A stretch of DNA of 64,000 nucleotides, from the IMG/VR virus record IMGVR_UViG_3300025120_010521, one strand, 5' to 3'. Below the pieces are notes generated by a model. It saw only the letters and a list, made by a program, of their open reading frames with translations, was not told the DNA's origin and did no database searches. Origin of the DNA: a virus (taxonomy: Duplodnaviria; Caudoviricetes). The translations under genes and the position numbers were made by a program. Numbering within the stretch: position 1 is the stretch's first letter; the number at the start of each line of letters is the position of its first letter. Shown piece after piece: positions 1 through 64,000 of this stretch.

Positions 1-357
1 TTTATTTCTATGTAATAATTTTACTACGTCTTGAGGATTAAATCCAATATCTGCGTCAATAAACATTAGATGAGTATAATTTGGATTTTGTAAAAACATT
101 GCTAGTAAAGTATTTCTAGCTCTAGTAACAAGACTTTCATTTGAAAGTGTTGCTAGTGTAAAATTTAGCCCATAGTGTTTAAAAAGAATTGATAACCCTG
201 TCATTGCTTTTAGATAAGGTTCTCCAACCATTCCGCCATAACAAGGTGTTGCAACCATAACGTGAGCTTTTCTTAACTCTTCCATGTCAACGTCAATACG
301 TGTATTCATGTTTTGACTTAATGGTTCATTTAATTTGTTTTTATCTTTTTTACTCAT
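1..357 (-). CDS. GT-A fold glycosyltransferase-like protein (partial, runs off window start)
   Basis: Not in ORF track. My translation from ATG 357: MSKKDKNKLNEP...HVMVATPCYGGMV...SNESLVTRARN...THLMFIDADIGF. ATPCYGG and DxD motifs; SD GGAG overlapping the fdxA stop. Confidence 0.7.
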   Translation of the reverse strand, partial: MSKKDKNKLNEPLSQNMNTRIDVDMEELRKAHVMVATPCYGGMVGEPYLKAMTGLSILFKHYGLNFTLATLSNESLVTRARNTLLAMFLQNPNYTHLMFIDADIGFNPQDVVKLLHRNK

Positions 358-360
358 TTA

Positions 361-726
361 TTAATCTCCTGTTCCAGGGTTTTCAGAAAGTAAATCTCTT
401 TTGGATTTTTGGTCTGGCATATTAGCTGGACTGTATTCTTCTGCTTCTGGTAACGCATCTTTCTTTTTTGTTATATTTGGCCATTTCTTTGCATACTCAG
501 TATTTATATGAACCCAATAGTCTAATTCACTTTTTGCAATATTTGGGTCTGTATCTGCCACAATTGCATCTACCGGACATTCTGGTTCACACACTCCACA
601 ATCAATACATTCATCTGGGTTGATTGCTAAAAAATTTTCACCTTCGTAAAAACAATCAACAGGACAAACTTCTACACAGTCTGTATGTTTACATTTTATA
701 CACTCGTCTTTTACTATGTATGTCAT
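361..726 (-). CDS. fdxA: FdxA-type dicluster ferredoxin
   Basis: [17 protein letters not shown] and [12 protein letters not shown] motifs plus the C-terminal extension typical of proteobacterial FdxA. Confidence 0.93.
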
Positions 727-732
727 ACTGAT

Positions 733-761
733 ATAATACTACAAATACCCATGTTAGTCAA
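733..761 (-). promoter_or_regulatory. sigma70-type promoter TTGACT-N17-TATTAT, 6 nt before fdxA ATG
   Basis: Read directly from sequence. Confidence 0.7.
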
Positions 762-764
762 GAT

Positions 765-1391
765 TTAAACAAGTATATCTGATATAGATGGTTTTGGTTT
801 ATCTTGATGTTTTTCATGATTAGATATTGTAGATTGAGAATAACCAAAGCCTGCCATTACCGCTGGTTCACCTTCAATACCTAAAAAGTCTTTTAAATAA
901 TTTTTGTCAAAACAAGCACAAAATCCAGTCTGTATTCCAAGAAGTTCTGCTGTAAGTACAGTATTCCAACAAGACAAACCAACATCTAAGTAATCGTTAT
1001 TGATTGGGTCTCCATCGGCAAAATACCAAACTAAAACTAAAGGTGCTAATAGTTGACCATTAATTTTTGATGACAGTATTCCTTTGCTTTGCCAGTCACA
1101 TGCTTCATTATATGATCTAGGACTGCGTATTACCATTTCTTCACTATTATCCTCGTATCTAACATTTTGTTTAGATACTGTACAAACATAATCGTATAAA
1201 TCAAGTTTTGCTTTTCGATGACTTAATCCTTGTCCTAGTACTTTAACTTTAAAGTTATATCTATTATTACATGATGGTGTTTTGTTTACAGCTTCTGTAA
1301 TTTTTGTTATATGATCTGAATTTATAGGATGTCCGTCAAAATCCTTAACTGTTGACCTTTGTTGTAATATATTTTCTAATTGTTCTAACAT
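765..1391 (-). CDS. Nitroreductase-family flavoprotein
   Basis: QRSTVKDF (R-S-x-R/K FMN motif), TPSCNNR, DVGLSCWN...AELLGIQTGF, VMAGFGY. Confidence 0.7.
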   Translation of the reverse strand: MLEQLENILQQRSTVKDFDGHPINSDHITKITEAVNKTPSCNNRYNFKVKVLGQGLSHRKAKLDLYDYVCTVSKQNVRYEDNSEEMVIRSPRSYNEACDWQSKGILSSKINGQLLAPLVLVWYFADGDPINNDYLDVGLSCWNTVLTAELLGIQTGFCACFDKNYLKDFLGIEGEPAVMAGFGYSQSTISNHEKHQDKPKPSISDILV

Positions 1392-1396
1392 GCAAA

Positions 1397-1404
1397 TATT
1401 TATA
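1397..1404 (-). promoter_or_regulatory. T4-type late promoter TATAAATA, 5 nt before nitroreductase ATG
   Basis: Exact T4 late consensus. Confidence 0.7.
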
Positions 1405-1436
1405 AGTTAAGTGTTGCTATTATATACTTTTATTTC

Positions 1437-1526
1437 TGGCGGAGAGAGTGAGATTCGAACTCACGAAAGAGTTGCCCCTTTGCCGGTTTTCAAGACCGGT
1501 GCTTTCAACCGCTCAGCCATCTCTCC
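1437..1526 (-). tRNA. tRNA-Ser(UGA), encoded CCA end
   Basis: Acceptor stem GGAGAGA/TCTCTCC, discriminator G, then CCA; anticodon arm CCGGT-CTTGAAA-ACCGG; long variable arm; T-loop GTTCGAATC. Confidence 0.96.
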
Positions 1527-1538
1527 GTATAATAATAC

Positions 1539-2084
1539 TTATGTCATCATAGGTTGTGATAACTTGTCTAGTACTTCTTCTTTAAACAGTTTACAACCTT
1601 TGGCAACATTCTTTGCCCAATCATCTGATGCATTGCTATCAGCTGAATCGGAAATATACTTGTAACATAAAAATTCAACTTCATACTTTTTACAAACTTT
1701 TGCAATTGCATATGATTCCATATCAACAACATCACAATCTATTTTTGGTTTTGATGTTACAAAAGTGTCGCCTGTACCGCAAACAACATCAGGCTGTCCT
1801 AACATGATATCTTTTTCATATGGGGTTTGACCAAGTTTAAAATTTAAAGGCCTTGCATCCATATCTCTATCAACAAATCCAGTAACTTGCACTAATCCGT
1901 TTATATTAGGTTTTATAGATCCTGCTGTGCCGTAGTTAATAATTAATTTTGGTTTATAATCTTTTATGATTTGTGTTGTAGTTGTTGCGGCATTAATTTT
2001 ACCAACGCCTGTAAAAAATACATCAGTGTAGTAAAGGCCTTCAATTTCTTCGGGTATTGCACATAATACAATTGTATTAATCAT
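1539..2084 (-). CDS. mtnN: 5'-methylthioadenosine/SAH nucleosidase
   Basis: TGVGKINAA, INYGTAGS, VDMESYAIA, KYISDSAD motifs of the MTA/SAH nucleosidase (PNP_UDP) family. Confidence 0.85.
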   Translation of the reverse strand: MINTIVLCAIPEEIEGLYYTDVFFTGVGKINAATTTTQIIKDYKPKLIINYGTAGSIKPNINGLVQVTGFVDRDMDARPLNFKLGQTPYEKDIMLGQPDVVCGTGDTFVTSKPKIDCDVVDMESYAIAKVCKKYEVEFLCYKYISDSADSNASDDWAKNVAKGCKLFKEEVLDKLSQPMMT

Positions 2085-2085
2085 T

Positions 2086-3006
2086 TTATGTAAATTTCTT
2101 TATAGTCTGTAATAAACCAAATCCGGCAATACCTGCCATAATTAAATGCTTCATACAAGGATCACTCATTAGTCCATCTAATAGACCAGCTATTGCGGCA
2201 TTGGTGATTATTTGTATTGCTGATGCTAAATTTTTTAAATCCGCTAATATCATTTGTGCTAATTGTATAATATGTCCAATTATTCCTGTAACAAGATTTA
2301 ATATACCAAGTGCTTGGCTAATAAAATTTAGTATTTGATTTAATACTCCTGCACCTTTAGATAATGCACCAAATATATCATCAATAAATGCACAAGGCCC
2401 TGTGCCTACTGCGGCCGCGGACCCTAACGATGTACTAAGAGCATTTATACCTTGTCCAATTGATAACATTTGTCCAATTGGTTTTGGTAAATGTCCTGTA
2501 GGTAAACTAAATGTTGGTCCTCCTTGTACTCCCATAAATGAAAAAGGATTTGAGTTTCCATAATCTGTTTGATCTACACCACTTTGTATATTTGTATGTC
2601 TGTTAAAATCATTTAATATTCCATCAACTTTGCTTAATTCAAGAACTTCAGCATCAGATAACTTTCTTGCGGCGCCGCCACTTTCAATCATACTGCCTGG
2701 CACTGTTGCTCTAGTAGAATAGTTAGGATCATTCCATCCAGCTGGTAAACTGTTTAGTCCTACCCAACCATTACTATTACCATCATACAAGTTTGATTTA
2801 ATTTTAGAAATATTTTCTGTGTGTGGATTTTTAAATGCCGCCATAGTTTTAATATCATTGCCCCAAAGATCTTTTCCATCTTTTGTATCAAATAATCCAT
2901 TTGTTAGACTTTCTTTTGCAATAGGTCCTAAACTTTGACTAATAGCCGACCCTTCGAATCCTTTATATAATCCTTGATCTTCACCTGGTAATATTGTTTG
3001 TGCCAT
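2086..3006 (-). CDS. Hypothetical protein with long amphipathic/hydrophobic C-terminus, adjacent to PAAR
   Basis: 306-aa ORF with SD AAGGA; no recognised family. Confidence 0.6.
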   Translation of the reverse strand: MAQTILPGEDQGLYKGFEGSAISQSLGPIAKESLTNGLFDTKDGKDLWGNDIKTMAAFKNPHTENISKIKSNLYDGNSNGWVGLNSLPAGWNDPNYSTRATVPGSMIESGGAARKLSDAEVLELSKVDGILNDFNRHTNIQSGVDQTDYGNSNPFSFMGVQGGPTFSLPTGHLPKPIGQMLSIGQGINALSTSLGSAAAVGTGPCAFIDDIFGALSKGAGVLNQILNFISQALGILNLVTGIIGHIIQLAQMILADLKNLASAIQIITNAAIAGLLDGLMSDPCMKHLIMAGIAGFGLLQTIKKFT

Positions 3007-3015
3007 TTTTATTCC

Positions 3016-3306
3016 TTAACTATTTGCTATCACGTTTGGTGATCCTGCATTTACTTTTATTCCACAACTGTAAGTATCGCCAATTCTTCCAACTGGCTGA
3101 TTATTTACATATACATTTGGAGATCCACTTGCAAGTATTGTTGAGTGAGGTACGCAAAGTATAAAACCATGCGGAGTATTAGAATCACCTACTCTGTGTA
3201 CAGGTATATGATTAGCCAATACGTTTGGCGACCCTGTTGCACACGATCCTGGTGCACAAGGTGGATGATTTGTATCTGCATCACCTATTCTTGCTACATG
3301 TGGCAT
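3016..3306 (-). CDS. PAAR-motif baseplate spike tip (gp5.4-like)
   Basis: Three repeats VARIGD/VHRVGD/VGRIGD with GSPNV; His/Cys metal ligands. Confidence 0.92.
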   Translation of the reverse strand: MPHVARIGDADTNHPPCAPGSCATGSPNVLANHIPVHRVGDSNTPHGFILCVPHSTILASGSPNVYVNNQPVGRIGDTYSCGIKVNAGSPNVIANS

Positions 3307-3334
3307 TTTGCTTCTCCTATTATATTAGTATTTA

Positions 3335-3643
3335 TTACGTAACTAATGACGGTGTGCTAGGAGTAACAAGTTTTGATGTACTTTGTGTGTAAGCATCTTT
3401 GGCCTGTTTGTTAGCCAAAACTGCTGTAATTATAGTACTTTTTAAAAAATCAAAAGTTGCTTCAGGATCAGCCATAATCACGTATGCTGTCATTCCAACA
3501 CCTTGTTGAGTCATTGCTAGTGCTAGTGGCTTAGATACTTTGTAAGAAGTATCAGTTTCTTCTATTAATTTACCAATTACTTCATCACTACCAACAGTAC
3601 GAAATACTACAATGTCATCTTTGTTTAGTTTTTGTTTTAACAT
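3335..3643 (-). CDS. Sm/Hfq-like small beta-barrel protein
   Basis: IVVFRTVGSDEVIGKL...YKVSKPLAL pattern seen in phage Sm-like proteins. Confidence 0.5.
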   Translation of the reverse strand: MLKQKLNKDDIVVFRTVGSDEVIGKLIEETDTSYKVSKPLALAMTQQGVGMTAYVIMADPEATFDFLKSTIITAVLANKQAKDAYTQSTSKLVTPSTPSLVT

Positions 3644-3646
3644 GTT

Positions 3647-4444
3647 TTACTTTCTATTTTCAAAATATGGAATAAAAATATCATCAACAATCTTTTTCCA
3701 ATGTTTACTATTTAGATGCTTACCATCTGCATAATAATTTTTATCGTTTTGCGACTTGTTTATATAATCACGTATATTTTTATATCCTATTTGTTTGTTT
3801 ATACATTTTATATTATACTTACTTATTATTGATTTGTCAATACTACTACTAAAATTAAACCATGTATGATCTATATTTTTACTATCAAGGTATCCTGATA
3901 TTAGCACACAAACACTGAACAATTGATCTTCATAATAACCTTTGTTCCTATATACATTTATTCTTGTAGATTGCTGTAAAATTGACGCTGGTAACTGATT
4001 TTTAAACTTTTGAAATTTTTCTAATTTAATAGGATTAATGTCAGTGTCTCCATTATTTATTTTATAAAGATAATCTTCTTGAGAAAAAGTTTGATCCTCA
4101 TTATATCCTTTTTCATTATATTCAATCCAATGTTTATCATTTAAGACATCTCCTGATTGATACCTATTGTCTTCAACTGCAAACTCATATCTATCACGTG
4201 ATGGAATTTCTAAAAGAATAAAGTCTGGATTTATATCTTTTACTACGGAAATAATTCTAGCTGGATATGACTGTATTCCATATGATCCTAACGCACGATT
4301 GTAATAACTTTTGTAGCCTAGTTTTGTAGAAAGGTACTCTGACCATCTCTGTTCATTTTTCCAATCAACATAATGATCAGTGTCAATATTACTTCTGCAT
4401 TTTTCTTGAGTATGGCTTGTACCAATCGCCACAAACTTTTTCAT
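3647..4444 (-). CDS. SGNH/GDSL hydrolase-like protein
   Basis: N-terminal VAIGTSHT (GxS block I), NRALGSYG (block II), C-terminal DGKHLN (DxxH). Confidence 0.55.
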   Translation of the reverse strand: MKKFVAIGTSHTQEKCRSNIDTDHYVDWKNEQRWSEYLSTKLGYKSYYNRALGSYGIQSYPARIISVVKDINPDFILLEIPSRDRYEFAVEDNRYQSGDVLNDKHWIEYNEKGYNEDQTFSQEDYLYKINNGDTDINPIKLEKFQKFKNQLPASILQQSTRINVYRNKGYYEDQLFSVCVLISGYLDSKNIDHTWFNFSSSIDKSIISKYNIKCINKQIGYKNIRDYINKSQNDKNYYADGKHLNSKHWKKIVDDIFIPYFENRK

Positions 4445-4446
4445 AA

Positions 4447-5547
4447 TTACAATTCAAAGTTTTCAAAAGTTTTATCATCGACATCTTGTTTTAGTCCGCC
4501 AATAATATATGATTCTACTTCAGTTTCTTGTGGTGCAACTTGCAATCCAGCACTTGACAACCAGTTTGCTGTCCAAGGTAAAGGATTAGCATTTGCTGGT
4601 ATATCATATATTGGATCATAGCCAATTGCTTTTAATCTTTTATTTGCAATCCATTCAACGTAACTGCCTAAAAGTTTTTCATTTAAACCAATAATTGAGC
4701 CATCTTTAAATAAATGTCTTGCCCATGCTTTTTCTTCTTCAACACAGTTTCTAAACATTTCAATTACAGTTTTATCTAAACCTTTAATTGCTTTTGTCAT
4801 ACCAGCATCATCATTTTTATGCCAGTTTTTAATAACCTGTGTTGATAGGTTTAAATGAGTTGCTTCATCACGTGCAATAAGCGAAATAATTTTTGCTGAG
4901 CCTTCCATAAGTTTAAGCTCACCAAATGCAAAAGTACAAGCAAAAGAAACATAAAATCTTAAACCTTCTAAGATGTTTACATTAATCATTGCAAGGTATA
5001 ATGCTTTTTTAACTTCTATAATATCACCTTCACCTTTAACAAAATAATTTTCAGCCATTTTAGAAAACCTATCATAATTTTCTGTAACTGAAACTGCACG
5101 TTTTAAAATTTCTTCATCATTTAAAATTGTGTCAAATACTTCACTTGGATCAGCATATACGTTTTTCATAATATGTGTATATGAACGTGAGTGTATTGTT
5201 TCAAAAAAGTCCCAAGTAACAATACATCCTTCTAATTCTGGATTTGATACATAAGGTAAAAAAGCCAAACTTGGTCCACGTCCTTGAACTGAATCAAGGA
5301 GTGTTTGATATTTTAAGTTTGATGTAAAAATATGCTTTTGTTCTGGTCTAAATGTTTGATAGTCAGCACGATCTTTTTGTAATGAGACTTCTTCAGGTCT
5401 CCAAAAATATCCAAGCATAGTTTGGTTAAGTTTATCTAAAGCAGGATATTTAAATACGTCATATCTCTGCACACTCTGATCTGCCCCAAAAAACATAGGT
5501 TCTTTGGTAAAATCTACTTCATTTCTATTGAATACTGTTTTTGCCAT
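4447..5547 (-). CDS. nrdB: Class Ia ribonucleotide reductase beta subunit
   Basis: FWRPEEV, ETIHSRSY, EGLRFYVSF, DEATH di-iron motifs; C-terminal APQETEVESY. Confidence 0.97.
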   Translation of the reverse strand: MAKTVFNRNEVDFTKEPMFFGADQSVQRYDVFKYPALDKLNQTMLGYFWRPEEVSLQKDRADYQTFRPEQKHIFTSNLKYQTLLDSVQGRGPSLAFLPYVSNPELEGCIVTWDFFETIHSRSYTHIMKNVYADPSEVFDTILNDEEILKRAVSVTENYDRFSKMAENYFVKGEGDIIEVKKALYLAMINVNILEGLRFYVSFACTFAFGELKLMEGSAKIISLIARDEATHLNLSTQVIKNWHKNDDAGMTKAIKGLDKTVIEMFRNCVEEEKAWARHLFKDGSIIGLNEKLLGSYVEWIANKRLKAIGYDPIYDIPANANPLPWTANWLSSAGLQVAPQETEVESYIIGGLKQDVDDKTFENFEL

Positions 5548-5553
5548 ATTTCT

Positions 5554-5581
5554 ATTATATACTCTTTTACTACCTTGTCAA
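5554..5581 (-). promoter_or_regulatory. sigma70 promoter TTGACA-N16-TATAAT, 6 nt before nrdB ATG
   Basis: Read directly from sequence. Confidence 0.75.
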
Positions 5582-5588
5582 TATTTAT

Positions 5589-7934
5589 TTAAATTGCACA
5601 CGAATCACATGCCTCATTGTCTTGTGATTGTTGCTGTTCTGCAACTCCTAATGCTTCGTCTAAAGTTGCAATATTTTCGTTATCAGTGATATTTGGTTCT
5701 TCTTCCATACCTTTGAAATCATAAGTGTTTTGATAGTATGATGTTTTCCAACCAAGTTTATATGTTGTTAAAAAATCTTTTGTTAATACACTCATAGGAA
5801 CTTCATTGTTGTCAAATTTTGTTGGATTGTAACTCCAGTTTCCACTGATTGCTTGATCAAAATATTTCTGCATTGCCGCTACAATATTAATGTATCCTTC
5901 GTTGTTAGGCATTTCCCATAATAATGTGTAATACTTTTTGTAGGTTTCGTACTGTGGTACTATTTGTTTTAATGGACCTTTTTTAGATTTTTTAACTGAC
6001 AAATAACCTCTTGGTGGTTCAATACCATTTGTTGCATTACCTACCACACTTGATGATTCCGAAGGCATTTGTGCTGAAAGTGTTGAGTGTCTTAATCCAT
6101 GTTCAACAATATCTTTTCTTAATGCTTCCCAATCCATATTTAATTTTGAAGATACAATTGTATCAACATCTTTTTTATATGTATCAATTGGTAGTATTCC
6201 TTTTGAATATTTTGTTTTTTTAAAATATGCACATGGACCTTTTTCTTTTGCAATAGTATTTGATGCTTTTAGCAAGTAATACTGAAATGCTTCTGACAGT
6301 TCATTTACCATCTGCCATGCTTGTTTGTCGCTGTACATAACTTTGTTTTTAGCCAAATAGTGTGCTAACCCAATATATCCAATACCAAGTGATCGTCTTG
6401 CTTTTGTACTAATTTCTGCCGCTTTTACAGGGTACTGCTGATGATCAATAATTTGTTCTAACCCACGTACACCTAAGTCGCAAAGTGTTTCTAACTCTTT
6501 TAAATCTTTAATTACACCAACATTAATAGCACTTAAAATACAAAGTGCAATTTCACCTTTGCCATCAATGTGTTGTAGAGGATCAGTTGGTAATGTAATT
6601 TCTTGACATAGATTTGACATACGTACTGTATCAAGAAATGAACTGTGATCATTTGTATGATCTATATTCATAATATATATTCTACCTGTTTCTGCACGTT
6701 CTTTTAATACATCGCCAATAAGTGTTCTTGCTGGTATAGTTTTCTTAGGAACTGATGTATCTTTTTCATATTTTTTATACAATGCATCAAATTTAGATGT
6801 ACCAAATGCTTCATACAATCCTGGCACTTCATGTGGTGAGAACAAAGTAATGTCTCCGCCTTTAATAAATCTTTCATAGAATATTTTTGATAGTTGAATT
6901 GAATAATCTAATTTACGCACTCTATTATCTTCTGTACCTTTATTATTTTTTAATACAAGAATGTCTTCAATTTCTTGATGCCATATTGGGAAGTGTACAG
7001 TTGCACTACCACCACGTACTCCATTTTGTGTACAACATCTAACAGTTGACTCAAACTTTTTAAGAAATGGGACAACGCCAGTGTGTGCTACTTCGCCTCC
7101 CCTAATACGTGAATTAATTCCACGTATTCTACCTGCATTAATTCCAATGCCGGCTCTTTGTGCAATATACTTGCCAATTGCCATGTCTGATGAAAAAATA
7201 GAATCTAATGTATCGTCAACATCAACTAGTACACATGATGCATATTGTTTTAATGGTGTGCGTACTCCTGCCATAACTGGCGTAGGAATATTAATTTTAA
7301 ATTTTGAAACTGCATCGTAATATCTTTTAATATAAGACATTCTTTTTTCTTTTGGATAGTCATGAAACAATGTTGCCGCAATTAACATATACATATACTG
7401 CGGTGTTTCAAAAACTTTACCAGAGCTTCTATCTTGTACAAGATATTTGTCGCTAACTTGTCTTAAACCTGCGTATGTAAAATCATAATCTCTATCATGT
7501 TTAATGTATGAATCTAATGTTTTGAATTCATCATCACTAAACCATTTCATAATGTTTGGGTCGTATAAACCTTTTTCAACGTTTCTACCAACCAAAAATT
7601 GTAATGGTACTTGATATGCATGATCAATGTGTTTACCAAATACTTCTTTTCTAATTGTAAATAGTAAAAGTCTTGAAGCTACATATTGATAATTTGGTGC
7701 TTCTAATGTAATTAAATCATTTGCTGATCTAATTAAAATTTCTTGAATTTGTTGTGTTGTCATTTGATTTGAAAACTGTAAACCAGAATTCATTTCAACT
7801 AATGACGGAGAAACTCCTGATAGACCCTCACAAGCCGCCTCTGTCATTTTGTGAACCTTGTTGACGTCTAAAGGTTCTTGTTGTCCATCTCTTTTTATGA
7901 TAAAAATTTCTTCTTGACTCTTTGTTGCGTTCAT
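5589..7934 (-). CDS. nrdA: Class Ia ribonucleotide reductase alpha subunit with ATP-cone
   Basis: IIKRDG ATP-cone, ASCVL, SNLCQEI, ALCIL, C-terminal CDSCAI. Confidence 0.97.
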   Translation of the reverse strand: MNATKSQEEIFIIKRDGQQEPLDVNKVHKMTEAACEGLSGVSPSLVEMNSGLQFSNQMTTQQIQEILIRSANDLITLEAPNYQYVASRLLLFTIRKEVFGKHIDHAYQVPLQFLVGRNVEKGLYDPNIMKWFSDDEFKTLDSYIKHDRDYDFTYAGLRQVSDKYLVQDRSSGKVFETPQYMYMLIAATLFHDYPKEKRMSYIKRYYDAVSKFKINIPTPVMAGVRTPLKQYASCVLVDVDDTLDSIFSSDMAIGKYIAQRAGIGINAGRIRGINSRIRGGEVAHTGVVPFLKKFESTVRCCTQNGVRGGSATVHFPIWHQEIEDILVLKNNKGTEDNRVRKLDYSIQLSKIFYERFIKGGDITLFSPHEVPGLYEAFGTSKFDALYKKYEKDTSVPKKTIPARTLIGDVLKERAETGRIYIMNIDHTNDHSSFLDTVRMSNLCQEITLPTDPLQHIDGKGEIALCILSAINVGVIKDLKELETLCDLGVRGLEQIIDHQQYPVKAAEISTKARRSLGIGYIGLAHYLAKNKVMYSDKQAWQMVNELSEAFQYYLLKASNTIAKEKGPCAYFKKTKYSKGILPIDTYKKDVDTIVSSKLNMDWEALRKDIVEHGLRHSTLSAQMPSESSSVVGNATNGIEPPRGYLSVKKSKKGPLKQIVPQYETYKKYYTLLWEMPNNEGYINIVAAMQKYFDQAISGNWSYNPTKFDNNEVPMSVLTKDFLTTYKLGWKTSYYQNTYDFKGMEEEPNITDNENIATLDEALGVAEQQQSQDNEACDSCAI

Positions 7935-7975
7935 ACTCTCATATACCTTAATTCTTTTTATTCAGCACAATATTA

Positions 7976-8005
7976 ATTATACTATCACAGCCACAATAAA
8001 AGCAA
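7976..8005 (-). promoter_or_regulatory. Putative sigma70 promoter TTGCTT-N18-TATAAT for nrdA
   Basis: Read from sequence; suboptimal -35 and spacing. Confidence 0.45.
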
Positions 8006-8019
8006 TAGTTAAATTCAAA

Positions 8020-8040
8020 TTAACAGAAAAAATCTGTTAA
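8020..8040. terminator. Inverted repeat TTAACAG-N7-CTGTTAA between tail-fibre-like gene and nrdA
   Basis: 7-bp perfect stem in the intergenic region; weak U-tract. Confidence 0.35.
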
Positions 8041-8050
8041 CAACCTAAGG

Positions 8051-9340
8051 TTAGGCTGGCTGTAACCAACGTTCTATTTTATAAGATAGTTTGGCAATAG
8101 AAGCATTTGCATTTGCATATTTAAATTGCAATTTAGAACTGCTTATAGCCGCTGAGAATGTAACATCTGCTGTTGCATTTGTTTCAACATGCATATCGTT
8201 AATAGCTGTGTTTGTACCATCTGTGGTAATATATATAGTACCTGTTCTATAATTTGATCCTAAGGATAAACTATAATCTATTTTATAAACATTTGCTTCT
8301 GTTAACAAATATTCTAACACTGTACCGTTACCACTTGCGGTTAGTGTTGCTGTTTGCATTGATCCAATATATTGATTTGTTTGATACTGTGGATAACTTG
8401 CCTCAGTAAAAATTTCAACATTATTTGCCACCCTTGCAACTGCTGAACCTCTTTTTTTGTTAATATACTTTGTAACATTAAATGCTTGTCTTGGTGTATC
8501 CAAATCAATTTTTAAACTTGAATTAATTTCAATTGCTCTAACTGGTGTATGTATAGCAGAATTTTCACCTAAGAAAGTTCCATATGTTGTACTACCATTT
8601 ACAGATGTTGGAACATTAATTTTTCCATCTGTGCCATCAAAACAATCTGATGACCCTGTTGTTAATGCTGTATATTCTGAACCACTTGTATATTCAACAA
8701 AACCTGTTCCTGTTGTTGTATCAACATAAACTTGATTATTGTTTAAATCATTTTCTTGCCAATAGTTATAAGATGCAACTGCATTGTTACTTGCTTCCCA
8801 ATTAGCTCTTGCTCTTACGGCTTCCGTAATTCTTGCTTTTGTCCATTTACATACAAGTATCTTTGATCCAGTTTCTGGAATGTTTGGTGATTGAAATCTT
8901 AATATTCCATTACCGCCACTAAATGCTAATTCGTATTGTGTAGTTTCTAAAGTAGTTGGAATACCATTTACAAATTTAGTTACTACTATGTCACTTACTG
9001 TTGGTGAACTTAATGGATGGTTTGTTGGCATACCATTATTTGATCCTAGTGCAAAATCAGTAGTTGATCCATCACCGGAAAATACATTAGTACCAGAAAC
9101 TTTAAAAAGTAATATACCATTTGAAGCAACATTTCCGCCTAAGTCCTCTGTAACAAATGCTTTAATATTAAAAATATCATTTTTAACTTGCACATCTGTA
9201 TTAAGATTATCTTGATTTCCTACACCAATGTATAGTTCTCTTGTATCAAGTGCTAGACCAATTTCACCATCAGCTAAAGGCTGAGGTAAGTCTGCTTTTA
9301 AACCACGTCTGTTTTTAATTCTAGTATATGTTGTTGCCAC
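8051..9340 (-). CDS. Tail/baseplate fibre-associated structural protein with Mtd_N-like N-terminus
   Basis: RIKNRRG..ADLP.PLADGEIGLALDTRELYIG N-terminal domain; T/S/N/G-rich beta composition; late box upstream. Confidence 0.7.
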   Translation of the reverse strand: MATTYTRIKNRRGLKADLPQPLADGEIGLALDTRELYIGVGNQDNLNTDVQVKNDIFNIKAFVTEDLGGNVASNGILLFKVSGTNVFSGDGSTTDFALGSNNGMPTNHPLSSPTVSDIVVTKFVNGIPTTLETTQYELAFSGGNGILRFQSPNIPETGSKILVCKWTKARITEAVRARANWEASNNAVASYNYWQENDLNNNQVYVDTTTGTGFVEYTSGSEYTALTTGSSDCFDGTDGKINVPTSVNGSTTYGTFLGENSAIHTPVRAIEINSSLKIDLDTPRQAFNVTKYINKKRGSAVARVANNVEIFTEASYPQYQTNQYIGSMQTATLTASGNGTVLEYLLTEANVYKIDYSLSLGSNYRTGTIYITTDGTNTAINDMHVETNATADVTFSAAISSSKLQFKYANANASIAKLSYKIERWLQPA

Positions 9341-9360
9341 TGTACTACTCCAATATACTA

Positions 9361-10068
9361 CTATTTATTCATTTTGTAGTAAGTTTCAACTCTATCAAGC
9401 CACTTATCTGTAAATGTTTTAAATTCATTGCCTTCAACAACAAATTGTTGGTACTGATTATCATGTGTAACCATAAAAATAACGCCTTTTTGTATATTTG
9501 TGCCATATACTTCGTTGTGTGCTAGTGCATAAGCAGATGCCTGCATAAAATAATCATCAATCCATTCTTTTTTCTTAAATTTACGTGATGTTTTAAAGTC
9601 TCCTATAGCTGGTTCACCTTCATGTACACATATTAAGTCTGCTGTACCACCATATAGCCCAGGAAATGTTAAATGTGTTTCAATACCCCATACTTCATCA
9701 ACATTTTTAAGCCCATTTTCAATAACAGTTTCACTTAAATTTTTTGCTTGTACATATACTTGGTTTGTACCACTAGGACGCTCTACACCTTCAATATAAC
9801 ACTCTAGATGTTTGTGCATGATTGTACCTAAGTTTGCTGATTCAGTTACAATACGTTGAGCTTCTGTGGCTCCTACTCTTTTTTTCCAAGCATTTAGAGC
9901 CGTCATATCTTTAGTTTTGGATAGTATTGATGTTACTGACGGTACTGGATCACCCTTATCATTTACATAATAACGTTGACCGTCAACATTTTTTCTTTTA
10001 AATTCCTTATAATGAAATTTTTCAATTATTAACGATTTATTTTTTGCTTCTAGGTTTTCTTCCAACAT
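9361..10068 (-). CDS. PD-(D/E)XK exonuclease (MGME1/Cas4-like)
   Basis: PSVTSIL, GTIMHKHLE, GGTADL...IGDFKTS, QASAYA motifs. Confidence 0.85.
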   Translation of the reverse strand: MLEENLEAKNKSLIIEKFHYKEFKRKNVDGQRYYVNDKGDPVPSVTSILSKTKDMTALNAWKKRVGATEAQRIVTESANLGTIMHKHLECYIEGVERPSGTNQVYVQAKNLSETVIENGLKNVDEVWGIETHLTFPGLYGGTADLICVHEGEPAIGDFKTSRKFKKKEWIDDYFMQASAYALAHNEVYGTNIQKGVIFMVTHDNQYQQFVVEGNEFKTFTDKWLDRVETYYKMNK

Positions 10069-10183
10069 AATTCTTTATCACATTCTTGTTTCTTTTTATA
10101 ATTTTTTTCTTTTTAGCTTTAATTCTTTTAGCGGATGATTTAGAATTAGTTTTTCCTAGCAACCAGTCTATTATTTTTATCAT
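10037..10183 (-). CDS. Small highly basic protein, 48 aa (MIKIIDWLLGKTNSKSSAKRIKAKKKKIIKRNKNVIKNYVGRKPRSKK)
   Basis: Below ORF-track cutoff; SD AAGGAG and a consensus sigma70 promoter upstream. Confidence 0.65.
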   Translation of the reverse strand: MIKIIDWLLGKTNSKSSAKRIKAKKKKIIKRNKNVIKNYVGRKPRSKK

Positions 10184-10203
10184 AACTATACTCCTTATAA
10201 GTC

Positions 10204-10232
10204 ATTATAACAATTTAAACTGTAAATGTCAA
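10204..10232 (-). promoter_or_regulatory. Consensus sigma70 promoter TTGACA-N17-TATAAT
   Basis: Both boxes are perfect consensus with 17-nt spacing. Confidence 0.85.
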
Positions 10233-10562
10233 TTAATTATCTATAGTAGATTTGGCCGATTGTGATGCCATTTTTGATACTTTATTTGCTGTATCTTCTT
10301 TGTCACTAAACTTTGAATTAGTAGCTGGGTTGTCTAAAATAACTTTATCACCAGTAATTGATTTAATTTTTCCATTTTTAAGTAGATAATTTCGTAATGC
10401 AGTGGTGTCTACATTTGATCCTAGGCCTTTTATTTGTTTTTGAAAATCATCCAACTTTATTTCATCTACATTATTAGCTACCATCATAATTAAAACTGAA
10501 TTAATATCAGAATCTAATTGATTGATGTATTTGTCTTCGCCGATAACTTCTTGAATTTTCAT
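10233..10562 (-). CDS. Hypothetical protein, possible head-internal protein (MKIQEVIGE N-terminus)
   Basis: ORF track; CTS-like N-terminus. Confidence 0.6.
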   Translation of the reverse strand: MKIQEVIGEDKYINQLDSDINSVLIMMVANNVDEIKLDDFQKQIKGLGSNVDTTALRNYLLKNGKIKSITGDKVILDNPATNSKFSDKEDTANKVSKMASQSAKSTIDN

Positions 10563-10565
10563 TGG

Positions 10566-11474
10566 TTAAGCCTTTTTGGCTCTACCTAATGGATCTTCAT
10601 CTGGTCCACTTGCTGAATCATCGCCACCAGTTAAATCATCTGCTGGTGCTTCTAAATCATCTTCGCCGCCCATGTCAGTGTCAGTTTCCATGTCACCTAA
10701 ATCTGAATCTGCTGGTGCCATATCTGACTGTGCTGGTGCTTCGCCAGTTAAAACTAATACTTCGTTGTTAACTGCTTCTTTGGCTGTTTTAATTGATGCA
10801 AGTAGTGTTTCTAATTGTGATGCAACTGCTGTGTTGAATGATGATGCCTTGTCTGCGCCATATTGATATGACATTTGATCAACAACTGCACCTAATTCAT
10901 CATTTTGCATTTTGCCCATTTGTTCAACCATGTCTTGTAATTCATCAACAAGACTTTTTGCCGCAATAACTATTTCAGCTTTTTCAACTTCTTGCTCTAA
11001 TAGAGTTTTTAATGAGTTAAATTTTTCTTCAACTTTATCTTTTGGCTTGTTGCCTTGTTTTTTAGCAATTGCTTTTTGTAAGCCTGCTGGTAGTTTTTTC
11101 TGTTTATCAGTAAGTTCTTCTTTTACTTCTTTGCTTTTGCCCATAGCTTTTTTAATTGCTTTATCTTTAGCCGCCATGTAATCATCTGAATCAATATCAC
11201 CATCTTTATCATGATCTTTTTTGTTTGCTTCGATCATATTTTCAATAGCTTCTGCTAGTAATACATGCTTCATATATTTTGGATTTGTATTTGCTGTATT
11301 AAATGGTAAAGATGCTTCAAGCTCTTTTAATTTTGTCTTAAGATCTTTTTTAACATCATATAATTTTTTGATGTCGATCGTGTCATACACTTTGAACCCG
11401 TATAACGTGTCAAGTGTTTCGTTAATCTTTGCTAACTTTTCGTTAGCTGGTTTTTCAAACTCTGATATATTCAT
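10566..11474 (-). CDS. Acidic coiled-coil protein, probable prohead core/internal protein
   Basis: Late box 11497-11504 and SD AAGG; DHDKDGDIDSDDY motif; acidic C-terminus. Confidence 0.6.
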   Translation of the reverse strand: MNISEFEKPANEKLAKINETLDTLYGFKVYDTIDIKKLYDVKKDLKTKLKELEASLPFNTANTNPKYMKHVLLAEAIENMIEANKKDHDKDGDIDSDDYMAAKDKAIKKAMGKSKEVKEELTDKQKKLPAGLQKAIAKKQGNKPKDKVEEKFNSLKTLLEQEVEKAEIVIAAKSLVDELQDMVEQMGKMQNDELGAVVDQMSYQYGADKASSFNTAVASQLETLLASIKTAKEAVNNEVLVLTGEAPAQSDMAPADSDLGDMETDTDMGGEDDLEAPADDLTGGDDSASGPDEDPLGRAKKA

Positions 11475-11516
11475 AATGTTTCTACCTTACTTAACTTATT
11501 TATACTTTTCTTTATT

Positions 11517-12245
11517 TTATTCGGTATTTTTTCTAAACAGATCTGTAATTTTGCCCTTACATTTTAGTGCTAGATCACGATTTTTTTCAAATTCAAGCTG
11601 GTTTTTAGTTTCTCTTGCAATTTCGTCTGATTTTTTAGCGTCAAAATACATTTTTTTGTGATGTGATGCTGTATTTGAGTATTGTACGTAATCATTATAC
11701 ATTTCATGAAGCTCAATCATTCTATGATCTGTGTGTAAAACTTCATCATTTAAGTAATTTACTAAACAAAAAGCCATTTCGTATAGCTTAATATCTTTAG
11801 TTATAGTTTTTTCAGTACTTAAATTAATAATATCATATAGATATCTTTTTTTGAACGGGCATATCTTAATTAAATAATTTCCTACTTTTACGCCATGCTC
11901 TGTTTTTTCAGTAGTTAGTGCTTTTTTAAAACGTGGGTTTCCTGCACTAATTTCTACTACTTCTTTTAGTACTGATTTATCAAGTTTGTTTAAATTACTA
12001 ACCAAAGACTTTGCAGTGTTTAAATTTTTTTCTTTATTATCTATTACTTCTTTTTTAGATACTTTATCAAGTTTTTTTTCTACTGCATTTAAAAATTCGC
12101 TACTGCCTTTAACTGCTTCTCCCCATTTATTCATAATACACCAAAATCTATAGTGTTCTCTTAGGTCACGGGCAGTCATACCGTCAGTTAATTCATCAAC
12201 ATGTGCGGCGACTTCGTATCTTTGTTTTCTTTTCTGTCTAAACAT
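11517..12245 (-). CDS. Hypothetical protein
   Basis: 242-aa ORF preceded by TTGCAA-N17-TATAAT (12252-12280). Confidence 0.6.
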   Translation of the reverse strand: MFRQKRKQRYEVAAHVDELTDGMTARDLREHYRFWCIMNKWGEAVKGSSEFLNAVEKKLDKVSKKEVIDNKEKNLNTAKSLVSNLNKLDKSVLKEVVEISAGNPRFKKALTTEKTEHGVKVGNYLIKICPFKKRYLYDIINLSTEKTITKDIKLYEMAFCLVNYLNDEVLHTDHRMIELHEMYNDYVQYSNTASHHKKMYFDAKKSDEIARETKNQLEFEKNRDLALKCKGKITDLFRKNTE

Positions 12246-12260
12246 AAGTTTATTATACTA

Positions 12261-12761
12261 TTATTTTTTGTTTTTTGCAACTATATCTGCAAACTTTATT
12301 ATTTTAGCAAATTCTGGATCATTTTGCAACTTCTTTATTGACCCTGATATTTCTTTATCAACATCTTTTTGCATTTTGTCTGCTTGAGTAGATGCTGTTC
12401 CTTGTGTGTCTTGTGTAGATTGTGTAGGCTTTGTTTTTTCTGTATCTTGTGTTTTAATAGTTGTATTTCCTTGTGTGTTACCTGCAGAAGCAGTATTTTT
12501 TGCTACTGTTTTACTTGTATATTCATCAAGTAACGTTTTTACAACATCATCTAGCTGTTCATATCCAGATTGTAGTATTTCTTTTGCACTTTCTGGATCT
12601 TCTTCGTCAACAGCTTTTGCTAAACTCATATAATCTTTAAGACCTAATGGTTCTGTTAATGATTTAATAACACTTGTAGGCATGTGTACTAATTTACTAA
12701 CTTGATTAGTAAATGCTTTTGGATCATCAATTGTGTTTAATATATCGTCTTTTAAGCTCAT
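12261..12761 (-). CDS. Hypothetical protein with T/Q-rich linker
   Basis: ORF track; GTAAATA 5 nt before ATG. Confidence 0.6.
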   Translation of the reverse strand: MSLKDDILNTIDDPKAFTNQVSKLVHMPTSVIKSLTEPLGLKDYMSLAKAVDEEDPESAKEILQSGYEQLDDVVKTLLDEYTSKTVAKNTASAGNTQGNTTIKTQDTEKTKPTQSTQDTQGTASTQADKMQKDVDKEISGSIKKLQNDPEFAKIIKFADIVAKNKK

Positions 12762-12769
12762 GCTAATAT

Positions 12770-13066
12770 TTACCTTCTTCTTAAAGCCTTATTCATTGCC
12801 GCTACACGTCTAGAAGCTGGATTGAATCGTTTAGTTCTTAATGTTTTTCTAATAATTCGTTGACCCATTTTTGCTCTAGTTTTTTTAAGTGTAAATCTTT
12901 TTTTAATATCTAATGGTGCTGAACATACACTTGGGTTTGATACAATACGTCCTTTTTTTCTGCCAAAAGAACAACGATATTTTTTAACCACTTTATTTCC
13001 TTTGCGGCCAAAAATCAATCTTGATTCTGGTAAATCAGTTACGTTGTCAATTTCAGCAATAAACAT
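12770..13066 (-). CDS. Small basic protein, paralog of 61393..61743
   Basis: YRCSFGRKKGRIVSNPSVC..PLDIK aligns with FRCPTGPRKGRIVANPSTC..PLNIK. Confidence 0.7.
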   Translation of the reverse strand: MFIAEIDNVTDLPESRLIFGRKGNKVVKKYRCSFGRKKGRIVSNPSVCSAPLDIKKRFTLKKTRAKMGQRIIRKTLRTKRFNPASRRVAAMNKALRRR

Positions 13067-13067
13067 T

Positions 13068-13328
13068 TTACGATGCCCTGTAAACTATTGTGAATAATGT
13101 TGTTAATAATGTAAGAAATAATGTACCCATTGACCAAATAATAATTCTTTCAATTTTAGTAAATTGTTTTTCAGTATTTTCTTCCATTCTATCCATACGT
13201 ATATCAACTTTATCAAATCTTTTTTGTATTTCTTCATGTCTTTCATGAGATACAACAACATGTGTTTCTAAACTTTGTGTCTCTAAACTTGCTAAATCTT
13301 TTGGTACTCTTTGTGGCTTGTTATCCAT
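13068..13328 (-). CDS. Coiled coil plus C-terminal TM helix (XhlA/holin-like)
   Basis: RFDKVDIRMDRME heptads followed by IIIWSMGTLFLTLLTTLFTIVY. Confidence 0.5.
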   Translation of the reverse strand: MDNKPQRVPKDLASLETQSLETHVVVSHERHEEIQKRFDKVDIRMDRMEENTEKQFTKIERIIIWSMGTLFLTLLTTLFTIVYRAS

Positions 13329-13329
13329 T

Positions 13330-13734
13330 TTATAATGTCTCCGACTGTGTAAATTCTAAATTAATCGACCCTGTTGTTGCCAACGTACCACCGTTTAACA
13401 CAACTCCATCCATAGAAGCTTCTAATCTGCCTAATGGATTTACACCTTGTGCAAAAACATCAGGGTGTTCAACAGCAAATTTAAAAATATAGCCATTGCC
13501 TGTTAGTGTTGGTGCACCATTGGCATTTAAATCAGCAACATTTACAGGATCATTTGAAATAATTACCTGTGAAAACATTGCAATCATTTGAACTATTGCA
13601 TCAAAGTCTTTTTGTGTAGCATCTGCATAGCTACCAGTTTGTGAAATATCAACTGTTGTATACATAATATAAAACTGTAGGTTACTACTAATAAATTCGC
13701 CACCTCTTGCTGATCCATTAATTCTTACTGTCAT
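13330..13734 (-). CDS. Putative virion structural protein
   Basis: 134-aa G/A/T/N-rich ORF within a late cluster. Confidence 0.45.
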   Translation of the reverse strand: MTVRINGSARGGEFISSNLQFYIMYTTVDISQTGSYADATQKDFDAIVQMIAMFSQVIISNDPVNVADLNANGAPTLTGNGYIFKFAVEHPDVFAQGVNPLGRLEASMDGVVLNGGTLATTGSINLEFTQSETL

Positions 13735-15716
13735 TATTTTTTCTTCCTTAAATCAAAGTTTTTCATTTTATCTGCGTAAGATGGACCTTTACCTCTTCCT
13801 AATTTATATCCAATATATGCTCCTGCTAACGCCGCCCCAGTTGCCATTGCTTTTGATGTTTTTACTTTTTCGCCATCAACATAATCACGTTCACGTGATA
13901 GTTTTTGTAAGTACGACATCATTGACGACTTAGGTGCGTTTGCTCTAAAGTAGTTATATAAACTTGAAACTAAAGTTCTTTTTTCTCTTGTTTTTAAATT
14001 TTCCCAATCACCTGCTAATCTTTTCATTGATCTTAATTTACTATCATTAACAAATAACATTGACTGCAATTGCATTAGCATTCTTTTTTCTGCATCTGCA
14101 TTTGCTCCAGATGATGCAATGTGATTTAAAAATGTTTTAATCTGTGTCATATTAGGACGCATTCTTTTTAATAATATTTCACTATTCTTTTCATCTGCAA
14201 ATTTTGTAATTGATCCTTTACCAAATAAGGCGTGTAACATTACGTACAAATCTGTACCATTTGATCTAAAGTAATCAAAGTTGCCATAGCTAATAGTTCT
14301 ATTTGCATAGGTACTTGCTACAGAAGAATATTTAAATTCTCTATTTAAAACTTGAAGTGCAATCATATGTGCAAAAGCATTATCAGCCATATCACGTGCT
14401 GAGTAATCAGATACTCCGTGACGAGATCTAAACATTCTTGCTTCTGTCATTAAATCATTTACAAAATCTAAATTTATTGTTTCGCTTTTCATAAAATTTT
14501 TCCTACTAAAGTCTAATCTATCTACAACTTTTACTGCACTACCAATATGATCAATTGCAACAAATCCTTCTGGATCTCTAACTTTTAGCTCTCCTTCTAC
14601 TTCTTCAAAACTATCAATTGCTTTAATGTTTGATAGTTTCTTGTATAAGACGTCTTTTATAGCACCTAATTTAAGCCACAGTGCGTAAAAACTCATCATA
14701 TTACTCTTATTAGTATTTAAGTAATTTAAGCCAATTTGTAGTGCATTTAGACGTCTTTGTCCTGCAGGGCCATCACGTCCTGTTTTTAATGATGTTATTT
14801 TTTCTTCTGCTCTACGTGTGTAGTCTTGTACAAATTGATTGTAAAACTGTTGAGGATCTTGTTGTATAGAATTCTGTTTTATATTTGTATTCATATTTGC
14901 CGCAATGTTTATTTTTAAATCATTGCCTGCATCTGAGCCATCTAAAAATTCAAAAGCATTACCAATTGTTCCTAAATATTTTTGGGCGTCAGCAATTGCT
15001 GAATCAACTGCTTCTGATTCTTGTGCCGTCATAGTTGCCATTCCTGAAAAATCTTTTATATATGCATCATCAAACCAAACATCTGCAGTTTCATTTAATT
15101 CAGATAAGTCAACTTTAAATGATGCTGACATTTTATCTAAACTTTCACCATCGTATGACGTATGGAAAACAATACCAACTTTTGCAGATTTCATTTTTTG
15201 TGCTAGTTGTGAATCGCTTGGTACTGCGTATGTAATTGTATTTGGTCTAAATGTAATGTATGATTTGCCTTCAAATGATCTTTCTTGTAAATCACCTTGT
15301 GTAAACATTAAGTCACCTTGAAGTACATTTTGTATATTTAATTTTGATAAATGTTGTAATACTGTATTAAGTTTTTGACGTAATCCGCTTTTATCGTTAT
15401 CGCCTGCATCTGCATGATTTTGTTGAATATCATTTGCTGACTTATTTAATTTTGGGGACTTTGCAAAAACACCTTTAGTGCCTACAAAAAATTTGCCGTC
15501 GCTTGGATCACGTCCGCAAACTATTGCAGGAGACCCATCCCATTTTGTAGTAACATTAAATTTTTTTGGTGAATGACCTTTTACTATTGTTGATAAGTTT
15601 TTTAAAAAACGTATGGCTTCTACAGCACCTTTTTTACCTTTGAATAAAGATAAATCTTCAAGATGTGTTAAGTGTGTGTTTACGTCTTCTGTAATATTAA
15701 GTTCTGTCAGGTTCAT
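13734..15716 (-). CDS. Ligase/nucleotidyltransferase-fold protein (KxDG) with an extra C-terminal domain; DUF6267-like
   Basis: NTHLTHLEDL start; motif I TTKWDGSPAI, LQGDLMF, PEGFVA, VKVVDR. Confidence 0.65.
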   Translation of the reverse strand: MNLTELNITEDVNTHLTHLEDLSLFKGKKGAVEAIRFLKNLSTIVKGHSPKKFNVTTKWDGSPAIVCGRDPSDGKFFVGTKGVFAKSPKLNKSANDIQQNHADAGDNDKSGLRQKLNTVLQHLSKLNIQNVLQGDLMFTQGDLQERSFEGKSYITFRPNTITYAVPSDSQLAQKMKSAKVGIVFHTSYDGESLDKMSASFKVDLSELNETADVWFDDAYIKDFSGMATMTAQESEAVDSAIADAQKYLGTIGNAFEFLDGSDAGNDLKINIAANMNTNIKQNSIQQDPQQFYNQFVQDYTRRAEEKITSLKTGRDGPAGQRRLNALQIGLNYLNTNKSNMMSFYALWLKLGAIKDVLYKKLSNIKAIDSFEEVEGELKVRDPEGFVAIDHIGSAVKVVDRLDFSRKNFMKSETINLDFVNDLMTEARMFRSRHGVSDYSARDMADNAFAHMIALQVLNREFKYSSVASTYANRTISYGNFDYFRSNGTDLYVMLHALFGKGSITKFADEKNSEILLKRMRPNMTQIKTFLNHIASSGANADAEKRMLMQLQSMLFVNDSKLRSMKRLAGDWENLKTREKRTLVSSLYNYFRANAPKSSMMSYLQKLSRERDYVDGEKVKTSKAMATGAALAGAYIGYKLGRGKGPSYADKMKNFDLRKKK

Positions 15717-15960
15717 CTTTGCTGTTCACTTTTCTTATGCCACGCTCAAATTTTGCAGGATCTGAACTCTTAATGCTGTTAATTAATCGTCTAGATAATT
15801 CACCAGCAGTGTTTTCATCATAAGATTCGTACAGCATGTCAATTAGATTTAGAGCAGATGATATTACGTGACTAGCACGTGACTCAATTAGTGCTTCTCT
15901 ATTGTCTTGAGGGACTGCCTGAGAAATTTCTTCTAATATGGATTTAGTGTGTCTTTTCAT
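15697..15960 (-). CDS. Conserved-looking helical hypothetical protein (start probably ATG 15960)
   Basis: ORF track 15697..15969; TATAAATA at 15991-15998. Confidence 0.6.
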   Translation of the reverse strand: MKRHTKSILEEISQAVPQDNREALIESRASHVISSALNLIDMLYESYDENTAGELSRRLINSIKSSDPAKFERGIRKVNSKDEPDRT

Positions 15961-16025
15961 GATCATCAACTCTTTACTTTCCTATACACTTATTTATACT
16001 AAAAAGAAGCCTATATAAACTCATA

Positions 16026-17450
16026 CTATAGGTCGCTTTCGCTAGAATATTGATGTCGTTTTGATTTTAGTATACTACGTAGGTTTGCTACTTGTTCAAC
16101 CTTTTCAGCCACCTGTGCGCCTTGATTTTCAGGTTTTTTAGGTGTTATTGTGCTAGTTCTTTTCTTTATACTAGTTGCCATATTAGATGTAGTCATATTG
16201 TCATCTTCAGCTAGTTGTTCTTCTGTTAAGTCTGTAATTCTTAAGGTATCTATATTAAATGCCAAGTTAATTTTAGTTCCAACACCACCACTTGATCTTG
16301 TTTTCATAAGTTGGATCAGATATCTTCCACGTTCACGCATAGCTCTACTTGTTTGAATACCTATGACATTATCTGCTGTTTGTATTTTACTCAAACCACC
16401 TGCAATATGCGAATGATCAAACTCTGTTTCTTCAACACTAGCTCTGTTTAACTGAGATGCTGTGGCTAGTACAATCTGTTGTTCAACTGCTAAATTACGC
16501 AATTCTTCAGATACATATTTGTCTTTGATAAACAAATCACTTGGCGAAACTCTTTTTGATATTGGCATTAACAAGTCTAAATAGTCAACACAGATACAAT
16601 CTGGTTTAGTGCCTGTCTGCACTTCATATTCTTTTAAGTAACTACGTAAATCATTTACTGTTGCACCACTACTCATATACTTTAATTGAAACTTACCAGA
16701 CTTTTGACCTTGCATTCTAACCATCAAGTCAATGTCATCAATTTTTTTAAATATTTCATTTGTTGATACACCTGTTGACATACTGTCAACTCTCATAGAA
16801 CTTAATTCTTCACTTAATTCAAATGTAAAATAGATTACATTCATTCCAACGTTTGCCCAGTTCAATGCAACGTTTTGTAAAAATAAACTTTTACCTGCAC
16901 CAGACTGTCCTGCAAAAATATTTAATTCACCTTTGTTAAATCCACCATATAGTTTTTGATCCAATGCTGACCATCCTGTACTCACTGTTCCATTGTTATC
17001 TTTAAGTGCTAACAATCTTGCTTTAGGATCAATAAAATAATCTGTACCTAAATCTTTTGTAAGTCCAATTCTTACTGCGTGTTTAATTTTCTCTTCTACT
17101 TGGCCATAATCGCCTTTTTCTAATAAATCAGCTGACTCTATAATTGCAAGTTCTAATGCCTTGTGCCTACAAAATGTTTCAAATTCATCAAAGAACCAAT
17201 TTTTATGTCTTTCATCTATTTCAACTTTTTTAAGTTCTACTCCACAAGTTGCTTTTATCTGTTCTATAGTTGGCAGTGAATTATATTGTTCTGAATGCTC
17301 TTGCATAAACTTAACAGCACTAGCTAGTTTACGTGAAAAGTATTCTACCTTAACAATATTTTTTACTCTGACAAACAGTTCAGGATCTGTAACAGAAAAC
17401 TCTAAAAATAGTTTCTGTAGCTCTTCGTTATAATCTTTTAAATCATTCAT
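16026..17450 (-). CDS. gp41: Replicative DnaB-like helicase (T4 gp41-like)
   Basis: Walker A AGQSGAGKS, TFELSE, CVDYLDL, TASQLNR, KTRSS. Confidence 0.93.
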   Translation of the reverse strand: MNDLKDYNEELQKLFLEFSVTDPELFVRVKNIVKVEYFSRKLASAVKFMQEHSEQYNSLPTIEQIKATCGVELKKVEIDERHKNWFFDEFETFCRHKALELAIIESADLLEKGDYGQVEEKIKHAVRIGLTKDLGTDYFIDPKARLLALKDNNGTVSTGWSALDQKLYGGFNKGELNIFAGQSGAGKSLFLQNVALNWANVGMNVIYFTFELSEELSSMRVDSMSTGVSTNEIFKKIDDIDLMVRMQGQKSGKFQLKYMSSGATVNDLRSYLKEYEVQTGTKPDCICVDYLDLLMPISKRVSPSDLFIKDKYVSEELRNLAVEQQIVLATASQLNRASVEETEFDHSHIAGGLSKIQTADNVIGIQTSRAMRERGRYLIQLMKTRSSGGVGTKINLAFNIDTLRITDLTEEQLAEDDNMTTSNMATSIKKRTSTITPKKPENQGAQVAEKVEQVANLRSILKSKRHQYSSESDL

Positions 17451-17457
17451 TATGTTT

Positions 17458-17486
17458 ACTATACAATATTAATTTTCATTTCGCAA
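17458..17486 (-). promoter_or_regulatory. sigma70 promoter TTGCGA-N17-TATAGT, 7 nt before helicase ATG
   Basis: Read directly; no SD between the box and ATG. Confidence 0.6.
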
Positions 17487-18086
17487 GTGTTTCCAGCTGT
17501 AAGGAAACTCCTCATTACAGAATTCGTCAATTGAATCTGCTATTTCTCTTGTTTCTTTTTGAGTATCTTCAGCACATCTTAATTCACACACTCTGGCAAA
17601 TGCATATAATGTTCCACTCCAATACCACTCTGTCATCATATTCTGTGGCAATACCATTCTTGCTAATTCAGGGGCAATGCCTTTGGCCAGCATATCGTTG
17701 TAGGTTGTATTAGCATTTTTTATTGTATTAGCGATATTGTACTCAATTGTTTCACTGCTACTACCTTGTTTTTTATCTTCAGCTCGTAATCTCCAATTAG
17801 TAGGCATATAGTATTCTGGTTCATAATCAACATAACGTCTGCTGATTTCGTTCCAACTTAAACCCACTTGGTGTTTAACTAATTGCCTTGCAACAAAGAT
17901 TGGTGCTTTAATTCTAAACTGTACACTACAATGTGCAAACGGAGACCAATGATTGTGTTTTGCTAAAAATGATATTAACTTTTCATCTGATGCTTCAAAC
18001 ACTTCTTTGTTTTTTCCAAAGCTCACTCTTGCGGCATTTACTACAGTTAGGTCTGAACCCATTTTATCAATTAACGTAACTTCCAC
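17469..18086 (-). CDS. thyX: Flavin-dependent thymidylate synthase
   Basis: VVNAARVSF, HWSPF, RQLVKHQVGLSWNEISRRY, ARMVLPQ. Confidence 0.96.
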   Translation of the reverse strand: MEVTLIDKMGSDLTVVNAARVSFGKNKEVFEASDEKLISFLAKHNHWSPFAHCSVQFRIKAPIFVARQLVKHQVGLSWNEISRRYVDYEPEYYMPTNWRLRAEDKKQGSSSETIEYNIANTIKNANTTYNDMLAKGIAPELARMVLPQNMMTEWYWSGTLYAFARVCELRCAEDTQKETREIADSIDEFCNEEFPYSWKHLRNEN

Positions 18087-18400
18087 TAATTTATACCTAA
18101 CACTTTTTGCAATTCGCCATCTTGATACATTTCTTTTATGATATCACAACCGCCAATAAATTCTCCATTAACATAAAGTTGTGGTATAGTTGGCCAATCA
18201 CTGAAAACTTTAATACCTTCTCTAAGATTTTGATCCGCTAATACATCTACACCTGCAAACTCAACTTTTAAACCTTTTAGTATATTTGCAACTGCCATAG
18301 AAAATCCACATTGCGGTGCATCTGGTGTGCCTTTCATAAACAAGCATATATTGTTTTTTTCAATATTGTTTTGTATAAAGTTTTTAGTTTCTTCATTCAT
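18086..18400 (-). CDS. grxD: Monothiol glutaredoxin Grx4
   Basis: LFMKGTP..PQCGFS, WPTIPQLY, GGCDI. Confidence 0.96.
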   Translation of the reverse strand: MNEETKNFIQNNIEKNNICLFMKGTPDAPQCGFSMAVANILKGLKVEFAGVDVLADQNLREGIKVFSDWPTIPQLYVNGEFIGGCDIIKEMYQDGELQKVLGIN

Positions 18401-18411
18401 ACTAGTACTCC

Positions 18412-19017
18412 TTAATAAGTTGAAACAATTTTATCTGCAATACCGTACTTAACTGCTTCTTTGGCACTTAACCAAACATCTTCAGCAGGTAATAGTATTT
18501 CTCTAATTTTCTTTTCGCTTAAACCAGTACACTTTTTATAATGATCTATCATCCTTGCTGTACTTAATTCAAACTCTTTTACTCTTGCAAATAGTTCGTG
18601 TTCTTTACCTACACTGCCCCAACTGTATTGATGTGATAGTATAGATGTGTTTGGTGTAATAACCCTACGACCTTTTGTACCACTCATAAATGTTAATAGT
18701 CCACATGATGCAATCATACCAAGTCCTACTGTTTTCACAGGAATTGCTGATCCTTTCATTGTGTCTATCAATGCAAATGCTGAATGTACTTGTCCACCCG
18801 GCGAATTAATTACCAATGTTAATTCTTTTGGTCTTGATGAATCTGGTAATAGATTTTTTTCTATTATTGCTTGTATAACTGGTTTAGTTGTATTGCTATC
18901 AAACCCATCACTAAAATACATAATACCAGCTTCCCACATTAACATTCCTGGTTGTAATGGTGGTTGTTTTGGATCTGGTCCTGATTTTTTCTTATTGTCT
19001 TTTTCTAAATTAGCCAT
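18412..19017 (-). CDS. clpP: ClpP protease proteolytic subunit
   Basis: INSPGG, GMIASCG (catalytic Ser), ILSHQ (His), EDVWLSAKEAVKYGIAD. Confidence 0.92.
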   Translation of the reverse strand: MANLEKDNKKKSGPDPKQPPLQPGMLMWEAGIMYFSDGFDSNTTKPVIQAIIEKNLLPDSSRPKELTLVINSPGGQVHSAFALIDTMKGSAIPVKTVGLGMIASCGLLTFMSGTKGRRVITPNTSILSHQYSWGSVGKEHELFARVKEFELSTARMIDHYKKCTGLSEKKIREILLPAEDVWLSAKEAVKYGIADKIVSTY

Positions 19018-19025
19018 TTTTTCTC

Positions 19026-20015
19026 CTACGCAATCTTTCTTAATACTTTTATTTTTGTTTTATTATTTACCCGACTGTCTATAATACTTTTTACTGTGAA
19101 CAACTGTCCATAGTGTTTTACAGCATCTGCACAGTCTTTAATATGCTCTTGCCATGGCGGAAAACTTACAGACCAGCCATTGTCAACTGCTTGATCAATC
19201 AACGTTGACCCTGCGGCATCTCTGTCTGGACATACAATAATTTCTCCATCAAATTCTTTTATTAAATCAATCTGCACTTGATTTAGTTTATTGTGTAGTA
19301 CTGCTAATCCATCAATACTTAATGCATCTAGTACACCTTCTACTACAATCAAATATTTTCTTTTCTTAGTTAACACATCCATATTATACATATAATTTGG
19401 TTGCGAGTTAGTAAAATACTTTGGTTTGTTTTTGTTATTATCAATTAATCTTGACGTATAGCCAACAGTACTACCATTATAGTAGAATGGTACAATAAAT
19501 CTTCTATTCAAATCTAAATATGTATCATTACACCAATAAAAATCACCAAAATGATCTAGCCCTCTATCAATAATATGTTTATACACCCATATTGCATCTT
19601 CTGATGGAGTATCTTGTTTTATTATTTCTATCAACGGCTTGGCACCTTTTGGCAATTGTATTTCTTTCCAACTAACTTTTGGTTTTGGTTTTTCTTCTTG
19701 TTGTGGATTATTTTCTTTTTCACGTATAGCTAAAAGTTGTAATCTTCGTACTTCGTTATCAGGAACTCCAATACCACGTAATAGTCCAACTAGTTTTTTA
19801 CCAAACGTTCTACCTGGTTTATAACTAGTACTAAATCCACAGTTAAAACAGTGATAAACCATTCCATCAACAAATCTAAATCCGCCTCTTGAACGTGTAT
19901 CTGGTCTTGTTTGACCGTTGGTTGTACACATTGGACAATTAATTGTTGTCCACCCAGAAGGAGTCTTTTTCCTTTTACCTGGCATATGAGTAATAATTGT
20001 GTTTTGTAGTTCCAT
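19026..20015 (-). CDS. gp61: DNA primase (gp61-like; Zn finger plus TOPRIM)
   Basis: CPMC...YHCFNCG Zn finger; VVEGVLDA and CPDRDAAG TOPRIM motifs. Confidence 0.9.
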   Translation of the reverse strand: MELQNTIITHMPGKRKKTPSGWTTINCPMCTTNGQTRPDTRSRGGFRFVDGMVYHCFNCGFSTSYKPGRTFGKKLVGLLRGIGVPDNEVRRLQLLAIREKENNPQQEEKPKPKVSWKEIQLPKGAKPLIEIIKQDTPSEDAIWVYKHIIDRGLDHFGDFYWCNDTYLDLNRRFIVPFYYNGSTVGYTSRLIDNNKNKPKYFTNSQPNYMYNMDVLTKKRKYLIVVEGVLDALSIDGLAVLHNKLNQVQIDLIKEFDGEIIVCPDRDAAGSTLIDQAVDNGWSVSFPPWQEHIKDCADAVKHYGQLFTVKSIIDSRVNNKTKIKVLRKIA

Positions 20016-20051
20016 GTGTTATATATTATAACACTTTTGCCAAAAAGTCAA

Positions 20052-21203
20052 TTAAATCTTATAGGTATTATTCCCTACTTTAACTCCAGATAATCCATCT
20101 AATTGTTGTTTGAATCTATTTGGCTTTCCTTTAATTGCTTGTCCTATTTCTGTACAAACATCCGCTGGTGATATTCTATGTGTGCTTGCCATATCTAATA
20201 TGCTAAGAGTTCTATCATATATAGTTGTAATTAATTTAAAAGATTCTTGCTCATCTCTTGATTTTAAGATAACGCCTGCTGATCTAAATACTCCGCCGGC
20301 ATTTGCAATTGTATCTGGAACATATAATATTTTATGATCAAGTAATTGTTGTTTAGCATTTAACGGATCAACTACATCTAATTGATTATTAGCCGCACCG
20401 CAAATAATCTTGCAGTTCATATTAGAGATTCTTGATACTCTTATATCATTTCCCATTGCACAAGGAGAATATATGTCAACTTCTTTTTTATGTATTTCGT
20501 TGTGATCCACTACTTCAATTTTAAAAGGATATTTTTTTTGTAAATCATTAATGTATTGTATTTTATCATCATTTTTATCTGCAACAATTAAAGTGGCTCC
20601 ATCATCTAAAACATAATTTGCTAATTGATAACCTACTTTACCTATTCCTTTTATAGCAATTTTTAATCCATTTAAAGAATCTTTTTCTAATTTAAATTTT
20701 ACTCCTGCCTTCATTGCATTATAAACTCCAAATGCTGTACATGAGCTTCCAATATCTGGATCTGAATACGTTGTAGTAAAGTCTGTATATCTTCTTAAAT
20801 TTTGTAGCATGTCAAAGTTAAATCCAACATCAAGACCTCCATAATAATCACCATTGAGATAATTAATAAGTTCACCAAGGTAAGGATAAATTCTTTTTTC
20901 ATCTACACCAAACGCACCAATATCTTTATGATAAGATTGTTGTACTACAGTTTTTCCACCACTTAATTTAATACCTGATACCATACATTTTTCAGTCATT
21001 GCTTCTGAAAGTTTTTGTACATCTAAATATGGTCTTTGATTATCTTTATAATTAAAATATCGTATACCACCAAAGGCAGGACCATTTTCTAATGTATGAA
21101 TTGCAATATAGGCACTGAAGTTACTTTGTTCATGATATCCATGAACCACTCTCTCAAAACCATGTGTTTTGATTTCTTTGATATCCATTTGCTGGATTGG
21201 CAT
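20052..21203 (-). CDS. Leu/Phe/Val dehydrogenase (ELFV family)
   Basis: GPAFGGIRY, MTEKC, GGKTV (catalytic Lys), TAFGV, KGIGKVG Rossmann motif, CGAANNQL, NAGGV. Confidence 0.9.
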   Translation of the reverse strand: MPIQQMDIKEIKTHGFERVVHGYHEQSNFSAYIAIHTLENGPAFGGIRYFNYKDNQRPYLDVQKLSEAMTEKCMVSGIKLSGGKTVVQQSYHKDIGAFGVDEKRIYPYLGELINYLNGDYYGGLDVGFNFDMLQNLRRYTDFTTTYSDPDIGSSCTAFGVYNAMKAGVKFKLEKDSLNGLKIAIKGIGKVGYQLANYVLDDGATLIVADKNDDKIQYINDLQKKYPFKIEVVDHNEIHKKEVDIYSPCAMGNDIRVSRISNMNCKIICGAANNQLDVVDPLNAKQQLLDHKILYVPDTIANAGGVFRSAGVILKSRDEQESFKLITTIYDRTLSILDMASTHRISPADVCTEIGQAIKGKPNRFKQQLDGLSGVKVGNNTYKI

Positions 21204-21204
21204 G

Positions 21205-22041
21205 TTAATTCCTAACTAAGACTTTTGTAATTTTTCCTACGTCAGCGACCGCTGTTGGCAAATAAATTACTCGTATCCATTTTGCCATACTTTTAAAATT
21301 ATATGATGCTAGTGTTGTTGAGTTAGTTAATGAAACATAATCATTTGATTGCCCGTCTAACTTTATATGGAACCATTCTGTGTGTGATGTAGTATTTGCT
21401 GTACTTTCCATAGAACCTTCAACAATAAAATCTCCATCAAATCCATTTGAATACAATGCTATTGTATGACTAGCTGATGTTAAGTTTCTTTCACTTGCTC
21501 CTGAAACTGCACTTGAATAATACCAAGTTTCTCCTGTTGCTGACTTTCCTATATTTTGTTTTGTCCAGTTTGGATTGGCAGAATCAAATTTAATTTCTTC
21601 TGTGTTTCTTGGATTTGAATTAATACCTTCAACTACTTCTAAAGTGCCGTTTACAGCTTCATTAAGGTCTGTATACACTGCTTGTTGCTCTGAACTAGTA
21701 TTTGTCGTATATAATGAATAGTTATAAAATGTACCTGCAACATTATCAATTGCCGACGCTGGTAAGTTTAGCTGTGCTAAACCTTTTGCCGCACCTGTTA
21801 CTGTTAATGGTCTCGAAAGTATTGATTCATTTGTGTTTACATCGATTACGTTAAATGTTACAGTTAAATTAGTTAAATCAACTGCTTTTCTATCATTGTC
21901 TTTTAACGCAAACTTCACAGTGTTATCAATACCTTGATACAATTTTATAGTTTTATCATACATTGTTGTACTACCTTGACTTGCACTCGTATTTACTATC
22001 ACTGTATGAGTATCGTCATATACATATACCGTTACTGTCAT
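21205..22041 (-). CDS. Virion structural protein, BppU_N-like Ig domain
   Basis: LYQGIDNTVKFALKDNDRKAVDLT...GLAQL pattern; late box 22067-22074. Confidence 0.6.
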   Translation of the reverse strand: MTVTVYVYDDTHTVIVNTSASQGSTTMYDKTIKLYQGIDNTVKFALKDNDRKAVDLTNLTVTFNVIDVNTNESILSRPLTVTGAAKGLAQLNLPASAIDNVAGTFYNYSLYTTNTSSEQQAVYTDLNEAVNGTLEVVEGINSNPRNTEEIKFDSANPNWTKQNIGKSATGETWYYSSAVSGASERNLTSASHTIALYSNGFDGDFIVEGSMESTANTTSHTEWFHIKLDGQSNDYVSLTNSTTLASYNFKSMAKWIRVIYLPTAVADVGKITKVLVRN

Positions 22042-22114
22042 ACTATGGTTTCCTTAAACTTACATATATTTATGTTGCTAAATAGAATTAGTGAGTATAT
22101 AATAAAGAAATATT

Positions 22115-22492
22115 TTGAGCATGGATTATAACGAATTGTCAGATAAGTTTCCCTTTTTATCGTGTATAAAGCACGGTTTAAACGAATATGTTGGTATTAT
22201 ACAAAATCAAGACGATTTTGTAACTAGTATCTACATCTATGACGACATTCCTTCAGAACAACTTAAAGCAGATTTTTTAAGATTAGGTGATGTATGGTGG
22301 TGGGAATCAAACAGAGTAATTCCTATTAATATATTTTTAGCAGGTGAGTTTTCTTTATATCAAAATTGGCTTAAAACTTTTACTACTAAAGATATTAAAA
22401 TGATATTTGGTCCAACTACTAGCTTAAATAATATTGTAAGAAAAAGAATTAAAAGACGTCAAATACAATTAATCAAAAAAACTAACGGTTAA
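22115..22492 (+). CDS. Conserved-looking hypothetical protein (start may be ATG 22121)
   Basis: ORF track; WWWES motif; divergent CTAAATA at 22078-22084. Confidence 0.7.
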   Translation: MSMDYNELSDKFPFLSCIKHGLNEYVGIIQNQDDFVTSIYIYDDIPSEQLKADFLRLGDVWWWESNRVIPINIFLAGEFSLYQNWLKTFTTKDIKMIFGPTTSLNNIVRKRIKRRQIQLIKKTNG

Positions 22493-23070
22493 ACAATAAG
22501 ATTAGATAGCAAATTTAATTGTACACAAATTGCCAATGCGTATCCAATTGCATGGCTTTTCTTAAAATAGTATGAATTATCTTTTGGTTTTTTCCAAACA
22601 TTTTCATTTATATCATCCCAGTTTTGTTTAAGTAAATGTCTTTTTGCTGGACGTATAATTGCTAGTACTGCCGCTAATTGCTCTACTGACTTTGGTTTTA
22701 ATGTACTAAGAATATCAAAATGATTATGTATATGAAATAGTTGTTCTACTATTTCTTTATGCTCTAATAAACTCCAGTCTGGTTCTTGATCTATTAGTTT
22801 TTGTAAATGATTCTCATCTTTTACTTTTTCATATACTCCTACATTTAATATATCTAATTTAAAATATCCTCTATCTTCAGCTTCTTTATAGTCAACGTTT
22901 GCTGTTTTAGTAAATGGATGTAATGGTATATCTGTAAAATAAACTCCAGTGTTATGTTTTTTAATTTCACCGTTGTTTATAATACTAGCAGGAATATGTT
23001 TCAGTTTTTCTAATAAAACATCTCTGTCTTTAACATCAATATCAATATCTGTTTTTACTATATTTGTCAT
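22489..23070 (-). CDS. dnaE: Miniature DNA polymerase III alpha (DnaE) catalytic-core protein
   Basis: TDIDID (PDxDxD), KHNTGVYF (KHAGGV), FKLDILN (KxDxLG), LAIIRP (LxRPG), FKKSHAIGYA (FNKSHxxxYA) in collinear order. Confidence 0.85.
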   Translation of the reverse strand: MTNIVKTDIDIDVKDRDVLLEKLKHIPASIINNGEIKKHNTGVYFTDIPLHPFTKTANVDYKEAEDRGYFKLDILNVGVYEKVKDENHLQKLIDQEPDWSLLEHKEIVEQLFHIHNHFDILSTLKPKSVEQLAAVLAIIRPAKRHLLKQNWDDINENVWKKPKDNSYYFKKSHAIGYALAICVQLNLLSNLIV

Positions 23071-23528
23071 TCTTGATTATGTCTTGTATCTTTTTGTTGT
23101 TTAATATGTTCTATTTGTTTTTCAGTTAGTCCTGCATTTTCATATTCTTCTTCTTCTGTCATTGGAAAATTTAATGTCATTTGAGTATCATAACCTGTTA
23201 AAGATTCAAAGTCTGGTTCAAAAGTAGTTGTTCCATAATCACTTATAGATATGCCTCCGCCTGTATAACTAACGTCAAAAGTATAGTCATTGTCTTCTTC
23301 AAGACCAACACCATATGACGATCGCTGTAATTGTGATATCTTATTATTGACTTCATTCATACTTTTTTTCCAGTCGTCTAATTTTTTTCTTTGTCTTAAA
23401 ATTTCATCTTTGTGTATTAAATGTACTAAAGTTTTTAATTCTTCCCATTTTTCTTTTACACTTTCGTTATCAGTTTTGTTAGCAACTCTGGCTACAATCT
23501 CTGGAATCCCATCATTATATTTTGTCAT
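23067..23528 (-). CDS. Hypothetical protein, coiled N-half and acidic C-half
   Basis: ORF track, translationally coupled to both neighbours. Confidence 0.55.
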   Translation of the reverse strand: MTKYNDGIPEIVARVANKTDNESVKEKWEELKTLVHLIHKDEILRQRKKLDDWKKSMNEVNNKISQLQRSSYGVGLEEDNDYTFDVSYTGGGISISDYGTTTFEPDFESLTGYDTQMTLNFPMTEEEEYENAGLTEKQIEHIKQQKDTRHNQE

Positions 23529-24205
23529 TATAGACCTGCCTTTTCTAGCACCTGTTCAACAAATCGAACATCTGGTTGTGCCATTTGGAACTTGGCTGTC
23601 CAATAGTCAGGATCAATATAATCATGTATTAGTCCAACCTGTTCATTATTAAAACTCTCTAATAGCTTAACACCACTTTCACAATTATACAATACCCAAG
23701 GTGACAGTTTTCCAGATCTAATAAAATGTACTGCTCTATTTGGTGTTATACTTTCTAAACAATCATTAAAATTGCTACCATTATCAATACCCCAACGTTT
23801 CATTATAATGACTGCTCTTTCTACTGCCGTTTGAGCTGATTCATTTTTTAAATGTTCTTTAATATATTTTTCATACACAGAATCTAAATGCCACCTATCA
23901 ATCTTTATCATATTTTTCAACAAGTAATCAACATACTTGCTAGGATCATCCACATGTACATCATACAAGTATCTACCAAATTTTGTAAATGCTGTGTAAT
24001 ATTTGCTTTTTGCAAAGTCATCATATGATCTATCTTTTTGTGTTTGTGGCATTGTTGATTTATAAAAGTATTGATATGATCTAAATGCTAATTGTACAAA
24101 ACGTTCATCTTGTTGTTGATAACGTCTTTTTGGTTCGCACAGATGTACCGATAACGTTGTTTCTTTTGTAAATTTTTTTCCACAATACTTACACTCAAAC
24201 ATCAC
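23528..24205 (-). CDS. C2H2-like Zn-finger protein of unknown function
   Basis: FECKYCGKKFTKETTLSVHLC N-terminus. Confidence 0.7.
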   Translation of the reverse strand: MMFECKYCGKKFTKETTLSVHLCEPKRRYQQQDERFVQLAFRSYQYFYKSTMPQTQKDRSYDDFAKSKYYTAFTKFGRYLYDVHVDDPSKYVDYLLKNMIKIDRWHLDSVYEKYIKEHLKNESAQTAVERAVIIMKRWGIDNGSNFNDCLESITPNRAVHFIRSGKLSPWVLYNCESGVKLLESFNNEQVGLIHDYIDPDYWTAKFQMAQPDVRFVEQVLEKAGL

Positions 24206-24684
24206 TTACCTATTTCTTTTATTTCTTTGTCAGTCCATCCTTGTTGACGTGCTAACTTTTTAAACCCATCAACATCATTAATTTGCTTTAATGCTTCTAC
24301 TTCATCGTTTTTAGCATGTGGAAAACACTCTGCTAATAACTTATCTATGCCAGTTTTTTTACCTTTACCTTTGGGTGCTTTTACCCATGGGTGAAACATT
24401 TTCTTTTTAATGCCTGCAAGTGATAGTAACTTCCAAAACATTTCTGAATCACCTTCATGTTTTTGTGTAGTACCAAAATGTTTGTTTGCAAATTCATTTA
24501 CAGAAAGTATGTAGTGTTCTTTAAATGCTTTTTGACCTTGAACATTACTTGTAAATCTCATTGCAGTATATGGCGAAAATGTTTTCTTTTCTTCGTCATC
24601 AAGTGTGTTATACCATTTTGAGTTTGCCATATCGATGTTGTATAACATTTGATTTAAATTTATTTTTTTAGTAGTTGTTGCCAC
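24202..24684 (-). CDS. Putative clamp-loader small subunit (gp62-like)
   Basis: FSPYTAMRF...LSVNEFAN resembles the T4 gp62 pattern; replication context. Confidence 0.45.
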   Translation of the reverse strand: MATTTKKINLNQMLYNIDMANSKWYNTLDDEEKKTFSPYTAMRFTSNVQGQKAFKEHYILSVNEFANKHFGTTQKHEGDSEMFWKLLSLAGIKKKMFHPWVKAPKGKGKKTGIDKLLAECFPHAKNDEVEALKQINDVDGFKKLARQQGWTDKEIKEIGK

Positions 24685-24851
24685 TATACCATTTCCTCTA
24701 TAATACCTAATATTTCAGCAAGTATGAACAGTACTCCTGCAAATAAAAAATTACCGTAGATTAAAAACCCTGCGGCTGTTATCCTTATTACACTCTTTAC
24801 TATGCTTACTATAAAATGACCCATACCTGGATCTACTTTTGCTATCTTCAT
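24684..24851 (-). CDS. Small membrane protein, 55 aa (MKIAKVDPGMGHFIVSIVKSVIRITAAGFLIYGNFLFAGVLFILAEILGIIEEMV)
   Basis: Below track cutoff; fills the gap exactly with ATGA and TAGTG overlaps; two hydrophobic segments. Confidence 0.75.
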   Translation of the reverse strand: MKIAKVDPGMGHFIVSIVKSVIRITAAGFLIYGNFLFAGVLFILAEILGIIEEMV

Positions 24852-25348
24852 ATTAAATCTCCTACTTGTATTACATCAGGAATTTGATTAAGCTCTTTTG
24901 CAAAGTAAACACAATCTGGTTTGCTTCCTACGTTTAATGGAGCTGTTAATATATGTCCATTTTTAAGTTTAGGAAAAAACCATTTTACTTCCTGAAATAC
25001 ATTTACTATTTTAACTTCTTTAAAGTCATGTGTATACCCTGAAAATGGATTATATACATAAGCTTCAAATCCTCTATCATTTAGACTAGTTAATGGAACC
25101 ATTTCACATTGCCCCATTTCTTTTTCACCAATTAGTATACTCCAATCCATTGGCATTTCTAATGTTTGTCCTCCAATGTCAAGAATCACTGCTGGTGCAT
25201 TAAACGATTCTAAAAATATAAGTGGAATATAAAAATAATCTAATGATTTGGGATTAGTACAATCCAATACACAATATTGTAGATCATCTACTTCATTTGG
25301 TACTGCATTTAAATTATACGTATTATTATCGACTGTTAATATGTTCAT
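24848..25348 (-). CDS. Beta-rich hypothetical protein coupled to uvsW
   Basis: ORF track; ATGA overlap with uvsW stop. Confidence 0.7.
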   Translation of the reverse strand: MNILTVDNNTYNLNAVPNEVDDLQYCVLDCTNPKSLDYFYIPLIFLESFNAPAVILDIGGQTLEMPMDWSILIGEKEMGQCEMVPLTSLNDRGFEAYVYNPFSGYTHDFKEVKIVNVFQEVKWFFPKLKNGHILTAPLNVGSKPDCVYFAKELNQIPDVIQVGDLI

Positions 25349-26802
25349 TCTATGTTTACTTTCTCAATTGTAAAAGGATAATTTGCTTCTTTATAAAATT
25401 TTTTTCTAGTTGTTAAATGACGTTTAGAAAATTTACAAGCAGATGTTATATCCCATATTTCTACATGGTCTTTGTCTTCTGCTCTTCTAATACCTCTTCC
25501 AATTGACTGTATTACTCTTACAAAAGATTTACCCGGTTCTATTAATACCAAATTAAATATTCTTGGTAAATTAATTCCTACTGCCGCAACACCATATGTA
25601 GCAATAATAACTTTATGTTGTTCTGTAGCAATTTCATCATATTCTTCTTCTCTATCTTCTAGTTTAGTTCTACCTTGAATGAAAACTGAATCAACAACTA
25701 TGTCTTCAAGTGCTTGTCCTGTTTTTATTCTATCAACTAAAATAAGTGTGTTTCCTTCTGCTCTCATTGTATCAACTAAATCAGCAATAAATTGTAACCG
25801 TGTTTGATTAGTTACCAAATACGTTTGTTCACCTGCATAAGTTGAAAATGCATTTGTTTCTTGTGTTTGGATTACATTTACATGACAATTCGCTAACACC
25901 CCTTTGCTTTGTAGTTCACTTGCTGATAATGTATTAATAACTTCACCAAGACTTGCTTGTAGTGATGCCATTTCATAATCTTCTTTTGGTATTGTTCCTG
26001 TAAGACCCCAACGTAAAGGTACTGTTGCAAATGGACCTGTTAAAAGTGTTTTAAGAACATCTGCTTTAGCTTGATGTACTTCGTCTACCATAACACATAC
26101 TACGCCTTCTAAAAAGTCACCTATGTTTACTTCTGCTTCAAATTTTTTAGTCTTCTTAAGCATGTTATTTAAACTTTGCCAAGTACAAACTGTGTGTTGT
26201 TTATCAAATTCTTTTCTTTCACCGTAGTATACTCCAACATCTAAACCAAGTGTTTTATAATCTAATTCTGTTTGTGTAACTAACGACTTGTTAGGAACAA
26301 TAACAATTGATCTTCCATATGGTTCAATTAACTGTGACAGTGTTGCTGTAATAATTGTTTTACCAGCACCTGTGGCAATTTCTTGTAAACATTGTGGATT
26401 TTCTAAAAATTTGTTTATAGTTTCTACTTGATAATCTCTTAATACAATTGGTTGCCCAGCCAATGGATGCTTTGGTCCCCAAGTCTTTTTAAAATGTAAA
26501 CTTTCATCAATTTTTTCAAATTTAAATTCATGTACATTTCTATTATCTTCTATATCGATTTCATAATCTTGATCTTCAATAACTGGAAGTATTCTATCTA
26601 ATAAGTTTAAATATGTTCTGCCACCTATATCACAAAAACGTATATTTCCATCCCATCTACCTAATTTATAAGCAGGTAAATGATATGCATATGGTAAAAA
26701 GAATTTAAGTTTATCAGAAATTTTACGTCTTGTAATAACATCAAGACCTTCAAACTTCACATTGACTTCATCTTTTATAACTAACTTCGCGACTTTAGAC
26801 AT
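25345..26802 (-). CDS. uvsW: UvsW-like SF2 helicase
   Basis: LRDYQ, ATGAGKT, MVDEVH, GLTGT, QSIGRGIR. Confidence 0.93.
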   Translation of the reverse strand: MSKVAKLVIKDEVNVKFEGLDVITRRKISDKLKFFLPYAYHLPAYKLGRWDGNIRFCDIGGRTYLNLLDRILPVIEDQDYEIDIEDNRNVHEFKFEKIDESLHFKKTWGPKHPLAGQPIVLRDYQVETINKFLENPQCLQEIATGAGKTIITATLSQLIEPYGRSIVIVPNKSLVTQTELDYKTLGLDVGVYYGERKEFDKQHTVCTWQSLNNMLKKTKKFEAEVNIGDFLEGVVCVMVDEVHQAKADVLKTLLTGPFATVPLRWGLTGTIPKEDYEMASLQASLGEVINTLSASELQSKGVLANCHVNVIQTQETNAFSTYAGEQTYLVTNQTRLQFIADLVDTMRAEGNTLILVDRIKTGQALEDIVVDSVFIQGRTKLEDREEEYDEIATEQHKVIIATYGVAAVGINLPRIFNLVLIEPGKSFVRVIQSIGRGIRRAEDKDHVEIWDITSACKFSKRHLTTRKKFYKEANYPFTIEKVNIE

Positions 26803-26808
26803 AACTTT

Positions 26809-26837
26809 ATAATAACTTATTTTAAGAAAAAATGCAA
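26809..26837 (-). promoter_or_regulatory. sigma70 promoter TTGCAT-N17-TATTAT, 6 nt before uvsW ATG
   Basis: Read directly from sequence. Confidence 0.65.
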
Positions 26838-26844
26838 GTGTTTA

Positions 26845-27486
26845 CTAATTAAAATTAGATACAATTTGGCCTCTTATATCAACTGGTAAGTCTTTATAGT
26901 ATCCTTCTTTGTGTATCTTTAGAATAATTTGTTTTAATCTATTAGTATATTCTTTACCAAGCTCACTCCATGCTACTAAAAAATTTGACAATGTTGTTGC
27001 ATTTGTGTATCCATACATTTTAATTTCCCAACTTCTTGCATTTCTAAATTCTTCATATGCAGGATGATTATTTAAAATTTGTATATAATCTTGTATACAA
27101 GAACAAAGTGATTTGTATTTACGAACTCCCCAGTTTGCATTTGGTCTGCCTTTTGCTTTCATATGTGGTATATTGTCTAAGTCCCAAGTTCTTATGCCAA
27201 AGAAATTATTTCCTTCTTTAGCAAATCTAGATTGGCCCCATGCACTTTCATATGCCGCCATAGCAACAATTAAATCAAATGGTACTTGTTTTTCTAAAGG
27301 ATATGATTGATAATTACTATATAATCCTTCAACACATCTAAAAATTTGTTTTACAAACTGTTCGTTAGTTTCAATTGTATTTTTTTCTATTTCAATAGTA
27401 ACATTATCATTAGCTAATGTTTGAGGGAAAAACACTATTGCTAAAGAAATTACCATTCCTATTATTCCTACTTTTAAAAGTTTCAT
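26845..27486 (-). CDS. Bax/GH73-like glucosaminidase (peptidoglycan hydrolase) with N-terminal signal/TM segment
   Basis: AMAAYESAWGQSRFAKEGNNFFGI, YIQILNNHPAYEEFR; hydrophobic N-terminus. Confidence 0.85.
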   Translation of the reverse strand: MKLLKVGIIGMVISLAIVFFPQTLANDNVTIEIEKNTIETNEQFVKQIFRCVEGLYSNYQSYPLEKQVPFDLIVAMAAYESAWGQSRFAKEGNNFFGIRTWDLDNIPHMKAKGRPNANWGVRKYKSLCSCIQDYIQILNNHPAYEEFRNARSWEIKMYGYTNATTLSNFLVAWSELGKEYTNRLKQIILKIHKEGYYKDLPVDIRGQIVSNFN

Positions 27487-27493
27487 AATACTA

Positions 27494-27521
27494 ACTATAA
27501 CATATTTAGTTGGTTTGTCAA
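27494..27521 (-). promoter_or_regulatory. sigma70 promoter TTGACA-N16-TATAGT with extended -10 TG
   Basis: Read directly; 7 nt to ATG. Confidence 0.65.
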
Positions 27522-27560
27522 TGGTTATTTAAATAAATATTTAGGTAGAAAGTAGCAATT

Positions 27561-28229
27561 ATGGTGGATTTTTCAGTTCTTAAGATAAAAAATTACAATG
27601 ATATTCCTGGAAAAATATCAGAAGAACAGTGTTTAGAAATAATTGAAATTGCAAAATCTATACCAAAAAATTCAACAGTGATCGAAATAGGATGTGCATG
27701 GGGAAAATCCTCATGGGCATGGATGCATGGCTTACCTAGTGGAACTAGATTCATTAGTATCGATCCTTTTAAAGATGACATTCCGGCAGTAAAACAAAAA
27801 GAATTAAAAAAACAACGTGACTTAAAAAAAGATAATCCTGTAATCCTTAGTATTTTAAAGTTTTGGGAAAGCACAACTGTGCATGATACTATTACCAAAG
27901 TACTTAAATATCACCCAAAAAGACAATTAATAGATCATCAAATATTTTGCGGAACGAGTGATGAATTTGATATATCAAACATTGACAGATTAGCATGTGT
28001 CTACATTGATGGCGATCATACATATGATTATGTAACAAGTGACTTAGAAAAATATGGAAGTATAAGCGAAATTATATGCGGTGATGATTACAAGCCATTA
28101 AATACTCCATTTTCTCACAAGCCTCTAGTTGGTGTTGTACACGCAGTTAATGATTATAGTAAAAAAACTAACAGAACTCTTTCAGTCAATTTAAAATCTA
28201 GTTTTTGGAAACTACTATTAGATAAATAA
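27561..28229 (+). CDS. Class I SAM-dependent methyltransferase (Methyltransf_24-like)
   Basis: VIEIGCAWGKSS, ISIDPF, YIDGDHTY, ICGDDY. Confidence 0.85.
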   Translation: MVDFSVLKIKNYNDIPGKISEEQCLEIIEIAKSIPKNSTVIEIGCAWGKSSWAWMHGLPSGTRFISIDPFKDDIPAVKQKELKKQRDLKKDNPVILSILKFWESTTVHDTITKVLKYHPKRQLIDHQIFCGTSDEFDISNIDRLACVYIDGDHTYDYVTSDLEKYGSISEIICGDDYKPLNTPFSHKPLVGVVHAVNDYSKKTNRTLSVNLKSSFWKLLLDK

Positions 28230-28233
28230 TTGT

Positions 28234-28446
28234 ATGAAAATCAACGATCTCATAAGCGAATGGAAGGGCAAAGTGCCAACTTCTGTGTGTAGAAGTGATA
28301 AAAAACTTGGTGCTTCCGATGAGGCCAGTTGTAAATCACAGGGTTTACGTTCTAGAGATAGTGGTAAAAAACATGATGGTAAAACCCTAAGAGGCAAAAA
28401 AGTACGTGGCCAAAAGTATGGCGGACCTCTTAAAGATTATTCTTAA
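28234..28446 (+). CDS. Small basic protein with CTS-like N-terminus (MKINDLISE)
   Basis: GATAAATA 5 nt before ATG; K/R/G-rich, two Cys. Confidence 0.7.
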   Translation: MKINDLISEWKGKVPTSVCRSDKKLGASDEASCKSQGLRSRDSGKKHDGKTLRGKKVRGQKYGGPLKDYS

Positions 28447-28669
28447 ATTTATTTTTTAACTTATACAGTTCTTCGTTAAGCTCTTTTACCCTTTTATATA
28501 ATGAGTATTTTTCTTTAACTTCATCTGCTACAGATCTTTTTAAGTGTTGGATCTGATCATCTTTTGCAAGTAGAGATCTACGCATCTGTTCCATAGGATC
28601 ATTTTCATGATTCTTCCAACCGTATTGTTTTTTCTTATCTTGAGTTTTTGGTGTATAGTTCTGCGTCAT
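28430..28669 (-). CDS. Small coiled-coil protein
   Basis: ORF track. Confidence 0.55.
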   Translation of the reverse strand: MTQNYTPKTQDKKKQYGWKNHENDPMEQMRRSLLAKDDQIQHLKRSVADEVKEKYSLYKRVKELNEELYKLKNKFKNNL

Positions 28670-29111
28670 CTAATCCTGCTACCCTTAATTTTACAATATT
28701 GTTAATTTGGAATTGTTTTGCATCAATGGCTTTTAACAAACCAAGATATTTATTACGTACAAGAGCAAATTCATTTATAAGTTGGCTCATAGCAACAACC
28801 TCATCTTCACCATCAATATACTTTTCAGCATCTCTTGATGTTAAAGCTCTTTGGTATGCTTCTAAAAACTTTTTATAGTGCCTTGATCTAGTTCTACGTA
28901 ATTCTATGTTAAGATGTTCTAGTATGGCTTCAATTTCTTGTAACTGATTAAACCTATGTTCAACTACACCAGGTATATGCGAAGCATTACGTTCAATATT
29001 ACCTACTAATCCTGCTTCTACCCTAGCTTCATCAAGCTCTTTCATATAGTGATCAATACAATCTGGTAACTTACCTAGATCTTTTGAAACTAAACCATAC
29101 CAATTAATCAT
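28635..29111 (-). CDS. uvsY: UvsY recombination mediator
   Basis: LTSRDAEKYIDGEDEV...QFQINNIVKLR; follows uvsX. Confidence 0.8.
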   Translation of the reverse strand: MINWYGLVSKDLGKLPDCIDHYMKELDEARVEAGLVGNIERNASHIPGVVEHRFNQLQEIEAILEHLNIELRRTRSRHYKKFLEAYQRALTSRDAEKYIDGEDEVVAMSQLINEFALVRNKYLGLLKAIDAKQFQINNIVKLRVAGLDDAELYTKNSR

Positions 29112-29353
29112 TAATATTCCTCGCCTTCATCTTCACTGTATGGATCATCTTCTTCCATCTCACCGTAGACTTCATTGTATGCATCATGTAAATGACTTGA
29201 ATGTGAGAATACTTCTCGCCAATCTGATTCATCGGCGCCGTAATCATCAATTAAATTTACATAAGCAATTGCGGCATCTGATCTATCTTTTGCTGGAACA
29301 TAGTTTTTTAATTTATCCCATGCTTCAATTAATATTTGAATATCTTCAGTCAT
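29111..29353 (-). CDS. Small acidic hypothetical protein
   Basis: SD GGAGG; coupled between recA and uvsY. Confidence 0.65.
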   Translation of the reverse strand: MTEDIQILIEAWDKLKNYVPAKDRSDAAIAYVNLIDDYGADESDWREVFSHSSHLHDAYNEVYGEMEEDDPYSEDEGEEY

Positions 29354-29357
29354 AATA

Positions 29358-30425
29358 TTATGCCTCCGCTTTAGCAGGTTCTTCTGCTTCTACCTCCGAC
29401 TTAACATTATCCCATTCTGCCATTATAAGATCAAGATGTTCACCTGTCCAATCTTTTCTATAATGTTTATGTTCTTTTCCAAATCGATCAACATATTTAA
29501 GTCTATTACCTTCTTTAACTAGCAATCCTTTGTTCTCACAAAGATCAACTAATCCACTATAAGGATCCATTCCTGCTTCATAAGGAATTTTAACCTGTAC
29601 AGATTCAAAAGGTTTATTAAATCTTGTTTTCATTACTTTAACTGCTGATCTAATACCTGTAACATTTGATATTTTGTTTCCGGATTCATCTTCTTTAAGT
29701 TTTAGTTTTTTCATAGCAACAACGACTGAACTTGCATATACAAATCCTTGTCCGCCACTAATTTTATCATCTGGATCAAACATGTCTTGTGATGCGTATG
29801 TATGATTTGTACAAACTAATCCTAAATTTAATTCAGCAAACATATTAACACAATTTCTTACAAGTGCTGTTAAGGCTTTTGGTTTTCTACCCATATCACC
29901 TTTCATATCACCTTTTTCAAATTGTGCAACATCTGTTGGAGTTAACAACATACCCAATGAATCAATTACAAACATAACTTTTGGTCTCTCACTTTGCTCT
30001 AAAGATCCATAGTCTGCTCTGTAATTTGATACAAACTCAGAAATAGTTTTTGCAACATCATCAATCATTGCAACGTTAATACGCATTAATTTTTCTGGGG
30101 ATGTATCTACTTCAAGTGCTTGTAACCAATTTTCATCTAATGCATTTTCTGAATCAAATACGATACAAAATATGCCTTGCTTTTGTGCATTTTTGATAAT
30201 ATTACCAGAAGCAATTAAACTCTTACCAGAACCTGATTCACCTGCTAACATTGTTACACGACCTAGTGGTATACCTCTATTAAAGTCGCCACTAATCAAA
30301 TAGTTTAAACAGTAGTTTCCCGTTGATATCCATGTGTCTGGATCAGAGTCAAAACCTGTAGAAATACCACCAATGCTTTTTGTTATTGACTTTCTAAATT
30401 TACTTACGTCAAATGGTCTTACCAT
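29358..30425 (-). CDS. uvsX: RecA/UvsX recombinase
   Basis: AGESGSGKS, FDSENA, VIDSLG, TNHTY, ISGGQG. Confidence 0.95.
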   Translation of the reverse strand: MVRPFDVSKFRKSITKSIGGISTGFDSDPDTWISTGNYCLNYLISGDFNRGIPLGRVTMLAGESGSGKSLIASGNIIKNAQKQGIFCIVFDSENALDENWLQALEVDTSPEKLMRINVAMIDDVAKTISEFVSNYRADYGSLEQSERPKVMFVIDSLGMLLTPTDVAQFEKGDMKGDMGRKPKALTALVRNCVNMFAELNLGLVCTNHTYASQDMFDPDDKISGGQGFVYASSVVVAMKKLKLKEDESGNKISNVTGIRSAVKVMKTRFNKPFESVQVKIPYEAGMDPYSGLVDLCENKGLLVKEGNRLKYVDRFGKEHKHYRKDWTGEHLDLIMAEWDNVKSEVEAEEPAKAEA

Positions 30426-30445
30426 AACTTCTCCTTACTATATTT

Positions 30446-30477
30446 GTAATAGTGCATGATTTCTCATGCACCACTAC
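30446..30477 (-). other. 14-bp GAAA-tetraloop RNA hairpin between SSB and recA
   Basis: GTAGTGGTGCATGA-GAAA-TCATGCACTATTAC (two G-U pairs); no U-tract. Confidence 0.6.
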
Positions 30478-30488
30478 TATACTATATT

Positions 30489-31502
30489 TTACTTGTTTTG
30501 TCTAGCTCTAATCATAGCCAAAATATCATCTGCTGATGCTTTTGACTTATCATCTGTTGCTGTTGCTGTAGCAGTTGCCACTTCTGGCTGTGCCACAGGT
30601 GCTTCTACTTTTGCTTGTACAACAGGTGCTTCTACTTTTGCTTCTGCCTGTGGAGCAGGAGTTGGTGTAGCTGTTACTGTTGTTGTAGCAGTTGTAGATG
30701 CATTTGATTTAGATGACGCCATTCCAGGTGGTCTATAATGTTGACCAAATCTGCTTTCATCATATAATTCACCATCAACTGATGCTTTAAACATTTCTGC
30801 AATTATTTTTACATCTTCTGCAGAAGGTTTCTTAGGAAGATAATCACCTAAGTTGTGTAATCCGTGAGTATCAACTGCTGATCTTTCACTATCACTTACT
30901 GATCTTTCTTTGAAAGACCAAGTTGAAGTTGAATAATCTGCATACCCACCTTTTTGAGTTTTGGTTAATTTAAAGTCTCTACCTTTATCAATATCAGTTG
31001 GCAGATCTTCCATATCTGGATTCATCAATGCTGATCTAATAATGTTAAAAATTGACGGATTAATTACAAAACGTCTAATTGGATTCTCTGGTGTTGAATC
31101 TTCTTCAAGTGGAGAGTTAACAACAAAACCTTGGAAAATGTAAGAACGTTTTTTCCAATATTTTCTACCCATGTCTTCTAGACTTGGATCCTTAAACCAT
31201 GGACGAATTTCACTTAATACTGGACATGGTTCTCCCCACATCTCCATACAAGGAACTTGTACTGTCGTTGGTTTAGCTTCAGATGATCCTTTAATACCAG
31301 CAAATGGTAATCTGATCATTTGTCTTTCTACCCAAAAGAATGTATTGTTTGGATCTTTATCTGATAAAAATCTTAGTGTTGCTGTTGTGCCTTCAGGAAT
31401 ATTCCAGAACGGATAAATTGCGTTGTCGCCTCCTGAACTATTTGGTGAACGTTTTACTTCTTGTTCTTGAAGCTTTGCTCTTATTTCTGCTAAAGTTGCC
31501 AT
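30489..31502 (-). CDS. gp32: Single-stranded DNA-binding protein (gp32-like)
   Basis: MATLAEIRAKL, LRFLSD, CMEMWGEPCP, YWKKRSY, KGGYADYSTS, ADDILAMIRAR. Confidence 0.9.
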   Translation of the reverse strand: MATLAEIRAKLQEQEVKRSPNSSGGDNAIYPFWNIPEGTTATLRFLSDKDPNNTFFWVERQMIRLPFAGIKGSSEAKPTTVQVPCMEMWGEPCPVLSEIRPWFKDPSLEDMGRKYWKKRSYIFQGFVVNSPLEEDSTPENPIRRFVINPSIFNIIRSALMNPDMEDLPTDIDKGRDFKLTKTQKGGYADYSTSTWSFKERSVSDSERSAVDTHGLHNLGDYLPKKPSAEDVKIIAEMFKASVDGELYDESRFGQHYRPPGMASSKSNASTTATTTVTATPTPAPQAEAKVEAPVVQAKVEAPVAQPEVATATATATDDKSKASADDILAMIRARQNK

Positions 31503-31516
31503 AATGTTTTCTCCTA

Positions 31517-31556
31517 TATTAGCCTATGTTAGCCTGTGTTAGTATATGTTAGCCTA
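31517..31556 (-). repeat. Four tandem 10-nt repeats (consensus TAGGCTAACA) abutting the SSB SD
   Basis: Plus-strand units tattagccta/tgttagcctg/tgttagtata/tgttagccta. Confidence 0.85.
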
Positions 31557-31590
31557 TAATTAAATAATGTTTTAGTTAACATTATCTACT

Positions 31591-31619
31591 AGTATATTTA
31601 TGTTTTATGTATTTGTCAA
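31591..31619 (-). promoter_or_regulatory. sigma70 promoter TTGACA-N17-TATACT overlapping a CATAAATA late box
   Basis: Read directly from sequence. Confidence 0.75.
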
Positions 31620-31644
31620 GTATTTTTTTGGAGAAATTTTAGAG

Positions 31645-31679
31645 AAAAAGAACCATAGTTCGAAAACCTTAGGTTCTTT
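31645..31679 (-). terminator. Intrinsic terminator, AAAGAACC..TTCG..GGTTCTTT plus U-run
   Basis: Interrupted stem with UUCG loop just after the 775-aa gene. Confidence 0.55.
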
Positions 31680-31693
31680 ATTGGGAGGGAACT

Positions 31694-34021
31694 TTAAAGA
31701 CCTGCTAGATCTTTAATTCTTTGGATATCTGAATCTTGTTCAGACTGTTCATTAACTTCGTAACCTGCATTTGATAATGCGTCAACAACAGCACTTTTTG
31801 GACTCATTGTGTGAATATTTACACCACCCTGCATCATTTCATTTGCATCGCATTGTGCTTTGATACCACCTTTTGCAAGATCATATTCCATATCTTTACA
31901 ATCTTTATCAGTAATACCTCTGTCCATATCGTAGTCGCCATCAACTTTAATTGTGTGCATGTGTGGTTCTGATTGTCCACCATATCCACTTGCTTCTGTT
32001 TTTGATTTTTCCATTTCGTCAGCAATTGCTCTTAACCATTCTGGCTCTGATGGATTTCTATCACCATCTGATACATCAGCATAACCAATTGAGTCTGCTT
32101 CTTTTCTCAACATAGCAACAATTTCCTCTGTTGATTTTCCAGCATACTCACTTGTTGGATCTTTAATATCATCTTGTACAGCATCTTTGTAATCTTCAAA
32201 GTCTTGTTGTCCGTCTATTGCCATACTATCAAATTCTTGTCTTGCAACTCTATCCATATCTTCTGGTGACATTGGATTTTCTTTCATACCTTTTTCTTTA
32301 GCTTCTGCATCTAATTCTGCTTTACGTCTCATAATTTCTTTTTTAAGTTCTTCGTCTTTGTGTGTGTTTGGATCCATTTGGATATCTTGTATAGCTTTTT
32401 TCTTTGCCATATAATCTTCTTTATCTTTAATATCACCTTCATCAACAAATGATTCAGTTTTTATTTTTTTATATTCTGACATACAACTAGACGCCATCAA
32501 CTTCATTTTTTCTTGATTACAGCCTTTGTATTTTTCACAAATTTCTTTTTCAGTCATACCCTTTTCGCAACATTTCATTACTTCTGCTTTTAAAGGCATT
32601 TTTTCTACTGCTTCAGCAAATGATTCATCTTCACCATATGGTGCAACCATTTCTTCTAATTCTTTTTCTGGATTAGGAACAACGTCTTCTGCTTTTGGCA
32701 ATGCTTCTGGCTCTGGTTTTACTGTTTTCATTTTTACGCCTTGAATAATTGCTTTTGCTGTTTCTTTTTCCCAATTTTGTATTTGATATGTTTCAGGATC
32801 TTGTTTGATCTTCATTTGTATATTTGGATCAGTTGCATAATGTGTAAACTTATCTGAAAGTCTTGCAAGGAATACACTCATCTCATCATCTTTAATTCTT
32901 GAAGCTAAATCTGAAAGTCTATATGCCACTTTTGCATCTTTGTTTGTAAATGCACCAACATTTTCTGGATCGTATTCTTGTTGCGTTGCATTTGCTTGAT
33001 GCACATCTACAGGATCACCTGATTTAATCTTTGTCATAATTCTTTGTGCCATAGCTTGTGATGAATTGTCTTGTTCTTGTTTTGCTTCATCTACTATTGA
33101 CTGTAATAATGGAAGTACTTCACCAATTTTTTCATCAAATTTTGTAACTGTAAATTTACCTTTTAATTCTTCTAATGCTTCAATAGTTGGTTCTGTTGTT
33201 TCTACTGCTTTGTAATTTTCAGTAAAGTCATTATAACCACTTGCAGTTGTTAATTTATGAATTGTACTTTTAATATTTGTAATTTTATCATTTACTAATG
33301 GTAAAATGTCTGCCGCTTGTTCTTGCACTTGTGAAAAACGTCTTGCAAATTTTGTAACTTCTTTTAATTTTGCTAATTGATCTGATAAGCCAACAATTAC
33401 TTCACCTAATTCGTCATGTGGTTTACCACCTTCTGCTACGTGACGTGCCATTGCTCTTGCACCATTTAAATGTACATGAGGATACTTAAATCTTTCACCT
33501 TCTGATGTTTCTACAAAAATACCTGAAATATTTCTTGATCTTGCGCCTCTGCTATTTTCATCAATAGGCTTACTGTGTCTTACGATTACTTTCACACCTT
33601 CAAGTTTTTGTTCACTTGTTTTTGTTGATCCTTGTAATGGTGTATAACCTTCTGTTTGTATATCCGTCATTGTATCTTCCTTACTTTGATCAATTTTAAA
33701 TGCATAATTTTTTGGCTTTAATTCTTTACCAAATATTCTATGATCAAAATCTAACATATAGCTTTTTGCAATATGCTTAATGTTATTTATAATTCCTTTG
33801 ACATTTTCTTGTGTTTTCTCAGAACCTTGATGTAGCTTAATTTCACTGTTTTCAGCATCTAAATGAATCATATAATTAGGCATTTTTACATAAAAATAGC
33901 GAGATTCTTCAGGATTAACTGTTTCATTACCTGTAGATGAGTCATACATCATAACTTCATGCCCAGATCCTTTGATAATCTTGAATATTTTATTCGATAC
34001 TGTGTTAAAATCTACTGCCAT
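31694..34021 (-). CDS. Large modular head-associated protein ending in IKDLAGL
   Basis: Late box 5 nt before ATG; acidic modules separated by xxE sites; C-terminal LAGL. Confidence 0.65.
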   Translation of the reverse strand: MAVDFNTVSNKIFKIIKGSGHEVMMYDSSTGNETVNPEESRYFYVKMPNYMIHLDAENSEIKLHQGSEKTQENVKGIINNIKHIAKSYMLDFDHRIFGKELKPKNYAFKIDQSKEDTMTDIQTEGYTPLQGSTKTSEQKLEGVKVIVRHSKPIDENSRGARSRNISGIFVETSEGERFKYPHVHLNGARAMARHVAEGGKPHDELGEVIVGLSDQLAKLKEVTKFARRFSQVQEQAADILPLVNDKITNIKSTIHKLTTASGYNDFTENYKAVETTEPTIEALEELKGKFTVTKFDEKIGEVLPLLQSIVDEAKQEQDNSSQAMAQRIMTKIKSGDPVDVHQANATQQEYDPENVGAFTNKDAKVAYRLSDLASRIKDDEMSVFLARLSDKFTHYATDPNIQMKIKQDPETYQIQNWEKETAKAIIQGVKMKTVKPEPEALPKAEDVVPNPEKELEEMVAPYGEDESFAEAVEKMPLKAEVMKCCEKGMTEKEICEKYKGCNQEKMKLMASSCMSEYKKIKTESFVDEGDIKDKEDYMAKKKAIQDIQMDPNTHKDEELKKEIMRRKAELDAEAKEKGMKENPMSPEDMDRVARQEFDSMAIDGQQDFEDYKDAVQDDIKDPTSEYAGKSTEEIVAMLRKEADSIGYADVSDGDRNPSEPEWLRAIADEMEKSKTEASGYGGQSEPHMHTIKVDGDYDMDRGITDKDCKDMEYDLAKGGIKAQCDANEMMQGGVNIHTMSPKSAVVDALSNAGYEVNEQSEQDSDIQRIKDLAGL

Positions 34022-34039
34022 ACTATTATTTATCCTATA

Positions 34040-34648
34040 CTACCAATATATTCTACCCATATGACTTACCCTATTAAAGCTCTCTTCCTGTTGAGGCACA
34101 GAATGATAGCTTCTATCTGTATTAATATAAGCAAAAAACACTCCCGGTAAGCATGGTAATTGTTTAATTTTTGGTCGCCAATTACTTTTATCTTCAGTTA
34201 AATCGTGCATCCATAATCCTGTATTTTTAAAATCAATAGTGTCTGGCAAATATAATTGATAAGTTATACACATAGTATAATTTTCATTGTTATCATCATT
34301 TACATTTTTTAAACAATGCATATCTGTGTGAGGTGGCAAACTTGCACCTTTTGTATGCCAAGTATTTGTTTGATTTACCAAATATTTGCTAGGTAGATCA
34401 TAACCTAGTTTATTAGATAATGTTTTACAAAAATCATCACTAACAAAATGCTCAAAATTTTTGTTATCATTGGATATTCGTACACAACCTTTCATATCTG
34501 GATGATTATCATAATGCCAACTAAACTCATTTTGAATTTTTTTACTTAATTCTATTGCTTGAGTTGTTTCTAAATAGTTTTCAGCAACAATACATTGCCA
34601 TGGCTCACTAATAACTGTGGATTTTTTTATTTTTTCTAAGTCAAACAT
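34040..34648 (-). CDS. 2OG-Fe(II) oxygenase
   Basis: LPPHTD (HxD)...SYHSV (H)...RVS (R). Confidence 0.8.
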   Translation of the reverse strand: MFDLEKIKKSTVISEPWQCIVAENYLETTQAIELSKKIQNEFSWHYDNHPDMKGCVRISNDNKNFEHFVSDDFCKTLSNKLGYDLPSKYLVNQTNTWHTKGASLPPHTDMHCLKNVNDDNNENYTMCITYQLYLPDTIDFKNTGLWMHDLTEDKSNWRPKIKQLPCLPGVFFAYINTDRSYHSVPQQEESFNRVSHMGRIYW

Positions 34649-34654
34649 TTTATT

Positions 34655-36250
34655 TTATATAATTATTGGCATTGGTTCTTGCCAATCGTCATCATCTTCA
34701 AGTTTAGCACCTAATGACTCTTCCATTGTAGCATCATACTTGGTTAAGAAATCAGTCATACGTACTACTAGTAATAATGCTGATACTAGATCATCATGTT
34801 CTCCTGATTTAGCTTCAAAAGAGTTTCCTTTTGCAACAAATACTTTAAGTTCTCTTATAAGTGGTCTAGAATATAATGTAATTTTGTCAGCTTCTATCCA
34901 CTGTTTAAGTTTTGAACAAGCAGTAACCTTCGACTTGTTGGTTGTATTGTAACCTTTACGCACTACTCTACGTTGTTGACCACCTCTACGTGGTTCATGT
35001 AAGAAATATCCAGGAAATTTATCTTCGCCCATTTCGTCAACAGTTACAATTGCGGCTTCACCAAGTGTATTATTTTCAATTGTCCAATATATTTCTGGAT
35101 TTGGTGTACCACTTGCTCGTAACTGTTGATCTATTTCTTTGAGTATGCTGTGCATGACTCTAACTTGCCCCTGGATAGGCGTTTTATTGTGTTGCCATTC
35201 AGCAACTTGCTTAAAATCTGGTAGGCTAAACACTTGTATAGCGGAATAGTCGCCGCCTGTACCCAAACACGGATCTAATGATACAAGATATGTATTGCCT
35301 TTTTGTACTTTTTGATACCAACGCACTTGACCGTGTTTTACTAAAGGTTGTGTACCTTGTAGTGTAACTAATTTTATACCATCAATTAGTGTTTCATCAA
35401 ACGCAATAAACTCACATTCATGCTCACGTCTAAATCTTTCTTCACCTATACGTTGTCTTTCTTCTTTAGCCCAATCATCATTTCTTTCAGGATGTTGACT
35501 CCAGTGTACGAACTTTGGTCTAAAACCATTTAGTCCTACATCTGCTGGATTGCCATATTCGTCTTGTAACTTGTTAGCACCTCTCCACAACTGTGCAAAT
35601 AGATCATCATCATTGTTTGGTGTTGATGTAATAATACATTTACCACCTGTTGACAATGTTGGAGATAGTGAAGTCCAAAATTCTCGTGCTTTGTTCTGTG
35701 GTTCTACGAATGCAAACTCATCCATGTATATCATTGATATGGACATACCACGTCCTGTTGTTTCTGTGGTTGTTTGTGCTATAATTCTTGACCCATTATC
35801 AAAATCCATTGATCCTTTATTATAACTTGTTACCCCACACCTAATATAATCTGGTGTTTCTTCATATGCAAACCTTACACGTTGCATAATGTCTTGTGCA
35901 CCTTGATATTTGTGTGCCGCAATTAATATTAATGTGTCCGGATGAAACATTGCATACCATAATAAGTACCCTGCGGCACAGGTTGTCTTACCTGTTTGCC
36001 TTGCACACATGGCTATTGCAAATCTATATCCATTGTATGTTTCTAATAGCTCTTCTTGGAATGGATATGGATCAAATTTCATACGTCCTTTGGTAGGATG
36101 TTGAATCCACATGTGTGATTTCATAAAATGTAGGTAACCTGTTTCTAAATCTGCACACTTTTTTAAATCTTGTAATTGTTGTTCTGTGTATTTAGATCTT
36201 GAATATGCTTTTTTGACTAGGTTGCCTTCTAAAACTTTACTACGTGCCAT
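34655..36250 (-). CDS. gp17: Terminase large subunit
   Basis: ARQTGKT, YMDEFAF, ITSTP, SLDPCLG, IENN, HDDLV. Confidence 0.96.
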   Translation of the reverse strand: MARSKVLEGNLVKKAYSRSKYTEQQLQDLKKCADLETGYLHFMKSHMWIQHPTKGRMKFDPYPFQEELLETYNGYRFAIAMCARQTGKTTCAAGYLLWYAMFHPDTLILIAAHKYQGAQDIMQRVRFAYEETPDYIRCGVTSYNKGSMDFDNGSRIIAQTTTETTGRGMSISMIYMDEFAFVEPQNKAREFWTSLSPTLSTGGKCIITSTPNNDDDLFAQLWRGANKLQDEYGNPADVGLNGFRPKFVHWSQHPERNDDWAKEERQRIGEERFRREHECEFIAFDETLIDGIKLVTLQGTQPLVKHGQVRWYQKVQKGNTYLVSLDPCLGTGGDYSAIQVFSLPDFKQVAEWQHNKTPIQGQVRVMHSILKEIDQQLRASGTPNPEIYWTIENNTLGEAAIVTVDEMGEDKFPGYFLHEPRRGGQQRRVVRKGYNTTNKSKVTACSKLKQWIEADKITLYSRPLIRELKVFVAKGNSFEAKSGEHDDLVSALLLVVRMTDFLTKYDATMEESLGAKLEDDDDWQEPMPIII

Positions 36251-36279
36251 ACTTGTATTTATACTAATTAAATGCGTAC

Positions 36280-36543
36280 TTAATGGATATTGAAGATATC
36301 GTCAACTGGATTAAATTCAACTTGTTTTAAATTTCCTGCATATGACAAATATATATCTTTTATACGTGCTTCAACATTGTCATTCCAATGATTTAAAAAT
36401 TTGTGTGCTTTTGGAAACTGTGGAGGTATATCTGAAAATTGCCACATGAATAATTGTAGGATACTTTCGTAATCCGGCATCCAATAATACACTTTTATTG
36501 TTGTTATTCTTGCATCTTTGAGTATTTGATCTCTAATACGCAT
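36280..36543 (-). CDS. usg: Usg-family protein
   Basis: TTIKVYYWMPDY..ILQLFMWQ..DIPPQFP..HKFL..W matches the alphaproteobacterial Usg pattern. Confidence 0.8.
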   Translation of the reverse strand: MRIRDQILKDARITTIKVYYWMPDYESILQLFMWQFSDIPPQFPKAHKFLNHWNDNVEARIKDIYLSYAGNLKQVEFNPVDDIFNIH

Positions 36544-36561
36544 ACAAATATTTATAAGGTA

Positions 36562-36933
36562 TTAGGATACGAGTAATATGATAATATAATAAGTTAGATA
36601 ATGTAGGCCTTGGTCGATTGACGACAAGAACCAATAACCTTTTGACGGAGATTTTATACCAAGTCTTTTTTGTGTTGAACTTTTTAAGAAATCAATATGC
36701 CAATGTGCTAGATAATCACATATACCAAAAAGAATTGCCAACGGCCATGGTATAAAAAACAACAACACAAACATTGTACCAAGCCCATGTTGTGCATAAT
36801 GCACCTGTGCTGATAAAGAAGTGTATATAGATTTTTTTTGATTATAGGTTAATAGACTTTGGATCCATAAATCAATAACACAATGTTTGATTAGTAGGAA
36901 AAAAAATAAACTACTTACAACAACCGCAGTCAC
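36562..36933 (-). CDS. DUF3307-like membrane protein
   Basis: KH..IDLWIQ, H...HG, HWHIDF.K, DQGLHY His motifs in TM helices. Confidence 0.8.
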   Translation of the reverse strand: MTAVVVSSLFFFLLIKHCVIDLWIQSLLTYNQKKSIYTSLSAQVHYAQHGLGTMFVLLFFIPWPLAILFGICDYLAHWHIDFLKSSTQKRLGIKSPSKGYWFLSSIDQGLHYLTYYIIILLVS

Positions 36934-36991
36934 AATGTTTACATTCTTCTGGACAATTGTGATTACACTTTTCGCATTTACTGTTGTTCAT
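36911..36991 (-). CDS. Metallothionein-like Cys-rich peptide MNNSKCEKCNHNCPEECKHCDCGCCK (26 aa)
   Basis: My translation; 8 Cys and 2 His; fills the otherwise empty gap 36934-36977; overlaps both neighbours. Confidence 0.55.
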   Translation of the reverse strand: MNNSKCEKCNHNCPEECKHCDCGCCK

Positions 36992-37289
36992 TTTTAAAAC
37001 TTTCATACTCTTCTGCTAAACGTGATTCTTTATCTTCCAAAGTTTCTTCAATTGGATTGTCACCTTGTCTAGCTGGAACAAATCTCAACTTACGTTGTGC
37101 TTTCTTTGATGGTGTAAGTGCATCTATGTCAATTTCTTGCTCATCTGGTTCATTAGTGCCAGCAACTTCTACTTCTTCTTGTGCAACTTCTTCATCTGCT
37201 TGATTCTGTACAACAAGAACAGTTGGTTGGATACCAGCGAGTGTAAGTAATCTTGACAACACATCATTTTCGTTAATTTTGTCTGACAT
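36978..37289 (-). CDS. Small acidic protein with N-terminal RLLTLAGI motif
   Basis: ORF track. Confidence 0.65.
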   Translation of the reverse strand: MSDKINENDVLSRLLTLAGIQPTVLVVQNQADEEVAQEEVEVAGTNEPDEQEIDIDALTPSKKAQRKLRFVPARQGDNPIEETLEDKESRLAEEYESFKNEQQ

Positions 37290-37858
37290 TACTTTTTCCC
37301 TTTCGCAATATAGCTTGTAACTTTTGATTCTGCTAATCCGGTTACTACTTCGACATTGCCACCTTCTTTTTTCTGAGCCTTAGCAAGTCCTTTTAGAAAA
37401 CCTTCTTTTGATTTTTCGTCATGTATGATATTATCTGTATCTGATGAATCTTCTTTTTTATAATCTTCACCTGTGATTGGTACATAATCATTATCAGATT
37501 TTTCAGCATTTAATCTTTCTTGTTCTTGGTGTAAAGGATCACCATCATGTTGAACAATCACTGACTCATATGGTAGTCCCATGTGATCTGATAAATGTCT
37601 TGATAATGTTTGATATGAAATTGGCATAGCTGTTGTAACTTCAATAATAGTTACTTCTGTGTTAGTAACGTTTGCTGGAAAATCCAATGGATGTTCTTGC
37701 ATAATAGTTTTTTTAGGACTACCTATTTTTACTACACTGTATGGTGCTAATGCTAATTCCATAGCATTTAAATGTGAATCTTCAAGTACACCTGCAATTT
37801 TTACTTTAAATGTGTACTCTTTTACTGCTTCAACTAGATATTCTTTAAATGTTTTCAT
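37289..37858 (-). CDS. Probable head-internal protein with T4-like capsid-targeting sequence
   Basis: MKTFKEYLVE|A N-terminus. Confidence 0.65.
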   Translation of the reverse strand: MKTFKEYLVEAVKEYTFKVKIAGVLEDSHLNAMELALAPYSVVKIGSPKKTIMQEHPLDFPANVTNTEVTIIEVTTAMPISYQTLSRHLSDHMGLPYESVIVQHDGDPLHQEQERLNAEKSDNDYVPITGEDYKKEDSSDTDNIIHDEKSKEGFLKGLAKAQKKEGGNVEVVTGLAESKVTSYIAKGKK

Positions 37859-37876
37859 CGTAAGTTTCCTATATTT

Positions 37877-38467
37877 TTATTTATCTTTTTTATCGTTATC
37901 TACTCTATCTAAGATCTGCTTTAATAGTTCATTACGATCACCAACAACGTACCCTTCGCCCTCAACAATATCAGCTGAATTATCGCTAGTTTTGTTCATT
38001 TGGTCAACTCTTTCTTTTTTTAGTTGTAGTTCAACCATGCGTAATTTCTTTTCTAATTTGGCATTTTTAGCCTCTACAGCATTTTTAAGCATAGTAGAAG
38101 CTACTTCAAACAGTTTTCCTGAATGTCTTACTTCAACATTCATTCCTAAATTCATTAAATCTTGATATGATTTCATAGCTTCTGTGGCGTACATATCCAT
38201 ATCTTTATCTTCAGCATCAAGTCCTGTTACTTGTGGTAATGCACGATCAATCTTTTCAGCAGTTGTTATTGCTTTCATAATTGGTGCTGGATCGGTGTTC
38301 TTGACGCTATCTTCTTCATCTTGCTTATTTGGTTCCTTTTGAATTTCTTCTTCGCTGTTCTGATGTTGCGTATTTTCTGCTTTGGTGATAGTCTCATGCT
38401 CATCTGAATTCTCCTTGGCTTGATCTATAATATCTTCCATTGGTATTTTGTTTTCTTTTTCGTTCAT
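37877..38467 (-). CDS. Putative terminase small subunit
   Basis: Helical core YQDLMNLGMNVEVRHSGKLFEVASTMLKNA..AK; near the large subunit. Confidence 0.45.
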   Translation of the reverse strand: MNEKENKIPMEDIIDQAKENSDEHETITKAENTQHQNSEEEIQKEPNKQDEEDSVKNTDPAPIMKAITTAEKIDRALPQVTGLDAEDKDMDMYATEAMKSYQDLMNLGMNVEVRHSGKLFEVASTMLKNAVEAKNAKLEKKLRMVELQLKKERVDQMNKTSDNSADIVEGEGYVVGDRNELLKQILDRVDNDKKDK

Positions 38468-38499
38468 AATCAGTACCTATTAACTACGTATATAATTAT

Positions 38500-39399
38500 T
38501 TATCCAAGTTGTGCACCATTATCAAACTTTACGCCGCCTGATATAGTAATATGCTCGTAGTCTGCTTGATATCCTGAATTATCTCCACTAGCAAATATTG
38601 TTGACATTGTTGATGTGTTTGGTGCTGTTAAAACTTTTGCCGCAGTATCTAAATATAATTGATGCCCTAATGGATTATAACTTTGTACTCCTGCAGAATT
38701 AATTGCACTATCATTCCATTCTGGATCCATTGACGTTGCAAAGGTTGATATGTATCCCCATTCAGCCGCTAATAACAAATAATAATATTCTCTCATTAAC
38801 AATGCTCTAAAGTCTGGATCACTAAATGATCCTGAATAACTTGATGTATCAAATATTGGATTTCCATTTGATCCATTTGTTGTTCTTGCTTGTTGCATTG
38901 CATTATAGATATCACTTGTTTGATTAGTTTGATTCATTTTTGTTGCAAATGCTTGTGGTAAACCATAAACAGTAATTGTATGTAATAGATGTTCAACAAC
39001 TTCCATCACTGCTCCATTACCTGCAGATACTTCCCAAATAAAATCTACATTTGGATTTGTATATTTTGTATAATCAATTCCTGGATAGTTGTCATTGGCA
39101 TTGTCTTCTACTATACCTGGTGTGTATGCACTTGGTTGACTATACCCAATTAGTTGTGCTGTATTTGTTTCTAACATTTTATTCATTACAGTGTTTTGAT
39201 CTGTTGTGTTAATTGATCCACCGGAACCAAACATAAGTTCAACTGTCTTTGCAACTTTTTTAATCCAACTATCCGATACTGCTGTTGCACCACCAATACC
39301 AGGAAGTGCTAATAACTTAATTCCGTTTACTAAACAAATTTTAGTCCATGGAGTGTAACCAGCTGTTGTTGTAATTGGACCTCCTGTTTTTACTGACAT
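38500..39399 (-). CDS. Zincin-like protein (EVVEHLLHTIT), possibly virion-associated
   Basis: EHxxH helix and downstream REYYY. Confidence 0.4.
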   Translation of the reverse strand: MSVKTGGPITTTAGYTPWTKICLVNGIKLLALPGIGGATAVSDSWIKKVAKTVELMFGSGGSINTTDQNTVMNKMLETNTAQLIGYSQPSAYTPGIVEDNANDNYPGIDYTKYTNPNVDFIWEVSAGNGAVMEVVEHLLHTITVYGLPQAFATKMNQTNQTSDIYNAMQQARTTNGSNGNPIFDTSSYSGSFSDPDFRALLMREYYYLLLAAEWGYISTFATSMDPEWNDSAINSAGVQSYNPLGHQLYLDTAAKVLTAPNTSTMSTIFASGDNSGYQADYEHITISGGVKFDNGAQLG

Positions 39400-39402
39400 A
39401 GT

Positions 39403-39834
39403 TTACCTTTTCTTTAATTTATATATAGAATCTTCATTTAAAATTCTAAACATTATTCCTTTACGTTTACACCACTCACCTGCCGCTTTCCATTTTGCTC
39501 TGTTCAATGCAATAGTGGCTCTATCTTTTGTAGTCTTTGCCGCTTCTTGAATTGTTTGAGCTCTTGGTTTTACCTCAATCATTTCAGCACGTGGTCTGCC
39601 ATTCTTAGTTAAGTATTGTATTAAGAAGTCTGGCACGTACACAGTATACTTACCTGTAAACGGATTACGATATGGTATTTTAACTGGCTCACTTGACCAC
39701 GCAACAATATTTGGATTAGTGTCACAAAACTGCATAAACACTGCTTCCCAACTAGATCTATATATTGGTACACGTTGCCCAACATACTTGCGTGGGTTTT
39801 TTGGTTCAAATTGTCCTTGTTTAAAATAAGCCAT
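39403..39834 (-). CDS. gp4: Head completion nuclease (T4 gp4-like, TnsA_N fold)
   Basis: YRSSWE, WSSE, YVPDF, IEVKP, AKWKAA..WC. Confidence 0.9.
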   Translation of the reverse strand: MAYFKQGQFEPKNPRKYVGQRVPIYRSSWEAVFMQFCDTNPNIVAWSSEPVKIPYRNPFTGKYTVYVPDFLIQYLTKNGRPRAEMIEVKPRAQTIQEAAKTTKDRATIALNRAKWKAAGEWCKRKGIMFRILNEDSIYKLKKR

Positions 39835-39853
39835 CAGTAGTATTTAACCACTA

Positions 39854-40294
39854 TTAATAGGCAATCATTCTTTTAATATGATTTGGAACTTGTGAAACTG
39901 TAATTGTTGTTCCAATTTGACTAGTTATTGGACGATAATGATTAACTAGTGTTAGTCCTAAATTTGAAAATTTAATTGGATCTGTTATACTATCAAATAA
40001 CTCATCAAATTCAATATTTAAAGTTTTAACTGCATCAATACAAAGATATGCATAGGCTTTTGCAATTTGTCCATCCATTCCTGCCGCTGTAAAAATTCCA
40101 AGTATTCGATCATATTTTGCTGGAGATAGTTGCGACTGTATTCCACCATATTGATTTAATATTAATGTTGTAACATCTTCTGCAGATAAATTTGGTTGTG
40201 CATTTTGTAACGCATTAAATACGTTTCCAAATAGAGAAACTATTTGTGACTCTCCACCTACTCTTGCTATTAATTTTGTACTTTGATTAGCCAT
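39854..40294 (-). CDS. Hypothetical protein in the tail cluster
   Basis: ORF track. Confidence 0.6.
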   Translation of the reverse strand: MANQSTKLIARVGGESQIVSLFGNVFNALQNAQPNLSAEDVTTLILNQYGGIQSQLSPAKYDRILGIFTAAGMDGQIAKAYAYLCIDAVKTLNIEFDELFDSITDPIKFSNLGLTLVNHYRPITSQIGTTITVSQVPNHIKRMIAY

Positions 40295-41976
40295 TATCTA
40301 TAACTTGCTCCTCCGCCTGTTGGCGAACTGTTGCCTTTTTTACGTGTTGCATTTCCATTTGCATTTTTAGTTATTTTGCCATTAACGACATTAGATTTTG
40401 ATTTTGTTTCAACATAATTTTTACTATCTGGATTATTTCTTCCTGATCCAGCGGCCGCAGTTTGAAAAGCACTACCCCAGTTACCAGATACAAGTCCTGA
40501 TGTTGCTGACTTTGTAGTTCCATATACACTTGAAGCTACATTTGAAATGGCGTCACTAAATGGTGTACTACTTATTTGACTTAGATCGGCACTCATTTTA
40601 GATAAATCACTTTTGAATCCACCGTACACAGAGTCGCCGCCATCTGTACCAGTATTAAACGATCCATTTGTACCTGCATTAGTTCCATTGCCAAATACTC
40701 TAGCTGATTGTTCATCTGGTATTGATGCAGACATTTTTGTCCAATCATAATCTGGATTTTCACTTGTACCATCACTACCTTCTGTTTCTGCTTGAGCTGT
40801 TGTAGGTGTGTCTGGCATTTTTAAACTGTTTTCAAATAATTCGTCAAAGTCAACTGCAACATCATGTGATGATGCTGACATATCATAGTTTAGTGTTTCA
40901 TATACAACTGTTTCATATGCAAATTGTAAACCAAGTTCAACTGGTGTACTTGATTCATATGTTAGTACATCATGATCCATTGCAATAACTTTAGGATGTA
41001 TAAATCTAATTAGATTATATTTTCCGCCATGTACAATAAACAAGTCTAAACTTTTGATTGGATATGTATGACTTATTGTACTCGATTCAAGACCAAAGTT
41101 ATGTTGATTTATAAACTGGTCTTCTCTTATTAGTGGATTTGGTGAATATAATCCTTGATTACTTTGTGTGTCTCCACCATACTTTTTACTTCTGTTTCTA
41201 CCATCTTTTAAATTTAATTCGTACAAATATCTCCAAAATTTTAATGCTGTATTATTCATTGTATCGTAAAAACGTACACTTACTGGATCATAATCAACAC
41301 GTCTATACACATTTCTTTTTCTGTTGTATTGATTTAATGTGTCATATTGAAAATTAACTTTTGGTCCGTCAATTTGTTTTACGTTAAAAACTAAAGAACG
41401 TCTAACAGTTTCCATAACTTGTTGACGTTTTGATTTTAAATCATTATGTTTTTTTGATAAATTCTGTTGGGCCATGGCATCTATACCGCCGCCACTATAA
41501 CTATTAAAGTTGTTTGCATTATTACCAGCCGCTTGAATATCTTTATCTAAATTTTCAATTTCAGAATCACTAAAAATTGTATCAAATTGACTATCAGCTG
41601 AAAATCTAAATGTTGCAACATACTCAAACTTCTGCCTTGGTACACCTGTCATTTGTACCATAGGTGCTTGTCTTAGAGTAAAATTATCTTGTGCTCTTGT
41701 AGGTGGTTGAATATTTGGTGTGCCTGAATCTGATGGTGATCTACTAAATGGTTCTTGTGAACTAGTTTTTGCGTTAGCGTCAGCTTTACCTTTTAGGTTA
41801 GCAATAGCCGTGGCATTTTGATCTGCCATTATGTTTGCTAGTTGCTGATCGCCACCATCTCTAACTGCATTTATTTCTGATTCAGTGAACACCGAAGCAG
41901 TTGTGTCCATCGATGAAAACAACTTTTTCTGCTCCGGTGTTAATTTTTTTGGTTCAGTGTCCCAAGTATCTGCCAT
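40294..41976 (-). CDS. Tail-tube-like baseplate/tube initiator (gp48/gp54-like) with extensions
   Basis: PRQKFEY..., PKVNFQYDTLNQYNRKR...YDPVSVRFYD resembles the tube fold. Confidence 0.65.
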   Translation of the reverse strand: MADTWDTEPKKLTPEQKKLFSSMDTTASVFTESEINAVRDGGDQQLANIMADQNATAIANLKGKADANAKTSSQEPFSRSPSDSGTPNIQPPTRAQDNFTLRQAPMVQMTGVPRQKFEYVATFRFSADSQFDTIFSDSEIENLDKDIQAAGNNANNFNSYSGGGIDAMAQQNLSKKHNDLKSKRQQVMETVRRSLVFNVKQIDGPKVNFQYDTLNQYNRKRNVYRRVDYDPVSVRFYDTMNNTALKFWRYLYELNLKDGRNRSKKYGGDTQSNQGLYSPNPLIREDQFINQHNFGLESSTISHTYPIKSLDLFIVHGGKYNLIRFIHPKVIAMDHDVLTYESSTPVELGLQFAYETVVYETLNYDMSASSHDVAVDFDELFENSLKMPDTPTTAQAETEGSDGTSENPDYDWTKMSASIPDEQSARVFGNGTNAGTNGSFNTGTDGGDSVYGGFKSDLSKMSADLSQISSTPFSDAISNVASSVYGTTKSATSGLVSGNWGSAFQTAAAGSGRNNPDSKNYVETKSKSNVVNGKITKNANGNATRKKGNSSPTGGGASYR

Positions 41977-41998
41977 TGGTTACTCCTTAGGTCAAATA

Positions 41999-42598
41999 TT
42001 ATAAACCTGTTCCAGTACCAAATGTTAATGGTGCACGTGGAAATAATTCGCCGCCGCCTTCGCCAAAGTGTGTTGCATTATCATATCTCATAGTCATGAT
42101 AACTTGCACTGGTTCTGATACCGCATAATCACCGTCTGAATAATCTACGTTTTGTAAGAAACAACCTTCTAGATTCCATTGTTCTAATTCAGCATCGCTT
42201 GAACCATCTAAAATTTCAATTTTAGTTGTAAATTTATATTGAGTTCCGCTGGTTGGACCAGTTTGCTCAAAGTGGTTCATTTGTTTCTGAACTTGTTGAC
42301 CTGTTAATCTAGAGATACTGTTGTTCATATCATCACGTAAAGTAAGTGTGATTGGCTCCCATGTGTGTTTGCCCATTAAGTATGCTACTGAGTTGTAAAC
42401 GTGTACAGGAACTTCTTCGTGTGTTACTTTTGGTCTTGTTACGTTCATAACCTGTTGAGTTAAATCAACTGGGTTAGCACCTAAGTTACCAAAACCTGTA
42501 AAACGTACTCTAAAACGATATTTAAGTTTAGGCTGTAAAATACCGCCTCTACCTGTAGCACCGTCTATTGGAACGCCAAATTTGTTTAATGTAGCCAT
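41999..42598 (-). CDS. gp19: Tail tube protein
   Basis: QPKLKYRFRV, VTRPKV, WEPITLTLRD, GCFLQNVDY; directly follows the sheath. Confidence 0.85.
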   Translation of the reverse strand: MATLNKFGVPIDGATGRGGILQPKLKYRFRVRFTGFGNLGANPVDLTQQVMNVTRPKVTHEEVPVHVYNSVAYLMGKHTWEPITLTLRDDMNNSISRLTGQQVQKQMNHFEQTGPTSGTQYKFTTKIEILDGSSDAELEQWNLEGCFLQNVDYSDGDYAVSEPVQVIMTMRYDNATHFGEGGGELFPRAPLTFGTGTGL

Positions 42599-42684
42599 TG
42601 TAATCTCTCCTTACAAATTAATTTGTATTAATAGTATTTAGTCAAATATAGGAAAATTTAAGAAAAAGTTTGATGTTAAAGGGT

Positions 42685-42722
42685 AAAAAAAAGGCTACTG
42701 CATCTCTACAGTAGCCTTTTTT
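42685..42722. terminator. Bidirectional intrinsic terminator downstream of sheath
   Basis: A-run, GGCTACTG stem, 8-nt loop, CAGTAGCC stem, T-run. Confidence 0.85.
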
Positions 42723-42737
42723 AGTGTATTTTGTCTA

Positions 42738-45728
42738 TTAATTATAGCTCATATTCTCACCAGTGTTCTTTATTCTGATCGGAATATATATAAACTCTGC
42801 CGCTTTCGCTGGCTGTATAGCTATATCGATCCACATCTGGTTAGCATCAATACGTGTTGCTGTGTTGTTTGATTCATCACAAACAACTAAGAAGTCGTAT
42901 AATGCTCTTTTTGAAGCCAAGTCTGCTAAAAATCTTTCAAAAGTATCAGACACTTGATCTCTTGTCATTCTATCATTTAATTCAAATAAGAATGGTTTTG
43001 CAAGTTGATCAAATTGATATCTTAAGTAACAAATTAATCTGGCTACGTTAACTCTATCAAGTGCTGATGCTGTTGAGTGCAATGTTTTTTGACCAAACAC
43101 TGTTAAACCTCTGTTAGGCATAAACGCAATTGGGTTAACTTTTTTAGAGTATAATGTATCTCTTGAACCTTCACTTAATACAACTGAATTATATTCACCT
43201 GTTGCCGGGTCAATATAACCAACTGATGATGCATTTGATACTAAACCTCTTTGATAACCTGCTGGAGCAAACCACTGGAATGCCGCGTTATCACTTGAAG
43301 CAATAGTTCTTAATGCTACATGTGAAGCTGGAACAACAACGTTGTTACCTGCTAAATCAGTTGATAGTGCTGATGGATAGTAAACAGCTGAGTAAGTGTT
43401 GCTTGTTACTAGTCCGTCTTCACCGTTAGTTGTTGCGTTTGCTGAGTTTGATATCCAATTAGATACTTCTGAAGGAGTTTTTAATCTAAATGGAGCATCA
43501 AGAATAACAAATGCTGTTTCTTTTCTTGCTGTGTTAAGTGCAATCATTTCATCATATGTTTCTGGGTAACCAGGACATGCAATTAAATTAAAGAATCTTG
43601 ATTCTGCTTTAATTTCATCGTTGCTAACAAATGCTGATTGTAGTGAAGTTACTACAACTTGTCTTTGTGCTTTTCTACCCATGTATGGTGAACCATCTGG
43701 TTTATTACCAGCCGCATTAATCCAAATTGGACCAATGTCTGCACTGTTTACAACATAAGATGTTTTATATCTTTTAACATTATAACCAGACACTCTTGTG
43801 TTAAACAATAGTGTACCAGCCGCATAGTTTGCCGGATCAACTGCATCTGAATCAAATGATGCGTATGTTGAACCCCAACCTACTGCCGCGTCTGTTGTAC
43901 CTGCTGGGTTACCTACTGCATCACCGAACACAATGCCTGAAGCTGATGATTGATCAGTATTATCTAATAATACCCATGCACTTGTACCTGTATTATATTT
44001 GTAAATTTTTGGATATGCTTCTAGCTCGTTTGAGTCAATCCAAATGTCACCATTTTCTAGTGCTGTACCATCTGACTGTTTAGTTGGTTCAGTTGATACC
44101 ATTTGTAAGTCTCTTATACCTGCCGCTTCACCGTTTGGTCCTGTGTTAACATTACCTGCTGTAAAGGCGTCTTTTGAGTTAGCATAAGCAAACCATTTCA
44201 TTGTACCACCGTCATTTTCAGCAATATACATATCTGCTGTTAAGTTAGTGTCGTACCATAGTGTGCCATCTACAGGTGAACTTGTTGGTGCACTTGCTGA
44301 TGCTTCGTATGATAAGTTGCCCCAAATTGAAGCCATGTACCATGAATCAGAACCTGAAGCCATATTATCTGTAAAGCCTAAGTTTGCAGTTGTTGTACCA
44401 ATCACATTACCTGCTGTTGCTGTATCTTCAATCCAAATGTTTTTACCATTTGTTCTTTCAAGTTTTAAGTACTCTTTTGTACCTGAACTTGCTTCAATTG
44501 ATGCTACAACTGTTTTAGCAGTTAATGATGCATCGTTGTTAATACCAGCAACTATTTCTGCTAGTGTTACATTTGAAGCCGCACCGCCTGCCGCTGTTAC
44601 TGTTACATCAACGTTACAAATGTTCATTTTAAGACCAGTTTGACCTGCTGTTAAGTCAATACCGTTACCTGAAAGGTCAGCTGTTCCTGTAGTTGATGTT
44701 GTAGTTGCTGTACCTCTTAATTTGATCTCGTATGCTACTTCTGGTGTTGAGTTGTTTGCTGTTTGTTTGTATGTTGCATTGTCAATTCTATCATTGTTCC
44801 ATGCCGCATCCATGTCATCATCAAACATTGTGTAAAGTGAATTTGCCGCTGGTGTTAAGGCTGTAACAGCATTGTCATCATCAGCATATAATGGTGATGA
44901 AATTGTTGACCATGTTGATGTTGATGTTGAATAGTATTTTACTACTACGTTAGCACCGCCACCTACTGTTGTTGTCTTAATCCAAACTGAACCTGCAGTT
45001 GAGGCACTTGGTGCCGCACCTGAACCTGGTTGCATATACACAACTGGCGTACCTGATTTTGCAGTTACCCATGTATCCGCACCTACTTGGTACCATTGTC
45101 CTGAAACTTTTTCCCAAAGTTTTGCCGGAGTTGCTGATGCAACTACAACAAAGTTACCGTTGGCACCGTATGATGATTTTGGTGATTTTTCAGTATCGTT
45201 GTTTACGTTTGATGTTGCTGATGTACTAGGTGTATCAGTTAGTACCGCTGGAGTAATTTTGCTCCATGCTGTACCGTTTGTTTGGTATACACCCCAATTA
45301 GTTGATGCTGTATCTAACCAGTACGTACCATTTGCTGGTGCACTAGTTGGAACAGATGTTGAACCTGTAAGTTCTGCTGAATCTACATCAGCACGAACTA
45401 CGTATGCTCTATTCGAAATTCCTAAATATGAATATGCGGCTAATAAACCGTATTCATTTCTTTCATCCCCTGGTAACATTGTTGAACCAGCTGAATAAAA
45501 TGTTGGTGTACCGAATGTTGATAACAGTTCTCTCTGTGAACCAATTAAATACGCTTTACCCACGTTAGCACTGGTAGTACCTACTGCTGTAGAACCTGTA
45601 GAACTTGGATCAGCTTTATTTTGTGCTGATGCCACTACAAATAATGGTACTGTACCTTGTGCCGCGCCGGCGTAAAACGATTCATCAGTTACTGTAACTG
45701 AAACACCCGGTGAAACTAAATCTGGCAT
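42738..45728 (-). CDS. gp18: Contractile tail sheath protein with large insertions (996 aa)
   Basis: LVSPGVSV N-terminus; WFAPAGYQRG, GQKTL..ALDRVNVARL, IQPAKAAEFIYI. Confidence 0.95.
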   Translation of the reverse strand: MPDLVSPGVSVTVTDESFYAGAAQGTVPLFVVASAQNKADPSSTGSTAVGTTSANVGKAYLIGSQRELLSTFGTPTFYSAGSTMLPGDERNEYGLLAAYSYLGISNRAYVVRADVDSAELTGSTSVPTSAPANGTYWLDTASTNWGVYQTNGTAWSKITPAVLTDTPSTSATSNVNNDTEKSPKSSYGANGNFVVVASATPAKLWEKVSGQWYQVGADTWVTAKSGTPVVYMQPGSGAAPSASTAGSVWIKTTTVGGGANVVVKYYSTSTSTWSTISSPLYADDDNAVTALTPAANSLYTMFDDDMDAAWNNDRIDNATYKQTANNSTPEVAYEIKLRGTATTTSTTGTADLSGNGIDLTAGQTGLKMNICNVDVTVTAAGGAASNVTLAEIVAGINNDASLTAKTVVASIEASSGTKEYLKLERTNGKNIWIEDTATAGNVIGTTTANLGFTDNMASGSDSWYMASIWGNLSYEASASAPTSSPVDGTLWYDTNLTADMYIAENDGGTMKWFAYANSKDAFTAGNVNTGPNGEAAGIRDLQMVSTEPTKQSDGTALENGDIWIDSNELEAYPKIYKYNTGTSAWVLLDNTDQSSASGIVFGDAVGNPAGTTDAAVGWGSTYASFDSDAVDPANYAAGTLLFNTRVSGYNVKRYKTSYVVNSADIGPIWINAAGNKPDGSPYMGRKAQRQVVVTSLQSAFVSNDEIKAESRFFNLIACPGYPETYDEMIALNTARKETAFVILDAPFRLKTPSEVSNWISNSANATTNGEDGLVTSNTYSAVYYPSALSTDLAGNNVVVPASHVALRTIASSDNAAFQWFAPAGYQRGLVSNASSVGYIDPATGEYNSVVLSEGSRDTLYSKKVNPIAFMPNRGLTVFGQKTLHSTASALDRVNVARLICYLRYQFDQLAKPFLFELNDRMTRDQVSDTFERFLADLASKRALYDFLVVCDESNNTATRIDANQMWIDIAIQPAKAAEFIYIPIRIKNTGENMSYN

Positions 45729-45858
45729 TGTAATCTCTCCTTCATAAATTATAACAACTATTGCGTTGTCATGTTATACATTATTTATTAGAAGTTGGGT
45801 AAAAGAGGGTGGTTTAAGCACCTATATTTTCCCCTTTAAAAGGGCAGTAAATACATAT

Positions 45859-46215
45859 ATGATAGACAATAGACCATTATGTAGTAAGTGTAAGTCTAGA
45901 CCAGCCGCCTTTAATTATAAAAAAGGTGATAAGACGTATTATCGCAAGATGTGTGATAAATGTATACGTCTAAGTAAAGGCAAAGGTGTAAGCTCTACGT
46001 CTACATGGCAACAAACAGGTTATAAAAAGAAAGCTATATGTGAGAAGTGTGGATTCAAAGCAAGACACCCTGCACAGTTAGACGTTTATCATATTGATGG
46101 TGATTTAAGAAATAGTGCTTGGAATAATTTAAAAACTATATGTGCTAATTGTCAACGTATTATGACTATGGAAGAATTTAGGTGGCGTCAAGGTGATTTG
46201 ATGCCTGATAATTAA
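45859..46215 (+). CDS. Zn-finger plus HNH-like protein (start corrected to ATG 45859)
   Basis: CSKC..., CEKCG...HIDGDLRN...NLKTICANCQ; GTAAATA 5 nt before ATG. Confidence 0.75.
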   Translation: MIDNRPLCSKCKSRPAAFNYKKGDKTYYRKMCDKCIRLSKGKGVSSTSTWQQTGYKKKAICEKCGFKARHPAQLDVYHIDGDLRNSAWNNLKTICANCQRIMTMEEFRWRQGDLMPDN

Positions 46216-46874
46216 AATGAAGTTTCTGTGCGTTTTTCTTTTTTTACATTTTTTAGAACTTTAGACACTGAATTAATTTTATCATGCAGTTGCTCTAATG
46301 TACCATTATTTTCAATAATAAAGTCTACTAGCATACCAGAATGATCCCACTCACTTGCATGTATACCAATATCAGATAATTGCTGTATAGCAAACTCGTC
46401 ACCATTTTGAGCCTCTGTTGCTAACGATGTCCAATGCGGATCTTCTCCTCGTTTTACTCTAATTGTAAACCCGCCCATTTGTTTAATAAAAGCAAGTTCA
46501 TTTCTAAATCTACAATCAGTAATAACAGTTGGCTTTTGTCCATTAGCAATATATCTATGTTCTAAACTATCTAACCAAATCTTATGATGAAAATGTTCTC
46601 TAAATAGTTCTGTACCTACAATTTGTAATGCTAATCTTGGAGTAAAATTTTTAATGTTTAATTTAGATGCCCAATAAGGATCAACACATTCTCTAAAATG
46701 TCTACTATGATCAGTATCACCTTCTAATGTTTTTCTAGGCCAATTAAATATATTTGCTGTAGCATCTTTTAAAGGTGCGGCAAATGAATCTTCCTTATAA
46801 CCATGCTGTGCTGACAGCACTTCAGCTACAGTATTTTTTCCACTACCTATCCAGCCTACTAATCCAATAATCAA
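46212..46874 (-). CDS. gp1: Deoxynucleoside monophosphate kinase (T4 gp1-like)
   Basis: IIGLVGWIGSGKNT, FAAPLK, RLALQIVGTE..R, ITDCRF.NE, HASE. Confidence 0.92.
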   Translation of the reverse strand: MIIGLVGWIGSGKNTVAEVLSAQHGYKEDSFAAPLKDATANIFNWPRKTLEGDTDHSRHFRECVDPYWASKLNIKNFTPRLALQIVGTELFREHFHHKIWLDSLEHRYIANGQKPTVITDCRFRNELAFIKQMGGFTIRVKRGEDPHWTSLATEAQNGDEFAIQQLSDIGIHASEWDHSGMLVDFIIENNGTLEQLHDKINSVSKVLKNVKKEKRTETSF

Positions 46875-46875
46875 T

Positions 46876-47136
46876 TTACCACCTCAATTTTAATTGTGTT
46901 GCAATGTCTTCGCTATCAACTTTTACAGTTAATTCATCACAGCCAGCATTTTCCCAATGCCAATCTGTTTCATATTTGTAACCAAGCATACCCATGTAGT
47001 TTGCAACTCTGGCTACTGCATCAACTTCTCTATAGTTGGCATTAAGAGCTCCACCTTCAACACTAGTACCTGTTGACTGTCCTATGTACTCGTCTCTTTT
47101 AGAAATTTTATCTACATCTAATGTAACTTCAATCAT
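46876..47136 (-). CDS. Small hypothetical protein
   Basis: Own promoter TTGACA-N17-TACTAT (47143-47171), 6 nt before ATG. Confidence 0.7.
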   Translation of the reverse strand: MIEVTLDVDKISKRDEYIGQSTGTSVEGGALNANYREVDAVARVANYMGMLGYKYETDWHWENAGCDELTVKVDSEDIATQLKLRW

Positions 47137-47167
47137 GTTACTATAGTATTACACAATTAAACTATTG

Positions 47168-48397
47168 TCAAGTAGATTTTTTTAGCATTTTATTATAAAA
47201 GTCTTCCCATTCTGGAAAAGTTTTAGCAAAATTTTGATTTCTACTTTTATCTAAAACTGCATTATACTTTATAAATTCTTTGTATAATTGTTCTTTTTCT
47301 TCTATACTTGTAATTTTTGTAGCTTGATACAGTGTACTAAGAAACTTACTATACTTGTTTTTTAGCTGTGATGTTAGATCAGATTTGTTTATTTTATCAA
47401 GTACTTTATTAAATTGATCCTGTGTAAGTAATCCTATATTCATATGTTTTGGCCAATATATAGGATTAAAATTAAAATTAACATTACCTTCAAGTTTTTT
47501 ACTATACTCTGTTAAGAAGTCTACTATATGCATAGAGTTTAGCCAAGATATACTTGATAAAAAATTAACTCTTATATAACTTTTCTTTTGCTTTTGAGTA
47601 GAGTTAACAAACATGTCTATATTGTTTTTTACTTTTTCCCAATCATTTTTACCACTTCTTAAATATGCATGTGCATCATTCATTCCATCGAGTGATAAAC
47701 TTATAGACACATCACTAAAGTTTGAAAGTAATTCTATAATATCTCGTTTTCCATATTTTGCAAAACTACCATTTGTGTTTACACTAATTTTTATCTTTGT
47801 ATTTTTTATTTTTATTAACTCATCAAGTAATTGATAGGTGCCTGGCATCATTAGTGGTTCGCCACCTGCTAATCTAATAAAACGTACATATGGTAAATCT
47901 TTTTTTAATTGTTCCCACGGAATATTAGCTTCCATAACACCGGCATTATCAGCAGTTGGTGGAGTGTAATCATGAACTAGTTTAGTATCAGCCAGCCATG
48001 CACTACTACTGTCTATTCCACAAAATCTACATTTGTAGTTACATAGATTAGAACTTCGTATGTCTAAATATTCTAATTTAAAATTATTATATGTTCCGTC
48101 TTTTTCAGTAAATCTTTTGTAATCATATATTCTATCAGCATAAGTGTCATTTAAAAGTTCACGTAAACTAGAACTGTAAGCTGTAGCTTCATCTTTAACA
48201 CAGTCATGACATCCTACAGGAGGTTTATCACCCCATAACATTTCTTTTCTAAGATCTTTAAATGATTGATGATTACTAGTATCTTTTATGTCACCATTAA
48301 AAGGTTTGTCTGATTTGGAATCAAAAACACAACAGTGCTTCCACGTGCCATTTGCATTTAGCTTAATATGATTCCACGGTGCGGCACAAAAGTACAT
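47168..48397 (-). CDS. Radical SAM protein with N-terminal twitch/SPASM-like Cys cluster
   Basis: FCAAPW..CC, CHDC, CNYKCRFC, AGGEPL, NTNGS, SLDG. Confidence 0.9.
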   Translation of the reverse strand: MYFCAAPWNHIKLNANGTWKHCCVFDSKSDKPFNGDIKDTSNHQSFKDLRKEMLWGDKPPVGCHDCVKDEATAYSSSLRELLNDTYADRIYDYKRFTEKDGTYNNFKLEYLDIRSSNLCNYKCRFCGIDSSSAWLADTKLVHDYTPPTADNAGVMEANIPWEQLKKDLPYVRFIRLAGGEPLMMPGTYQLLDELIKIKNTKIKISVNTNGSFAKYGKRDIIELLSNFSDVSISLSLDGMNDAHAYLRSGKNDWEKVKNNIDMFVNSTQKQKKSYIRVNFLSSISWLNSMHIVDFLTEYSKKLEGNVNFNFNPIYWPKHMNIGLLTQDQFNKVLDKINKSDLTSQLKNKYSKFLSTLYQATKITSIEEKEQLYKEFIKYNAVLDKSRNQNFAKTFPEWEDFYNKMLKKST

Positions 48398-48405
48398 TGG
48401 ATCAT

Positions 48406-49155
48406 CTATCCAATAATTATACCAAGTGGGTCACCGCCGTCTGTATAGTTTCTTATTTCTTCTTCTAATCTATCCATTGACACCTGTGCTTCTGCTTTTA
48501 AGTCAGCGCCATTTAATGTAACGCCACCTTGAGCACCAGGTAACTGACCAAATTTTGATCTTGCTTCGCCTAACATCATTTTACATTGTGCAAGTGCATA
48601 TTCTCTTATCCATGATTTTGCATAAGCGTCATCTAATAAAGTTTCGTCAGTACGTTTCATATATACTTGAAGTAATAATGTTTCGTCATTTCTTGGTCTT
48701 CTAACAATTGTTAGTTTTTTAGTTACTGTGTCCCAAGTAAAATTAATTTTATTACCAAACAACCTACCAATAGTTTCTTGATATTGACTAAATGCTTCCC
48801 AAGTAGTTAAGCCACCAATTCTTCCTGCTTGTAAAAAATACAAGTTAGTATATGCAATTTCAAATGGGTCAACATCAACACCTGATTGCTGGTCTGAACC
48901 TAAAGCACGTCTAAATGTTTCACGTACTTCAATTACTTCATTTGGTAATGTATATTCATTTGTATCTTTTTGCATTTGTAAAAATAATGTTGACTCTTCG
49001 TTAGCATTTGACGATCTTTGTCTAAATCTATCAAACGCCATGTCTAATCCCTGATTATAATGTTTAGGGTCAAGTTCAACATCAACCATACCATCACCAA
49101 GTAGGTTACGCATATCATTAATAATTTTATCTCTATTTGATTTCTCTTTGGCCAT
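48406..49155 (-). CDS. gp13: Neck protein gp13-like
   Basis: LGDGMVDVELD, WIREYALAQCK..LGEARSKF...GGVTLNG. Confidence 0.88.
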   Translation of the reverse strand: MAKEKSNRDKIINDMRNLLGDGMVDVELDPKHYNQGLDMAFDRFRQRSSNANEESTLFLQMQKDTNEYTLPNEVIEVRETFRRALGSDQQSGVDVDPFEIAYTNLYFLQAGRIGGLTTWEAFSQYQETIGRLFGNKINFTWDTVTKKLTIVRRPRNDETLLLQVYMKRTDETLLDDAYAKSWIREYALAQCKMMLGEARSKFGQLPGAQGGVTLNGADLKAEAQVSMDRLEEEIRNYTDGGDPLGIIIG

Positions 49156-49184
49156 TTTAATATCCTATACTTGTATTTATTTTA

Positions 49185-50123
49185 TTATTGAAAAATACGG
49201 ACTAGTACAGTTTCTTTATTTAGACGTCCGTTAAGTTTAGTTTCAGTAGTAGATAGTGCGTTAAAGGTGTTCTTAATCGCTTGTAAACCGCCCGCATTTA
49301 GCTTTTCCAGTACTTCTTGGGGTTTACGTACTGTTTTCTGTAAAGCCGTGCTTAGATCGTAATTTAACAGGGTTGTGCCTTTTAATGTTAAACCGTGGTG
49401 TTTATGTGTAGCTTCATATATACCCATTTTCCTGTTTTTAGTATTGAATACTATAACTGCTGAGCATCCAGGTAGATTAATAGGCTGTTCTGATACTAGT
49501 TTAAGATCTTTATCTTCTGCTTTGTATTTTACTTTAGCGGCCATTTTTTCTTTTGATGGTGGCTTATATTTTCGTGGTTTACGTTGTTTCTTTTTATTTG
49601 CTTCCCACAATTCACAATCTTTATAAACACGTTCCCACCATGCAATATGCTGTTTCATTTCAACTTTTGAATACGATTCAAAACTTTCAACATAGTCTTG
49701 TTGTTCATCTGTACGTTCGCTTTGTTTAATGTCTCTATATTTTAATCCTTTTGATTCTTCGTCTATATAGACATCAATCTGTTGTTTTAACATTTTCATA
49801 AAAGCACCTGGTATATCATTAGCAAGGAAATAATTGTATGCTTTAAATTTCTTATGATCACCATTTCTAGCCCATACATGTTCAAATTCGTCATCAATAT
49901 CACCAATAATATACAGCAATCGCTTATGCATACGGTCTTGAATTGACGGTCGTTTTGGCTTTTCTTCAACTACTTCTGCTTCTGCAGGTAGTTCTTTAAC
50001 TGGTTCTAGTTCATCAGACTGCTCAACTACCTCAGACTTAATTGGGCTACTATCTTCATCTAACCGCCTTAGAAAGTCAGGTATGTCCAGTAAGTTGTTA
50101 TCTTTCACGTTTTTCTTCTCCAT
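49185..50123 (-). CDS. T4-like conserved hypothetical protein with N-terminal FtsZ-tail-like peptide
   Basis: LDIPDFLRR at aa 12-20; C-terminal FNTKNRK...GTTL..Y...QKTVRKP; promoter TTGACA-N16-TATAAT at 50141-50168. Confidence 0.7.
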   Translation of the reverse strand: MEKKNVKDNNLLDIPDFLRRLDEDSSPIKSEVVEQSDELEPVKELPAEAEVVEEKPKRPSIQDRMHKRLLYIIGDIDDEFEHVWARNGDHKKFKAYNYFLANDIPGAFMKMLKQQIDVYIDEESKGLKYRDIKQSERTDEQQDYVESFESYSKVEMKQHIAWWERVYKDCELWEANKKKQRKPRKYKPPSKEKMAAKVKYKAEDKDLKLVSEQPINLPGCSAVIVFNTKNRKMGIYEATHKHHGLTLKGTTLLNYDLSTALQKTVRKPQEVLEKLNAGGLQAIKNTFNALSTTETKLNGRLNKETVLVRIFQ

Positions 50124-50207
50124 ACTGCTATATATACATCATTATACATAATTCGCTAGTTTTGTCAATCTTTAGTTGAATAAATACTTACATAAAAGGA
50201 TATTGAT

Positions 50208-52046
50208 ATGCCACGACTCAGCTTATGGAAACCACAAAAGGGTAATGATTACAAGATGATTGACCGGGTGATCCGCGAACATTTTAATGTTGGTGGAACT
50301 GGTGTATTCATACATAAGTACCTTGGTCCACATGCTCAAGCAAATACTACAGATAGTACACAGCCTGATAATTCAGTAGTACGTCCAACTAACATACAAG
50401 ACCTATTATTTTTAGAAAATAGAGATCGTAAGTATGATGCTGATGTATATGACATGCGTGGAGTATATCAAGTACAAGATTCAGATTTTGATTTAACACA
50501 ATTTGGTGCATTTTTATCTAACGATACTATCTATATGACATTTCATATAAATGATATGATTGATATATTAGGTAGAAAGTTAATGAGTGGTGATGTATTA
50601 GAATTACCACATCAACGTGATGACACAATGTTAGACATGGCACGTTTAGAGTTTACCACAAAGCCAGCAAAAAAATTTAGAAAAGGCGAAACTATAACAG
50701 GTGCAACAAGTGGTACAACAGGTACTGTAGTAAATTATAATCATAATGCAAAAGTTTTAAGAATGGTTACCGACGGAGACTTTACAGTTGGCGAAACTAT
50801 TACTGGTACATCAAGTACAGCAACAGGTGACGTTTCAGCTTACTATCCAGAAGGTCCACAAGCTATTAATAGATACTATGTTGTTGAAGACGCCGCAAGA
50901 GGTTCAGAAGGTTATTCACCAACTTGGTATCCACACATTTGGAGAATTAAATGTACTCCACTAACAGACAGTCCAGAGTTTTCAGATATACTTGGTACTG
51001 GTGAACAAAAAGATGATTTAAAGAATTTAATTTCAACATACCAATCAGAAATTGATATTAGTGAAGCTGTTGTTAATCAGGCACAAAATGAAGTTCCTAA
51101 AAAAGGATACGAAACTGCACACTTATATGTAAACAAAGCTGATCAATTTATTCCTGGTAACGTTTATGCACATTGGCAAACTAACATAGCATCATTTAAA
51201 CTTTACGAATCAACAGATACAAATTGGCAAGCATTTGATTACTTTGTTAGTTCAACGGCTCCAACTGCTAATTATAAAAATGGCGACTATTGGTTAGATA
51301 CAACAAGTACTAACTGGGGACTTTATGTTGGTAACGGTACTGTATGGAATAGTCAAACTGTATCAATTGTTGACTCAGCAAATATTGACGGAAGTACCAA
51401 GTCACCAATATCATCATATGTTCCATCAACTGATTATGCTATAGTAGTTTCAGATAGAAATGTTGGTGCATCTTATTTCAAAAAAGTTACAAACGGTTCA
51501 TGGATAAAAATTGCAACTGACTCAACTACTGTAGGACTACTTGGTGTTGACGTTGCTATTAATACTACACAACCTTCAACAAATACAGCTGGAAAAATTT
51601 GGTGGAAAACTAATACAACAAATGGATTAAATGTTTCATTTAAAAAATATTCATCAACTACTGATAGTTGGGTTACACAAGATATTAGTTTACACTCAAG
51701 CCAAGATTCGGCTAATAATGCATTTGGATTTAGTAATAAAGTCGGCGTACATGCTGGATCAGGTAAACCACCAAACGGTATTGCAATAGCACATACAGGT
51801 TCAAGTTTCCCTGCTTCATTAAATGATGGCGATTATATATTACGTACTGATTATGAGCCAAGCAGATTATTTAAGAAAGTTGGTAACAGATTTATTAGAA
51901 TATCAGACGATCACAGAGGCACATACTCTGCGGCTAATAGAATATTAAATACATTTATTGAAAACTCTAGTTCTAATCCTAAAACAGCAGATGGAAAAGA
52001 ACAACAAGGATTAAGTAAAGCAGTTAAACCTAGGACGGACGTATAA
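50208..52046 (+). CDS. gp14: Neck protein gp14-like with insertion domains
   Basis: IQDLLFLENRDRKYD, FDLTQFGAFL, GDVLELPH, WYPHIWRIKC. Confidence 0.8.
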   Translation: MPRLSLWKPQKGNDYKMIDRVIREHFNVGGTGVFIHKYLGPHAQANTTDSTQPDNSVVRPTNIQDLLFLENRDRKYDADVYDMRGVYQVQDSDFDLTQFGAFLSNDTIYMTFHINDMIDILGRKLMSGDVLELPHQRDDTMLDMARLEFTTKPAKKFRKGETITGATSGTTGTVVNYNHNAKVLRMVTDGDFTVGETITGTSSTATGDVSAYYPEGPQAINRYYVVEDAARGSEGYSPTWYPHIWRIKCTPLTDSPEFSDILGTGEQKDDLKNLISTYQSEIDISEAVVNQAQNEVPKKGYETAHLYVNKADQFIPGNVYAHWQTNIASFKLYESTDTNWQAFDYFVSSTAPTANYKNGDYWLDTTSTNWGLYVGNGTVWNSQTVSIVDSANIDGSTKSPISSYVPSTDYAIVVSDRNVGASYFKKVTNGSWIKIATDSTTVGLLGVDVAINTTQPSTNTAGKIWWKTNTTNGLNVSFKKYSSTTDSWVTQDISLHSSQDSANNAFGFSNKVGVHAGSGKPPNGIAIAHTGSSFPASLNDGDYILRTDYEPSRLFKKVGNRFIRISDDHRGTYSAANRILNTFIENSSSNPKTADGKEQQGLSKAVKPRTDV

Positions 52047-53419
52047 TGGCACAATTTTGGTATGATCAACAAATAAGAAGATACTTGTTACAGTTTGTAC
52101 GTATCTTTAATGGATTCCAAGTACAAAGTGGTCAAAAAAATGCAGGTGGAACATCATCGCAAGTTTATAAAACTGTACCAATGCGTTATGCAGATATGTC
52201 AAGAATGGTTGCACATGTACTACGTGGTAATACAGAAAATGCACTAAACTCTACACCTTTTATGACTTGTAATGTAGCAAACTTAAATGTTGCTAGAGAA
52301 CGAAGACATGATCCAAAATTAATTTCATCTCAGCAAATTCAAGAACGTAAATATGATTCTATGAACGATCAATATACTGCCGAACTTGGAAATACATATA
52401 CTGTTGATAGATATATGCCAGTTCCTTATGATTTAACAATTAACGTTGATGTATGGTGTTCAAATACAGAACAAAAATTACAATTACTAGAACAAATACT
52501 AACATTGTTTAATCCAACAGTAGAAATACAATCAAATACAAATCCATTAGATTGGACAAATATTACAGTTGTTGAACTTATTGATATACAATGGTCGTCA
52601 AGATCTGTTCCACAAGGAGTTGATTCACAATTAGATATTGCAACACTTATTTTTCAAGTTCCAATTTGGATTAATCCACCGGCTAAAGTTAAGAAACAAT
52701 CAATTATACATTCTATTATTAATAGAATACATTTAGACGATAACTTATCTGATTTACAATATGACAAAGATATGCAAAACTTTTTTGATCAATTTAGTAA
52801 TCTAGAAGAAATTGTTATTACACCACAAGATACACAAATTGACGTAACTGGAAATACTATTAGTTTATTAAATGCTCATGGTATAAATGAAGGATATGAA
52901 TGGAAAGAATTTTTTGAACAATACGGAGAATTCCAAGAATCTACTTCAAAAATAAAATTAAGAAGATCATCAAATATAGAAGACTCAACTCAAGATATTG
53001 TTGGAACTATTGCTTATCACCCAACTAATGGTAACCAGTTAGTGTTTACAATTGATTCAGCTACATTACCAACTAATACAAAAACAGCTATATTAAAGAT
53101 TGTTGACCCTCAAAAGAATTATCCAAATGATGGTACTCTTGCTGGACAACAAACCGGACAACGATATTTAATAATAAATGACATTGCAAAAAATTCTTCA
53201 AATTGGGGTACTTTAGAAGCATCAGCAAATGACATTATTCAATTTAATGGCACACAATGGGAAGTGTCATTTAATGCAACTGCTAATGGTTCAACTGTTC
53301 AGTATGTAACAAACAGTGCAACTAGCTATCAATATAAGTGGACAGGATCTGAATGGATTGACACTTATCAAGGTCAGTATCGTCCAGGTTATTGGATATT
53401 GAATTTAACTGGAACTTAA
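52046..53419 (+). CDS. gp15: Tail terminator/sheath stabiliser gp15-like with C-terminal extension
   Basis: FWYDQQIRRYL, PVPYDL, QLLEQILTLFNP. Confidence 0.85.
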   Translation: MAQFWYDQQIRRYLLQFVRIFNGFQVQSGQKNAGGTSSQVYKTVPMRYADMSRMVAHVLRGNTENALNSTPFMTCNVANLNVARERRHDPKLISSQQIQERKYDSMNDQYTAELGNTYTVDRYMPVPYDLTINVDVWCSNTEQKLQLLEQILTLFNPTVEIQSNTNPLDWTNITVVELIDIQWSSRSVPQGVDSQLDIATLIFQVPIWINPPAKVKKQSIIHSIINRIHLDDNLSDLQYDKDMQNFFDQFSNLEEIVITPQDTQIDVTGNTISLLNAHGINEGYEWKEFFEQYGEFQESTSKIKLRRSSNIEDSTQDIVGTIAYHPTNGNQLVFTIDSATLPTNTKTAILKIVDPQKNYPNDGTLAGQQTGQRYLIINDIAKNSSNWGTLEASANDIIQFNGTQWEVSFNATANGSTVQYVTNSATSYQYKWTGSEWIDTYQGQYRPGYWILNLTGT

Positions 53420-53455
53420 TTGACTAAAGCATAATTGTGTGCTATAAATAAACTT

Positions 53456-53878
53456 ATGTATGATGCTGTAGGTACAACTTTTTTATCCCAAGATACAAAA
53501 AAATTCTGTTTAAATAAAAGATCAAAAGAAGTAAGTAATCCTGACACTTGGAGTTTTTGGGGTGGTAAAGTTGAACGTGGCGAAACTGTTATAGGTGCAT
53601 TAAAAAGAGAGATTCAAGAAGAAATAGGATTTGTTCCTAAAATTGTAAAAATACATCCATTGGACATTTATCAAAGTATTGATGGACATTTTATGTATCA
53701 TACTTTTGTTATTGTTACACCAACAGAATTTGAGCCAAACATAAACTACGAGTCGCAAGATTATAGCTGGTCAGAAATAAACAAGCTCCCAGCACCATTA
53801 CACCAAGGTGCTAAAAAAACATTGTTAGATAAAAACAATGTTAAAAAACTACAGTTAATAGTAAATAGTATTAGCTAG
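53456..53878 (+). CDS. NUDIX hydrolase (start corrected to ATG 53456)
   Basis: GGKVERGETVIGALKREIQEEIG Nudix box; TATAAATA 5 nt before ATG. Confidence 0.92.
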   Translation: MYDAVGTTFLSQDTKKFCLNKRSKEVSNPDTWSFWGGKVERGETVIGALKREIQEEIGFVPKIVKIHPLDIYQSIDGHFMYHTFVIVTPTEFEPNINYESQDYSWSEINKLPAPLHQGAKKTLLDKNNVKKLQLIVNSIS

Positions 53879-53911
53879 TATTATTGAAAATAACTATATA
53901 AGGTAAGAACA

Positions 53912-54583
53912 TTGTCACGTATTATTAATTTTAACCAGGCAAAAATTGCACACTCTTTTGAACAATTTGCAAAAGACGGTGTTATCACTGATGATATTTT
54001 AGAAAATATTGATTCAAAATTTCATTTCCAGAGTGATATCGATGATGTGTTAGAAGAATATTCTAATAAAGATAAAAAAAAGTTTTTTAATATACTACTT
54101 GAAATAAAAGAAGCAGTAAAGCAGATGACCAGCCAAGAAAATATGGATATTCGTTTTGAACTTGAAGATGAATATTTTAATTTAATACAAAATTTAGAAA
54201 CAAATAATGCAAAGTATAAGATACCTTCAATACTAATAAAATATCGAAAAGATATTAACCCTATTCGTGCATTAAAATTTGAACTACAAGAAATTATGTC
54301 AATGTATACAGTTGAAGATGATTATCACTTATGGCTAATAAAAGAATTTAAAAAAGAAGAAAAAATAAAAGAAATTATGTTTTGTGTTAAAAACGATATT
54401 ATAAAAATTATTGAAATGCAAAAAAAATTTAAGAATGCAAAAAAGAAATATTCATACTTTGTATTACCAATGAGCTATTACCATTGTATTGAGATGGAAA
54501 CTGATATGGTTAAATGGATTAAAACTTTACAAGAATTTTTAGTGTGGAGTACACAAGATGATATTAAAAAACGCTACGATTAA
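53912..54583 (+). CDS. Lys/Glu-rich helical hypothetical protein (TTG start)
   Basis: ORF track; SD AAGGT. Confidence 0.6.
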   Translation: MSRIINFNQAKIAHSFEQFAKDGVITDDILENIDSKFHFQSDIDDVLEEYSNKDKKKFFNILLEIKEAVKQMTSQENMDIRFELEDEYFNLIQNLETNNAKYKIPSILIKYRKDINPIRALKFELQEIMSMYTVEDDYHLWLIKEFKKEEKIKEIMFCVKNDIIKIIEMQKKFKNAKKKYSYFVLPMSYYHCIEMETDMVKWIKTLQEFLVWSTQDDIKKRYD

Positions 54584-57027
54584 ACAACAATATTAATTAA
54601 TTTAATACCACTATCGTTATTATCTTCTAAAGACTTACCAATTACACAAAATCCTGGAGGAGTTGGACTATCATCTGTTAGTGTACATGCTGTACCAGGA
54701 GTAACATTTGTTACAAGTACATCACCTTTTCTAACAGGTCCTTCTACTTTACAAGGAATTTTACCACGAAGTGCAACTGCTACACCATCTGCATCTTTAT
54801 TCATTAAGTATGCTGGGTTTGTTGATACAACACCTGCAACTCTTGAATCTTGTAATGCTCTACATTGTGTTACTTCTTTATCTCCGCCAAATACTAAAAC
54901 TGTACCTGGTTCATAATTATCATCTGATGTGTATATCTCTGCCAAGTCAGCATATTTTGCCGTTGTTGCTGTTGCGTAAACTGTTCCTGCTTGTATATCT
55001 GCGTTTGCTGTTACTGTAATATTTGTTGCTGATTCACCACTTGTTGTTGTAGTAGCAATCCATCTATCTGTTGTTTCATCCCAGAACCATGCCGCATTAT
55101 TTTCTGATGATCCACGTTGTACCATAACACCTGCATCGTTAGTATTATTTGCTGGTTGTGTATCATGTTTGTTTAATAATATAATGGGATCTTCAACGGC
55201 CATATTTTGTACGTCCATTGTTGTTGCTGTACCCATAACTGTTAAGTCAGCATTGATGTTTACATTACCTGAACCATTTGGTGTTAAATTAATATCACCG
55301 TTAGCTGAAGTTGTAATATTAATAACAGCACCTGTGATAGCATTACCATTAACATCCAATGACCCGCCAAGTTGTGGAGTAGTGTCTTCTACTATGTCAA
55401 CTATTCCATCTTCATAGTTGTCATCTGCTATTACCCAAGCACTACCATTGTATTTTAAAATTTTGTTTGTTGCTACACCAGTTGTGGTAACATCTGATAA
55501 ATCGTTTAACGACATCAAACCAGTTGCATCTGAGTTTACCCAAGCACTACCGTTGTATTTTAAAATTTGATTAGTAGTTAATGACCCAATTGTTGTGTCC
55601 GTTAGTGTTGAAACTGTATGATTTGTTGGTGTCCACGTTGACCCATTATATTGTAAAATTTGGTTTGTTGATACTCCAGATGTATTAACATCAGTTAGTT
55701 CATTTAATGTATCAATTAAGTTTGTTCTAAATTCAATTGCTGAAGCATTTACATCACTTACTGTTATATCAACTGTACCTGCTGTCATTCTAGCAACTGC
55801 AATTTTGTATTCTACTGCACCTGTTGATCCCATATTACTATTATCAGCAATAGAAAATGTATACGTGTTACCTTGATAACCTGATGTTTCTACTTTGTGT
55901 ATTGCACCTGCTTTATTACCTGATGATCCGTTCCATGTAAAACTTTGACTCCATCCATAAGCTGAACCTTCAACACTTTTTAATACATAAAATCTTAATG
56001 GTGTGTTTACTGGATTTACAGTTGGCATATCCATTGTAAATGTAATTAATGTAGTTGCTGATGCATCAACACCTGCTAAAGTTAATGTTGCTAAAGTTGT
56101 TGTTGCTGACGGATCTGTAGTGTTAACTGTAATTGTTCCCGGTGACGTTGCTGATATTGTGTGATTTGCAATTGCAACTGCTGGAGAAGTTGGAACAAAA
56201 TTTGCGCCATTCCAAGCAAGATAATTTCCTGATGCAATACTACTAGTATCAACATCTGACAATTGGTTCATTGCCATTAAATTGTTTGTGTCTGTGTTGA
56301 CCCATTTACTTGCACTACTGTTATATTTTAATATCTCATTATTAGAAACACTTGTAATTGTCGTATCTGTTAATAACTCCACAGTAGTTACGTCTGAACT
56401 TGGTTCCCATCTCGAATTTGAAGTACTCCATTTTAAAATTTGTCCATTGTTTGGAGCAGTATTGTGAACGTTTGATAAATCACCAATTGTTGCATTGGCA
56501 ATACGTGCATCTGCTAGTGCGTTTGTAAAAAATTTGTTAGCACCTTCTGTAATATGATCTGTTGTACCAGGTATTGTTAATACACCTGTACTATTGTTAT
56601 ATGCTTGTGAGCCTGCTGTGCCTAAACTAATGGCCGCTCTTGATCTTGCATCTGTGTAATATAAATTACCACTTTCTGGAAGGTCTGCTGTTGATATTTG
56701 ATTAGCACCTGTACCAAAATCAATCATAGTATCGTCAATTGAATTTGCCGCTATACTAATTGTACCTGAAATAGTGCCAGTTGTTGTTAAATTTTTATTG
56801 CCTAAATCCCAGCCACTTGTTTTGTAAACTAAACTTGCTACATTAGATCCACCTGATTCAATAACAATACCTGATCCGTTTGAATCAAGTGTTCCACCTT
56901 TGTTTAGAATAATTCTGTTATCTTTTATTTCAGTATCTGTTGATGTTGTTGTAATTTGTGATCCGGATACTTTTAAATTACCGGTTACAACTAAATCTTC
57001 TGCACTAATAATAGTTTGATCTGCCAT
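54580..57027 (-). CDS. Tail fibre protein with DLSDV..ILKYNG.W repeats and C-terminal intramolecular-chaperone-like domain
   Basis: About seven copies of L.D(V/T)....N.IL.(Y/W)N...W; YADLAE...GVVSTNPA..MN...VAL.G..P.KV..KGD; SD GGAG supports start 57027. Confidence 0.8.
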   Translation of the reverse strand: MADQTIISAEDLVVTGNLKVSGSQITTTSTDTEIKDNRIILNKGGTLDSNGSGIVIESGGSNVASLVYKTSGWDLGNKNLTTTGTISGTISIAANSIDDTMIDFGTGANQISTADLPESGNLYYTDARSRAAISLGTAGSQAYNNSTGVLTIPGTTDHITEGANKFFTNALADARIANATIGDLSNVHNTAPNNGQILKWSTSNSRWEPSSDVTTVELLTDTTITSVSNNEILKYNSSASKWVNTDTNNLMAMNQLSDVDTSSIASGNYLAWNGANFVPTSPAVAIANHTISATSPGTITVNTTDPSATTTLATLTLAGVDASATTLITFTMDMPTVNPVNTPLRFYVLKSVEGSAYGWSQSFTWNGSSGNKAGAIHKVETSGYQGNTYTFSIADNSNMGSTGAVEYKIAVARMTAGTVDITVSDVNASAIEFRTNLIDTLNELTDVNTSGVSTNQILQYNGSTWTPTNHTVSTLTDTTIGSLTTNQILKYNGSAWVNSDATGLMSLNDLSDVTTTGVATNKILKYNGSAWVIADDNYEDGIVDIVEDTTPQLGGSLDVNGNAITGAVINITTSANGDINLTPNGSGNVNINADLTVMGTATTMDVQNMAVEDPIILLNKHDTQPANNTNDAGVMVQRGSSENNAAWFWDETTDRWIATTTTSGESATNITVTANADIQAGTVYATATTAKYADLAEIYTSDDNYEPGTVLVFGGDKEVTQCRALQDSRVAGVVSTNPAYLMNKDADGVAVALRGKIPCKVEGPVRKGDVLVTNVTPGTACTLTDDSPTPPGFCVIGKSLEDNNDSGIKLINIVV

Positions 57028-57094
57028 GCTTTGCTCCAATATGTATTACTATTATTTAGCAGATTTGGCCAATTTATAATATGTGTAGTCAAGG

Positions 57095-57120
57095 GAAACC
57101 CCGGAATAACCCGGGGTTTC
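57095..57120. terminator. GC-rich hairpin downstream of major capsid gene
   Basis: GAAACCCCGG-aataac-CCGGGGTTTC perfect 10-bp stem. Confidence 0.75.
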
Positions 57121-57143
57121 TTGATTTAAAAACGTATAATTTA

Positions 57144-58313
57144 TTAGATAAATGTTACGTTTGAAATATCAATTTTTGATAGGTAGTCTGCTGAATTACC
57201 AAGTGATGATGCAGTGTTTGTTAACTCTACATAACCGTATCTTGTCATAAAGCTCACTACTGGTTCAAAAGTTGACGGATCCACAATAACGCCTGATGAC
57301 ATTAGTGGGATGTACGGACAATAAAATGCCGCCGCGTCTACTTCACCAGCACCTTTGTAACCTACTAATACTGGAGAATCATCTACCAAGTATGAGTTTA
57401 CATATACTCTCATAGCGCCGTTTAATGTACCAACAAATTTAGTGTTAGTAGGTGCTTCAAAAGTACCTTCAGTTGTTCTTGCGAACGCTGAAGTTGTCGC
57501 TGATTGTAATACAGTCAAAGCCTGTGGAGAAACTACAGCCCAGTTAGCCGCGCCTCTTCTAGTTCTTTGAGCGATTAAATTAGCTTCTCTGTTAATAGCT
57601 ACAGCCAATGCCGCATGTTCGTCACCCACGAAAGTTGGTGTACCTGTTGCGTTTGATTGGTTGAAAGCCGTTCCAGCTGGTGCTAATGATGTAAGTGAAC
57701 CAAGAATTTCTTGGTCGATTTCAGCAGTAATTTCTTGTGCTAAAGCCGCCATTACTTCTGCTTCTACATCTAAACCATGCATTGCTGATGCGTCTTGTGC
57801 CGCTTCAAATGTCCAACGTGCTGATAGCTTTCTTGTTTTAGCTTCAACTGTTTGTTTTAAGATTTGAATTGACATTTTGTTACCAGCTTCACCTTCTAAA
57901 GATGAAGTTGATGTTCCAGCTGGTACTGATTGTGTACCTGAACCTGGATTTGCTGAGTAAGATCTTGCAATCTCAAAAGGTGATAGTGCTTCAGAACCTG
58001 CTGTTACACCGTCTTTTGCGTCTGAGTATCTAACTCTTAATGTGTGAATTTGACCTACTGGGCCAGTCATTGGCTGAACACCAACGATTTCGTTAGCGAT
58101 AACTGTAGGCATTACACGTCTGATTATTGGAAGAATTACTTTGTTTAAAGCCGCTACGTTACCGGCACCTGTTGCGCCAGTTGTTGCCGCCTCAGCTAAG
58201 TATCTCTTTGTATTTTCAAGAACAGCGTCCATTGATTTTTTTCTTTGACCTGAAAGGCCTTCCATCAACGCACTTTTAGTATCTGTCCATTTTTCATTGA
58301 TCATGTCTGTCAT
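57144..58313 (-). CDS. gp23: Major capsid protein
   Basis: VGVQPMTGPVGQI, RKLSARWTFEAAQD, AAFYCPYIPL, MTRYG. Confidence 0.97.
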   Translation of the reverse strand: MTDMINEKWTDTKSALMEGLSGQRKKSMDAVLENTKRYLAEAATTGATGAGNVAALNKVILPIIRRVMPTVIANEIVGVQPMTGPVGQIHTLRVRYSDAKDGVTAGSEALSPFEIARSYSANPGSGTQSVPAGTSTSSLEGEAGNKMSIQILKQTVEAKTRKLSARWTFEAAQDASAMHGLDVEAEVMAALAQEITAEIDQEILGSLTSLAPAGTAFNQSNATGTPTFVGDEHAALAVAINREANLIAQRTRRGAANWAVVSPQALTVLQSATTSAFARTTEGTFEAPTNTKFVGTLNGAMRVYVNSYLVDDSPVLVGYKGAGEVDAAAFYCPYIPLMSSGVIVDPSTFEPVVSFMTRYGYVELTNTASSLGNSADYLSKIDISNVTFI

Positions 58314-58314
58314 T

Positions 58315-59418
58315 TTAATTAACTCCTAGACCTGCTAGTTTTTTAAGCTCAACAATATCACCTGCTTCTGAACTAGGTTCAGTTGGTGATTGTCTATTAC
58401 CAGTTACCTCTGTTACTGATTCAGTAACAATAGTTTTGTTTGATTCAGCTGGTGCTGATTCATTTAAAACTGCTGGTAAGTATTTGTTAAACTGTTTTTT
58501 TAAATCACTTGTTTGTACAGATTCAAGTAATTCGTTCATTACGCGACGCTTGTCTTTAGATAATGATGACGTTAACTCTGTAAGAGCTTTTTCACGTACA
58601 TTTTTATCTTCAGCAATTCTCAACTTCATTTGAACTGCTTCGATTTCTGCGTCTTTTTCTTTTAATTTAGATTCTGTGTCAGTAGTATTTGCTGTTACAG
58701 TTTCTAATTCATTTTGAAGTTTTCTAACTTCTGTACCTTCAGCTAGATGAGAAGACATATACTCGCCTGCGAATGCTTCAAAAACTTTTCTACCAAAGTT
58801 GTTTTGTTTAGCAACTTTAATATCATCTTTAAGTTGTGATAATTCGCTTCTCAAACTTGTTTCAACTGTTTTTTCTACAACATTAGCGGCTTTAGAAACA
58901 AAACGTTGTTTAGCTTCAGCAATCATTTTCTTGCCTTCTGCTACTAATTTAACTTTTTGTTCTACAACTGCTCTTTTGTCGTTTTCAAATTCAGTTAACT
59001 CTTTTGCTAATTGTTTAACAACAAAGTTTTCCAATTTTGCAAAATTGCTTTTTAAGTTTGTTCTATCGGCGTGTAGTTCTTTTACTTCTTTAGCTAATTG
59101 CTCAGCAACAAATTTGTCTACTAGACCAACATGTTTTTCAATGTTCGTTTTGTAAGCAACTGTTTGCTCAGCCAATGATGCTCTGTCAGCCTTCAGCTCT
59201 TCTATTTCAGCTGTAATTCTGTCAGTTAACATTGTGTCCATAGCTTCAACAATCTGACCCTTGTCATTTTCATAACGTTGGGCAAATTCATCACGAAGTT
59301 CAGCAGTGATCTCTTCTCTGGCTTCATCTAATTTAGATTTCCACGTCTCTTGAATCTGAGTTTTCAAGTCTTCTGAAATTGCGTCTGACTCAAGTATTCC
59401 GTTAAAAATATCTGCCAT
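58315..59418 (-). CDS. gp22: Prohead core scaffold protein (gp22-like)
   Basis: Long coiled coil between protease and MCP; C-terminal LKKLAGL. Confidence 0.85.
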   Translation of the reverse strand: MADIFNGILESDAISEDLKTQIQETWKSKLDEAREEITAELRDEFAQRYENDKGQIVEAMDTMLTDRITAEIEELKADRASLAEQTVAYKTNIEKHVGLVDKFVAEQLAKEVKELHADRTNLKSNFAKLENFVVKQLAKELTEFENDKRAVVEQKVKLVAEGKKMIAEAKQRFVSKAANVVEKTVETSLRSELSQLKDDIKVAKQNNFGRKVFEAFAGEYMSSHLAEGTEVRKLQNELETVTANTTDTESKLKEKDAEIEAVQMKLRIAEDKNVREKALTELTSSLSKDKRRVMNELLESVQTSDLKKQFNKYLPAVLNESAPAESNKTIVTESVTEVTGNRQSPTEPSSEAGDIVELKKLAGLGVN

Positions 59419-59430
59419 GAGTAGTTCTCC

Positions 59431-60060
59431 TTATAACTTCAACTCTTTTATTAATTTGACTATTTCATTCTTTAAATAGCCTTCTGCTTTGCGATCATAA
59501 ACAGCGTCGGCGCCTATTCCGTATAAACGTCTTCCGCCTTTCATGTTCATCAAACCTTCATATATTGCTTTTGGATAAGCATCTGGGGCTGATGGTTGTG
59601 CAACAATGTCCACAGTAACAATTTCAAAGTCAGCAACTTTGCCGCCTTCGTTTACATTACCGGTACCTCTTGATGACACACCCAATTTTGCTCCACTTTC
59701 CAAAAGGGTTTTTACAATGTTTCCCATTGGGGTTGGTAAAATTTTAAGTTTACCAATTCCGTTTGGACCGTCCATCCACATTGATTCGATCATGTGTGAT
59801 ACACGATCTAAATTCACTGTTAATTCTTCAGGGTGATCTGCTTCACCTAAAACAGAGTAACCACCTTTCAAGCGTTCGTCCACAGAAGTTACCGCTTTTT
59901 CGATTTCTTCTAGTGGATAAACACGTGAATTCTGATTCTTTACTCCGCCTTGAATGAATACACCTTTCATGAATAGGTTTTTCTTATCACCTTCGCCTTC
60001 ATGTAATACTTGCATGCCGGCTTGGTCAAAAGTTAAACTTTCTAAAAGTGGTTTAATCAT
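59431..60060 (-). CDS. gp21: Prohead maturation protease
   Basis: GVKNQNSRVY, GEADHP, VSHMI, GVSSRG.G, DIVAQPSAPDA. Confidence 0.95.
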   Translation of the reverse strand: MIKPLLESLTFDQAGMQVLHEGEGDKKNLFMKGVFIQGGVKNQNSRVYPLEEIEKAVTSVDERLKGGYSVLGEADHPEELTVNLDRVSHMIESMWMDGPNGIGKLKILPTPMGNIVKTLLESGAKLGVSSRGTGNVNEGGKVADFEIVTVDIVAQPSAPDAYPKAIYEGLMNMKGGRRLYGIGADAVYDRKAEGYLKNEIVKLIKELKL

Positions 60061-60089
60061 ACTGACGATCTCCTTACTCTAACTCAACC

Positions 60090-61040
60090 TTAAGCACTTG
60101 CTTTTGGTTTTGGTGCTGGTGATAATTTAGCATCACCTTGTTTTGGAGCACCCATATCCTTGACTGCAGGAGCCTTGCCGCCTTTTTCAGCCGCATCGCC
60201 ACCAGCTTTCACTGGATCTGCACCGTCAATTCTTTTTGCTCCACCATTCGCCGCTACCGGTGAATTAGCATTTGCGCCGTCATCTCCACCTTTTGGAGTT
60301 GAAACAGCATTTAATGTAGTTGCTTCGTCTAAATCTTCTGAACCTTCTTTTGAATCTTCTGAACCTTCAAATGCAACTTCGTCAGCAACTTCAACTGTTT
60401 CTTCTGCTGGCATTTCCATAGGTGGCATTTCGCCTTCTAGGTCGTCAGTAGCTTCTTCGTTGTCATCGCCTTCTTTGTCGTCTTCGTCGCCCATCATTTT
60501 TTCAAATTCAGCTTTAAGATCTTCTAAAGCATCTTCTAGATCGTCAACTCTGTCTTCAACTTCCTCATGATCATGGTTATCAGCTTCGCCATCTTCATCA
60601 CCATCATCTTCGTTAGTTTCTTCATGCTCAATTTCTTCAGCATGATTGTCTGCTTCATCTTTGACAGCAGTTGTTAAATCTTGTTCTTGATCGCCGGAAC
60701 CGCCAACTTTTTCTTCAACGGTTTCGTCACCTGACTCATCAGTTGCTTCTTCAACTGCTTCTTCATCTGAATCTTTTGCTTCTTCTACAGCATCTTCATC
60801 TGATTTTTCTGCTTCTTCAACAGTGTCCTCATCTGATTTTTCTGCTTCGTCAACAGCTTCTTCAGTGTTTTCAGTAGTTAAATCTTCTTCGATTTCGTCA
60901 GTTTGGTTTTCGATCAACTCTTCATGTATTTTTCTAGCTTTCTCAACAATTACATCATGTAAAAGCTCTTGAGCTTTATCTGACTCGTTGTTAACTAGAT
61001 ATTCTAGAACTTGTTCTAGTTTTGACTTTGTAGTAGACAT
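60090..61040 (-). CDS. Very acidic prohead core/scaffold-like protein
   Basis: E/D-rich; position upstream of gp21; internal 11-aa repeats. Confidence 0.75.
   Translation of the reverse strand: MSTTKSKLEQVLEYLVNNESDKAQELLHDVIVEKARKIHEELIENQTDEIEEDLTTENTEEAVDEAEKSDEDTVEEAEKSDEDAVEEAKDSDEEAVEEATDESGDETVEEKVGGSGDQEQDLTTAVKDEADNHAEEIEHEETNEDDGDEDGEADNHDHEEVEDRVDDLEDALEDLKAEFEKMMGDEDDKEGDDNEEATDDLEGEMPPMEMPAEETVEVADEVAFEGSEDSKEGSEDLDEATTLNAVSTPKGGDDGANANSPVAANGGAKRIDGADPVKAGGDAAEKGGKAPAVKDMGAPKQGDAKLSPAPKPKASA
60730..60862 (-). repeat. Four 11-aa (33-nt) imperfect repeats (A/T)V(D/E)EAEKSDED
   Basis: AVDEAEKSDED TVEEAEKSDED AVEEAKDSDEE AVEEATDESGD; coordinates approximate. Confidence 0.75.
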
Positions 61041-61183
61041 AGTGTTAATCTCCTAATATATTACTAGTAATATGTTTAGATACCTGTATAAGGTACAAAC
61101 GTATATATTATTTACATAATTATAGGAAAATTAGTAGGAAATACCTGTATTTTGACTCGTTTTGTAATAATAACTTAATATTA

Positions 61184-61384
61184 TTACATTGCAGGCGGTT
61201 GTGCGTACATTGTAGCAACAAATTCTTTGTTTTTTTCTTGATCTGCTTTACGCATTTCACGTACTTTACGCAATTTGTTAAGGTGTTTTAATGTAAGACG
61301 TGTTTTACGACCATCACTGATATGAGCCATATGATAATGGTCATGCTCTGGAAAATAGTTTTCTTTTAATTCAATATAACGCAT
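61184..61384 (-). CDS. Small head-assembly-region protein
   Basis: RKTRLTLKHLNKLRK; late box 5 nt before ATG. Confidence 0.65.
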   Translation of the reverse strand: MRYIELKENYFPEHDHYHMAHISDGRKTRLTLKHLNKLRKVREMRKADQEKNKEFVATMYAQPPAM

Positions 61385-61392
61385 ACTTTTAT

Positions 61393-61743
61393 TTACCTTT
61401 TGCCTCTACGAGCTTTAAGTGCCATATTTGCACGTTTTACACGTTGCGATGCTTGACTGTATTTTTTAGTATATGAAGATCTTGCACCGTGTATACTACC
61501 TTTTGCTTGTCGTGTATTTTTCATTTTAGTACTTTGCTTGATATTTAATGGTTTGTTACAAGTACTTGGATTAGCAACAATACGTCCTTTTCTAGGTCCT
61601 GTAGGACATCTAAAACGTTGTGTTGTAATTCTTGCTTTACCTTTTGATTGTGATCTACCAGTACGTCCAAATATCTGACTAGCACCTTCTTCAATAGGTT
61701 CTAATGAATATAAGTCTGTTTTGCTGATTTCATAAATTTTCAT
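61393..61743 (-). CDS. Small basic protein, paralog of 12770..13066
   Basis: RCPTGPRKGRIVANPSTC; TATAAATA at 61763-61770. Confidence 0.7.
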   Translation of the reverse strand: MKIYEISKTDLYSLEPIEEGASQIFGRTGRSQSKGKARITTQRFRCPTGPRKGRIVANPSTCNKPLNIKQSTKMKNTRQAKGSIHGARSSYTKKYSQASQRVKRANMALKARRGKR

Positions 61744-61771
61744 AACAATACCTTTGTTATGTTATTTATAA

Positions 61772-62248
61772 TCAAAGGTAAACTAAATCTATTGTAGGAT
61801 ATGGTGAGCTTGAAAATACATCTTGCGGTAGTGCCCTACATAAAGTTATAGCTATTTTGGTATTTGGAACTATTGTTTTCATTTTAATATACCCTGTTGG
61901 TCGATCTGATATACATTTAAATAAGTGAGCTCCACATATGATTAATTGTGTTAACTGATTGTCATCCATGTATTTTTTTAGAAGTTTAGGATCTTCCATA
62001 AAATTTAAATCATTTTTATTATCTGTTAAAAATGTAAAAAACGGATTTGGTGAATGATGATGCATTGCTATATTAATATGTGCTCCTTGTTTTTTATAGC
62101 TATCTAATTTTATTGACAAAAATTTAGAAAATTCACACATATCTTGTTTTATTAATTCAATGCTTTCTTTAGACAAATTATCAAAAGATATTTGATCAGT
62201 GTCCCAAATGTCAATTACATTAATTAATGTACGAGATAAATCTAACAT
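61772..62248 (-). CDS. Hypothetical protein, weak isochorismatase/cysteine-hydrolase-like pattern
   Basis: LINVIDIW...LIICGAHLFKC. Confidence 0.35.
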   Translation of the reverse strand: MLDLSRTLINVIDIWDTDQISFDNLSKESIELIKQDMCEFSKFLSIKLDSYKKQGAHINIAMHHHSPNPFFTFLTDNKNDLNFMEDPKLLKKYMDDNQLTQLIICGAHLFKCISDRPTGYIKMKTIVPNTKIAITLCRALPQDVFSSSPYPTIDLVYL

Positions 62249-62261
62249 TATCTTGTGTAGT

Positions 62262-63974
62262 TTATTGTTCTGGTGTAGTGTCTGTATCTGGTGTTAGTGG
62301 TGAATCTAATCCTGCGTCGCCGGCATCGCCAGCAGGTGCATCATCTAATCCTTCAGTATCATCTGAAGCTGGCATTGGTGCCGCTCCTACATCTGAAAGG
62401 CCTCCACCTCCTACATCGTCACCTTGTGCTGGTGGTTCAGTAGCATTAGCATTTTCTTCTGCCCAGAGTTTTTCGTTTTTGTAAATTTCGCCTTCATCAA
62501 GTCCAAGATAACGTTGCATTGCAAAACGTTTAGAAATAAATGGAACTTGCTGTACCTGTGTAAAGATACTAACCATTTGATTATCAATTTCAACTTGTCT
62601 ATACTTGCCAAAGTTTTGTGGTTCATTAAATTGTATTTCAAATGATCCTGAATCAATTTCAATACCTCTATGCTTTAAGAACATTTTAAATTCTCTATCA
62701 AGAGCAGGCATAACCATTGTTTGTAAACGTTGACAAAATTTTGTAAATCTAAATTCTTGTATGTATGCTGTACCAACTCTACCATCAGTAAATGCCGAAC
62801 CGGCATCATCTGGGGATGATGGCAAATAACTTGATGGAATTCTTAAACCTTTCATCAACTTATTATTAAAGTATTTTAAGTCGTCAATTTCACCTAAGTT
62901 TTGACCGCCTGGTAATGTTTCAACTTTTGATCCTCTACCCTCAGCCGTTTGTGCAAAAAAGTAATCTTCAATTTGTGATAATGGGTTATAAGCGGCATCC
63001 ATAATGTTTGCGCCACCACCTGTTTTATTTGGAATACGTTTTTGATGTATTTCATTTTTAACACGTTCAATAAATGCCATTGCTTTATTGCTAGGCATAT
63101 TACCTACATCAATATAAAACACTCTACGTTCTGGTGCTCTTTGAACTCTGTAAATAATAATAGCATCTTCTAATAATTCTTTTTGTTTGTACACTTTAAA
63201 TATTGCTTCTAGTACTGAAGTACCAAAAGGCCAAAATCTATCCATGCCTTCTGACAATGATATATGTGCAATATGTGAAGCATCAACAGGTGTTGTCATT
63301 ACTTCCATATTAAATCTACCAGCTTGTGAAGTTGTAGTTCCGCTAGTCATACCTTTGTATTTTGCATCACCGCTAAACGGCATATTACCACTTTGGTATG
63401 CTGTTGGAGCCGTGTACTGATATTGACTCATTGTTGTTAAGTTTAAATTTTGTAAATTTAAATCTAAATCTCTAATGAAGTATGCTTCTGGCTTTTTACC
63501 TTTACCTTCATTAACAACTATTTTTTCAATTTTTGCATGATCAACCCAAAGTAATTTATATGTCTCTGGATCTCTAACTAATACCTGATCACCATACTTG
63601 ATTACATTTCTAAAAAGTTTAAAACATCTTTTATCCCAATCGTTAACACTTGCCCATTGTTTGATTGATTGATTTAAAATTTCTGTTTCTGTATCAGTTG
63701 GTTTGTCTTTATAAAAGATTTTAAATGGAACACCTGTCTTTGGGTCATTTTGAGTTGAAAATTCTGCAATAGTATCAAGTGCCGCATTTATTTCTGTGTC
63801 AAGATCCATTTGATCATATTGATAATAACGCTCAATACGATTTGGCTGACCTGCATATACTTCTGGTAGCCATGAGCTGTATTTTGAATTTGATGTTTCA
63901 CCAAATGAACTACCTACTGGACTTTGCTGTCCTAGTTTATTTTCATATGTAGTAAAGTGTTTTTTCCAACTCAT
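62262..63974 (-). CDS. gp20: Portal protein
   Basis: LLEDAIIIYRVQRAPERRVFYIDVGNMP, EDYFF, VETLPGG. Confidence 0.97.
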   Translation of the reverse strand: MSWKKHFTTYENKLGQQSPVGSSFGETSNSKYSSWLPEVYAGQPNRIERYYQYDQMDLDTEINAALDTIAEFSTQNDPKTGVPFKIFYKDKPTDTETEILNQSIKQWASVNDWDKRCFKLFRNVIKYGDQVLVRDPETYKLLWVDHAKIEKIVVNEGKGKKPEAYFIRDLDLNLQNLNLTTMSQYQYTAPTAYQSGNMPFSGDAKYKGMTSGTTTSQAGRFNMEVMTTPVDASHIAHISLSEGMDRFWPFGTSVLEAIFKVYKQKELLEDAIIIYRVQRAPERRVFYIDVGNMPSNKAMAFIERVKNEIHQKRIPNKTGGGANIMDAAYNPLSQIEDYFFAQTAEGRGSKVETLPGGQNLGEIDDLKYFNNKLMKGLRIPSSYLPSSPDDAGSAFTDGRVGTAYIQEFRFTKFCQRLQTMVMPALDREFKMFLKHRGIEIDSGSFEIQFNEPQNFGKYRQVEIDNQMVSIFTQVQQVPFISKRFAMQRYLGLDEGEIYKNEKLWAEENANATEPPAQGDDVGGGGLSDVGAAPMPASDDTEGLDDAPAGDAGDAGLDSPLTPDTDTTPEQ

Positions 63975-64000
63975 TTGTATACGTGCCTTTTATGCAGTTA

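Follow-up and report, generated by a model that had tools for sequence, protein, structure and literature searches.

The C-family DNA polymerases DnaE and PolC (E. coli 2HNH, Taq 2HPI/3E0D, Mtb 5LEW and Geobacillus PolC 3F2B) are proteins of about 1,100–1,400 amino acids, with a canonical Pfam architecture of PHP (PF02811), PF07733, fingers (PF17657), HhH (PF14579) and OB domains on a single chain of more than 1,000 residues. In cyanobacteria, dnaE is split into two genes, dnaE-n and dnaE-c, which lie far apart and whose products are joined by a split intein via protein trans-splicing. A split minimal DNA polymerase III alpha has been described computationally for group 2.2 jumbo phages (Iyer et al. 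2021, Viruses 13:63, section 3.4.1; PMC7824862), and its authors offer this enzyme as a model of the ancestral C-family polymerase. We found no bench work on any member of this system in the searchable literature, where that article was the only one to turn up, and the omics paper on phage PA5oct does not mention the gene.

Here we analysed a window of 64 kb (the whole stretch of phage DNA that was available to us, with a low GC content of about 32% in the source phage) that encodes a 193-residue protein, P0001. We conclude that P0001 is very probably the C-terminal unit (C-unit) of the minimal PolIII-alpha-like (C-family) DNA polymerase that group 2.2 jumbo phages encode in two pieces (Table 1). 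P0001 is equal in size to the corresponding unit in the published section (PMC7824862; phrog_11778), starts just before the DxDxD motif, carries the invariant motifs and matches the profile over its full length. Its relatives also share the separate and distant N-terminal unit (N-unit) with a GRGS motif as well as the family B polymerase (PolB), and, as far as that section describes the system, P0001 differs from it in nothing by kind. P0001 therefore belongs to a kind that is already published: when a T4-like giant phage has a 'mini-DnaE' ORF, that ORF belongs to a known, recurrent two-gene system and does not represent a new kind of polymerase. Relative to the text of that section, our analysis adds natural fusions of the two units, a predicted interface between them and a conserved C2H2 zinc-finger neighbour.

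Table 1. Features of the window at and around the P0001 gene, in order of position
Feature	Coordinates	Strand	Description
660-aa protein	13734–15716	minus	strong full-length DUF6267 match (1.5e-98)
ThyX (PF02511), CGFS glutaredoxin (PF00462), ClpP-family protease (PF00574)	17469–19017	minus	between DnaB and primase
Amino-acid dehydrogenase, Glu/Leu/Phe/Val type	20052–21203	minus	PF00208 + PF02812; between replication genes
orf125	22115–22492	plus	convergent; 52/58 loci; no family match
P0001 (C-unit)	22489–23070	minus	193 aa; very probable C-terminal (Mg2+- and template-binding) unit of a split minimal PolIII-alpha
orf153	23067–23528	minus	ATGA-coupled to the C-unit; acidic; no family match
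ZnF225	23528–24205	minus	225 aa; N-terminal classical C2H2 zinc finger, then an all-helical domain
orf160	24202–24684	minus	conserved neighbour, 55/58 loci
orf166	24848–25348	minus	phrog_11279; 56/58 loci
UvsW-like SF2 DNA helicase	25345–26802	minus	heads a tightly packed same-strand string ending at the C-unit

P0001 is a reduced relative of C-family polymerases

The original prediction, made from the DNA letters alone, described an intact ORF with five C-family motifs in a fixed order, and both points were confirmed. The frame is open from its ATG start, and P0001 contains TDIDID (residues 7–12), KHNTGVY (38–44), EAEDRGYFKLDIL (63–75), LAIIRP (136–141) and FKKSHAIGYA (169–178). The claim of a complete catalytic triad was right as to the residues, D8, D10 and D73, all of which are present; the active site as a whole is incomplete, as P0001 has no GRGS motif, the palm's dNTP-binding element, which is located elsewhere. 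The ATG of P0001 overlaps the stop codon of the upstream orf153 (ATGA, 23070–23067), which bears out the proposed coupling to this neighbour, and its own stop overlaps the 3′ end of the convergent orf125 by 4 nt. A promoter and terminator scan of positions 21900–27000 returned the same counts as in shuffled sequence.

P0001 had no match in Pfam at E ≤ 0.1. Among PHROGs profiles, it matched phrog_11778 ('DNA polymerase') with an E value of 2.7e-75, residues 5–191 aligning to positions 5–194 of 197, and it weakly matched phrog_405, a PolIII-alpha profile of 1,190 positions (E 4.5e-6; positions 559–678). A profile built from 24 homologs and compared with PDB sequences matched PolIII-alpha chains only, albeit with weak E values (0.04–0.12), and the matching segments were collinear with Mtb DnaE1: DIDID corresponded to residues 413–424, the RP segment to 638–663 and KSHA to 774–788.

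Structural comparison gave the same assignment. The best AF2 model of P0001 reached a pLDDT of 89.1 and a pTM of 0.69; the other four of the five models of the lone chain were lower, at pLDDT 67–78. All of the top 17 Foldseek matches to the best model were DnaE or PolC, and these were its sole significant structural matches. In VIA-align, the model aligned over its whole length (192 residues) to Taq DnaE (3e0d, 456–837) with Z 9.3 and an rmsd of 5.7, to E. coli DnaE (2hnh, 401–780) with Z 8.8 and, again over its whole length, to PolC (966–1295), compared with Z 3.9 for the best unrelated chain. The comparison with E. coli and Taq DnaE that had been proposed as a check thus revealed palm homology, and the likeness of P0001 to C-family polymerases is not due to chance.

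P0001 shares with DnaE and PolC the strands of the Pol-beta-like palm, the Asp triad and the fingers motifs RP(G) and (N/K)KSH. It differs from them in size and in having its palm split over two polypeptides, and it contains no PHP, thumb, clamp-binding, HhH, OB or tau-binding region and only a small part of the fingers, so that the canonical Pfam architecture is not found in it. Its 193 residues span about 380 residues of a full-length DnaE, and the regions equal to E. coli residues 1–400 and to everything after about 780 are missing. Alignment to E. coli 401–780 alone agrees with the original prediction that the PHP, thumb, clamp-binding and OB regions and most of the fingers are absent. Going by the DnaE domain map, we take the deletions to have removed the thumb and the greater part of the index finger; what precedes the DxD strand and what follows the KSH helix is missing as well. 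The palm in P0001 is only the second half of a Pol-beta-like palm.

A maintained family in jumbo phages

Using tblastn, we found P0001 homologs of the same size in 96 phage records, all of them jumbo phages, including PA5oct, Atu_ph07, XacN1 and the RaK2 group. Identity to P0001 was 57% for the PA5oct-like phages, the highest for any cultured phage, and about 44% for the RaK2/121Q/GAP32 group. Homologs were also present at 57 IMG/VR loci, with identity of up to 87%. A megablast search of the phage collection with the 5 kb around the P0001 gene gave no match. Several GenBank records label the homologs 'DNA polymerase' or 'DNA polymerase III alpha' (PA5oct-like, 121Q, GAP32 and K64-1). An exhaustive profile search with a cut-off of E ≤ 1e-3 recovered 603 clusters defined at 50% identity, and the family profile matched the ORF in the window at 4.9e-100.

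P0001 covers about one-sixth of a normal DnaE and is invisible to Pfam, as might be a decayed remnant or an assembly artefact of a full-length dnaE. However, the size of the family argues against this reading, as do its uniform length and its selection. Full-length members measured about 185–215 residues among the 150 clusters listed (of 603), and are not full-length DnaE proteins; all 41 extracted homologs (185–210 residues) begin 1–12 residues ahead of DxDxD. Over 24 sequences, reaching down to about 40% identity, the catalytic Asp residues were invariant, together with further positions (D8, D10, D12, H39, G42, K71, D73, R140, P141, K143, K171 and H173). The dN/dS of P0001 against its relatives was 0.09–0.16, and PHP, HhH and a further finger domain were nowhere to be found in three related whole genomes. 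Family size, uniform length and purifying selection refute the remnant reading, whose probability we put at close to nil, and support the conclusion that P0001 is a maintained family member and not a decayed fragment. The conservation of the Asp residues and the length of the homologs had been named in advance as points on which the original prediction could fail, and dN/dS as a check; each came out in its favour.

A distant N-unit and its predicted pairing with the C-unit

We searched three whole-genome relatives for the missing half of the palm: a phage judged complete (328 kb, flanked by terminal repeats), whose C-unit shares 82% identity with P0001; a second phage of 318 kb; and RaK2. All three encode, far from the C-unit, an ORF of 169–182 residues that matches PF07733 (positions 19–96) above the Pfam cut-off. 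These N-units match positions 357–429 of a PolIII-alpha profile, and the C-units match positions 576–678 and 777–809 of the same profile. The C terminus of the N-unit reads ...G-V-G-R-G-S-S...EFLK in the three relatives, and G-x-G-R-G-S is invariant in 20 sequences. A separate N-unit is present in annotated phages too. At the point where the N-unit ends, E. coli DnaE continues into the PDxDxD strand, which places the split inside the Pol-beta-like core: the helix that follows the GS loop is on the N-unit, and the metal-binding strand is on the C-unit.

In the 328-kb relative, the positions of the two units are 10 kb and 241 kb, about 98 kb apart across the genome ends. Within the 64-kb window, tblastn and HMM searches found neither an N-unit nor PolB. 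By word look-up and not by alignment, the N-unit of a relative was found to have 9 of 34 words in common with a stretch in the same genome as P0001, 72.3 kb before the start of the window. This N-unit look-alike would lie about 95 kb from the C-unit, a spacing that resembles that in the 328-kb relative. The original prediction had suggested a subunit of a split polymerase with its partner among the neighbouring ORFs at 23067–24684. The first part holds, in that the polymerase is split, natural and of the C family; the partner is instead the distant N-unit of about 170–182 residues, whose C-terminal end coincides with the start of P0001.

The three whole genomes also bear on the place of this polymerase in replication. 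The window has helicase, primase, SSB-like and recombination genes yet no PolB, and P0001 had been described as standing where a gp43 would be expected, as if the mini-polymerase were the main replicase in place of gp43. However, each of the three relatives, the 328-kb phage among them, has a PolB that scores above the Pfam cut-off, which does not support that idea, and the mini-polymerase has no proofreading, thumb or clamp-binding parts. We therefore consider its use as the main replicase extremely unlikely. PHP, HhH and PolA were absent from all three genomes, and the fingers model matched only inside the C-unit, below the cut-off. Two open frames, of 764 and 338 residues, share the PolB match in the 318-kb relative (G002:C1:211424-214333; loci L060 and L062), which may represent a split family B polymerase; such split enzymes have been reported in some T4-like phages.

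As in cyanobacteria, a C-family polymerase would here be made from two distant genes of one genome. Unlike the cyanobacterial protein, the jumbo-phage pair has no intein halves and is split inside the palm. Searches of the N-unit and the C-unit for intein/Hint families gave no match, and the termini of the units agree: the C-unit starts 1–12 residues before DxDxD and at most a few residues separate EFLK from the end of the N-unit, leaving no room for an intein. Both observations rule out intein trans-splicing of the two units, and their assembly must accordingly be non-covalent.

We next consider whether the units fit together. Complex prediction for the cognate pair of the 328-kb relative gave a score of 0.90, compared with 0.00 for the best of three controls. 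In a benchmark, 58 of 80 solved complexes attained this mark, as did 2 of 110 mismatched pairs; these counts hold only roughly for the custom alignments used here. The runs agreed in at least 92% of contacts, with a partner pLDDT of at least 90. In the predicted interface, residues 141–154 of the N-unit (the strand and the GRGS loop) touch residues 2–11 of the C-unit (the DxDxD strand), and this modelled interface is the expected one. The cognate pair is thus predicted to assemble, although the prediction may mirror the likeness to DnaE and not the binding of these particular copies, because the two units are halves of a fold that has been solved as a single chain.

Three natural single-chain proteins, P0070, P0152 and P0153, contain both units. 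They are 375–376 residues long, share 78–81% identity with one another and come from separate contigs and sources. In each, the N-unit is followed by the C-unit, with a linker of about 8 residues and no extra domain, and hhalign matched the first half to the N-unit profile with a probability of 99.8% (E 1.5e-27). The fusion genes (loci L119:1066-2193 and L120:519-1649, on very AT-rich metagenome contigs with a GC content of 25–27%) occupy the same type of locus as the C-unit; downstream lie a small convergent ORF and a weak homolog of orf278. Either they preserve an ancestral, unsplit state or they arose by secondary fusion, and they provide independent Rosetta-stone support for the pairing of the two units.

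The fusions also weigh on the suggestion that P0001 is a stand-alone nucleotidyltransferase, for example for tailing or priming, that acts without an N-unit. All three metal-binding Asp residues are in P0001, and the lone chain can be folded confidently in silico. Nevertheless, four of the five AF2 models of that chain remained at the lower pLDDT given above; the nucleotide-binding elements of the Pol-beta-like core (its first strand, helices and GS loop) are missing from P0001 and in this family are on the N-unit; an N-unit was found in every whole record tested (3/3); and the natural fusions link the two units in N-to-C order. Because half of the Pol-beta-like core is missing from P0001, we regard a stand-alone enzyme as very unlikely.

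Neighbouring genes and possible function

The window carries T4-type portal, terminase and sheath genes along with genes for UvsW, UvsX, UvsY, gp32-like and DnaB proteins. The original prediction of a T4-style replisome block stands for the DnaB/gp41-like, primase and UvsW-like genes, and the block also includes UvsY, UvsX and gp32-like genes; the gp62-like assignment of orf160 was not confirmed by HMMs. That assignment as T4 gp62 was a language-model lead only (one look-alike cluster, with PF16790 on 13% of its members), and PF16790 had no match in the three whole records or in orf160 itself. For orf166, the scores to Hint/intein-like clusters and to one PF07733-bearing cluster were all below 0.85 and therefore of no use.

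The gene order UvsW-like helicase, orf166, orf160, ZnF225, C-unit, convergent orf125, orf278, primase and DnaB recurs in nearly all of 58 related loci, down to 39% identity of the C-unit. The region is collinear across the clade, a virion-protein-like gene included, and synteny alone is therefore no proof of a physical link, as it may reflect shared ancestry. The amino-acid dehydrogenase gene was found in only 11 of the 58 loci and is likely to be a lineage-specific auxiliary metabolic gene. Some loci carry insertions directly downstream of the C-unit, before the orf125 homolog (2 kb in L009 and about 4.2 kb in L035/L053); these could be mobile elements, for example homing endonucleases.

Two of the neighbours behave differently across these loci. 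The gene orf153 is present in 14 of 58 and absent from 44, and is a lineage-specific gene rather than a conserved partner. ZnF225 lies upstream of the C-unit on the same strand in all 58, directly abutting it in many. Its C2H2 finger was recognized at a profile E value of 4e-8, with C4, C7, H20 and C22 invariant; to our knowledge, classical C2H2 fingers are unusual in phages. The helical body was modelled at a pLDDT of 92. Foldseek gave no match at E ≤ 0.001, and the best VIA-align match among 48,161 chains had Z 4.8, which need not mean a new fold; no polymerase chain was among the fold matches listed. For the ten genera listed, the counts per genus are identical between the 94 jumbo-phage records that contain ZnF225 and the 96 records of the C-unit. 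We consider ZnF225 a candidate accessory factor.

These patterns raise the question of whether adjacent genes complete the split polymerase, with ZnF225, orf160 or orf153 binding the C-unit and supplying thumb, fingers or DNA-binding parts. The C-unit follows ZnF225, orf160, orf166 and the UvsW-like helicase in 54–58 of the 58 loci over the full range of identity, neighbouring genes overlap or abut, ZnF225 parallels the C-unit in its genus counts for the ten genera listed, and its true C2H2 finger is a nucleic-acid-binding element. However, the missing half of the palm is already accounted for by the distant N-unit, the fusions hold no additional domain, and the confident model of ZnF225 gave no convincing fold match, with no polymerase chain among the matches listed. 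The absence of orf153 from most loci and the collinearity of the whole region count against this reading as well, and we judge it unlikely.

Our preferred reading remains the two-piece polymerase. The C-unit carries D8 and D10 on its metal-binding strand, K71-x-D73 on another strand, and the RP and KSH motifs in a cut-down fingers module. The N-unit, a protein of about 180 residues encoded far off, would supply the first half of the palm and the G-x-G-R-G-S dNTP-binding loop. We infer that the units would join non-covalently, without an intein, and that the IVWGVGRGS strand of the N-unit would pair with the DxDxD strand of the C-unit to form an active core of about 370 residues that has no PHP, thumb, proofreading, clamp-binding or OB domains. 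The mini-polymerase would then work beside the phage PolB and not replace it. Its job would probably be the synthesis of short DNA stretches in repair, recombination-dependent replication or primer extension, a suggestion that fits the position of the C-unit gene between recombination genes and primase–helicase genes. Since neither a thumb nor the bulk of the fingers is left, templated synthesis by the pair is an assumption, and the pair may perform a different nucleotidyl-transfer reaction.

In Bacillus, DnaE extends primers and then hands over to PolC. On a broader and quite improbable reading, the two units would form the catalytic centre of a dedicated second DNA-synthesis module together with ZnF225, orf160, orf166 and the UvsW-like helicase, for instance a polymerase for D-loop or gap extension or for primer extension before PolB takes over, with ZnF225 replacing the thumb and DNA-gripping parts.

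With the two-piece polymerase as the preferred reading, its predicted core of about 370 residues, in two chains or in one in the fusions, would be by far the smallest catalytic core of a bacterial-type replicase. The split point, the predicted interface and the single-chain forms should ease the design of experiments on this family of jumbo-phage enzymes, and the fusions could be expressed as one protein.

Follow-up and report, generated by a model that had tools for sequence, protein, structure and literature searches.

A 312-residue protein of an uncultured giant marine phage carries near its N-terminus the peptide LDIPDFLRR, which, as judged from sequence comparison, is a genuine, selected look-alike of the conserved C-terminal peptide of FtsZ. 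Through this peptide the phage protein probably plugs into the host division machinery and competes there, an assignment that we make from the sequence. The two features concerned are as follows:

50064..50090, minus strand: FtsZ-tail-like peptide LDIPDFLRR, residues 12-20 (conservation, profile matches and synonymous codons)
49185..50123, minus strand: ORF of 312 aa, a phrog_11903 member with a replaced N-terminus (phrog_11903, E 2.2e-50)

The window, by which we mean the whole 64-kb stretch of DNA that was analysed, recurs in marine metagenomes of many studies. Its major capsid protein is nearest to those of PA5oct, Phosso, Vibrio 2.275.O and Rak2-type jumbo phages, and its G+C content is 33%. 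Jumbo phages of the PA5oct, Phosso and Rak2 type are AT-rich regardless of host, PA5oct having about 33% G+C against about 66% in its Pseudomonas host, so the base composition of the window was not taken as a host signal. SAR11, whose FtsZ tail reads DFEIPAFLRRQKF, was raised as a host merely as an example.

The original prediction had placed LDIPDFLRR at residues 12-20 of this ORF, followed by an acidic, low-complexity linker. The peptide lies exactly there, and the linker is present as EQSDELEPVKELPAEAEVVEE at residues 34-54. Six-frame translation of the window gave no other real ORF with a motif of this type. The target protein has 504 homologues in a collection of 5.8 billion proteins, and every full-length close relative (about 70 clusters, 54-87% identity) keeps (D/N)LL(D/E/Q)IP(D/E/S)FL(R/K)R at the same place, so that the predicted motif holds up among homologues. 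Residues L11, L12, I14, P15, F17 and L18 are invariant and R20 is nearly so, while the adjoining linker varies freely; I14, P15, F17 and L18 are likewise invariant among 22 aligned homologues. Across 13 distinct DNA versions, taken from the window and from IMG/VR contigs, the motif codons vary synonymously at L11, L12, I14, P15, F17, L18 and R20, the set seen comprising TTA/TTG/CTA, CTG/TTA, ATA/ATT, CCT/CCA, TTT/TTC and four Arg codons. Synonymous codon change with fixed residues indicates selection on the peptide and not on the DNA. The only in-frame starts before the conserved PSIQDR segment (from P58) are the ATG at codon 1 and a GTG at codon 6. Because both lie 5′ of the motif, the motif is translated from either one, and a true start downstream of it, which would have left the peptide unmade, is excluded.

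A profile covering residues 1-45, derived from 22 homologues, was run against all 177,635 distinct PDB sequences at a permissive threshold. The profile gave three matches, all of them FtsZ and all aligned at the extreme C-terminal tail, namely P. aeruginosa FtsZ (DLDYLDIPAFLRRQAD) and the FtsZ chains of 9isk and 8h1o, which end in DYLDIPAFLRKQAD. A single-sequence phmmer search of residues 1-33 against the PDB gave no match. LDIPDFLRR fits the core consensus [DE]-[IV]-P-x-[FY]-[LM]-[RK]-[RKQ] with its hydrophobic hot spots, and it shares the core L-[DE]-I-P-x-F-L-R-[RK] with the conserved C-terminal peptide of FtsZ (CTP or CCTP; E. coli 370-383, DYLDIPAFLRKQAD; PDB 1F47 with ZipA and 4A2A with FtsA). 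Both peptides have an acidic residue upstream and basic residues downstream, and both are presented on a disordered linker. They differ in that the phage peptide is N-terminal, whereas that of FtsZ lies near the C-terminus. Unlike FtsZ, the phage protein has no tubulin/FtsZ domain and, as far as is known, no filament multivalency; no such GTPase domain was found in the target ORF, which has no Pfam match and an AlphaFold2 (AF2) fold that is helical with a small beta domain.

At position x the phage peptides have D, E or S in place of the A that is usual in proteobacterial FtsZ, although many natural FtsZ tails also have D or E there. When 185,579 species genomes were scanned for L[DE]IP[DE]FLRR, at least 120 matches were obtained, and about 35 of the matches listed were FtsZ tails. 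The tail is LDIPDFLRRRRP in cyanobacterial FtsZ and MLDIPEFLRRQAD in a Pseudomonadales FtsZ (L078), compared with DLLDIPEFLRRQS in phage relatives. Since natural FtsZ tails have D or E at the variable position, the phage peptide falls within natural FtsZ tail space. Among the listed genome matches whose ORF was classified (the roughly 35 FtsZ tails, and ten ORFs through Pfam), FtsZ was the only housekeeping carrier, and no classical sliding-clamp client was recognised. The FtsZ tail DYLDIPAFLRKQAD binds ZipA, FtsA, MinC, ZapD, ClpX and SlmA, and the substitutions I374K and L378E abolish binding (PMC4117426). Of the invariant phage residues, I14, P15, F17 and L18 are the equivalents of E. coli I374, P375, F377 and L378, so that the experimentally critical positions of the FtsZ tail are retained.

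We then analysed the occurrence of the same peptide on other phage and mobile-element proteins. In IMG/VR, the DNA pattern for L[DE]IP[DE]FLRR was found in 78 stretches, against 3 for a reversed-peptide control of identical degeneracy, and 14 of the 78 belonged to the target clade. In 59 strict ORFs outside this clade, the motif lay within 30 residues of the N-terminus in 25 cases, within 30 residues of the C-terminus in 14 and in internal linkers in 19. The flanks of these carriers were acidic upstream and rich in P, K and T downstream. Motif-bearing proteins of at least 40 residues, target clade included, formed 38 sequence-unrelated clusters (at least 37 further ones). Identified carriers in IMG/VR were fusions of ParB_N with DNA methyltransferases, MT-A70 methylases, a DUF1376 primosomal/replication-initiator protein and a DUF5131 protein. 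The IMG/VR carrier loci are L150-L221, for example L182:7797-7922, L157:2362-2508, L155:2592-2753, L190:3474-3815 and L159:1968-2288. Many of the carriers were only 41-113 residues long and held little beyond the motif and a basic tail; by their composition, these small proteins look like dedicated FtsZ-tail decoys.

In bacterial genomes, the carriers other than FtsZ among the matches listed were mainly about 25 alphaproteobacterial ParB_N proteins of 800-1,400 aa ending in PLEIPEFLRRVH, and the same matches included MT-A70 methyltransferases with LDIPDFLRR near the C-terminus. These bacterial ParB_N and MT-A70 carriers are probably mobile-element proteins that use the same tail. Their contigs include L053:3166-5979, L066:616-4149, L055:3754-6567, L065:509-2053 and L142:2146-3420. 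In Pelagibacteraceae (L033:933-2174 and L143:2-1345), we observed a 414-448-aa protein with no Pfam match and with DFEIPEFL(S/R)R in its C-terminal region, a sequence near that of the FtsZ tail of SAR11, DFEIPAFLRRQKF; the protein is a possible second cellular carrier of the tail motif. As a separate observation, a SAR11 genome (L146:946-2457, L147:1234-2430) has its ftsZ outside the ddl-ftsQ-ftsA-lpxC cluster, beside an rsmH-like gene, and its FtsA is very divergent, scoring 83 bits against a TIGR01174 cut-off of 176. Two low-GC marine viral contigs (L151:5661-8789 and L209) encode a phrog_9854 protein of more than 1,000 aa in which LLDIPEFLRR stands midway along an extended K/E-rich low-complexity linker, and their G+C content of 0.32-0.33 resembles that of the phage in the window.

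The carriers found elsewhere mostly handle DNA (the ParB_N-methyltransferase fusions, the MT-A70 methylases and the DUF1376 primosomal/initiator protein), and a motif on methyltransferases, ParB-like proteins and initiators suits a DNA-replication hub at least as naturally as it suits the divisome. The peptide could accordingly be a docking tag for another hub, such as the host beta clamp, a phage gp45-type clamp or another replication or phage protein, with a convergent likeness to FtsZ. T4-type clamp tails contain LDFL, and Hda has an N-terminal QLSLPL. Replication docking tags (the beta-clamp QL[SD]LF, the clamp tails of T4 gp43, gp33 and gp55, and the SSB tail DDDIPF) are likewise short terminal peptides that connect varied proteins to one hub through flexible tethers. 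The phage motif, however, has neither the Q nor the LF core of beta-clamp motifs and keeps the obligatory P and the following RR typical of FtsZ. It matches neither the beta-clamp consensus QL[SD]LF or QLxLxL nor the T4-clamp consensus (S)LDFL(F/Y). The replication genes gp32, UvsX, UvsY, gp41 and gp61 lie further left in the window; among the replication proteins encoded there, to which the polymerase, gp33 and gp55 do not belong, neither the products of these genes nor the helicases have a similar terminus, and no other protein in the window bears the tag. Together with the profile that matched only FtsZ in the PDB and with the lack of classical clamp clients among the listed genome matches with a classified ORF, these points make a different hub an unlikely partner.

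Having compared the peptide with FtsZ tails, we turned to the protein that bears it. The AF2 model, built with 46 homologues, had a mean pLDDT of 80.9. Residues 1-55 were predicted to be disordered, with a short helix at 16-23 and a pLDDT below 50 at residues 1-13 and 21-52. The parts that follow the peptide are:

49959..50063, minus strand: acidic, hypervariable, disordered linker, residues 21-55 (AF2 pLDDT and homologue alignment)
49584..49952, minus strand: conserved helical domain, residues 58-180, opening with the near-invariant PSIQDR (AF2 pLDDT 84-95, alignment)
49533..49583, minus strand: basic linker KKKQRKPRKYKPPSKEK, residues 181-197, with R184 and K187 invariant (alignments)
49188..49532, minus strand: beta-rich C-terminal domain, residues 198-312, weakly resembling an Sm/LSm-like small barrel (AF2 model)

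When residues 181-312 were refolded alone with AF2, the mean pLDDT was 89.6. An Sm/LSm or KTSC fold is not claimed for the C-terminal domain, as the matches (Z at most 4.0, E at least 0.1) were not significant. The target ORF has no Pfam family; a whole-family profile gave no match in the PDB, and Foldseek with the whole model found nothing significant there. A VIA-wide fold search with the whole model returned, from the PDB, generic helical bundles only (Z at most 7.7), the structure search of the ESM Atlas reached a TM of at most 0.31, and its feature search found nothing. The clear match was to phrog_11903 (residues 50-311 against profile positions 135-383, E 2.2e-50), and structural matches in BFVD had E values of 1e-22 to 1e-14. 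All structural and sequence relatives of the target are uncharacterised phage proteins.

The phrog_11903 family comprises 3,410 representative clusters (50% identity, E at most 1e-3) and is found in Cr30, phiM12-like, DLP6-like and PA5oct-like phages. Members such as Cr30 AGS80890, phiM12_258 of a Sinorhizobium phage and PA5oct EST35_0192, all annotated as hypothetical, have a homologous core made of the PSIQDR helix domain, the RKPRK linker and the beta domain, but unlike the target they have no FtsZ-like peptide. Where the target clade has the peptide, other family members have an N-terminal domain of about 130 residues with a basic tip, and among the best 150 of the 3,410 representatives the FtsZ-like peptide was found only in the target clade. 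On a core with a conserved function of its own, the peptide has thus taken the place of a folded N-terminal module. Because this is a domain swap on a conserved core, we take the peptide for a docking module rather than a bare decoy.

The domain swap bears directly on whether the protein serves solely to block division by titrating FtsA or other anchors, with the core merely a carrier. Free FtsZ tail fragments are inhibitory, since those spanning residues 354-383 have an inhibitory effect on the growth of E. coli in vivo, with FtsA subdomain 2B as their predicted binding site (PMC11831152), and the 41-113-aa phage proteins with little but the motif and a basic tail show that minimal forms exist. 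The core, however, is strongly conserved over the 3,410 clusters, most of which lack the motif, which argues that it has its own function, and the monomeric free tail peptide is a weak binder, with a Kd of 20-80 uM (PMC4117426). A pure decoy is very unlikely on these grounds.

The gene also stands apart from its surroundings in its expression signals. The features of this region are:

50141..50168, minus strand: sigma-70-type promoter TTGACA-16 nt-TATAAT, early-type (12/12 match)
49174..49181, minus strand: late-type AATAAATA box in a 29-nt gap ahead of the neck gene 48406..49155, which forms a separate late transcription unit (sequence reading)
48406..49155: gp13-like neck gene, phrog_211, downstream of the 49185..50123 ORF (PHROG match)
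50179..50186, plus strand: late-type AATAAATA box of the divergent virion gene 50208..52046 (sequence reading)
50208..52046, plus strand: divergent virion structural gene, phrog_11591 (PHROG match)

A near-consensus sigma70 promoter, and hence likely early expression, had been proposed for the target gene. The promoter is of the early type and in fact perfect, and its hexamers, spacing and ATG context are identical in 20 IMG/VR relatives. Perfect TTGACA/TATAAT sites number four in the 64-kb window, compared with 0.22 expected from shuffles. The other three (TTGACA-N16-18-TATAAT at 3812-3840, 5554-5581 and 10204-10232, minus strand) lie near the nrdA/nrdB region and probably mark early or middle units. 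Both AATAAATA boxes, which are of the T4-late type, are located about 20 nt ahead of the ATGs of the neighbouring genes. The box at 50179-50186 is set about 10 nt upstream of the early promoter's -35 hexamer; at this distance, early and late control share an 84-nt divergent region, which is nearly invariant in relatives. The late structural module around the target gene includes the portal, prohead protease, major capsid, sheath, tube, gp15 and terminase genes. A perfect promoter between neighbours of the AATAAATA type indicates that the target is an early-type unit inside this module. At least two studies have metatranscriptome contigs that overlap parts of the target ORF, although DNA carry-over is possible and the contigs carry no timing.

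The location within a structural module, and several hydrophobic-x-Glu triplets in the linker, would also suit a capsid-targeting or other processing leader, or else a conserved N-terminus without a host partner. This is extremely unlikely, given that the gene has an early-type promoter where its neighbours have late boxes, that the motif is unlike the T4 CTS and that the same peptide occurs at the C-termini and in internal linkers of other proteins. The PA5oct homologue EST35_0192, which is directly upstream of the neck gene in the same synteny as in the window, has no ESI-MS/MS virion note, whereas its three neighbours carry one. This annotation argues, weakly, that the target is probably not a virion protein.

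The original prediction had also pointed to a ClpP encoded by the phage, and such a gene is present:

18412..19017, minus strand: phage ClpP, adjoining the primase gene (PF00574, E 1.5e-32)

Its presence raises the reading that the peptide is a recognition tag for ClpX. The N-domain of host ClpX would read the peptide, leading either to timed unfolding or degradation by ClpXP, with the phage ClpP adding capacity, or to the occupation of ClpX. The C-terminal 18 residues of FtsZ, including DYLDIPAFLRKQAD, are listed as a ClpX degron (PMC8138137), and ClpX is among the FtsZ-tail partners given above. The phage ClpP is circumstantial support, and replication initiators and other mobile-element proteins also carry the motif. 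Such proteins are classical ClpX clients (lambda O, MuA, TrfA). On the other hand, the invariant L, I, P, F and L are the residues used by FtsA, ZipA and SlmA, while ClpX reportedly relies, according to 2014 work by Camberg and colleagues, chiefly on the basic/acidic residues at the very end of the E. coli FtsZ tail. Furthermore, no ClpX gene was seen within the 64-kb window, and the N-terminal ClpX tags known so far have a different look. We regard a ClpX tag as improbable.

The reading that we prefer, though tentatively, is that, early in infection, the core is docked through the peptide on a host protein that reads the FtsZ tail, which would localise the core and set the peptide in competition with FtsZ. 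The N-terminal peptide would act as a short linear motif that copies the FtsZ tail and is displayed on a floppy acidic tether. Early in infection, it would dock the conserved core onto the host protein that reads the FtsZ tail. The likeliest partner would be FtsA, because it is the most widespread FtsZ-tail reader in Proteobacteria, with ZipA, MinC, SlmA or ZapD possible depending on the host. Docking would bring the core to the membrane-proximal division apparatus, and the core, with its helical domain, invariant basic linker and small beta-barrel, may bind nucleic acid. The docked peptide would at the same time compete with FtsZ for its anchors, so that division would be weakened or delayed. 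The partner, the localisation and the effect on division are all inferred. Since monomeric tails bind as weakly as described above, a useful effect would need abundance or oligomerisation.

A folded N-terminal domain elsewhere in the family, together with the peptide on unrelated DNA-handling proteins, points to a docking or recruiting role, of which competition with FtsZ would be a consequence. The original prediction had proposed a decoy. Its view of a genuine, conserved FtsZ-tail look-alike on a disordered linker, in a gene with an early-type promoter, stands, whereas the conserved 250-residue core, the domain swap and the unrelated carriers indicate that the protein is not just a decoy. 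It is also possible, although we hold this with considerable doubt, that phages and mobile elements make general use of the FtsZ tail peptide as a plug, so far undescribed, which docks on host FtsZ-tail readers and either ties foreign DNA transactions to the divisome or stops division. Its carriers, dozens of unrelated proteins, would then include the target early protein, the ParB-methyltransferase fusions, the MT-A70 methylases, the DUF1376 initiators, the ParB_N proteins and the mini-proteins, with tethers at either end.

The present analysis adds a domain swap conserved within a large family, a test of specificity across the PDB and an enrichment of 78 versus 3. The spread of this enrichment over at least 38 unrelated clusters suggests that the trick is common and has been overlooked. 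A full-text literature search returned no paper on copying of the FtsZ tail by proteins of phages or plasmids. To our knowledge, phages block or exploit host division only via dedicated inhibitors, which bind either FtsZ or proteins of the late divisome. A copy of the FtsZ docking tail would offer another way, and a highly economical one, since nine tethered residues would, if the reading is true, give access to every tail reader. Possible yields are natural peptide leads against the FtsZ-anchor interface and a handle on the function of a phage family of thousands.

When we compared the target with known systems, a precedent for the behaviour proposed here was phi29 p1, which, as cited in PMC3961180, associates with the FtsZ ring and promotes phage DNA replication. 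Like the target as we propose it, the phage protein p1 exploits the host division ring as a scaffold without destroying it; its sequence is unrelated, its host is Gram-positive and its mechanism of association is not tail mimicry. Lambda Kil (ZipA-dependent), T7 Gp0.4, SPO1 gp56 and DicB are phage-encoded, often early, and act on the FtsZ ring or its anchors (PMC3961180). The target has no sequence or fold homology to these four (no Pfam match, and in PHROG only the unannotated phrog_11903), and for none of them has a copy of the FtsZ tail been described. Being small dedicated peptides, they also differ from the target, in which the FtsZ-like peptide is a tag on a large conserved protein.
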